Assembly (NCBI RefSeq): GCF_018977255.1
Contig: NW_024704743.1
Span: 8,434,001 to 8,498,000 of the forward strand
Origin: Callorhinchus milii
Lineage: Eukaryota
Length of the DNA stretch: 64,000 nucleotides
Direction: 5' to 3'
Within the stretch, counting starts at the first letter, position 1. The number at the start of each line of letters is the position of its first letter. The notes beneath the pieces are model-generated. The model ran no database searches, had not been told where the DNA came from, and worked only from the letters and a program-made list of their open reading frames with translations. Below, piece by piece: positions 1-64,000 of the stretch. The position numbers and the translations under genes are program-made.

Positions 1-115
1 GCCCAGAGGGAGCATATAGATAAGAAAAAGGAGCAGGGTAAGGATGGAGACCTGGGGTACCCCACAGGTGAGCACCTGACCAGGACAAATATTGGCAAGG
101 AGCTGGAAAATGGGA
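1..115 (-). mobile_element. L2 RT fragment running off the window start
   Basis: Reverse complement resembles the GVPQGS..P.LFLIYMLPLG segment of the L2 at about 14935-15000. Confidence 0.6.
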
Positions 116-116
116 T

Positions 117-449
117 TATAATAATAATCCTTGCATTTGATATAGCACCTTATCATATTGTTGAGACGTTTCAAAACGCTTCACAGAATATACTGTAAAG
201 TGAACTGACGATATTTTGTGGGCAAAACACGGCAACCAATTGTGCACAGCAGTGTCCCACAAACAGTCGTGGATTGAGTGACCAATTTTTTACCCCCGGA
301 AAGCAATTCGGTTAATAACTGGGTGCCTACTTACTGCTAAGGTAAGTGTAGACTAAGGAAACTTGCCTAATGTTTCGCGCTGCCTGGGAATGGAACTCAG
401 GTTCTCTTGCTTGTGAAGCGAGCGCACTAACCACTATATTACAGGACTC
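117..449 (-). mobile_element. Full-length tRNA-Ala-derived SINE with Deu-like core and L2-like tail (long variant)
   Basis: tRNA-like head, core ctgtttgtgggacactgctgtgcacaattgg, tail ...atatcaaatgcaaggattattatt. Confidence 0.85.
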
Positions 450-1249
450 AACAAGATTAACAATGAAGGGTGATAATAAAAGTAGCAGTGATACAGACTC
501 GATGGGCTGAACAGCCCACTCCTCCTGAAAATTTCTACATTTATGGTTGCCTACACCTCTCATACTTTTAAAGACTTGGATCAGGTGCTCCCTTAATCTT
601 CTTTTTTCCCAAGAAAACACGTTCAGCTCTGAGAGGCTCCTGCTGTTTTTTATTGCTTGTCGTTTTTGGACAGCTTCTGCAGTCAGTAAGTGAGGTTTAT
701 TCCTCAGGGGAATTGTTAAACATTTATTGGTAACAATGCTTTTAGAATTTATTTAAAGCCCTTGGCTTAACTAAGTTATGTTGTGCTATACATGGCTGGC
801 TTTTTCCATGATCCTTCTGACTAGATTAGTTGCAGCATGTGACTTGTCTGTTGCTATTTGCTCTGTGTTTCTCAGATTCTTCATGTGTGATAGTTACCGA
901 GTCTCAAAGGGCTCTTTGACTCAGAGTTTCTATGTAGAAAGAGGAAACGAGAGCATTCAGCGTTTTGTTTGCAGGAGCCAAGGAAAAAGAAATCAATTGT
1001 GTCATCATTTTAGTGACAGATTATATAGTGCTTTTGCAGGATGACAGCAAATTCACATTGATTCTTGTAAGTTTTTGCAGGGTTTTGACAAAATATACTC
1101 AAAATATAATATTCACAGTATGCTCTGTGAAGCGCTTTGAGACGTTTTGAAGACGTGATAAGACACTATACCAAATGCAAGGATTTTTATTATTATTATT
1201 GTCAGTGAAGCACTTTCTCTTTTACCAAACACAATAGCAACATTTTAGA

Positions 1250-1640
1250 CACAACAACAACAAGATTCCATTTATAGAGCGCCTTTCACGTCGGGAGGAC
1301 GTCCCAAGGCGCCGCACAGTTGGGTCAGGACCCGAGCAAAGGGGAAATGGTCAGGGTGAGGGGAGGGAAGGGAGGGAGCGAGGAGGGGGTAGAGAGTCGA
1401 GAGGGCAGCTGAAGGCACGGTCAAAGAGAAAGGTCTTGAGACCGCCCTTGAAGGAGGAAAGGGAGGAAACAAGGTGAAGGCACTGGGGGATGGAGTTCCA
1501 GAGCCTCGGGGCTGAAGGCCCGGCCACCGATGGTAGGGCGATTGGGGCAGGGTATGTGGAGCAGACCGGAGCCAGAGGAACGGAGGGTACGGGCAGGTAG
1601 ATAGGGGGATAGTAGGTCAGAGAGGTAGGAGGGAGCAAGG
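1250..1640 (-). mobile_element. L2 3' end, young copy
   Basis: Near-identical reverse complement of 15515-15899 (LAPSYLSDLLSPYLPARTLRSSGSGLL) including the tail. Confidence 0.9.
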
Positions 1641-1799
1641 TCAGAATTGCTCCATATTCTTTGGTAATACAGGAGGGGCCCACAAATAGGTATGTTTAAT
1701 GAAACATAATGTTCAGGGCACCAAATCCAACTTATCTGAGCATGAAACAGAAAGGTAATGGTAGGTACATTACATCCTATCTGCGAAGTTAATAATGCA

Positions 1800-2014
1800 A
1801 AATGTGCCTCCATCACCATTTCACCTTTCCTCTGGGATTAGCCCCGAAACTCTGGGACACTCTCCCTCAATCCCTTTACTTTGCTCCCACTTTCCCCCTT
1901 TTCAAGTCCCACCTGAAGATCTTCCACTTCGATCGGGCTTACAGCCACCTCCCCCCGGCGCCTCCACTGTTAAGCGCTTTGAGAGGGCGCTATATAACTG
2001 CAAGTTGTTGTTGT
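1800..2014 (+). mobile_element. L2 3' end, older copy
   Basis: APKLWDTLP..FKSHLK motif and gcgctttgagagggcgctatata...gttgttgttg tail. Confidence 0.75.
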
Positions 2015-3394
2015 GAGACTGGCATTCACTAGCAGGTTCCTCGTCCACCTTCCTGGTTCAGAAAGTTAAATAGGAACTTCAATCGGTTCAAACGATTTAG
2101 GCAGGAACTCACATAGACTCAGTAGAGTTTAGTATATTATGCTCATTACATGGTACTCTGAAATATTCCACCATTTACACCCTGGACTAAATTCAATGAA
2201 TAGCTTTTCACAGCACAATTCTTTGCTGATTCACATGAACAAAATGGAGGCTGTAACAGAAGAGAGTCACAGTCAGATCCCTGGTGACTGTTGTCCCTAC
2301 GGCTGCTTTCAAACCCACGGAAAAGAGAACAACACTAGAGAACAAATCCCTTCCTCAACGGATGTAAAGCTAAAGAACAGATTGTTCCAGCAGTTTCTTC
2401 AGGAAAAATGAAGCATTGTTATTCTCACCGTCTCAGAAATAGGTTTGTACTTGTACATGATTTCAATGCACTTTGCATTTATCCCTTTGACATGTTCTAT
2501 GGTTCCCAAGAACTACTGACCATTTTCCAGCGTTTTGAGACATCCTCCAGGCGTGAAAGGCTTTACATAAATGTAAACCAAATTATTTTATTATGTTACG
2601 TATACTTCAGCATGGTGATGGGTTTCCACATGTATCAGACACCTGGCTGACACCCCCACAAAAAATAATACATTATATTATATATATTGATATATTGTAC
2701 TTGTATATATATTTTACAGCATATAACATGAGGATATTAACTGTTATTAACAATTCCTACAGGGCAAATGGGAAAAGCCATAACCAAGACTGCCCAAGAG
2801 CTCACAATAACATTGGCCATTCATCTGGTAATCTGATTTTTACTAGATTATGTTTCCAAGACTTTGATTTAACAAGATCCAAGGATCAGACAACGATATC
2901 TTCAAAATCATCCAAATCATCATCAAAATGGAGTATTCTTCTTCCTCACCCACTTTGTACATTACAGAACTAATGGTTTGTTCTGCAGTTTCCAGTGTTG
3001 CAGTACTGTTTTACTGGCCAGTAGCAAGAATAAAACATCTGTTGACCACAAATGGGACATAAAGTACAAATTTATGGCTCCCCAGATGGTTGGTAAAGAG
3101 TCTGTTTAGTGTGAAAGTGAGTCATACAGACATGAAAAATTCCAGGTGGCGTGTGCTGAATTCGCTGATCACACCTAATGCATCAGTGAGGAATACAGTT
3201 GACCTCAGGACTCACTGGACTGAGTTGTGGGGGAGGACTGAGAGTGCGAGAGAAGAAAACAATCAAGGTTTCTGCTCCTGATCAATATTCAGTGAGCGTT
3301 CCTGAAAAGTGCGTATGTGTGGAATTGGGAAGAGATGGGATTGGGCTCAACTGTGATCCTGTTTACAACTGGCACAGTTGACAACTTAGGTATC

Positions 3395-3680
3395 GGCCCG
3401 ACTCAGTTTGTAGCATTATCACCTCTGAACCAGGTTCATGTTTTGTGCTGATGCACCAGTGAGGCAATACACTTGACCTCAGCACTCACTGGAATGAGTC
3501 GGGGGACTTTGAGCTCACAGTCTAGGCTAGCACTCCCAGTGCAGTGCTGGGGGTGTGCTACACTGTAAGAGGAGCTGTCCTTTGGATGAGACATTAAACT
3601 GAGGTCCCATCTGCCTATTCAAGTGGATGTTAAAGATCCTGTGGCACTATTCGAAAAGACGAGGGAGATTCTCCTTGTGT
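3395..3680 (+). mobile_element. Older DeuSINE-superfamily copy (SacSINE1/AmnSINE1-like)
   Basis: gctgtcctttggatgagacattaaactgaggtccc...gtggatgttaaagatcctgtggcactattcgaa matches the recalled Deu domain. Confidence 0.7.
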
Positions 3681-4161
3681 GCCACTGCGTTTACCTGCCC
3701 ACACTCTGGGCTATGTTATGTTGATCATTAAAATTAGCAGTTTTTCGTAGTAGCTTAATAAATTTTAAAAAAAGGTGATTCCCCCCCCCCCCCATTATAA
3801 AGGTGCAAAGCTGATTTATTTTCATTCTCATACTGTGTGTTCACATATGAAGAACAATTGCTTGAGCAACATACTGGGAGGACATCCAGGCCCTGTGGAA
3901 CCATACTGCAGCCTAAGAGATCACCTAATAGAGTTTGTGCTGCTGTAAAACTAACTGCACACATTTGCACCACTGCATTTTATTACAATCTGCCTTTGTT
4001 CCATGATATTGTTATATTTATTTCAAGAGATAATTCCAGTCGACAGCTGGCACCAATGCCACTCTTGAAGTAAAATCTATATTTTAAACATATAACAATT
4101 ATATAGTGATATTCATATAGAATGAACATTTCGAAGAGCTTATCAATTATGACAGAGGTTT

Positions 4162-4357
4162 GTGGGGGACTCACTGAGCATGGAGAGTGAAGAAACAGCC
4201 TTCAGTAGCCAGACTGGTATTTTCGTGCATATTTTGCTCTATGAGTCACAGTTAAAGAGGGATTTTGTACCTCACACTCGCAAAATATACAAGTAAATAC
4301 TGGTCTGGCTACCGAAGGCTGTTTCTTCACTCTTTATGCTCAGTGAGCGCCCCCCAC
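4162..4357. repeat. Long inverted repeat (about 85-bp arms), MITE-like palindrome
   Basis: ctcactgagcatggagagtgaagaaacagccttcagtagccagac... pairs with ...gtctggctaccgaaggctgtttcttcactctttatgctcagtgag. Confidence 0.9.
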
Positions 4358-5034
4358 CCCCATGTCCTCCCAATGTGAAAGGGGTTATGTATCAGTGTAA
4401 ATTGTACTGTACTGTTACATTGACAAGTGGACGGATATCTCGCCTGTATTCTGTGCTGACAACGTTATATTATGGCACAGTGAGTCATGGGGCTTCAATT
4501 TCCTTCACCGTAAAATAATTCCTGATCCTGTGTATTTTAAGTGATGCAGTCGAAACAATGAATGCAATTTAAAGGCACAATTACAGTTCTCTGTACTCGT
4601 GATTCAAAGGGGGCACTGTTCATTCCAAATACGTTTCACACTGAACAACACTTTTTAAACAAATGAACTGCTAAGTTTCCTTTTCACAAGCATAAACAGA
4701 GAACATCATGACTAAGCTGATTAAGCTTATGACTAAGTTTATGCTTTCTGTCCTCCTTTCCCAGGAAATGACTTTTGAATTTTTTTTTATTTAGTTGGTG
4801 ACAAACACCTGCATCTTCCACATTCCCAGTTGAGTTGAACCCAGTGAATAAGCTGCTGCTGTTGTCATTTCCACTGTTGTCTTATATCCCTCAGGGTAAG
4901 ATGAAGTTCTGACACCGTTTGGGATATAAATGTCAGCCAATACGTGTAAAGATTTCCTCAGTGCTCTCAGGTGTTGACATTGATGTTACATTACATCAAA
5001 TTTGTCTGCTGTGCTTTCTCTTTCCTTTCATTAG

Positions 5035-5300
5035 GTGTCAACCTGGCTCGGTCAGTAACATTCTTACCTCTGATTTATGAGTTTGTGGGTTCAAGCCCAA
5101 CCTACGGACTTTGAGCTCAGGGTAGGGCTGATGATCCAGTGAAGTTCTGGGGGAGGGCTGAATTGTCAGAGGTGATGTCCTTCAGATAAACTAAGGTCTC
5201 AACTGACTGTTCAGGTGGAATGCTAAAGATCCCAAGGCACTATTCGAAAAGAGAAAGGAGTTTCTTCCATTGTCCTGATCAACAATCCGCCAGATAAAAT
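5035..5300 (+). mobile_element. Older DeuSINE copy
   Basis: tRNA-like head (gtgggttcaagccc) and taaagatcccaaggcactattcgaaaa. Confidence 0.7.
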
Positions 5301-7630
5301 GTGATCATCCGCTGTTAATCTTCCAATTATTTTCTTCAATCTATTTGGAGTATCAATAGTTAGCAGCTAAGTGAACCTAGCTGTATGAATAGATGGAAAC
5401 AAACCAACTCTGAATGCAAATATTATTCATAGAAGTTCCATGAAGCTGATTACTCTTTTTCCGTGTCTTAACGCTGCTAGTTATTTGGAAATGTTACAAA
5501 CAAAATTGACTTAATTTGAGAGCTACATTAATCTGAACAGACCCCTGAGGTGCGCTGAGGTATAAAAGTATTAAATTAATTGGAATGCAAGGATTATTAA
5601 AAATTATTATTCGTAAAAAAATTCTCAATTAAAAATTACATTTGGCTACATTTTTAAGAATGGCTTTTCACTCTGTGCGTTTGCACAAGTCAGACATTGA
5701 ACATGCAAAGCAGAGAAACTTTTGTGTTTCGTTCTCCTTATCCCTCATGTTCATTGACCTTCCTGTGGTATAATTGCCTTGAAACTGTTTCATCCGAGCT
5801 AATCCGTCTGCTTCTTCGGTCAATTGCTTTTGAGCGGTGTGTATGGTAAAGTCAGGCAATGGTACAGTTGGTTGGGTTTAAAGCTGGTGCTTTCTGAACT
5901 GGTAGTTCAGCAGTTCTGCCCCACCCTTTCCCTGCACACTGATCTCTGGAATTCAGCCTGACAGGTCCTATGGCGTGACACACAAATGTCACTCTCGCCC
6001 CCCCTCCCAGTGGTCACTTTTAGAGCTGCTAAGGACTTTTTACTCACGATTATCTTTTTGGTCGGCCAGGTTTCTAACGTGTGTGGAAACCCTTCACCAT
6101 GTTTAAGCGTATCCCAACCAAACTAGGAGTTCCAGACATATGAATGCCACCTCCGCATGGAAATTTCACTGTGTCTGGAATGAATGTACTCTTTCCCAGG
6201 AGGGACACATCCTGGTGGATTCTGGAAAGTATTATGCACAGGTCGGCAAGAGCCAAGGCTTAGGAACCTCCACAGTTTTTATTAGGGGTGCTGCTGGAGT
6301 TTATAATAAATCCTTGCATTTGATATTGTGCTTTATCACATCATTGAGATGTCTCAAAGTGCTTCACTGCATTTACCGTAGTTTTGCTTTTGTTGAGGGA
6401 AATAGCCCAGGTTTAGCTGTGGTTTTTGCCAGCTAAAACTACAGCCAAACCATTTTACAGTGTATCCTGTGGAGCACTGGATGTCTCAAAGCCAGCTGAA
6501 ACCACATTGTTTCCCATTGCTTATATACACAGCTAATGTTTCTGTTTCAAGCACTCTATATTTGTGTGACAAAAAAAACTCCAACAATCCTTCCCCTAGA
6601 TATGGACACGTGCATTTATTATTACTTAATAGTTAGCAACATTCAGGAAGCAAGATTCTTGCCCATGACTGATATATAATGATATTCCACTTACCTGAAA
6701 AGCACAGAAGAAAGCAATCATAGACTGAGTTAGAAAATCCATTGATGGGTGACACAGTATTTATCACTCTGTGAGCCTACCAATAATCACACAGAACAGG
6801 CATTCAGTGAGGGATACAGAGACACCTGTTTGTTCAGGTTCCCTGCAATTACTCATTATCACAAGCTGCTGCTGGGAACAAGTGAGAGAAATGATGGCAC
6901 ACCAGGGACAAACAGATGTTTGGAATTTAACATTTCTGCAGCTAAAAAAATTATTCAAGATTAGTCTAGATAGTTCTGCCCTTGGAAGCTTACGTTCACT
7001 TGAATCTAATTGGATTAACAAAAATATTTTAATGTCCATCTTCCTGTAAGATAAGTTTATCTTGATTAGGTTGGCAGCACTCTCATCTGTGGGTCAGAGA
7101 GGTGTGGGTTTAAACCCCACGATAGGAGTTTGAGATCACAGTCTAGTGCTCTCTAGCGCTTTGAGATGTCTAGTGAAAAGCGTTATATCAAATGCAAAGA
7201 TCATTATTATATTATTATAAATTCACCGGTCCTTTTTTAAACATAAAAAAAGAACTATGGTTGTTTTCGGCAGCACAGTTGCTGTAAAATCTAGCAAAAA
7301 TCTATCTTCAATTACCCAAACCGTTTTCCACGTGACAAAACAGTAGATTTCTATTACACAGCCCGTCACTTAAATCCGGCACAAAAGAATGATTTTTCTT
7401 GCCCATGGAGATACGTGACTTGTGGAAGCAAAAAGATTTCAGACGTTCAACTTGTGTTTTCTTTCTTCATCTCCTCTTGGCAGAGGCAAGTTGCTTTTCT
7501 AGACTCATGTTTATGCTCCATCTTATAATTAATAATGTTTATTACCTTATGAATTAATTCCCTAATGAGCTGAAGGAAGCAAATTTAGGAAGTGATGATT
7601 GAATCTTATGGGGAATAAGTAAAAGTACTG

Positions 7631-8190
7631 ATGATAGAATCATAGAATCTTACAGCACAGGAGGCCATTCAGCCCATTTGCCCACAAAATATACAGTTAA
7701 TTCACTTTACAGTATACTCTGTGAAGCACTTTGAGACATCTCTAAGATGTCAAATGCAAGGATTATTATTATTATCGTGCTTGTGCCAGCTCTTTGAAAG
7801 AGCTATCCAATTAGTCCCACTCTCCAACTTTTTCCCCATTGCCTTGCAACTTTTTTTCCTTTTCAAGTATATATCCCATTCCCTTTTGAAAGTTATTGTT
7901 GAATCTGCTTCCATCACCCTTTCAAGCAGTGCCTTCCAGCTTGTAACAACTTACTGCCTTAAAAAAAATTCTCTTCATCTCCACTCTAGTTCTTTTGCTA
8001 ATTATCTTAAATTTGTGTCACCTGGTTATCGATCCACCCGCCAGAGGAAATAGTTTCTCCCTATCTACTCTATGAAAATCCCTCATAACTTTGAACACCT
8101 CTGTTAAATCTCCACTCAACCTTCTCTGCTCTAGAACAATTCCAGCTTCTTGAGCTTCTCCACATAACTGAAGTCCCTCATTCCTAGTAC
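7631..8190 (-). mobile_element. CR1 LINE 3' end, interrupted by a SINE tail at about 7679-7773
   Basis: atagaatcatagaatc octamer-type tail, ggaggccattcagccc, then CR1-like body. Confidence 0.75.
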
Positions 8191-8582
8191 AGGATGTTAG
8201 TCGATTGGCGGATCACTTAAAAAAAAAGAAAATAATAATAATCTGGTCGCTCAATCCACGACTGTTTGTGGAACATTGCTGTATGCATTTGGCTGCCGCA
8301 AATCGCCCACAAATACAGTCAATTCACTTTACAGGTATATTCTGTGAAGCGCTTTGTGACGCCTAGAAGATGTGATAAGATGCTATATCAAATGCAAGGA
8401 TTATTATTATCACTATTCTTGTAAATCTCATTTTCACCCTCTCCAAGGCCATAAATTTGTGAACTGTTTTGCCCACAAATATACAGTCAATTCACTTTAC
8501 AGTCTATTCTGTGAAGCGCTTTGAGACATCGAGAAGATGTAAAAAGGCCTATATAAAATGCAAGGATAATTATTATTATTAT
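8190..8582 (+). mobile_element. Two tandem SINE 3' fragments (about 8190-8411 and 8466-8582)
   Basis: Core/tail motifs. Further tail-only fragments at about 1105-1200, 7148-7218, 7679-7773, 49790-49890, 50462-50565. Confidence 0.8.
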
Positions 8583-8614
8583 AAAATATTTTATTTCACA
8601 AAAAATTCACAGGT

Positions 8615-9096
8615 TCCTTTTTTGGTTTAGCTGTGGGGGGGGATGAGGGGAGGGGGGGTTAGCCAGGTATCTGACCCATGTGGAAACCCATTACCATGCT
8701 TAAGAATATCTAAACTACGCTGACATTTCCATGCATCCCACCTACACATGGAAATCCCAGAGATAGATTGTTGGAATGCGAACTCTCCCCCTGGAGGGAC
8801 ACATCCTGTTTACCTAATTCTGGAACGTATTAGGTGCAGGTTGGCAACAGCCAAGGCTTGGGGACCGCAGAGTGTGGGTTGGGGTATGGCTGGAGTCTAA
8901 CCAGCTAAAACCGCACAGCTTGCCGTTGATATCACTGTTGGGCAGCTTTCCCGCTGCTTGTCCAGTTAGGACCACCCTACCATTAGGGCTTTGGCTTGTA
9001 GGGTTAACAGGAGCTGAGTGGGATGACTCCCTGCCCCTAATTACTGGTCTGTCCTTCCAGGTCTTGCCAATGAGCCAGGCTGGCTGTGCTGTCATC
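8615..9096. repeat. Unclassified interspersed repeat; other copies at about 6053-6300, 9818-9910, 19720-20160
   Basis: Shared tgtggaaaccc.t.accatg.ttaag..tatc and ctggaggg.cacatcctg. Confidence 0.8.
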
Positions 9097-9302
9097 AAAC
9101 CAAAAACAATTATAAATTGGTCATTTTCAATCTACGACTGTTTGTGGGACATTGCTGTGCGCAATTGGCTGCCGCGTTTGCCCACAAATATACAGTCAAT
9201 TCACTTGACTGTATGTGTTCTGTGAAGCGCTTTGGGACATCCTCCCGATGTGGAAAGCGCTATATCAAATGCAAGGATTATTATTATTATTATTATTATT
9301 AT
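9097..9302 (+). mobile_element. Young SINE 3' part
   Basis: Core plus (TTA)n tail, near identical to the 60347 copy. Confidence 0.9.
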
Positions 9303-10224
9303 CATCATCTCTGCCCTGGAATACAGCAGACCAGTCTGGCTCAGTCATGCGTTGGTTGTTTGACATCTGACAAGTGTGGGTTTGAGCCTCACTAGGTGGA
9401 TGGTGGGTAAAGGAATTCCCTGCAAGCTTCCCAGTGGGCAACACATTTCAGCATGAAATGGGTGATAGCTTAGCCACTGTCAAGTTACACTGCGCGTAAT
9501 ATCACCATCAGGGATTTGCTGAGCTCAGTTGATAGAACACTTACCTCTAAGTCAGAAGGTTGGATTCTTGCTTCATGTCTAGGACAGGCTGCTTTACAGC
9601 ACTGGGGAGTGTGGTGACTGTGAATTCATAGGCAACGCAGGAGCCAATTTCAGCACAGCCATGTCCCAAAAACAGGCACAAAGTGAATGACCAATTTTTA
9701 TCTGGGGGATTGTTGGCCAGCAGACCAGGACAAACTCCCTTCTCTTAACCTGAACCGACAGACAGGATCTCGGTTTGATGTTTTATTCGACTGATGAACA
9801 ATTTTAACAAAATGGCAATTTTTATTTGGTCAGCCAGTGTCTGAGTATCCAAACCAAACTGAGAATTTTATAGATCCCACCTACACACGGAAATTCCAGA
9901 GATATAATAGCATTATTAAGTTTTTGAAAAGTTAAACAAGTTATTTCTTCTTACGGTACTATTCGCCTTATTTTAATTTCTTCCCTGTTCTCTCTTGTAT
10001 TTCAAAATTTATTTTACTTCATTTTTTAACAGATTCTAACATTCCTCAAATTACCTCAAGTTCAATACTGCAAATCCCTGTTCTCTCCCTGCCTAAGGGC
10101 CTCTAGATTATGGCCACACATGAGATGACCGGTTCCCACCACAGCACATTGAATTTTAATTAAAACATTTCAATTTAATTTTAATTAAAAAATTTCCGCT
10201 CAAACTAATTCAAAGATGCTCAGT

Positions 10225-10328
10225 TAGTGAAAGTGACTTGCTCTGTCAAAGAGCCGACACAGACTTGATGGGCCGAATGGCCTCCTTCTGTGCCGTAACG
10301 TTCTATGAATCTATGAATTCTATGAATT
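10225..10328 (+). mobile_element. CR1 3' tail
   Basis: gatgggccgaatggcctccttctgtg followed by (ttctatga)n. Further tails at about 10500-10670 (+), 11626-11750 (-), 18865-18990 (-). Confidence 0.75.
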
Positions 10329-12054
10329 GTCCAAATAAATGCTTACGTCCATTTTAGAGGAAAGGGCTAACATTGCACAAATTGAGCTCTGATCGTCTGA
10401 AGATTGTCTCTCAAGGCTAATCTTGCCCACTCCTTGTGACGGAGCTCAGATAATTTACACGCTCAGAATTATTCAATTAGCGGAGAAACTTTTATCATAT
10501 AGCTTTCTTAGCTTTTAAAAGGAAACTAGACAGACATTTAAAGAGGAGTAAACAACAGGAGTATGGGGGAAAGTGCAGTTAAATGGGATTGAAAGGTTGC
10601 TTTTTAAAAGTGCCAGCAAAGACACAAAGGGCCAAATAGCCTTCTTCTGTGCTGTAAATTTCTATGGTTTTATGCTTCCTGGAAAACTTAATTCAAATGC
10701 CTCTTTGGCTTTTGAAGTTAATCGAGCTACAATTCCAGGTTGTCACCTGAGCATTACATTCAACTCGAACCAACCTTATTCCACTAGTGACATTTACAGG
10801 ATTTCAGCTCTTGGACTCACATTCCCCCCCCACCCCCGAGTTTTATTATCTGTTTCCATACATAACCTTTCAAACTTCAATCGCTTTCAGCCAAACAGCT
10901 TTCCAGCTCAGGTGAACTGTTTTTCTCGAGACTTTGTTGTGTGTTATCTGCTGCTCTGTGGGAGTTGGAATGGAGTTGGGGGGGTGGGTAAGGGGTGTTC
11001 TTTTGGCTTAGTTTTTGAGGCTTAACAATTTTGTGTTCAACTTTCCTTCTTGTGTCATCACAAGGTCAAGTTAAATAGGCTGCATAACATCTATGCAACT
11101 AGCTGCAGTAACCAGAGCAATTGCATTTAGGACTGGAGTGAACAATTCCTTTGAAATAACCATATAACCACTGCAGACACATCTCGCAGAGTTGAGCTCC
11201 CCATCACACTTTACTGATCTGTTCCTGCCACCGTGCATTTAATTTTAATTAAAACATTTCTGCCCAAACGCTTCACAGATTATCAATTGTCCAAGTGACT
11301 TATTTTATCTAAAGGATTACGTTTGCTTCACCAATCTGATGAGAAATGGTCTTTGCGATTAATTTCTTTGTATTTCTGAATTTTCCTGGAGCGAGATACA
11401 GGAACACAATAGATAGAGACTTTTAAAAACATCTCTAGCTCTTCAACCAAAACAATGTTGACTTTGGGCGCCCAAAACATAAGAGGGATTCAGTTCTGAA
11501 TGCAGTTTTCAGTTTAATGGAATTAAAACAAGAACAACTTGCATTCATGCAGGTAATGTCTCAGAACGCTTAACAGGGGAGAGCCTGATGCTGAGCCAGG
11601 GAGTCAAATCATTAACATTGATAGTGTCATAGAATTATACAGCATAGAAGGAGGCCACTCGGCCCATCGTGTCTGTGCCTACTCAATCCCACTCCCCCGC
11701 TCTCTCCCCATAACCCTGCAAACTTCTCCTCCCAAAATAATTATCATGTATATCTCTCATTTAACATGACTTCCTTAAACACCGCTTCACCCATCAAACT
11801 CGATGTTTGAACATATACTTTCTTTGCTCCAAATGCTCTGAGATGCTGCCCTGTGTGAAGGGCGCTATATAAGTGCAAGTTGTTGTTGCAAAACAAGCTG
11901 CCAAGGGCACAAAAGTAGGTCCAAGGTAATTCTCCTTCCAATGTTTCTCTATCTGGAGAGCATTTAGCTTTCACTTGATCCCTCTCCTTGAAAGAACATC
12001 TGAAACTGGGAAGGCAGAGCATGGGATCTATAATCCTTGCATTTGATATAGTGC

Positions 12055-12995
12055 CTACATGGCGTATCCCAAGGTTCTATTCTCGTTCGCCCCCCCATTT
12101 TCTCATTTACACGCTCCCTCTCGGTGATATCATCTGCAAACATGGGGTCAATTTCTACATATATGTGGACAACACCTGAATCTACTTTTCCTCCTCCAGT
12201 CGAGATCTCAAATCCACTGTGTTCTCTTGCTTATTAGACATCAAGGCATGGATGTGTGCCAACTTTCTGCAGCTGAACAGAACTTTATGTAGTTGGAAGC
12301 TCCCGTCAACATCTTCTCACCTATGGCTCCGATTTCTTTAACCTCCCCGGCCCATCCCTCAGACTCACTGAAACTATGTTTAACCTGAACGCCAAATTCA
12401 ATCCCCAATTGTTCCTTCCACTATCCTCCACCTTGCCCGTCTCCGACCATTCCTCACACCCAATGCAGCTAAATCTTCATCCACACTGTGGTCACCTCCC
12501 ACCTCGATTTTGTTGCTGGTCTCTCCAGCTCCACTGATTGATTCAAAACTCTGTCACCCATGTCCTCACCTGTACCAAACTCCATTTCACCATCACCCTA
12601 GTTCTTGCCAGGCTCCATTTGCTTCCTGTTGCAGAATAGATTGATTTCAAGATACTCGCACTCAACTACAAATCATTTCATGCCATCGTACCTCCCACCA
12701 CTCAGACCCTCTCACACCTCCTCTACCCACCCTCTTCGCTCAGCCAGCTGGGGTATTCTGTGCTTCTCTCAACCCTTCCACTCCACCATGAGCTTTCAGC
12801 CACTCCGCCCCACTCCTTATCATTCCAATACCTCACCTTGCCATCTCCTTGACTGTCTTCAGATTGCACCTGAAGACTTTCCTCTTTGACCATGCCTACG
12901 ATCTCCCTACCCCATCCCCAAGCCCTTCTCCCTTGCTTGAAGTCAAACATGCTACCCTATGCGAAGGATGCTGTATAAATGCAAGTTGTTGTTTC
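12055..12995 (+). mobile_element. Degenerate L2 3' half
   Basis: FLIYTLPLGDIICKHGVNFYIYVDNT motif, C-rich body, tail ataaatgcaagttgttgtt. Confidence 0.8.
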
Positions 12996-25543: not shown

Positions 25544-26519
25544 CTGGGGAGGAAAAGAAAGATAGGTTATTGACTGTGCCATACATTTTCAAATTTACTG
25601 ATAGTAAAATGTGAAACAAAAAATACATGAATTGAATTCTTCTTTGTAGTATCTCAAATTTAAATAGCTTTTATGAGAAATGTTAGTTTAAAAACTGGAG
25701 TATCATGCAGCCGCTCTCTTAAAGAGTTTACATCTTTGCAGCAGCCTTGCCAAGTCTCAGTGTCTCAATTTAAAATGCATACAAACATCTTTCAAGAACT
25801 GTACATGACTGAGAAGGTGGCATACAGATTGAATTAAGACATACACAACCACAAAATTATGATAAAACCTCTGATAAAAGAAAGGGGCAGCAAGTCAACT
25901 GCTCTGTATTTGGAGATGTGATCAATTCAAAGAGCAATTACACCAAAAGTCTTTCACATACAGATTTTGCCTTTGACGTATGAACAATGAAAGCGGGTAA
26001 CAGTTAATTTTGAGATCATTTTGAACACACGTGAAGTGTTGGGTATTATGAGCAGCAAAATCCAAACAATGACTTGTTGAAGTCATCCATCTACTGTTTG
26101 TAAGTGCCCGCCAGAAAGCCACTAAAGAACAAATGCATATGGTCTATGCAAATACCATTCACACAATAACATGACCATTGCGTGTGGACATTGCCCTCAC
26201 AAGCTAAAAACAAAACAGTTCTGCTGCTCAATTATCCATAAACGCTTGGTAAATAAATAAGAAATAAGAGCTCAGAATGAGCTTCAAATTGTTTGAGTTA
26301 ATGAAAGTGTAGATGCTGAAAATTTAAAAAAGCAAATACAAACATCACAGCAGGCTAAATCAATTTCTGAAAGAGAAATATAGGTTAGCATTCCTTTATC
26401 TGAACTAATGGACTGTAAAACCCCTGTATAAGAGTAATCTATTTTGGTTCCATCTATATAAGACAACAAAGCTCTACAAATACTTAATGCCATAGAAGAA
26501 GCATGAAACTGTGGTAAAA

Positions 26520-27080
26520 TTAAAGCAAGGAAGTGGTGTAAATGTATACAAGACATTGGTTAGGCAGTAAATGGAGTACTGTATGCAGTCTGTCCACCTC
26601 ATTAGAGAGGAAATCAGAGTTATGGAAAGGGTGTTCGTTTGATGATAGGATATAGATTATGAATATAGGTTGAAAAAATTGGAACAGAGAAAGTTAAGAG
26701 GGGGAATGTGATAAAATTCTAAAGGTTTTGTGAGGTTAGATAGTGAGATTATTCCTTCAGTTTGGTAAAAAGGTAACAAGAAGGCACAAACTCGGAGCAG
26801 TCATTGAGAAGGAGAGCTTAGAAAGGTTTTCATACAGGTATTAGAATAATGTTTGCAATTTTTATAGTGCCTTTCACATCAGGATCTACTTTAAGTGTAG
26901 GGAATGTAATTTGAAGGCAAATGCATCAACCAATTGGAATTGGATAAACAATTGAAAAAGAATATAACATGGAATGGGGAAAGAGCAGGGATTTAGAATT
27001 GGAAAAATTAATGCTGTTGGATAACAGCATTAGTTTCATTTTAGGCTCAATGGGACAAATGGCTTTCTCTTATCGTATGA
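26520..27080 (+). mobile_element. Highly decayed CR1 3' region in the last EPC1 intron
   Basis: tatacaagacattggttagg...ggagtactgtatgcagt (LY..LVRP.LEYC.Q-like), aaagttaagaggg, gggacaaatggc tail. Confidence 0.6.
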
Positions 27081-30000
27081 CTGGTGTTGAATTAGATGTG
27101 TGTGGTTCCTGATTTGTATAAATGGCTCTTATATTAAGAAATAACGTTACTAGGTGAAACGAATGCTACAGTTTGCATTTGTAATGTCAATATACAACAT
27201 TAACTTGAATTTATATAGCACCCTTCAAGCGGGGCAGTGTCTCGGAGAGCTAAGTGGCAGAGCCTGACGCCAAGCAAGGGGGAGGTGACCTTAAGCACGG
27301 TCGAAGAGGAAGGTCTTTAGGCTTGATTTGAAAATGGGGAAGGAGGCGGCAAGCCAGAGGGATTGAGCGAAAGAGTTTCAAAGTTTTGGGACATACACAG
27401 AAGATGCTTCATGGATACAGTCAATATCTTCTTTCAAGGTGGTGCTAAAAACATTTAAATGCCTTAATGGATATGAGTTAGAACTGGAAGGATCTGTGTG
27501 AGCCACAATGGACTTTCTTCCAGAGTTTATGTAGATACAATATTGGGCGGGTGATTTATGGGCTATTGTGGTCCAAAGACAATGAACAATCATATTCATT
27601 TGTTCTATGCATTCTGAAACCAAACAAGTCTAAGAGGTCTTACTGGTTAAAAATCCAGCAAAGCCATCCATTTTTCCAGGATTATAGTTTAGGATTTTGA
27701 AGGTTGATGTTGAGAAATCAAAGTTCAGAGCAGATACGACATTTTGAAGACTTATGCAATGTGTAGACAATTTTGACAACCATTACTGAAGGGTATAGGT
27801 TGAGGTCGCAGGAAGTGCATCAAATGATCAAAATTGTTGGATTGGGGCTTTATTAAATTAGAATAATTAGGGTTATATGATGTTAATCACAACCAAAGGA
27901 GAACATTAAAAAATGTAAATAAATAAATCTAAGTAACTTATAAAATACAAATTACTGGGGTAAAATTGCAAATTGACCAATAAACATCATTTTTAATATA
28001 AAAAATTACCAAAGGAGCAAAATAAAATGGTGTAATTCTCGAACAAGACTTAACGTACAAGGCTTGCTGGATTCTGTTATTTGTAAATAATCTGTTCATT
28101 TGGTTCCACAGTTTTGTCATCGTTTTTACCTACAAAAATGTGTCTTTGGGAGGTAAGGTCACCACAGACACCACTTTCTGCATGGGCACATATTTGCAGA
28201 TAGAACCTACAATATCACTGGAAGTTGGCTAGTGGTCAAAAAATTGCTGAAAATTAAAACAAATGCCAATGTTATTTGTCGAAAACTAAAATCTAAAAAT
28301 TGAAAACCAGGAACCCTACATGTAAAGGCTGAGTGAAGTTCACTGGGTTTGCTTAGATAATGTAAGGATTGATGTATTCTATGCCTATTCTATGCCGATC
28401 AATGGCCTATTCACTTGTAAGACATTCTGGGCTGCAGCCAGCAAACCTAACATCTGAAACCAAGTATCAGTACTAAGCTTGTAAGTTGACTTGCCAGGAT
28501 TCAAAATTCCTGAATTTATGCCTAATTCAGTGCGTATATTTTTGCATAAGCTGAACTATTATTGCAAACACCACAAATGTTTTCTGTTCATTGTTAAAAT
28601 CAGCTATGGTTGTCAGCAAAAAATACCCCCATGGTAGGCTTGGGTCACCCTAGGGAAATCGCTAATGTTTGTGTTCCATCAATGCGCAGGGACAGTTGCT
28701 TCCTTCAAAAAAATGATTTGCTAATAGAATAATGTACATAATGACTTGCTTTTTTTAAAAAATTACATTGTCAAAGACTTCTTCTCTAATTGTAGTTGTA
28801 TAACCCTCCACCAAGAGTCAAGTAATACTGCATGTTTAAATCTATGTAAATTAAAAGCAGAAAAGGGTATTTTCCCCATACAGTAAGACATTTCCTTCAT
28901 TGTCCAATACATAGTGTTGTTTTAAAACTATCAAGGAAAATTTGCAACATACATTGAAGCCCTTGCTCTATGAAATGGATGCTTGTTGTAACCTGCACAT
29001 AAATAATCTAGCTTTGATATAAAATATATCCCTAAACAGGAAGCTGTGTTAACCACCAAGAAATTGTTAATAAAAAAAGTTTTTGTTTTTAAAAAAGGGC
29101 AACTGTCCACTACTTGCTGGTTTATATATTAAAAAAGAAACAAAGAGCATTTACTTGCCTCCCAACCTCCTGCTCCTACCCTTAAAGCTTCCCGAAGTTC
29201 TGTAGCAAAGTCTCCTTTTATGATTCCTATTTCACCATCTGGGCAGCAACATCACACCACACCTCTATGGCGCTATGAATTGCAGGGCCAGTGTCGTGTA
29301 TGTGGAGAAACACTTCCTGCAGGTGTGATGTTTAAAGAGTGAGCATCACCATCAGTACCCCTTTATGAAATAATTCAAACCATTAAAAAGAATTGACAAA
29401 CTTTTGATATTTTTGTCCGATTTTGTTAAAAAAAGTAATTTTGTTTAAACAGTAGCTGCCGATGACACATCATTGGGCTCAAAATCTCCTTCAAGACAGA
29501 CGCCCTAATAGTCACCAACACTTACTGCTGCAAAAAAGGGTACTGATTGAGAGAAATGCTAGGTTACCTACCTTCTGAGATGTTCCTTGTTCTCTGAATA
29601 ATCAACTACCACACAAAAGATACAGGCTACGTGGGAAAGGGTGGGGGGGGGGGGGGTGGAAAGAAGGATGGCAAGGGAAGGGGGGGGGGGAGGATTGAAA
29701 ACGGCAAAAAGGAAACAAATGTGACTGTCCCATCAGCATCATTTAAGAGCCCTTACGCGTATAGACTTTCTTAAGTGTCTGCTGTGCAAAAAACCCTTTG
29801 ACTGGTATCAGATCAGTTCTTTTGAGGCAAGCAGCAGCAAAGACACAGTAATGTTATAACAAGGCAAGAAACCTAGAAATATCAGAAAGCTGAGGTAGCT
29901 TTTAAAGGTTAAATTAAGAATGATGAAGACCTTGGCAAAACTAATTGGATATTCTTCCTCATTTTTCAACTTGTACACAAATATCAAACAGTACAAAGAA

Positions 30001-30864
30001 AAAGTGAAAAACTCCATCATCTCATTTTAAAGCCCAGTATGGAGCACATACCAAACTACCACCTAGCTATACCAATGTTCATTATAAAGTGGTTAGCCTA
30101 ATGTTGTTAAACAAAATAGTTTATCTATTTATCTATAGAGAACACCAAGCCTCTATAACTTCAACAGGTAAAACAGTCTCCAGAAAGATGACATTTCAAA
30201 TTTTGTTACCTGTACTTCCTGAAACAAAATTCTGATGAAATTTTAATCGTCAACCAGACTATGCTCCCTACCAAAAGCCAAATATCCTCTCAGTACGCAA
30301 AGCTCACTGACAGCAGAAATTTGAAACTGATGATCACACAAAAAAGGATTAAAACCGTAAATGCCCATTGAAGACCAGCTATTTCCCAGATATCTCAAAA
30401 ATGTGACAACACTGGATGTTTTGAAAATTTACTGCCAGAGGTGGGCAATAGGCTGAAATTACTGCAAATTTAACCATCAGTTGGGGACAGATCACAAGAG
30501 TAGAAAGATTGTATTAAAGTGAGGACTGCTGGCATTTTACACCCTCCACAGACCTACTTGTCTAACAGTTTACTCAGTTACACTAAGAAACTGAATGAAT
30601 TTTAAAATGGTGTGCAATAAACTACAACTTTAATACAATTTGGAAGGGAGTACAAGCAGCCAAAAGTCACCCATCCTGAATGGATAAATAGCAGCATTCC
30701 CTATGAAAGCAGGCAGATTATGTAAATGTAATATGAACCCTGTAATCAACTCGATTGTCAAATTTCTCAAGGTCAAGTAAATACGGTGACCTGATCAGGG
30801 TACCACCGTAGTAACCCAGCTGAAATACAGTCTGTACAAAAAGGAATTTAGAAAAGAGTCTTAC

Positions 30865-31240
30865 CGTGGTACTCCATCCATGGAGGAGGACCCTGGGACC
30901 TTGGGCACCTGACAATTTGCTGCTGTAGCCAGCTTTAAGGCGGATTGCGGAACTGTGTTTAAAGTCCTAGGTATATGACGTGCATTCAGACTGGTGACAG
31001 AATTAACAGTAGCTACTGAGCCAGGTACACCTAGACGAAGGTTATTCCCAAGCAAGAGCTGAGGAGTGGAGGAGTTTGTAGCACTTCCGTGGTGACTCAG
31101 AGCACCGTGTGAACTTGCTGTCAGTATGTTGCTGCAGGGTGACAGCAAGGCTGAACCCACTGATGATGATGAACATGATTGACTGGTTTGTACAAGTGCA
31201 GTAGTCGTGGTACTAGTGAGGTGTAAGCCCTTGTATGATC
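30865..31240 (-). CDS. EPC1: EPC1 penultimate coding exon (376 nt)
   Basis: ttttag|GA TCA TAC...CCA CG|gtaaga; GSYKGLHLTSTT...NARHIPRTLNTVPQSALKLATAANCQVPKVPGSSSMDGVPR. This low-complexity region matches recalled EPC1 rather than EPC2. Confidence 0.95.
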
Positions 31241-32137
31241 CTAAAAGAAAGCAAACAGAATTAAGGAACAATAATCAAATACATTTTGGGGGGAGGGGGG
31301 AAAGAAGAGGGCTGGGGAGGAAGATGCAGAAAAATAAAATAGCTTTCACTGGATACATTTATATTTAAGAAAATAATCCTGAATCTTAATTCTGATTATT
31401 TTGACTCAAGCATTATGCAGTACTGCACATGTCAGATGAATGATATTACCAATTCCCAGTCTCCCCCACCCCCAAAGCTAAATTTATTAATGTAATTTTA
31501 GTTTCTGGTCGTGTAAGAATTACTTTACATTATTCATACTATCTTTAATGAAAGAATGTTCACTTCTGAAGGCCAGTTTGCCTTGTAAATAATGGTAATT
31601 ACAGAGTGAGGTACTTTGTACCAAATAGGACCACTATCAGTAAGGACTTTGGTTTCCTGTAGCCAGCTAGAGATAAAAGGGTTTAGACATGGCATTTCCT
31701 TTAGTTGATCTCAAAAGGACGAGGAGCTGAGTATAGCAACCAGGATCAACCACAGAACCTTCTGGTCCCAAATTTAATGCCACTAGTATTCTTGCCTACT
31801 TTGCATTACAACGAGAGAGCTCGTTTAAAAAGACATTGAAAACATGGGCAAGCAGAGCAGGATTCATTCAATTTCATCGTCAATACTTCTACCCAATTCT
31901 AAAAAAAGTGAAGTTTAAATTATTGTTTTCAAAACTGCAACACAAGCACTACCACCCTATATTTATGCTGTACTGATACAAAATGCATATGACAGCAAAT
32001 TCTTCGCAATATTAATTGCCCTGATTCTCATTTCAGTTATTAATTCTTCCAATCTACTCAAAAGTTCTTGTTTTTTTAAAAATTCTAAAATTATGTTCAA
32101 CTTGAATGTCAGCACAACAGTAAAAAGCTGGACTCAC

Positions 32138-32273
32138 CTGAGGCCTGAAGGACACCGTTGATTCCAAGCACTACTTCCTCCTTTGCCTTGTATGCCATCA
32201 ACTGTTCCGATGTCACCAAAGCTGAGGCAGCGAACTGTGCACTAACAGAATCCAATGTTTTTGAAACCGAACC
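32138..32273 (-). CDS. EPC1: EPC1 third-from-last coding exon (136 nt)
   Basis: tggtag|GGT TCG GTT...TCA G|gtgagt; GSVSKTLDSVSAQFAASALVTSEQLMAYKAKEEVVLGINGVLQAS. Confidence 0.95.
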
Positions 32274-33929
32274 CTACCAAACAAAACCCCATGTGTATCA
32301 AATCATTGAAACTTTCAAACAGTTTTGTAAACAACCTAAACCATAAGAGCTTTAACAAAAATGACAAAACTAGGGCTAAAATGCTTAACAAAAATGATAA
32401 ATGGGTCAAGACCACCTGACAAGCAGCTCCTCACATTCTATTGGGCACATTTAAGACATACTGAGTGAGGAGACACAACGAGGGCAACATCTACCAAGTG
32501 GATGGGGACAATTGGTATCTCCGTTGAGCCTTTCTTGTACATTTAGTTGCCAGCCAAGCATGACACTGGCAGAAGCCTGAAATGTGTACACCAGGTATTG
32601 GAAAGAACCTCTGAAGGGAGGATCCCTCGGGTGAAGAAAGTTGAAGATGTGCATTTTTAAATAAAAAACTACAATTTTTCTATTTATGATTAAATCCTTT
32701 AGAAATCCTCTACCTGTTAGGCAAAGAATGCTGGGAGTGAAATTCCTCTTTCCACAATAGGTAACCTCAACATAAGCTTATACTGGGATTTTCCCCATCA
32801 TAAGTATATTTTCTTGGTCACTCGGCAGCAAAGAGAAACTTTTTAACCCAATCCTTCAACATCCCTCTCATCTATGAATATAGAAAAAAATGCATGCTCG
32901 TCTCAGCGCAAAAACAGTCACTACACTCAGCAGTAATTACTGCAAAGCACTTTTGAGATACAAGGCATTGTACAAATGAGTTCTTTTACTTTTTTTGGAC
33001 ACACTATAGTACCCATTACACATAGCAACTGGAGCATGTAGCTTATTGTAATACAAAATATTTGATTCTAGTCGTCTTCAGAATAATCCAAGTCTACATT
33101 TTCAACCGTTGGTTCCATTATTCCTTAAATAGGTAATTTATGTTCTCTCCACATTTCAATTGGTAAAACTACTGCCTAGTGTGAAATTGAGCCAGAGAGA
33201 TCATGAAAGTTCCAGCTTTGATCGTATGTGCTCAGTTAACTAATGTCAACTGGAATGTTGGATTGACTGCAGTATCCTGCACTAAGGAGAAGAATAGCAA
33301 AATAAAAGCCAGTTTTCCACACCCCTGTTCGCAATTCAATATGCTAAGTGCCTGTCTTGATATTAGGTGAGGGCAGTATTGGGCTTTCCTGTGATATCAA
33401 TCGACCAAAAGGAATGTGTATACCTGTTGCCTACATTTACATATAAAGAAAGACCATTTGGGTAAGATAACCAGTGAATGGTCAGCACCCGTGGAACTGT
33501 ACTTCAATAAGAGGTAGTCTCACCTACTCTCACCTGGAGAGTCATTGACAATTACTGGAAGGGGGAGACAGGAAGAGGAGAAAAGAGAAGCCATAAAAAA
33601 AGCTTTTTGAGAAGATGGGATTTTAAAATTTATTCTGGAAACTTATTCAAATCTAATACGCAGCAGGAACATCATATTTCCAAAATATTTGCTCTTCAAT
33701 TATTTTAGTTTGTGTAAAATACAGCATTTTATGATTTTCATTTTGCAGCGAGAGATTATACATTATGTAGATCAAGTTAAAGTAAAAATTACATCTAACG
33801 TTTCACAACACCACCTCTTTCCTTCCATGACATTTAACATTATTCACAGTGGGGTGGGGATCGGGGAAAGAAGAGAAAGACGAAAAAGAAAGACTTTACT
33901 AATGACCATTTACATCCCTAAATCCCTGA

Positions 33930-34185
33930 CAACTGGCATTTATATAGAACCCTTCACACAAAGTAACATCTGAGTACTTTATAATGGTGGGACAGAAGCT
34001 GAGCCTGAGGTGGGGGAGAGGGGGAAGAGGAGGCGACTCTGAGCATGGCTGATGAAGTAGGTTTTAAGGCAGCTCTTGAAAACAAGTCTGAGGGGGGAAG
34101 GAGGGAATTCTTGTGCGTAAGCATTGGAAAGTTCGGCCACCGATGGAGCATGGGTGACGCACAAGTAGTCAGCATATCAGAAGAT
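33930..34185 (-). mobile_element. Old L2 3' end
   Basis: FKSCLKTYF motif on the minus strand plus tail-like catttatatag. Similar decayed ends at about 27200-27390 and 61905-62135. Confidence 0.6.
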
Positions 34186-34479
34186 CAGTGTAGGAGGAGA
34201 TCAGAGACAGGGAAGTGCTTGGGGGTGAGGGTTTCAAAATCAACTCCACTTAAATATTCCAAAAAAGAACGATGGAAACTATTAATTAGCTATAACAGTT
34301 CAAGTTGCAAACAGGCTACAAATGAGTCCATTTATAATGATAAATCCTATTTTAAGGGTTATTTAATTACCTACTCAAATTTGCTGCTAACTGAGAAATT
34401 TTATATGAATTACAATTCTACTTTAGCAGCAAGAGTGAAAAAAAAACTAACTAACTAGACACGTTCTGCCCACTCTTAC

Positions 34480-34598
34480 CTGTGAAGTATTGGAGCCTGA
34501 ATTACTATGTGCTAGCTGCTGCTGAATCTGTGCAAGCTGTTGTTTCTGCATCAGTACTAGCTGCTGCTGATGTTGCTGGTATTGTTCCGCTGTAAATG
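34480..34598 (-). CDS. EPC1: EPC1 exon 11 (119 nt), Q-rich start of EPcC region
   Basis: gttcag|CA TTT ACA...TCA CAG|gtaaga; AFTAEQYQQHQQQLVLMQKQQLAQIQQQLAHSNSGSNTSQ. Confidence 0.96.
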
Positions 34599-36594
34599 CT
34601 GAACACAAATTAATTTAAGTTAAATATGATTCCAACTCACGAGCATTGAACACAAGAGCCACTTTTCTAGTCTTACACAAAAATTTGCAGACTTGTCTAT
34701 AAAATAGCTATAATATTGTAACAGCACTAAATTAATCCTGCCCTCACCTAATGTTTGCTAGGAAAATGACAATTACTGAAGTACCACACACTGACACAAA
34801 ATTGCAATTTAACTGACAGGTATTGGCAAAAAAAATTTGAATAAGGGAACAAATGAGTTACCAAGTCACCCATTCACACAAATTGAACAAACTCAAGGTA
34901 CCTATCAAGGGGGAGAGGCATTTTGTTTCACATTAACAAGACAAGCCTGGGCACCGAAGATGATAACAGTGAGTGATTGGGAAGAGAAGGGGGATATTGA
35001 TTTGACAATGTTCTAACAAAAAGATGCTTGAACTACCAAAAAACATTTACACAAGTCTTGATAACACATTATACAATGTCCTGACAACAGATTTTATATA
35101 ATCTGTAGAACAAGCAAACAAATGCTAAAATAATCTCCAACAAAGTTTCTTTTAGCAGTAGCGCAATTGTGACTAGAAACATACTTGGGACTTCAAAAAT
35201 GCAACTAAACTTAAGTCTAGCAGCACAAAGTTTTCGCCGCAAGCTAGCAAGCAAGCCTTTGCTCTTTTGGAAAGCTTCGTCTCAGCTGGGAACCTCAATG
35301 TGGCCTCTAAACCGATATTGGGATGACAAGAGCTTTCCTTTGTGACTAAATCATCTAAATCATCTACCTGTATAATCCAAAAACATCTTCAAATTTTAAT
35401 CATGTCAGAATATTATTTTCCACTATAATGTAAGGGAAAGTAAATGCAAGTCAAGTCTCTTTGACAGCTGCTTGAGCTTCCTTCTGGAAACTGCGGGGAA
35501 GCTCCTCGTAACGACACAGAAGTCTGTGTCCAGAAAAAACACATCCTGGTGAGGATTTATGAACTGGAAAATAGATTTCAAATAAAAGACAAGTGGGGGA
35601 CTAGGCACAATTTCTTGTAGAATACCATCAAACAAACATTCAGGAACTAAAAGAAAAAGTACACATATATTGCTCATTAGCTGTAATGCACTTTTTAAAC
35701 AAAGCACATAAATGTAATCAAGTTCAACTACTAACAGATCAATAAATCCATATTATGAAAATATTGTAGCTAATAAATTAGACCACAAAAATCAGGGATA
35801 CAAGTCTCATGATCAAATAGCCCATTTTAAGGAAGATAATACAATGAGCTGAAACTGGATTGTCTTAATAAAGTATTCTGAATTTTACTATAGCTTCAGA
35901 AGAAAACTTGAAAGACACGCAGGAGTTCAAGTTTTTTATTGTACTCCCCTTGTTACAGTAGCATGACCAAAATCCAACCCTGAAGTGATGACTAATTGTG
36001 ATTTTTTTTAAACTCCCAGTGCGTACCTGATTGAGAATTTTTGAAATAAAATTGAAAACCCATGTTGTTTGTATGTAGACATGTAACCAAAACAACAATT
36101 TAACTTCAGTTGTCACACGACTTGTGTAAGCTGGTTTTGGCAGCTAAATAAAAAAATACAGAAAATTGTATTAAGCAATATTCTGAACACAAAAAAAATC
36201 CCAATTTCCTACCAGAACCCAAAAACATCTAGCAAAAGAACCCCGAAACGAGAACTCAGAAAATGAGTGAGTTTGCTTTCGTTTTCCTCTTAATCACACT
36301 AAGTTTGGTAAAAGTATGAGATGATATTTGCTGAAATGGCACAACAGTTGAGGTTTGGGTAATTTTTCCAGTTTAGATTGTTTTTCACATATTAATTGGT
36401 AAGAATGGCAACTGAGCAAGTTATCGTAATGAATTGAATGCATTTGAGATACCTGGATACCAAGACGTTTCAATATGTAAGTAGGAATTCTGCTGACACA
36501 GTGACCTAACCACCAACTTAATTCCCAGTGGATACAAGCATAATAAAATCATGCCAATATGGATTCAGATATATTGCTTAAAATCTACATCTCA

Positions 36595-37360
36595 GCTGTC
36601 CAAAGGCACTAAACAGTCAGGGATTTGGACCTGAGCTGGGGGTTGGGAACAGGAGGAGTGGAGGGCAGGTGTAGGAAGGCGGTCAAAGGGGAAGAGTCTT
36701 GAGATATGCCTTGAAGGAGGCAAAGGAGGGAGCAATGCAAAGAGATTGTGGGATGGAGTTCCAAAGGGTGGGGCAGAGCGGCTGAAGGTCCGACCACCGA
36801 TGGTGAGGCAGGCCGAGTGGGGACGAGGAGCAGGCCAGGGCCCGCTGAGCGGGGGGAGCAGACAGGTTGATATGCGGTTAGGAAGGAGCAAGGCTGTGGA
36901 GGGCTTTGAAGGCGACGATGAGGATTTTGAACACTTTCCTCTGGGGGGATGGCGGACCAGTGAAGCCAGGCAAGGGTGGGCGTGATAGGGTCACGGAGCC
37001 TGGTGCGGGAGAGGACACGAGCTGTAGAGTCCTGAATGATCTGCAGCGTGTGGAGGGAAGTGTCGGGGAGGCAGACAGGGAGTTGGTGTAGTCAAGCCTA
37101 GATATAATAAATGCATGGACGAGGATCTCAGCGACCTGAGGGGAGAGGCAATAGGGGGAGCTGGGCGATGTTGCGGAGGTGGGAGAAGGCAGAGCGGGAC
37201 ATGACACAGATTTGGAGTAGAAAGGACAGTTGAGGGTCAAACAAGATGCGAAGGTTCCGGACCTTTTCAGTGAGGTATAGAGTGCATCCATGGGTGGTGA
37301 TGCTGCCAACGCCTGAGGTGTGGAGGCGCTGACAGGAGCCAATCAGGAGGACCTTGTTCT
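36595..37360 (-). mobile_element. L2 3' fragment in EPC1 intron 10
   Basis: AEILVHAFIISRLDYTNSL and FKILIVAFKALHSLAPS motifs. Confidence 0.88.
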
Positions 37361-38674
37361 TGTTGGGTGTATTTGAGTATTACTAGAGTATTACGAGTAC
37401 TATAAATAATCATACAGTACCTATTAGCAAATAAAAGTGACTGAGTAAATTATTCAGAACACAAGTTTTCATGATTCAACAATTACCTGAATCAAACCCC
37501 ATCCCCCACACAGCATTGCAAATCATTTTCGTTTTCCATTACTCCACACATTATTGAACACAAACACAACATTAATACAGGTGGCAATCAAGTAAAATTA
37601 TAGTGCCCATTATTCTAAACAAATCAAAAGAATAAATACGTTACTGCAAAAGCCCAATATGATGTAGAGGTGCAAAAAAGGATCCTACAAATTAGTGCAG
37701 AGGGGTTCACTGTATTTTCTGACCATAGTGATTCAGTTGCACTGGGATATTCTCCATTATAAGCGCTGACTACCAGGAACATGGCCGTCAAACAAACAGA
37801 AAATCCAATTTTCAGTATCTAGGAGAATATTTATATAGTTCAGTTAAAACCTGGATGTGTTTATCAGTTACCTAGGTAACAATATAAATGTTGTAATTTA
37901 AACCTCTCTCTACAAGCACAAAAGAAGCATTAAGCTAAATGCAGTACAACATATAAAATGGTAGCCCCAAATGAGTTCAAGGTTGCAATCTAATACCAGG
38001 GTTTGGATGAAAGTAACCCAAAACAATTAGGTTACCTTTGTAGCTTATGTCCAAGGGACTATTTATATACAACTCAGTCTTGACAACGATGACTCAAATG
38101 AACTGTATTGTTATTCCATCAGTTTGGACAGCATATAATGGAAGGACACTTATCAAAAGAAACATCATAGCAGCTGATCACAAGGATCTGAACCAGCAAC
38201 ATTTGGTACCAAGACAGTTTATCAATGCGCTGTACGTAGCATTGAATTTTCTTCGATCGCACGCCTACTGATCAACACTTAGGAACAAAAAAGGGTATCA
38301 ATTCAATTTCCTAATGTAGACTGCACCTTAATGTCAACTCAGCACTTGAGTCTTGAAAATGCTGCTCCCTCCAGGGAAGGGCAGCAATCTCAACTACAAA
38401 AATAGAATTTATTACTGTACCTCATAATTTTTTTGGGAGTGGTTGTGGATAAGATCTGTTATCTTTACCCCTCCCTCAAGCATTTCAGTTAGCCACACTC
38501 TTTATTTGTGTGTCATCTGCAAATTTTGATATTGTGCCCCTTATAACAGAGTCCAGATCATTTGTATAACTGGAGAAAATCAACGGTCTCACCACTGGAT
38601 GACACCTCGTTTTATCTCCCTCTAATCTGAAAAAAAACCTACTTCGACCATGCAGTCACATTTCAGTTCATATG

Positions 38675-38694
38675 TATATATATATATATATATA
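38675..38694. repeat. (TA)10 microsatellite
   Basis: Directly visible. Confidence 0.9.
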
Positions 38695-39649
38695 CTGTGC
38701 GTCTATCTTTCATTTTCGATATAAATAGTATTTGTGCAACTTCAAAACAACTCTCGCTAAGTCTTCCAAGTTTAATAAAAAGGAAAAAAAATGTTCTTTT
38801 GAAAATAATTTAATCTATTAGACAACATGTCACGGTGAAATATTTAACGTGCGCAACTACAATTTTCACCGACTACTTTCTACAGACAATGTCTTCAACC
38901 AAACCAATCTGACAATTCCTTCTTATCTTGTTTAAAGGACAAATCAACACAAACTTCCACTACCAATATCCCTCTAGCGAGTGAACTTCCCAAAATGAAA
39001 CCCAAATATTGGGGCTGGGAGTATACGACCTATGGCCCAAAAATCCACCTAGTCTCAGGCTGTAACAGACCATTTTATATTAAAATTCAAATGCTAGCTC
39101 ACACATCACACAGCTGAAGTTTGGCCTGGAACTTTCTAATGTTGCTGCTGTGAGCACTTTTTCTGTTGCTTGCACTTGCTGAGATTTGGTTACTTGACCA
39201 CCACCACTGAACTAGGAATATACCAGAGCAAGAATAAATCATCTGTTAAAACTGCTATATTGAGCATATTATTTAGGATTTGCATGTCTTCAGAATCCAG
39301 AAGATTTCAATACAAACACAGTGGAATAAGACATTCCTTGTTCTGTAGTCTGCACTTATAACTCTAGATATGCAAATTAATTATTGTATCTTCTCCAACA
39401 TTACAGTTCACAAGCCAAACTCCAAATACGACAAATGCTTTGTGTACGTGGGGCAACGTCTCAGACCATGTCTTTTCACAACACCAAAAAGCATCACAGA
39501 TACCCATATAATAGAATCCATATCCACATAGATCTTACTAAGATATGCTAACTGGTTTGATAGCTGGCCTTAAGTTCATTGTGGACAAAAGCATGGTGCA
39601 AGGTAACAATGAAGCCACATGCACTTCATTGGATGGTATAAAACCTGCC

Positions 39650-40270
39650 AAAGTGGAAGTTGAAAGAACTAGGGATGTCAGTTGACTCATAAGTTACAAT
39701 GTCCCAACAGTGTGAAAATGCAATTAAAGCAAATATGGTGCAGTGATACACGCCCAATTTGGTTGAATATGGATCCCAAGGAAGTACTGAAGCTTCAGTT
39801 CTTTAGTATATCTGAATGTGACTGTATCTAAAAGCATGAACCAAGACCAACTAATTGCTTGAAGTGGTGAGAGCAATGAAGCTAATTTTCAGTGTTAAAA
39901 AGCTTGAACCATCAGAAATAATTAGATGAGCTTTGAACTCATCAAACCTTTAAAAAATAGTGTCAGAAGATCTTAGATCAAGTTTATGACACTTAGTGGG
40001 ATAAATAAAGCAAACCAATAAGAATATTGAACACACACCAAAGTGGCAGGGCAAGAATCCATAGGTTTGATGTTGGGAAGGACAGGTTATGGCAAACACT
40101 AGAAGTATTTCTTTACATACAGAGTAATCTACAACAACTGGACAGTATTACAAAGAAAGGATGGATGAAGTTGGAACATTGCACTCTAAGAAACAGCTAG
40201 ATGCTGTAATCGAAAAGCCAGAGTTGGTATTCAGGAAGGAAGAACCCAATGGGCATTATTTATGTGAGCA
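39650..40270 (+). mobile_element. Very old CR1 remnant
   Basis: gaactagggatgt.agttga, gcaattaaagcaaatatg, gaagtatttctttacatacagagt resemble CR1 RT C-terminal coding sequence. Similar remnants at about 23400-23740 (+) and 38400-38640 (-). Confidence 0.45.
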
Positions 40271-43200
40271 TCTCTTGTGTTCTCTTCTAGCCATCTCATG
40301 CTGGAACAGAAGATACAAAATCAGCTGACTTGAATCACATATATGGCTTCAGAATGCAACATCTGCTAGGGAGCAGCTAAAAATCTGCAAGAGTAAATTT
40401 CTTTGAACTCCTTAATTGTATGCATGCTTCATTATATATCAACCTAGCTTTTAAATTACAAATTATATGCTACGTTGTGTTAACATAAGTGTGCTATTTA
40501 CACTCTAATTTACATTATTCCACTGCTTCTCATTCATTCAGTGTTGAGTCAACAGAATGCATGCTTATCAGACAAGAACAATGCATCATTTTAATTACTC
40601 TTGCAATATAAAAGGATCCAAAATAATTTTTGGAAATAAAATTCTTAATAAAGATAGTTCTGGTCTTGCATGACATTTTCAAATGGCTGCAGAGTGCAAG
40701 GTAACCAAGATGGAAAAGGCTGGAATAAATGAAAGTTAAAATAAAGAAAAACACGTTTATTCTAAATCATTTTATCATGATTTAAATTTAGTGCCTTGGT
40801 CAAATCGAATGTAAACTGCATCAACAGTAATGTCTATTCATGCTCATCAGAAAAGCAGAAACGAATCAAATCAAGAATGGAATTCCTTACCATAATTGAC
40901 ATTATCAAATTAGAGGTGAAATACAGAAACTTTACATACAAGCTGAATGCACATTCTTGCAACCTTATTTTTGAAAGGAAGTGAAGAGAAAAAAGAGCAT
41001 CACTGGCTGAGCTCGGCAAATACAAGACACTGAAATTATGGAGGACACTGTTACCTCTAGTGAGGACACTTATTTTGGAAAGACCTAACAAAACAGAATT
41101 TTGTACATACTGCAACTTTTAAAAAAGGATTAACCCTTAGTTAAAGACATGAGATGGGGACATTGAAAACTTTTGCATACTCTACTAATATCTTAATGAG
41201 TTAAATCAAGTAACTAAAAATAATCCAAGAATAGATCCTATATCCTCATTAAAAATGGGAACAACTTGCTTTTCAGTCAGACCCAAATACTTCTTTTTTG
41301 CATTTTACACATTTCCGATTGTGGCAACACTGGTGGTGATTACAAGGTTAAATTTACTAAAGAAAAGACCTTTCAAATCCATTAAAATCACATGATTAAC
41401 GGGTTTTCATATTTGCAGTGCAGAGGCACAATATCTTCAATATACATATTTTCTAAACTAAATAATGAGTAAGACAATTGACTTTGAATAACAATCTCGT
41501 ACATTTTGCTCAATCTGGGTTTCTACAGTATGAATTAGGTAATCTGAAAATGTGTGCACTCTGGTAACCTAGTACAATTTCTTCAAGCATTTATGTGCCC
41601 CGGTAATCACGAGTATCAAATTTCTGAAATATCAGAGCTTTTGATTTTGACTGTGCAAAGTTGTTTCTTCATATTATGGTCTTTTTGACTAATAAAATGG
41701 CCTTAATTTTCTCAGGCATAAGACCGATGGAGAGGAGGCGGTTTCAGCTATCTCCAGGTTCATGTCTCCAAATAGTCATTACCTAGGTCAAGGACGGCCA
41801 ACCTGCAGCATGTATAAAATAATTACATGGGCCACATATGGTTTGCAAGTTAGCCATCCCTGACCAAGTCCAACAATTCCTCCATTGGAGACGGACAAAC
41901 CTATGGCTTACTTGTGTAGAGTCACATTAGAAAACAAAAGTGCATGAATAAAATTTGCTTTCCTCTTAGTGCAATTATGCCTAACTTATTGCTGCAGAAA
42001 ATGTACTCGACTAACAATCCAAGCAATTGTTGCTTTGAATAGCAGTTAGGCATGATGAACCATTCAACTGCTATGGTGGATGTCCATCAGATTCCCCTTT
42101 TAAAGAATTCTAGAATGACCAAATAAAATAATCAGTGTCATGGGTTCAATAACTGCCCTGATACAAGTGTTTAAAATGCAAATTTCATTACCTGCATTTA
42201 TAGTAATATACTGATAGTTAGTCATAAAACAGCTTTGATACAGCTCTTATAACAAGTGCAGATGATTGAATGTATTTCAAAGTATTTTAAATTGTGCATT
42301 GAAGCACTCTTACAGCACCATCCTATTTCACAAGAAAAACTAGACATAGAATTAATTAAGTGAAAGATGGAAAGAATAAAGGTCATTTCTGAAATCTGGC
42401 AACACCATTTGAAATAAGACATTCGGTTACGGCATTTGCCCACACAGTAAATCCTGTAAACAGCTTTGGGGTGCCCTCCCAATATGAAAAGCGCTGTACC
42501 AAATACAAGGGTTATGATTACTGAAAGTATTTTTTTCTCCACAATTGTAAATTAGAATTATGTTAAAACAAGAATTCCTGGGACCAACCAGCCGTTGTGC
42601 AAGGATGCTTTCTGGCAAGCATTCATTGGGTCTATAATTGTAGCTTGGAAATATTGTTACTCTAAGAAGTCACCAGATTTATGTTAGGGATGTGCAATAG
42701 TACATTGACTATGTGGCACTAAGCCAATCATTTTGAGGAATAAAAGCAACTGCCAACAGTTTAAGAATCAACACTGTCCAGAAAATGCAAATTTCACTGG
42801 AGAAAGTAAATTAACATTTTATCAATTGTTACTATGTATTAAACTGCCCTCAACAGCAACCAATAAATTGGAATTACTTATAGGTTGGCTGGCTTGAAGC
42901 CTACATAGAAATACACATACTGTACAAAGACAACAGACAACGTAAGAAAGGGCCCACTTGGTAAGACTGCTGCTAACAGCTATTTTACTGCATCACACTT
43001 CAAAAATGCACAAAAATGGATTATTCCTCAAGATGGTCACAGCAAAGTCTGCTGAAAATCAAAAGGAAATGCATGCAGAAAATGTTCACACACGATATTG
43101 CAGGAGGATTTGCCTTCCATAGAATTGGAACACAGATTATGCAGGGTAGTCCAAAACACTGCTTTTGAGCAGATGAATAAAGAAACTATGAGAGCAGTCT

Positions 43201-43504
43201 GAGCTCCTGCTATTTAAACCTAGCACTGGAATTTAATTGACTGCATGGAGTGCAAACTCATGCTGAGAGTAGCTTGATCTGATTGGAACCAAAATTAGGA
43301 CTCAATTCACTTTGGTGAGAACTCCTTCCATCCTAAAAATCAAAGTTTTCTCTTCTAATTTTCTCCCCATTATTCTTTTTCTGAAGTTGTTTACAACACT
43401 TTTCTGCCTTCTACAGGGGTACAGTCCAAAGATGCTGGGCACCTTCAGGTGGTCATTGTGTACCTGTGAGCCTTGACATTGAGCTTTGGCAATGTTATCA
43501 GATT

Positions 43505-44362
43505 GCATCTCTGCAAGAGAGCTAACTTTCTTCAGTTGAACGTCAACGAGACCGAGGCCCTCCTGATTGGCTCCCGTCAGCGCCCTCACACCTCAGGCGT
43601 TAACAGCATCACCATCCACGGATTCACACTCCACCTTACTAAGCCAGTCCAGAACCTTGAGGTCTTGTTTGCCCCTTAACTGTTCTTTCTATCCCACATC
43701 CGTGCCATGACCCGCTCTGCCTTCCCCCACCTCTGCAATATCCCCTGGCTCAGCCACTGTCTCACAGCACAGGCCGCGAAACCCTCATACATGCATTCAT
43801 AACTTTCAGGCTTGACAATGCAAACTTCTTGCTTATCGGCCTCCCCAACTCCTCCCTCCATAGGCTGCAGATCATCCAGAACTCTGCAACCTATGTCCTC
43901 TCCCGCACCAGGCTCCGTGACCCTATCACCCCCATCCTCTGCCAACTCCACTGGTTTCCCATCACACAGAGGATACAGTTCAAGATCCTGGTCCTCACCT
44001 TCAAAGCCCTCCATGACCTTGCTCTCCCCAACCTCTGCAATCTCCTAACCCTCTATGATCTTGCCTGCTCCCTCCCTGCTTCACATCCCTCACCTCCCTC
44101 ACCATTGGCAGGCGAGCCTTCTGCCACTCTGCACCCACCCTCAGGAATTCCACCCCGCAGTCCCTCCGTCTCACCCCCTCCCTTGCCTCCTCCAAGACCC
44201 ATCTCAAGATCCTCCTTTTTGACTGTGGTTTTGATCACCCTCTTCTCCACCCTCCACCCTCACAATCCCGACCCCCAGCTCAAGTCCAAAACACTGTCCA
44301 GCTCATTGGAACGTCCTTCCGACATGAAAGGCGCTATACAAACGTAATTTTGTTGCTGTTGC
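43505..44362 (+). mobile_element. L2 3' fragment in EPC1 intron 10
   Basis: ANFLQLNVNETEALLIGSRQR; LQIIQNSATYVLSRTRLRDPITPILCQLHWFPI; L2 tail. Confidence 0.9.
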
Positions 44363-44799
44363 ATCAAGCTGCTTTTTAAATTACTCTAGTTCATCATAAT
44401 GAGCCAATCATGTCCTCACTGAACCCACACAAGTGCACTTTTTAACAGGAAGTCTCTGGATAGCGATAAAAAGTTGAAATCCTGAGATATTTCTCTTGCT
44501 AATCTGGGTGGTGTGGGTCTATTGTAGTAACCCTGACTTTGAACCTACAGTCCATTTATAACTGAAAAAAAACATTGCTTATTCCCAAACTACTTTAGAA
44601 CCGTAAAGAACACCATAGCAAGTCACCAACCCAATGGTGATCTAGCCTCCCTGTTTTTACAAAATATAGGAAACAATCCGCTTTCTCTCAAGAGGGAAAC
44701 ACAATTAATCCAATATTAATTTCCATTAACATTTTTGCAAAATAAAAAGGATTATTAAAACTTTGAAATAGTTAGAAATGTGGAGCTTCAAGACACACA

Positions 44800-45062
44800 A
44801 GAACAAAAGGAACATAAGAATTGCTAGACAAAAGAAGACCAAGGTCCGTCCAATTTACACCACCAACCTGGCAGTCGTCATGTTCCACACTATATACTGC
44901 AACCCAAGATATTATTTCCAAAAAGAAATCTAATTTGCTTTTGAAAGAATCAACACTTTCTGCTCCTCATGGAGCCTGTTCCATACTACTCGGTCACTAA
45001 AGTAGTGTTTCCGCAGATTTGTTTTGAATTTACAACCCTTCAATCGCAGACCGTGTCTTGTT
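44800..45062 (-). mobile_element. CR1 3' fragment
   Basis: TRHGLRLKGCKFKTNLRKHYFSDRVVWNRL in ORF 44930-45115; gaacataagaa tail. Confidence 0.75.
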
Positions 45063-45373
45063 GCATCATATAAATGTACCAAAGAAATTACAACCCCCAC
45101 TCCCTTCAATCGCAAGCCATGTTTAAAGACACTAAATTCTTATGTATAAATCTTTCTAAAAGAAGTTATTGCAAAGCATCTTTTCATAACTTTCCAAGTA
45201 TTAACCTTCAACTTCTATTTCCATCTCGAAGTATGCTAAAAAGCAAACCTTGCAGGCTAAAATTGTTAAGCCTGTCTTTACCTTCAAAATACAAAGCGAT
45301 ATCGGGTGCCTGAATTGCACTTCAATCACATTTTTATTAGACAAATTATTGTTGGAGTTATCACAGCACATAC

Positions 45374-45729
45374 CACTAATCTGTGTTGAACCAGTGCCAC
45401 TGCTTTTGCTGGAGACAGAGGTACTACATGGCTGGGTCCCAGGTTGTGCTGTTACGATTCGATTTATACCCCGATACAGTTTTCGAGAAGACAGTTCATC
45501 GCGATCATTGTCCTGAAGGGGTGGTGACCGGGGTCTGAAATGCCGCCACCGACATGCTTTAATGTTTTCTAGAATCTGAGTGAGGTCTCTGGAGGGACAA
45601 TCCGAGGTATTTGTTTGTGAGGTATTGGCAAATTCATTAAATGGAGAGTGGGGTGGGGAAGAAAGCATCTCAGGATCCAACTGATGAAGAATACGGTCGT
45701 TTTCTGTGTGCGTTCGGTCCAATAAAATC
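45374..45729 (-). CDS. EPC1: EPC1 exon 10 (356 nt)
   Basis: ttgtag|G ATT TTA...ATT AGT G|gtatgt; ILLDRTHTEND...IKACRWRHFRPRSP...SKSSGTGSTQIS; ends in phase 1, matching the next exon. Confidence 0.93.
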
Positions 45730-45914
45730 CTACAAGGAAAGAGAAATGAAATAAAATTCAAACTATACAACCAAGGAATTCAAAATTCAGGGCATGGATT
45801 CTACCAGAAATCAGCATTACTATTTAAAATAATTTGACAGTATTATTCCCTTTTAAACTGCTGCATCGTGTATGAACGCCAAAGAAATCAGCTACGTGCA
45901 GCAATGCAACTCAA

Positions 45915-46350
45915 AACAATAACATTTACATAGCTCCTTTCACATTGGGAGGACGGTCCAGGGTTCTTAAAAATATTGACTTGGCACCTGAATTGGGAGT
46001 GGGACTGAAAGTATGGTTAAAAGAGGACCTTGAACGAAGTTGGGGAGGGAGTGAGTCAGAGGGAATCCCAGTTTGAGTTTGAGAGTGGGGCCAGAATGGC
46101 TGATGGTGGGGAGGAGGCAGGGACATGAAGCAGGATAGTGCCAGTTGAGCAAAAAAAGTGGCGAGGTTGGTAGGGGTTGAGGCGCAGAGGTAGGGTGAGG
46201 TGTGACTGTGGAGTGATTTAAAAGGCGAGAACAAGAATCTTGAACTCTTATCCACGGAGATTTGGGAAGCCAATGAAGCCAGGCAAGGATAGGGGTGATA
46301 AGACTCACAGAGCCTATTGTGGGAAAGGACACAGGCTGCAGAGTTCTGGC
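45915..46350 (-). mobile_element. L2 3' fragment
   Basis: ITPILAWLHWLP motif and reverse-complement L2 tail. Confidence 0.8.
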
Positions 46351-48092
46351 CCTGAACATCCCCATGTTCGAATCAATTAGAATGAAGTTGTATGCTTTGA
46401 GTGTATTATTAATGTCAGTCGTGCCATTTGAAGAAAACAACTAGAAGATAAGTACCAGGGCAGTACAACGGCAATCAGTAGTACAAAGGCAATCAGTCAA
46501 ATCACTTGGATACTCCAGAAAACACAAATTTCCTTTTTGTGGAACATCACAATGCTTTGGCCAAGAATCCTTTAGACAAAATTTGTCACTCACATCATGG
46601 CTGTTTGTGGGACATTGATCTGCATAAATTGGCTGCACCAGCATTCACCCAAAAATATATACATTCACTGCATTTTACAATAAATGCTTTAAAGCGCTTT
46701 GAGATGTCAACTTAACATAAGGCAAATCCAAGGAATATTATTTTGATAGCTACACATTCAAGCCTTTATTAATTAACACTTCCACTGCACTAAATATTAT
46801 AAATCATATAAAGTTTATAGGAGGCCATTTGGGCCATCAAGTCTGTGCTAGCACTAGCACGCCCATTCTCATTCATTTCCCATATCCTCAAGTATTTCAA
46901 TGCTGTATAGACTCAGCTTCAACTACTATGTGTGCCAAAGCATTCTACATTCCAACAACGAACATAATCATGCAGGTGCCAAGATTCCCCCTTCCGTCAG
47001 CAGTGAACAAATTTATGTCACGCCCATTCTATCACCACTAGAGGTCACTTGTCTACTTTATAATCCAGTGCATCAAAATGCAGTAGTGAGAACCACACAG
47101 TGCAATCCTGTTATAAGCTTAACTAACATCATTTCCTGTTTGCTGCACATGTGCAAAGTACTAAGTGACATCAGCAATGACTGAATGACCTGGAGGTTGG
47201 CTGGCTTTAACGCTAAAATAGCTGGTGCGTGGGTAAATAAATCACCACTGTGCTATGCCAATTTGCATAGTAAAGCAGCAATGTTGATGTAATGACCTAG
47301 TCTAACACTTTAGTGCATATGCACAGTCTGCAGTGAATGGTGTCCACAGTGCAACTGTGTTGTAAGTTAATTTCCTGAAGCATATTATAAAGGGCTACAA
47401 TTTGAGGAATCTCTTTGCTCGTACAAAACTACCGTTTCTTTATTAGAATTGAAAATTCTAGTCAGAAATGCGAGCATGTAGATGAGGAAAACAAGAGCAC
47501 TGAGCCCTAGCTGTACTCACTGTGCAGGTGTGAGAGGGGCAATACAGTTCCAATATACAGCCCAGCCCTGCTATAACGATCTTAACTATAACATGAATTT
47601 GCTTATAGTGCAGTTGCACCATTCACTGCTCATGTGTACAACTGACTCCCTCCGTTGCTGTGCAGGCTGGTGTTTCACCCTAAAATGGCCAACTGCCTTG
47701 CCTGGTCATTAAATCAATTCCAACAGCATTTCCTGCTTTGCACATCCACAACAAAGAAGCTGGTAGTGACATAAACATTGGACATTTTTTTTCCTTTTGT
47801 GCAGAATTGGACAGATCACAGCTTTCTGGGGATATATGCAGTCAAACCAGTCAACTGCTCCTGGCTGGAAGGCTGGTTGTGATTTTTTGGATCCCAAACA
47901 ATGCAATACAATGTGAATCCACTGTATAGGTATAAATATATATATTTTACCTATCCTGGATTTAGGATTTCAATGAGCAAATGCGCTATAAAATCTTTAG
48001 ATAGATTAGCTTAAAAAAAGTGATTAAGTTTGTAAACTAAACTTTTTAATTCTTTTTCCTATAAGTGGTTTAAAAACCCATTCATTACCCAC

Positions 48093-48241
48093 CTTCCACC
48101 TCGTCCAACACGCCTTCGTGCAAAACCAATACATCTCCTGGGTACAGTCAACGTCGTGAGGCAGTATCTGTAGCGAACATCTCCTAATCCTCCATCTTCT
48201 GGACTACACCAAGGCCAATTGCCCATTTGGTCCAAGCGAGG
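48093..48241 (-). CDS. EPC1: EPC1 exon 9 (149 nt)
   Basis: ttatag|CCT CGC TTG...GGA AG|gtgggt; PRLDQMGNWPWCSPEDGGLGDVRYRYCLTTLTVPRRCIGFARRRVGRGGR (EPcB motif). Confidence 0.97.
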
Positions 48242-49598
48242 CTATAACACAAAGAGAGTAAATTGCTCAACTGAGCAAAATCAATACAGTTGTACTTAAT
48301 TTCCTCAAGATGATTCTATTAGCCTAATGATGTCCAGCTATACAGGATAGAAAAATTGCTTTTATTGCATTTAAAAATGGCTACAATGATCACCCTCACA
48401 ACTAGTAGTCTACACCACGAGTTTAGCTTTAATAGGGACCTTTTGCCTTTTTTTATTAAATTGAGCATGAGGGACAATTTTGTGCAAAATAAAATCAAGT
48501 ATTTTTAGATGGTGCAATTGGAGCCAAGTTGTTAAGAGTATAAAGTTGGTGTGATGGTTTATGAACGTTTAGACTAAAGTTTATATAAAGAGGATTTTTG
48601 ATGATTGAGCTGATCTCAAGGGGAAAAATGCAATAAAAAATGGCTGCTCTGCCGAGCATATTTAGAAAGGTACGATCAATCGTGAAAATATAGGGTCAGC
48701 GGCATAGTGGCACTCAATTACTTTCTGTACATGTGAATACACGGCTTACGTCACCACATTACTTATACAACAGCATCAGACGTCGCACAAGCATGACTAG
48801 CTAGTTAGCCGCAAACACCCTCCCGAACTGCAGAGACAACATAAAAACAGCAGATGCTTAAAATGTAGTAGCACCTCAAACTTGGTACTTTGCTAAATTA
48901 AGTCAATGAAACTGCAATATAAAAGCAACATTAGTTGGATGCAATGGGTCATTTTAATCAGTAGGTTTACATAAGATGGAAGTCAGTTGAAGCCTGAACT
49001 TGTAAAATTGGTGGTAGTTACGCTTCAGGTAATGGGATCTGGAGAATATTCTTAGGTATTTCTTTTCTTTACATATGCATATACTTTATCTATAGACACC
49101 ATTTTAAAACCTCTATTAAAGACTACTCCAAGTTTTATTTCTACATTGAAAAGCCTTTATTAATAATAAGTTTATTATTGTTCATATTTGTTATGCTCAT
49201 TTTGTGTTTTTCCATTTTAAGTGGGCTGTTGTGTTCTTTTCATATTAGGCTTGGATGGCGTTAATTTGAGCAGTAGTATTTTAATGTAAGATCACACTGT
49301 ATTCTATAGGGAGATTAAGTTGATCTTAAAATACATGATTTAGCATACAATTTAAGACCAGCAAATGATACGAACATTACAAAGTCAATTAAAATTACAT
49401 TCTAGAATTAGGCACATTTATTTTTAAAAAAATGAAGAAATACATCAAATTTAAAAACCCAAGAAATTCAAACATGCTACAATTTCTGACAAACTTCAAC
49501 TGTCTGTCCACAGTGTTTATACTCATGGTCCTGAGTGAATTTAGAAAATAAATTATCTGTAAAATAGTTAGTACTGAAGCTATCATTTAGTTACTTAC

Positions 49599-49688
49599 AG
49601 AATAATATTGACATCCTGCTTTCCTTCGGAAAGCAAAAGAGCCGTCAGGGTCATTTTCTTCTTCCGCCTCTGATGATGCAGAATGGAC
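49599..49688 (-). CDS. EPC1: EPC1 exon 8 (90 nt)
   Basis: ttaaag|GTC CAT TCT...TAT TCT|gtaagt; VHSASSEAEEENDPDGSFAFRRKAGCQYYS. Confidence 0.96.
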
Positions 49689-50010
49689 CTTTAATGAAAA
49701 AACAGGTTGTAAGCTACCGTTACAATAATTTTTCAAATACGTATGACATCAGGTGATCACAATTACTAGTTTAAATTTAAATCTATTAATTTTGTCCACA
49801 AAATACAGTAAATTCACTTTTCGTGAAGCGTTTTGAGACGTCTCATTGACATGATAAGGTGTTACATTAAATGCAAGGATTATTATTCATTATAAATACA
49901 ATTATCTGCGTAACATAGGTCTGATCCAACTATTATTGATCCATTTCAAAAAGGAGAAATCTTTCTTTAATTGCAAAAAATAAAATGTAATCCAGTACTT
50001 TGATACAAAC

Positions 50011-50187
50011 CTGTGAGAAAGGTTCTTCATCAGAGCTTGGAAAGTCATACTGGTTCATGTCCTTCGCATTGAAGACCGGCAGTGCAGCAGGGCTCGTCTG
50101 CTGAGGTGCAGCAGCAGTTGGTTGTAAGACTTTATGTTTTTTCTTCTCATATTTCCTCTTGGGCCGTATAATTTCCACATTCTCTTG
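50011..50187 (-). CDS. EPC1: EPC1 exon 7 (177 nt)
   Basis: ttgcag|CAA GAG AAT...TCA CAG|gtttgt; QENVEIIRPKRKYEKK...QQTSPAALPVFNAKDMNQYDFPSSDEEPFSQ. Confidence 0.96.
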
Positions 50188-50959
50188 CTGCAACACAATT
50201 ATCATAAACAAAATTCAACTATGCAGCAGAAAATAAAAGATCAGCACCAGTTATTTAAAATCAAAAACATAACATCTTCCACTTGCCACAAATTTAAATC
50301 CACCCAAGATCTAGATTGTTGTATACTTCTAAAGGAATCCTTAGAAAGAATCCCATGAGTATGCTTGGATACTCAGATTATTTTGAACAATATGGAATAT
50401 CATTTTTATTTACAGTACAAAGAAGGCTCAAGAGGAAGGTAAAGGGATGCAAGGTGTGGCAGATAATAATCCTTGCATTTTATATGGCGCCTTATCGTGT
50501 CTTCGAGATGTCTTCACAGGATGTACTGTACAATGTAGTGACTGTTTTTGTGGGCGAAACACGATTCAATGAGTGAAAATAATCCTACTCATATATAACC
50601 TACTTTCTTCATTCTTAATTGTTTTAGACACTGAAGGAACTACTAAAGTTGTGCTGCAAGATCTACAATGGCGAGGATCATAAAAGCTAAATTCTAGTGG
50701 TCAGAACTGATGTACAACAAACACCAACGTTGACACCAAATTATTTCATGTTGCAATACTTGATAAAATACATGACGACTTTCCAGATTGCGAACTATTT
50801 AGCAAAGCAAGACTACACAACATAGGTTTGTCTCAAGTGATATTGGATGGATCAATACACTCTTTGTATTAAGAGGACTATGCAACTGTGATGAATACAA
50901 ATTTACATTTATACAGTGCCTTTCAAGTTGGGAGGACACCCCAAGGCAATGGATTTTTT

Positions 50960-51190
50960 TCCTAAACGGGGGAAGTACTGGAGGAGTAAGCAGATAGGCT
51001 GAGTGGAGCTCTCAAGATGAGAGCCATGTCATCACCATGACAGTTGGGGTATAGTGTGATGAGAGGTGTAGGCAGATGGGCTGGCCTTGGTGAGGGGAAG
51101 GTGTTGCCAGGAGTGAGCCAGATTTCAGTAAGTGCAAGGATATCAATGTCGATGGTGAGATCTTTCACAGATTCTCTGAATAAGGCTCTC
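50960..51190 (-). mobile_element. L2 endonuclease N-terminal fragment
   Basis: DIDILALTEIWLTPG resembles the APE D...LTETWL motif. Confidence 0.65.
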
Positions 51191-51874
51191 TGCTGTAAGC
51201 CTGTCCAGGGAGGCGTAAAGTGCAAAAACAAAAATCAAGCAATTTGTGCCACTATGCTTTCATGCCTTAAGGCAACTGAGTCAGTGATTATCTTTGTTCA
51301 GTATTGTGAAGCCTTCATTAAATTAAATGCGTTTTCGAACAGCTTTCTGTGTAGACCCAACCTCTCCAAAACAATCACACAAACCAATTCCATATACGTG
51401 TATAGATAGATAAACATAGCTGGGAGTGTCTCATAATGTCAAATGGAATTTCTTAAAGGGCAAGCTTTGGACCTAATCCAATGTCTTGGGAGGATGTTGA
51501 GAATATAGATTTTATTAAACAAAAATTGTGCAAGAACTGCAACGTTCCCACAGATCTCAATTGCAACATCAAAAATTACAATTGCATCCCCAAATATGCA
51601 GACAGAATTCAAGTACTTTGGTATGTTTAGTTTTTACCCTTTTTATTTAAAGGTAGGGTAGACAGAAAATCAAATGGAATTCCACAACTATGGGATATGT
51701 TAAAATAATTTACATTTCAGTAATTAAATAAATAATGCTAGATTTCGATGCAATACCACAATGTGAAATATCTTCAATTACAGATCTGAAATAGCCAAAA
51801 CTTGGCTTGTATGAGTATTAGCCTGTGTAACTGAACATTGCGAATGCTTCAATATTACCTGACCTGATTCTTAC

Positions 51875-52034
51875 CTTATTAGCTTTAAATTCTTTAAACT
51901 CCATAAACTCTTGATGTTTAAATTGATTGCTATTTGATATTGGAATGATTGGCACAGAGTAAGTTGGCTTTACGTGCTGCCGCTGTGCCATTACCTCAGA
52001 CAAGATTTCGCCATTGAAGTCACCCAGACTGTGC
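51875..52034 (-). CDS. EPC1: EPC1 exon 6 (160 nt)
   Basis: tcttag|G CAC AGT...AAT AAG|gtaaga; HSLGDFNGEILSEVMAQRQHVKPTYSVPIIPISNSNQFKHQEFMEFKEFKANK. Confidence 0.96.
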
Positions 52035-52849
52035 CTAAGAAAGTAAAAGATTAAATTTCAGGGTGAAATAACTGCAACAGAGATTCTGATGACCAAACGC
52101 ATATTACGGTCTGGGGCTCGATTAAGTTGTACATTTGCTATGAACAATAATACTGATTTAGTGGGTGGTGTATTTTAATCTGATTTGTAAAAGAAGTTAG
52201 AAAACTAATTTTCTCATAACATTGGTGATATTTTGCATAAACTTTAAAATGATCCACAAACAAATAAGAGATGCAGCAAGCTCAACACGGTCAACGGGTT
52301 CAAGCCCTCACTTCACTCTCGGGTACGTATTTTATACTTGCTTGGAAAATTGTGGTTAAATGACACCGCAAAGTTACATTTATATATTGCCTTTCACATC
52401 TGTAGGACAATTGCTGACAGCTTAAAATGTTGTTAATAGTTACTATGGTGTAAGCAATTAGTGCATCACAAATAATTTCAACACAAAGAAATAATAGTCA
52501 CATAGAGTACCATTACACACCCGATACCCCTCAACTTGTAGACAAAACGTACGGCATTCCCTCTAAGTTTTCCCCCAACGTTTATCCCCTCTCTATGGTA
52601 GTTAGTAAAACCATTTCTTAAAGTGAAGCAGACAATCTCAGTTGGAACAGCAACAGATGTGTTAAAATAGGCCTCAATGACCCTGAACTGGACATTTTTT
52701 TTTCTTTTAAAAGTTCAGAAGTACTTGCACAGCACCTGACTCCAGCAAGAGAGAAAGCCTTAAGAAGAGCATGTATTTGCATGCAATTATGTCTTGCTGT
52801 CCATCTAACGTTTAAAAGATTTCCTCAAAATGGTTTAACTATGATTATT

Positions 52850-52982
52850 AGTTTCCAAAAAGGATTAAGGGATATGGGGATAAGGCGAGTAGGTAGAGTT
52901 AGAATAGATCAGCCATGATCTTAGTGAATGGCGGGGCAGGCTCGAGGGGCCGAATGGCCTACTCCTAATTCTTATGTTCTTA
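52850..52982 (+). mobile_element. CR1 3' tail
   Basis: agatcagccatgatctt...gaatggcggggcaggctcgaggggccgaatggcctactcct...ttcttatgttctt. Confidence 0.8.
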
Positions 52983-53040
52983 ATTTGAAGTTTTTTAAAA
53001 CAAGAACAATTCCCTATAGAATACGTTTCCACATTATTAC

Positions 53041-53189
53041 CTTTTCTCTACAATCTCCAGTGTAAGATGTAGTAACTCCCGTTTGCTCTTCTCTCTTCTT
53101 TTGATCATTTCTAAGATAGTAACAGCTCGACTCAGATCCCGTCTCAATTTCAGCATCTTTTCATACGAGGCCTCATCGTTTTTACGATT
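53041..53189 (-). CDS. EPC1: EPC1 exon 5 (149 nt)
   Basis: ctccag|AAT CGT AAA...AAA AG|gtaata; NRKNDEASYEKMLKLRRDLSRAVTILEMIKRREKSKRELLHLTLEIVEKR. Confidence 0.97.
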
Positions 53190-53569
53190 CTGGAGCGATA
53201 AAGTAAAGAAAAGCTCAATATCCCTTCTCCCAAATGTTTCATATAACAGTGAAAAAAACCTTCTCATCATCACCATCAATTTGACAACCTAAACAAATGG
53301 GAATGAATAACTGTCTTACATTATGCAATCATTAGGGTAAAAGAATACAAATGATTCACTATAATTAATTTACTATAAGTTAATTCTATAAACACTATGC
53401 TTAACATTTAAATATTGCTATTCAGTCAAACATACATTTATTTATGGTTAAGCTGCAGAAAGCTGATATTAATATGCAGAACCGAAGGAAATATACAAGC
53501 TGTTCAATAATCCATTGTGCATTTCATTAAAATAGTTTGGGAGTGGATTAAATCATTTTGAGGTTCAAT

Positions 53570-53918
53570 TATCTTAGTTGGCAAGAATGGTGCGGTTCAT
53601 TTCTCGGTGAGATTCATTTGAACCCCTCTCCTCCTTCTGATAACATTAAAACAGAGGTCCTGTCTGCCTGTTTAGGTGGACATTAAAGATCCCATGGCAC
53701 TACTTGGAAAGCGATGGAAGTTTCTCCTGGTATTCTGGCCAACAATTTTCCAAGTAAAATTGGTCATTCGTTTCATGGAAGTTTGTGGGACATTGCTTTG
53801 CACAATGGGCTGCTACATTTGCCTATAAATACAGTCACTCCACTTCAGTGAATCCTGTGAACTGCTTCGGAAGATCCTCCTGATGTGAAAGGCACTTTAC
53901 CAAGATGCAAGGATTAAT
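53570..53918 (+). mobile_element. Older DeuSINE copy
   Basis: acattaaaacagaggtcc...taaagatcccatggcac...tttgtgggacattgc...tail. Confidence 0.7.
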
Positions 53919-54215
53919 GAAAAGGGAGCCATCAAACAGAAAATATTTTAAAAATGTTCTTTCTCCACGCCAAGAAATTGAATAAAGCCCATTCAACTAC
54001 TGTTCAAAACTGTACTTGTATTACAGGTTGGATGTCAAGTAACTTACGTATCTAAAATAAACACCTGTTAAAGTGAATACACCTTCGTCCACTACATCAA
54101 GCAGCAGATTCCACTTCTGCTGGTTTCTTTGATATCTTTATGCAGGTGAAACTGGATTGAAAAGCTTTCAAATAACTGCTTACACAGCTTAAAACAGTCA
54201 ACGTATTAATCCATG

Positions 54216-54350
54216 TTCTAACAGGTCATAGATCTGAAACGTTAACTCATTTTCCTCTCTCCATGGGTGCTGCCTGACCTGCTGTGTGTTCCCAGCGACT
54301 TCTGTGTTTATACCAGATTCCCAGCATCTACAGTACTTTGCCTTTTGTTT
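54216..54350 (+). mobile_element. Penelope-like terminal fragment
   Basis: ctgaaacgttaac...ctctctccatgggtgctgcctgacctgctg...cagattcccagcatctacagta resembles an abundant chondrichthyan repeat end (recalled). Confidence 0.55.
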
Positions 54351-54386
54351 ATTAATCCTTGCATTTAATACAGTTTCTACAACCTT

Positions 54387-54599
54387 AATAATAATAATAA
54401 TAATAATTCTTGCATTTGATATAGCGCTTTTCACGTCGGGAGGACGTCCCAAAGCGCTTCACAGAACACACTGTAAAGTGAATTGACTGTATATTTGTGG
54501 GCGAACGCGGCAGCCAATTGCGCACAGCAATGTCCCACAAACAGTCGTAGATTGAAAATGACCAATTTATTATTGTTTTTGGTGGGATTATTATTAGGC
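54387..54599 (-). mobile_element. Young SINE 3' part, fused to an inverted L2 fragment (see findings)
   Basis: Identical to the 60347 copy over about 158 nt. Confidence 0.9.
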
Positions 54600-54914
54600 T
54601 GTCTCTCATCCTCACCTACAAGGCCATTCACGGCCTTGCTCCCTCCTACCTCTCCGACCTACTATCCCCCTACCTACTTGCCCATACCCTCCGTTCCTCT
54701 GGCTCCTTGAAATGTCAAAGTGCTTAAAAAGGAAATCAAGTGTAGTGACTGTTTATAGGCAAATGCGATAGCTAATCTGCATTTAGCAAGACACCACAAA
54801 CAGTGAAAATGTGAATGACCAATTTATCTGGAGTATTTTTTAGTCAGGACACCAGAGGAAACTCCCTTCCCTTTTGGAATAGCATCATAGGACCTAGTTG
54901 AAGCGATTAACCCC

Positions 54915-55086
54915 TCCTTAGCCTCCTTCAAGTCTCACCTCAAGACCTTCCTCTTTGACCATGCCATCGGCCACCCCCCTTCCCCTCCCGACTCCAGCTC
55001 GGGTCTGAAATGCTGTACAATGTCCAGCGCCTTTGGACGTCCTTCCGACGTGAATGGCGCTATACAAATGTAATCTTGTTGTTGTT
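54915..55086 (+). mobile_element. L2 3' end
   Basis: tccttcaagtctcacctcaagaccttcctctttgac...ggcgctatacaaatgtaatcttgttgttgtt. Confidence 0.8.
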
Positions 55087-55235
55087 ATAAAATGGTTATA
55101 TTCCACAAGACTATATGTAGGTAACATTATCAGATTAACTATGCATGAACATCTATTGACAAAAAATGTTGGAATTTTTTTATTGAAAGCAAGCTGAAGA
55201 TTATATTTAGCATTCAAATTTGGAATTGCACAAAC

Positions 55236-55442
55236 CTTTCTCGTCTGCATCTTCTCTGTTCGTCTCCGGAAGGCAACATAAGGATCGTTGGTACTGGAGC
55301 CATCCCGCTTTTCCTGTTTTACAGTTGGAATAAGGGAACAGCCTCTGCAGTTTTTCCTTTTCCGAATCCAATACTCGTAGACTTCCCGAATCAGATCATC
55401 ATCCTCTTTCAACAGCAGTTTTGCCTCCTGAAGAGTTACTAG
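55236..55442 (-). CDS. EPC1: EPC1 exon 4 (207 nt)
   Basis: ttgatag|CTA GTA ACT...AGA AAG|gtttgt; LVTLQEAKLLLKEDDDLIREVYEYWIRKRK...DPYVAFRRRTEKMQTRK. Confidence 0.97.
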
Positions 55443-55806
55443 CTATCAACACAATTAAAATTCCTGTTAAAATGTAAACCAAACTTAAATCTCAATTTTT
55501 TGCTCAAGATGTATTCTAAAGCATGCCAACACACCCCAACCCACTCCATATACATAATACCATTAGCTCGGTTTTCGTTGCAGAATGTTTGTCACCATAT
55601 ATTGCTCTCTAAATAAGGCAGACAGCACGGCACAACTACAATCAGTACTATAATCCAGTAAAACCAAAGATTGATAGCTGTAGTAACTTCTCTATGCCCA
55701 GAAAAATATAATTATTTGCTTAGTTTTAACTTGATTCTTGCATGGTACATTTTTTTAAAAAAATTGACAGAACTGTTCTTGGTCAGAAAAATATCACTGT
55801 TCATAC

Positions 55807-55952
55807 CTGTTGGCCACTGCCCTTTTCTAGACGGTCAATCATCTCCTCAAATTGTAGAGGTGTGATGTCCATCTTCTTTCTTAGTTTATTCACAAACACT
55901 TCATCATCTGAGTCCATATCATAGTCTGGCTGCTCAGCGTCTAAACTAAAAG
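55807..55952 (-). CDS. EPC1: EPC1 exon 3 (146 nt)
   Basis: ctcccag|CT TTT AGT...CAA CAG|gtatga; PFSLDAEQPDYDMDSDDEVFVNKLRKKMDITPLQFEEMIDRLEKGSGQQ. Confidence 0.97.
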
Positions 55953-57511
55953 CTGGGAGAAAAAGACAGATGGTGAGAAACAGGCACTTATCCTGGGAAA
56001 TCAATACAAGTCAGTGCATATTGCTAATATGGGAGAAAATTCTGATGGTTCCTCATAATGTTTACCTCAAAAGAAGTCCAGAAAGTAAGAAAAAAAATCA
56101 ATTCAGATCAAAATCCAACAGTTTCATTGGTGCTGTGAAATTTATTAAGCACTAACCTAAAATAATATTAAGCGTGTTCTCGCGAAGTGTAATTGGTGCT
56201 CAATATAGGAAAAAACTCTACCCAATCTACATTTACTTATCTGATTACCAACTAACAGATTTGTAATCATCGTATTGTTTAATAGCTCAAAATGCCTTCC
56301 CACATACAGTTTTGAAGGATTAATAAAAACTAAATGCATACATCTAGTTTCTTTTTCACTCATTATGTAGATACATCGTAAAGTTTCACATCATTACACT
56401 TTACTGAAATTTAGTGATAACACTGTTTACTTATTAAATTTTCTGAGTCTTTGCATAATGTTTATTATTAATACACTTTAAATTTCAGACAACTTAACCC
56501 AGAAACATTAATCATTGTTGCATTTGATATAGCGCCTCATCAAGTCGTCAAAACAACTCCATTTATAAGTGAGATTTCATAACCAGAGCTAAGCACATCT
56601 TTTTAATGTTGTTTATGGCTATGTGGTCAATTTTACATGTGGACCAATTTCAATAAATATAACACAGCAGCTGTGTGTGCGCTTGGAGCTCATATAAAGG
56701 GTTGAGGAAAGCAATCTCAGGAAGTACCATTTCTGTATTAATACTGTGTAGCTGATTTTTTTAAAAACGAGAAATAACTGCAACACAACTGTAATTGTAT
56801 TATGTAAGCTTTCTTCACTCTTAAGCAAAAAAACTAATAAAATGATTTTGAATTTTATCATATTCGCACATAATCAAAACCACAAGAACTCGCTCATTGC
56901 CAAATTATTCAAAGGCTGTTTTCCACTCGGGGACTGTTTGTTCCTATCCTTTTATTTTTACCAAATCGCAGGGTACAATTCAATTTTACAAATCAGTGGA
57001 GTGACATGATTAATGCTGTTAACGTTAAAGCAGGTCAACATTAGTCTTCGCACAGCCTTCAACACGTGCAGTTGAAAGATCTATACTCAACTATATAACT
57101 TGAGCAAGATTTTATGGATGCCAAGGAAGTGAATTTATCTAATGACAATAAAACTAAGAAATTAAACCAAAACAGAAATGTAAGCACATGCTGTCAGAAT
57201 GAAAGTATAACTCTCATTGCAGAAATGTACTTATATAATGTTTGCTTCTAAATATAGAATTTCTAACCCCAAAAAACCAAAGGGTAATTACTATCAGTGC
57301 TACAATGGCAGTGCTCATGCAGCAGTATGGATCAAGGAGTTATTTTTTTGATGGGGCAGGGAGAAGAAAAGGTAGAGGGAAGAAAGAAGATATGGCCGGT
57401 CATACCCGCACAACACATCTGTTGTAATGTGAACATTGTTGGGAGAGATTTGATGCCACCACTAACAATGAGAACAATTTGCACTTAATTATCCAATATA
57501 GTTCATTCCCT

Positions 57512-58912
57512 AAAAGCAACTTGCACTTATATAGTGACCTTCAAGTGGGGTAGCGTCCCGGAGCGCTTCACAGTGGCAGAGTCTGGGGGAGAGAAAGGTG
57601 ACCACAAGCAGGATCAAAAAGGCCTTTAGGCGGAATTTGAAGGTGGGCAGGGAGGGGGCAAGGTGGAGGGATTGAGGGAGAGAGTTCCAGAGCGTAGTAG
57701 CTGAAGCTATGGCCACCGACGGTGGAACCGGGGACACGAGAGACAAATAGGAGGTCGGAGCCAGGCTGAGCGGAGGCAGCGGGTAGTAGAGTGGGGGTTA
57801 AGTAGGTCGGATAGGTAGGGAGGTGCGAGGGAATTAAGTGATTTGAAAACGAGTGAGAGCGTCTTGAAATCAATCCATTCAGTGACAGAGAGCCAGTGGA
57901 AGCTGGCAAGGACTGGTGTGATGGGAGTATGGAGTTTCGTGTAGGTGAGTATTATCTGGGTGAGTATTATCTGGGTATCTGAGTTTTGAATTAATTGGAT
58001 TTTGTGTATGGTGGAACTGGGGAGACCAGCAAGAAGGGCATTGGAATAGTCCAGCTGGAAAGTGACAGGGACATGGACAGCTCAAACAGCTTACAGCTGC
58101 ATCAGTTGTGAGGTACGGATGGAGGTGTGCAATGTGTCAGGCGTGGGAAAAAAAGTGGTCCTGGTCAGGGAACGGATGTGTGGTAGAAAGGAAAGCTGGG
58201 GACCGAACCGGATGCCTAAGTTGCGCAAGGGTTCAGAGAGTCTGAGGGAAAGGTTGAGAAGTTCAGAACCGCAAAGTACATTTGTGTGTCATCCGCATAC
58301 ATGTCTAAGTTGACCAATGTCTACAGATGACACCTGGGGCATATAGATGAGGAAAAGAAAGAGGCCAAGGATGGAGCCCTGGGGAACACGGCAGATGACC
58401 AGGCGGAGGTGAGAGGAAAGCCCATTGGCCGAGATGAAAAGTTGGTGGTTGGTTAAGTAGGACTTGAACCATGTGAGTGCGGTCCCACTAAGGTGGATGA
58501 GGGAGAGGCGGTAGAAGAGGATGGTATGGTTGACTGTCTCGAACGCAGCGAAGAGGTCCAGGAGGACGAAGAGGCAGAGGGAGCCCTGGTCAGAGAGAGA
58601 GAGAGATTACATCATTTGTTATTTTGACAAGCGCTGTCTCTGTGCTGTGGTCTGGGCATAAACTGGACTGGAGGGGTTCAAGTAGGGAGTGGAGGGTGAA
58701 GTGTGAGCAAAGTTGGTTTGCAACAATGCGTTCCAGGGCTTTGGCAAAGTAGGGCAGGTTTGAAATGGGACAGCGGTGTGTGAGGTTGAAGGGTTCAAGA
58801 GTAGTTTCTTTTAAAGGAAGGGAGTAATGACAGCTGTTCTGAATGGAAGTCTGAGGAAAAGAACTGATTTATGGTATCTGCCAAAGTGGGTAAAGGAAGG
58901 GAAGTTGAGCAG
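57512..58912 (-). mobile_element. Degenerate L2 (RT region to 3' tail) in EPC1 intron 2
   Basis: G-rich plus strand; reverse complement aligns by eye to the L2 from about 14450 to 15899 (PISNLP, FDTV.H, VPQGSILG segments). Confidence 0.85.
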
Positions 58913-58913
58913 A

Positions 58914-59224
58914 TAATAATAATAATCCTTGCATTTGATATAGCCTTTTTCACGTCTTCTAGACATCTCAAAGCGCTTCACAGAATAGACTGTAAAGTGA
59001 ATTGACTGCATAATTGTGGGCGAAATACAGCAGCCAATTGCATACAGCAGTGTCCCACAAACAGTCATGGATTGAAGTGACCAATTTATTATTTTTTTCT
59101 CTTGAGGGATTATTATTAGGCGTGTGGAGTAAGAAAACTTGCCCAAGGTTTCATCCTGCCAGGAACCGAACCCAGGTCTCTCGCTTGCAAAGTGAGTGCT
59201 GTAACCACTGAGCTACAGGACTCC
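58914..59224 (-). mobile_element. Full-length SINE, same family (short variant)
   Basis: Head ggagtcctgtagctcagtgg, box B gggttcggttcc, core, (TTA)n tail. Confidence 0.9.
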
Positions 59225-60104
59225 ACGTGAGTGGGGAGGGGGTTCGAGGCAGCAGATAGTGGGTTATAACTGCTGTACATCACTGTATTGAGGGTGGACT
59301 TCTTAAAATCAAATATGTACAAAGTAACAAACTAGTCTATTTAAAATAAGAACAATCTTTGAGCATATGTGAAATGCAATTCAAATAATCTGGCCATCTT
59401 TGTTCCAGCTCTTGCTCCGCTTTCTAGGAAAGCAAGGTTCTCCTTATGCCAAAGAGGCATAGGGAGAACCCTGCTTTACCCACTTCAACAATTTGTTTAT
59501 TAAAAAAAACTTGGCACTGACAGCAATCACAGATTTGTGCTTGGCAAAATATACTATGTGCTTTGGAGCACCCCTTTTTGGAAGAGAACTCCTGGGTAAA
59601 ATAGTGAAGTCATTAGTCAAATGTGAAACATGCTGTGTGGCAATATACAGTTTATGAAAAAACATCTGCTGTTAAAATACCTAATAAGGCCCTCAACCAA
59701 GAAATCTGTACAGGAAATAACTTGGGATTGCAGATATCAAACTGTATCCCAATTCAATTTGAATCATAGTTCCCCTTGGCTTCCCAGTCTTCAGACATTA
59801 TCTCTTCTCCCTGCTACTTTCCAATCTGACAGCTGCAAAATGCTTATATGAGTCACCACAGTAACTGACAGTGATTGGATTTCAACCCATTCCTCAAAAG
59901 AATTGGAAACCAATACACAATCATTAGGCCACAAGACCACACCCCATTCCTTGACACTCAAGAGTATAAACTAGCTGCCAAGCTTTTCTTTGTTTCATTC
60001 TCAGTGGTGTCATAAACTGTAAGAGTCAGTATCATTCATTATCAAATCGCCAATGACTAAGATATTGTTAATTGTCACACATGCAAATAAGTTTTCAGTA
60101 TACA

Positions 60105-60345
60105 ACACTATTTATAATTATATTGCACTCCTTTCATGCCAGGAAGACATCCCAAAGTGCTCGAGAATTCTGGCTGGGCACTGGAGCTGAGGGATATGAA
60201 GAAGGGAAAGATGACTGAAAACTTGCTCAACGGAGGTATATTTTGAGACGTACCTTGAAAGAGGGGAGAGAGGGAGAAAGTTGCATAGACCTGGGAATGG
60301 AGTTCCAGGGAGCAGGCACCATGTAGTTGAATGCCTGTCTGCCGA
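60105..60345 (-). mobile_element. Old L2 3' end, interrupted by a young SINE
   Basis: Reverse-complement L2 tail and ctgggaatggagttccag motif shared with 1484-1500. Confidence 0.65.
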
Positions 60346-60346
60346 A

Positions 60347-60690
60347 TGATAATAATAATAATAATAATAATAATCCTTGCATTTGATATAGCGCTTTTCA
60401 CGTCGGGAGGACGTCCCAAAGCGCTTCACAGAACACACTGTAAAGTGAATTGACTGTATATTTGTGGGCGAACGCGGCAGCCAATTGCGCACAGCAATGT
60501 CCCACAAACAGTCGTAGATTGAAAATGACCAATTTTTTTTTTTTTTTTATTATTGTTTTTGGTTTTGGAGGGATTATTATTAGGCGTGTGGAGTAAGGAA
60601 ACTTGCCCAAGGTTTCGCCCTCTGCCTGGAATTGAACTCAGGTCTCTCACTTGCAAAGCGAGTGCTCTAACCACTGAGCTACAGGACTCC
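60347..60690 (-). mobile_element. Full-length young SINE (short variant)
   Basis: Intact box A/B, anticodon-like arm ctcgc-tttgcaa-gtgag, CpG-intact core, long (TTA)n tail. Confidence 0.92.
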
Positions 60691-62790
60691 ACATTTGATG
60701 ATGGGGCTGATAAGAGTCAGTAATGTGAAATATGTCAATGTCGGATGAATGAAGATAAATTTCAACAGGCAATGGGAACAGTTAATAGGTAGGGGTTCTC
60801 AAAATATATCAATGAGACTTCTTGCACCAAACGGAACTCTCAATAGCAAAATGACCAACATGTAACATGCAAGCAAACATTTGCAATTGGCTCCTAATCA
60901 GCCGATTTTGTGCAGATCTTATACAATTGTCTTTAGCATGTGCCAACATGGCTAAAATGTGCACTTGATACCCATCTATAATGTCTTTGTACCAATGTTA
61001 TGATTATTGGATAACTCCCTCAAGGAGAGGAGCATTCATGTCAGGACAGTATTCTTACTGGACTTGCCAGAATTTGAATCACCACTGAATTTGCAGTTAA
61101 GAAGCTGTAGAATAATTTAGCAAAACTTGCTCTGTGTTTAAGAGTAAAAATAGATTTAGTTCAGCAGCTAAATGGTTTTATTAAAACCAAATCCCCAAAA
61201 TAGTGTTTAGGATTCATCATGAGTATATACACAAAAGTATGTTGGTGCTGAATCATCCAGAACAGTTAAGAGTATGTTCAGTGCTCATCGCAGCCAGAGC
61301 AAACTGCAGAATGCTACAGTTAACCTCTGTGTCCCAGAGATTTTTTTTGAGGGTGGAGAAAAATAAAGAGGGAGACAGGAAGGTTTCTCATTTCATGATG
61401 CTAGTCAGTGATCGATGTTAGAAAGTGCATGTCTCCTGATCTTGGATAATCCTTGCATTTGATGCAGTACCGTTAACCTCAGGAGGATGTTTCAAAGCAA
61501 TTCACAGGAGGTCTCGCATTTCTCCTCCTTTGGTCAAATAGACCAATACTAAATGTTTGTATGTGGAGAATTGTTGCTTCGACAAACCAATGAGAATTTA
61601 GGAACAAAAAGCTAATTGTGCTTATCAAACCAACTCCAGCACAGAACATTCTATACTGTTACTACCTACTATTACCTCTCCTAATCTCACTTTCCTCTCT
61701 TTTCACCACATATTCAAACAAGCCAAAGTTACACCATCGAGCTTTAATTAGCCCTAGTGTTAAACATTATTATACAAGTGAAATGCTACTCTGTAGTTAT
61801 CTTTATTTAGTGGTTGCTCAATGGTTGGGGCCAAAGCTCATATTTGACTTAACAGATTACAGCATTGGAATGGATACTGTCTTTCATCTTTTTTTTGTCA
61901 AGCAACAACAACATATCTTCCATTTATATAGCATCCTTCATGCAGGTGGCATCACAGAGCATTTAACAGTGCCTTGGCTTGATGCACAGCCGCCAATTGT
62001 AGAGCGGAGAGGACGAGGGACATGCAATAGACCCATGCCACATAAGTAAAGGTAGAGTAAAATTGGAGCAAATCGGATAGGTAGGGAGGTGCCATGGCAT
62101 GAAGAGATTTAAAAGTAATGAGCATCTTGAAATACACTAAGTTTATTTAGTGGTACTGTGCTATTTATGTTGCTTCATGTTTTATGGGTGAGGGGGGGTG
62201 GGGGGGGGTGGAGAAGTGCAGCAAAAAGTTTGGGAACCCCTCACTTAGATTCCTTTCATAATCTTAAACACTAACTAATTCTCTTAAACTTCTTGAGGCA
62301 CAGAAAGTACATCCAACGCCACCCCAGCTTTTCACTTTAATTTAGCCTGCTGCCTCACCCTTCTAGCCTTGTAAATTCACCCTGCACATTCTCCAAAGTC
62401 AATATGGCATGCCCATGTTGAGTCGCTGAAATCTAAACACTCACATCATCTTTCCAATGAATTTTCACTATTAATGGTACTTAATATATAATACAAATTT
62501 ACATAGCACATTTCAAGTCAGGAGGATATCAATTGCTATGAAACCATTAACTTGATTAACCGCGCTCTGTAACTGCAACCAGTATTTAGAATTTTAGTGG
62601 ACATCAATGACACAAGGAAAGGATAAAGGGAGAACAATGGAAAGCATTCAGTTTGCCAGATATGAGCTTTCTATTTACCTTAACTTAGAAGTCCTGTATA
62701 CGTGCACTTCATAATAATAATCCTTGCATTTGGTATAGAGCGTTATGTCGGAATGACGTCTCAAGATTTACGGTTCAGTTTGGTACTTAC

Positions 62791-62950
62791 GCTGGATGTG
62801 AATAAGCTGCTTTGGCATCTTGAACTCTCCACTATAGACTGATTCATAGTAGGCAATGTTACTCTCCGCCTCTGGGACAGGAATAACCATATTATCCCGC
62901 TTCTCTCCATAAACCTGCTGTGCTGAAATTGCCCTCTGAAGATGGTGTTC
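62791..62950 (-). CDS. EPC1: EPC1 coding exon 2 (160 nt); exon 1 lies outside the window
   Basis: cttcag|GAA CAC CAT...ATC CAG C|gtaagt; encodes EHHLQRAISAQQVYGEKRDNMVIPVPEAESNIAYYESVYSGEFKMPKQLIHIQ (EPcA domain). Not shown in this frame by the ORF track. Confidence 0.97.
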
Positions 62951-64000
62951 CTGAAGAAGTTAAAGACTTTATTAAAATGCATTCATGTGCAGTTAGAAAA
63001 CAGTACTTGCATAATTCTTAGCAACTTAAAAAACACAATAGCTTTCATCAACATTAAATTAATTACGTGGTAAAAATTTAATGGCCAAAACAAAGTATTC
63101 ATTTAACAAATCAAACATTATTGGAGACCATTTCAAAATTGCGAACACAACTCAGTGTTTGAAGTTGTTAAAAGCTTGAATTTACCAAGGTAGGTACTGC
63201 TAAAAGTTTGAAAGTACCAGCAAATGAAGCACAATACCAAGGAGATACAATACTAAGTTAATTTAGAAATGACTATTTTAAACTATCCTAGATCATGGAT
63301 AGACAATGCCCTTAAGTATCACTGCATCATGATTATCACCTGAATAATTGAGAAAAAGGTTTAGATGTAACAGTGTTCAATATTTCCAAATATCCCAGAC
63401 AATAGTACTGCTAACATTTCAAAAAGTAAGAAGGGTAACCAAAGATGATAAGTTAGTTCAGTAGTTTACTTTCTTTAAAACCACAGACTTAATAGATAAT
63501 ACATTTCCCTAAAGAGTAAATAAGTTGCGCAGTGAATCAACAGAAATTCATACAATAAACCTCACTAAAATGAATATTGTTCAGTGCCAAGTACCTAAAA
63601 GGGAGAAAGTACTTTGTCCTAAAGTTCTCTCCATAGTTCTGCTATTTCAGATGGAGATAAAGACAGTACTTTTGATACAGAAAGTACTTTCCCTAAAGTT
63701 CAGTTGTCTGAACTCCGCAAGACCTAAAGCAAATATTTAAACACAAACCACAAGCAATACCGGAAGACCTCAAAAAACAAGCAACTTAAACAAACCTTAC
63801 ATAACATGGAAGATACACAGACACAACATAAGCACAGCAACAGTCAGAAATGAAAACGACACAACAAAAATCCAGCTGTCTGGGTATTTCATTACATAAA
63901 CCACTGCATAACTTGCAATTTATAATACTTATCATTAACATACGCAGTCTCTAATAAAATGCAGACTAATTTCTAATTCAATAATTATTGTAAAGTGGGG

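Follow-up and report, generated by a model that had tools for sequence, protein, structure and literature searches.

A Conserved Candidate Stop Exon in the Last EPC1 Intron of Callorhinchus milii and Elasmobranchs

Results

The EPC1 Locus

The window, which is the whole stretch of 64,000 nucleotides analyzed, contains the EPC1 gene of Callorhinchus milii (elephant shark) on the minus strand. EPC1 is described as a NuA4/TIP60 acetyltransferase subunit. EPC1 proteins mapped onto the window as 13 exon blocks running from 62950 to 25474. The 3' end of the gene has the following features.

30865..31240, minus strand: penultimate EPC1 coding exon (100% peptide identity to C. milii EPC1; exon contigs in runs X1 and X3)
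30864-25544, minus strand: last EPC1 intron, 5.3 kb, home of all candidate exons discussed
25471..25543, minus strand: coding part of the last exon, ENH...VAMEVT plus stop (protein mapping; canonical joint)

The penultimate exon ends in phase 2, with CG carried over. A cryptic stop exon in this intron had been predicted from the sequence, and the gene, intron and reading frame named in that original prediction were correct (100% identity, coordinates checked). The canonical junction 30865>25543 (joint 25542/30864) was present in RNA runs X1 (depth 72.2) and X6 (depth 11.7), so both runs contain spliced RNA. The last 23 residues of EPC1 close the Pfam domain E_Pc_C and an alternative tail would replace the last 22-23 positions of that domain. 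No tested function for these 23 residues was found in the literature searched. The canonical C-terminal tail was present in 39 of 45 chondrichthyan-named EPC1 proteins; two were other elephant-shark models and four had alternative tails.

A Conserved Block With Two Predicted Acceptors

Four elasmobranch EPC1 proteins, all annotated as RefSeq isoform X2, carry an alternative tail: Hypanus sabinus XP_059827938.1, Amblyraja radiata XP_032901306.1, Rhinoraja longicauda XP_078281650.1 and Chiloscyllium plagiosum XP_043546541.1. Automatic gene models of this kind generally rest on RNA-seq junctions. The three batoids (Hypanus, Amblyraja and Rhinoraja) read VLMMT(H/R)(A/S)LNITPAGSVSP directly after the penultimate exon. 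The Chiloscyllium plagiosum tail in the same place is KCLSINTSLALQFIAP. The tails were matched against the three frames of the 5.3-kb intron, with 300 shuffles each, and located a block downstream of the originally predicted exon.

29265..29360, minus strand: conserved block read from acceptor A (exon start 29360) as GTDGDAHSLNITPAGSVSPHTRHWPCNS, stop ending 29273 (elasmobranch tail match)
29265..29316, minus strand: conserved block read from acceptor B (exon start 29316) as KCFSTYTTLALQFIAP, stop ending 29265 (elasmobranch tail match)
29155..29264, minus strand: putative remainder of the exon, up to candidate donor CAA/gtaaat after 29155 (motif scan)
29222, 29155 and 29130, minus strand: weak poly(A)-like hexamers (motif scan)

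The batoid tail matched 29341-29303 (12/13 residues), behind acceptor A and in the correct phase. The Chiloscyllium tail matched 29315-29268 (12/16 residues, with the same stop), behind acceptor B and also in the correct phase. Scores were 59-64, compared to shuffled maxima of 34-39. Measured through these peptides, conservation in the four elasmobranchs covers 29358-29265, and the peptides differ from the window by at least one change in 39 nt and at least four in 48 nt. The same species have 80-85% identity to the elephant shark across the penultimate coding exon. In both overlapping frames the block therefore shows a conservation close to that of coding sequence. Its 95 nt are homologous to exons that the four gene models splice onto the penultimate exon. 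A read-through of the GT donor was rejected as the source of the tails, as it would require the first added codon to start with T, which V and K codons do not. The tails WVF..., SVV... and a bare terminal R, found in bird, turtle and mammal-like entries, were also considered as exons and are most readily explained by run-on past the GT donor.

In the elephant shark the acceptor A frame has a different start and is nine residues longer than the elasmobranch tail. We infer that the constraint acts on the nucleotides or RNA and not on the protein, because two frames are used, stops are shifted and the first residues differ. The acceptor A tract is weak (55% pyrimidine, AAG). The donor consensus is MAG/GTRAGT, and the candidate donor after 29155, picked from motifs, has 5/7 matches to it. 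It lies 118 nt past the stop of A and 110 nt past the stop of B.

The counts of alternative tails are a lower bound, as the main cluster has 47 members and 15 of these were covered, so that the spread is undercounted. None of the five elephant-shark EPC1 proteins seen has this tail. No related tail was present in the bony-vertebrate EPC proteins examined, where an NMD form would rarely be annotated. Among the 50% representatives, none of the three tails was found in the 150 of 2272 matches listed. A protein search with the batoid C-terminus gave two matches among 18 candidates, both canonical.

RNA Over the Conserved Block

RNA evidence came from four of the 14 runs found for this one organism (X1, X3, X5 and X6), all as contigs. 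Contigs show presence and not absence, as rare and NMD-degraded forms are dropped. In X6 the sole intronic contig outside high-depth loose-end (repeat) bins was 29169-29362 (194 nt, depth 7.2). Its start lies 2 nt ahead of acceptor A, a position that had been fixed independently, through the batoid proteins. The chance of a contig start falling within 2 nt of A or B was about 0.002 under a uniform model. It ends 14 nt short of the first donor-like site, CAA/gtaaat. The contig is a hint of exon use and not proof, coming from one run of one study with no joint. It is also contiguous with the genome and may derive from a single pre-mRNA fragment that was amplified.

None of the four contig runs contained a junction entering 29360 or 29316 or leaving 29155. 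An X1 contig crossed the conserved block unbroken at a depth of 6.96, below that of neighboring intron contigs (12.9-24.2). The X3 and X5 contigs had nothing over the block.

The Originally Predicted Exon

The exon of the original prediction lies upstream of the conserved block.

29526..29626, minus strand: predicted exon with stop ending 29602 and donors after 29572 and 29526 (sequence only)
29629..29724, minus strand: AG-free zone of 96 nt, U-rich at about 29719-29697, then C11 and C14 runs (sequence scan)
29732..29738, minus strand: candidate distant branch point TGCTGAT, A at 29733, -107 from acceptor 29626 (0 mismatches to YNYURAY)

The sequence features on which it was based were reproduced. 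No minus-strand AG occurs between the AG at 29726-29725 and that at 29628-29627. The phase-2 frame from 29626 reads LYLLCGS and then TGA ending 29602. The donor AAG/gtaggt at 29572 is 30 nt past the stop with 6/7 consensus matches, and GCA/gtaagt at 29526 is 76 nt past it with 4/7. The C11 and C14 runs correspond to plus-strand (template) G-runs at 29680-29690 and 29643-29656. Plus-strand G3+N1-7 quadruplex patterns at 29633-29656 and 29675-29690 were two of 11 in the window. A quadruplex had been suggested here, but one in RNA is impossible, as the G-runs are on the template strand and EPC1 pre-mRNA carries C-runs.

The 96-nt AG gap is by itself unremarkable. Among minus-strand gaps in the window it ranked 23rd, and 27 of 4124 AGs on that strand had a zone of at least 90 nt. 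The last intron alone has five AG gaps of at least 96 nt, and at least one gap of 96 nt or more occurred in 72% of 500 trials under a first-order Markov model of this intron. The combination of features at 29626 is less ordinary and tidier than chance usually gives: with four filters (zone of at least 90 nt, YAG, at least 80% pyrimidine, donor of at least 6/7 within 250 nt) it was alone among 4124 minus-strand AGs, with 0 of 4072 on the plus strand, under thresholds chosen post hoc, after the layout was known. The TGCTGAT heptamer, which matches the YNYURAY branch-point consensus, sits at the 5' end of the AG-free zone with the U-rich tract next to it, an arrangement described for distant branch points (PMC1431707). 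The zone is shorter than the 100 nt that marks distant-branch-point exons. The 22 nt before the 29626 AG are only 14% T, compared to 41-64% at 13 annotated-acceptor positions scored in the gene.

The use of this exon was not supported. The junctions 30865>29626, 29572>25543 and 29526>25543 had been proposed as a check and none was found in the four contig runs, in which rare forms are dropped; the canonical junction gave the sole joint. In X1, a contig (28745-29625) ran unbroken across both donors. An isoform ending RLYLLCGS had also been proposed, and the LYLLCGS tail was present in 0 of 367 EPC proteins. The same contigs and proteins gave no support to the claim that the two donors toggle NMD. 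Depth was 0 at 29488-29685 in X3, X5 and X6, with X5 lacking cover on all exons. X1 had a coverage hole from 29626 to about 29870, over the G-runs. These gaps are uninformative, as a filter removes records.

The exon is unsupported rather than refuted, because contigs drop rare and NMD-degraded forms, and its regular use is doubtful. What stood of the original prediction was the idea of a stop-bearing alternative exon within the last intron that drops the ENH...VAMEVT tail. Its location did not stand, as the supported exon begins 166-210 nt past the 29526 donor. The evidence supports a real signal displaced about 200 nt downstream of the predicted exon. The case shows that an AG-free tract, however striking, can lead away from the exon backed by conservation.

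A Predicted RNA Helix

An inverted repeat connects the two regions and was predicted to fold as a helix.

29534..29547, minus strand: helix 5' arm, between the two donors of the originally predicted exon (inverted repeat and folding, predicted)
29351..29364, minus strand: helix 3' arm, holding the AG of acceptor A (29362-29361) and the branch point TACTGAT (predicted)
29448..29529, minus strand: predicted inner hairpin in the helix loop, pairing the second of those donors (folding only)

The branch point TACTGAT has its A at 29352, -36 from acceptor B, with zero mismatches to consensus. The predicted helix has 14 bp with one G-U pair and an energy of -19.4 kcal/mol. Pair probabilities were 0.62-1.0 in three folding windows. 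It ranked sixth of the 55 helices of at least 13 bp and within 400 nt in the 37.4-kb pre-mRNA. An upstream partner as strong was found for one of 800 sampled AGs. The domain 29560-29340 folded at z = -4.9 with 0 of 200 shuffles as stable, the lowest z of 47 intron windows (the next was -3.0 at 26260-26041); the folding windows and the 14-mer were chosen after the helix was seen. A stable complementary pair at the exon is thus a prediction in one species. The batoid V-L-M is compatible with the sequence of the 3' arm. The donor at 29526 was paired in every fold. The interval of the originally predicted exon may matter mainly as the carrier of the helix 5' arm.

Other Searches

The possibility that the conserved block is a snoRNA or miRNA was rejected, as there was no Rfam match and 29380-29130 folded at z = -1.0. 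Rfam covariance models gave six matches with E <= 5 over 25300-31300, all far below the gathering score and none in 28800-30300. A metagenome scan for orthologous introns gave one bird-like locus with about 915 nt of the last intron (L001), and its alignment scores to the window introns were at shuffle level. A pattern scan of viral contigs gave 0 matches. In-frame insertions found in upstream introns of bird and turtle matched nothing in the window.

The literature searched, with most subscription papers and bioRxiv supplements outside its reach, contained no account of an EPC1 exon in the last intron. The supplements of PMC11632617, PMC8091538 and PMC7347940 contained no EPC1 rows. As far as these searches reach, the element is already represented by automatic isoforms of four other species and is apparently undescribed as a conserved element.

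Discussion

The explanation that we favor, and to which we give about an even chance, is that the last EPC1 intron holds a conserved poison cassette masked by RNA structure, running from 29360 or 29316 to 29155 and mostly skipped through the helix. The exon would be an old one common to chimaera, sharks and rays, starting at A (29360) or B (29316). In the elephant shark the cassette would end at the donor after 29155 and join the last exon. NMD is expected when a later junction follows the stop by more than 50-55 nt. Here the stop would lie 110-118 nt before the last junction, so that inclusion would send the mRNA to NMD and lower EPC1. The helix 29547-29534 : 29364-29351 would hide both the AG of A and the branch point of B and so keep inclusion low. 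Its opening, by slower or faster transcription or by an RNA-binding protein, would permit inclusion.

The rival explanations are not fully exclusive. The block may instead be an alternative last exon with an intronic poly(A) site, giving a stable EPC1 with a different short tail, without a long 3' UTR and without NMD. The four elasmobranch forms are annotated as proteins, which suits this reading no less than it suits an NMD cassette. From A, the frame H-[SA]-LNITPAGSVSP is kept in both lineages despite two upstream indels, with poly(A)-like hexamers and a U-rich stretch further on, at 29222-29130. However, the frame differs between species, as do the position of the stop and the first residues. 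Neither AATAAA nor ATTAAA occurred in the 660 nt scanned, and a plausible donor lies 14 nt past the end of the X6 contig. A stable alternative end is rather unlikely on this evidence. It is quite improbable that the block is a conserved DNA element, such as an enhancer, in slowly evolving genomes, with the isoforms as splicing noise and the helix as chance or an old local inverted duplication. Such a reading would account for the lack of an elephant-shark junction in the four contig runs, for an acceptor that differs between species and for an RNA island that rests on a single run; five stronger helices with no known role also occur in the pre-mRNA. It does not account for three batoids sharing an acceptor with a fourth species using one 44 nt away, for the boundary of the RNA island matching acceptor A or for the helix arm falling exactly on both splice signals.

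The exon at 29626 could be real and coexist with the conserved exon. The branch point at 29733 and the C-rich tract, possibly bound by PCBP/hnRNP E, would then drive 29626, and the two donors would give an NMD-escaping and an NMD-sensitive form. Its features are arranged as in distant-branch-point exons, and under the post hoc thresholds no other AG in the window shares the combination. Cassette exons driven by C-rich tracts are known (PMC4797308). In X3 the exon contig terminates at 30865, the expected break point for a following base that is not G (29626 starts with C), whereas in X1 and X6 the break or joint falls at 30864. In X1 the intron contig reaches 29625, which is 2 nt away from the break expected of such a junction. 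These two contig ends are weak hints for 29626, and X3 had no successor contig. The X1 stop is, however, also explained by coverage loss or filtering over the G-runs. Against the exon are also the lack of a joint in four contig runs, the X1 contig across both donors, the depth of 0 in X3, X5 and X6, a tail found in none of 367 proteins, a second donor paired in every fold and a zone below 100 nt; even among real exons with zones above 100 nt, a distant branch point accounts for the zone in only one-fifth to one-half (PMC1431707). A functional exon at 29626 is unlikely. If the favored explanation holds, it is most likely an unused or rarely used pseudo-exon that arose from C-run expansion beside the conserved element.

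A wider reading joins the whole of 29740-29155 into a single splicing switch as old as the shark-chimaera split, which dates to roughly 400 million years ago. The choice of the upstream distant-branch-point exon and donor would decide, through the helix, whether the poison exon is exposed, and NMD control of EPC1 would have been gained independently in cartilaginous fishes and mammals, in different introns. We regard this as quite improbable. Holocephalans and elasmobranchs are the two chondrichthyan groups (PMC3974841).

If the favored explanation of a helix-masked poison cassette is true, EPC1 has a second stop exon in a different intron, present in chimaera and elasmobranchs and unseen in the bony-vertebrate proteins examined, which would point to repeated invention of dosage control. 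The predicted 14-bp stem over the signals of two acceptors offers a sharp and cheap test.

The locus was compared to known systems. Distant-branch-point exons with long AG exclusion zones include PTB exon 11 and GABBR1 exon 23, with cut-offs of 100 and 150 nt (PMC1431707), where one-fifth to one-half of zones of at least 100 nt were due to distant branch points and real exons were studied. PCBP-enhanced exons with C-rich tracts form another class (PMC4797308). As in these classes, a consensus branch point marks the 5' end of the zone at 29626, with a U-rich tract beside it and C-runs nearer the AG. Both classes were, however, established on exons known to be spliced, while the exon at 29626 is unobserved and its zone of 96 nt is below the cut-offs. 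The elasmobranch X2 models have a homologous alternative tail after the penultimate exon, as automatic models from a single species each.

Mammalian EPC1 has an NMD-inducing cassette exon, listed as NMD_in and cycloheximide-responsive in human (chr10:32273921-32274038), with a mouse Epc1 exon at chr18:6441802-6441912 (PMC13078869, PMC11188260). It is in the same gene and inclusion is likewise predicted to trigger NMD. It lies upstream of a 120-nt exon that appears by size and order to match 34598-34480, and hence in a different intron. Neither of the two human EPC1 events listed in that AS-NMD supplement table was a last-intron event.

BRD2 exon 3b and BRD3 exon 5b are poison exons under conserved pairs of complementary regions, tested by mutagenesis and antisense oligos (PMC10789245). 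Here too a chromatin-regulator gene has a conserved intronic cryptic stop exon with a nearby complementary pair predicted to control inclusion. The BRD2 and BRD3 pairs are conserved and were mutated, while the EPC1 helix is a prediction in one species. In contrast to BRD2 and BRD3, one arm of the EPC1 helix directly overlaps an acceptor AG and the branch point of a second acceptor, in the last intron. Of the systems compared, the EPC1 exon would work most like these structure-controlled poison exons, as a candidate member of their class.

Penultimate exon and EPC1 3' UTR

The penultimate-exon contig of the Callorhinchus milii RNA run X3 (record 16) stops at 30865, one base before the break point of the contigs from runs X1 and X6. 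This end implies either that the sequence branches here to a base other than G or that another branch enters here. No contig continuing from that end was found. In the UniRef model P0003 the penultimate exon is cut short at 30891, and the protein ends in a 16-residue tail from 30620-30573, at the start of the last intron. No joint from 30891 to 30620-30573 was present in the four C. milii RNA runs, and the early exit with its tail is probably a modelling artefact.

Contigs of the EPC1 last exon were largely absent from the four runs, as expected if the runs had been filtered for human likeness. An alternative last exon, if used, would remove one stretch of the 3' UTR, which is strongly conserved across vertebrates:

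about 25160-24950, minus strand: 3' UTR stretch

RNA folding

The strongest predicted helix of the EPC1 pre-mRNA lies at 41865-41786 (minus strand), with 22 bp, a short loop and -39.8 kcal/mol. A second well-folding window of the last intron was located at 26260-26041 (minus strand; z = -3.0, 30 shuffles).

Repeats and probable alleles

Broken frames of LINE type, presumably L2/CR1-like, were recognized from the look of their translations:

13379-15800, plus strand: endonuclease/reverse-transcriptase frames
36592-37342, minus strand: endonuclease/reverse-transcriptase fragment
45926-46440, minus strand: endonuclease/reverse-transcriptase fragment
43661-44347, plus strand: endonuclease/reverse-transcriptase fragment

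The window and the X1 contigs differed by single bases or insertions at 26325, 26497, 27081, 28521 and 30444. One of these five differences was also found in X3. They are likely alleles.

Other candidate exons of EPC1

The intron between exons 34598-34480 and 32273-32138 contains the following site in the window sequence:

33600-33520, minus strand: 95%-pyrimidine tract, CAG, in-frame TAA, second CAG and a tandem pair of donor-like sites (ag|gtgaga twice)

This sequence has the look of a micro-exon, or else of a second stop exon. In human and turtle EPC1 the same intron carries an in-frame cassette, whose peptide had no match in the window.

Among the EPC1 proteins an alternative N-terminus ending ...LEHHLQ (P0005, P0007, P0009, P0011, P0014, P0016, P0019, P0021 and P0137) was common to shark, ray and elephant shark. 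The candidate first exon would sit past the upper end of the window. The shared N-terminus suggests that EPC1 has a second alternative first exon that is conserved.
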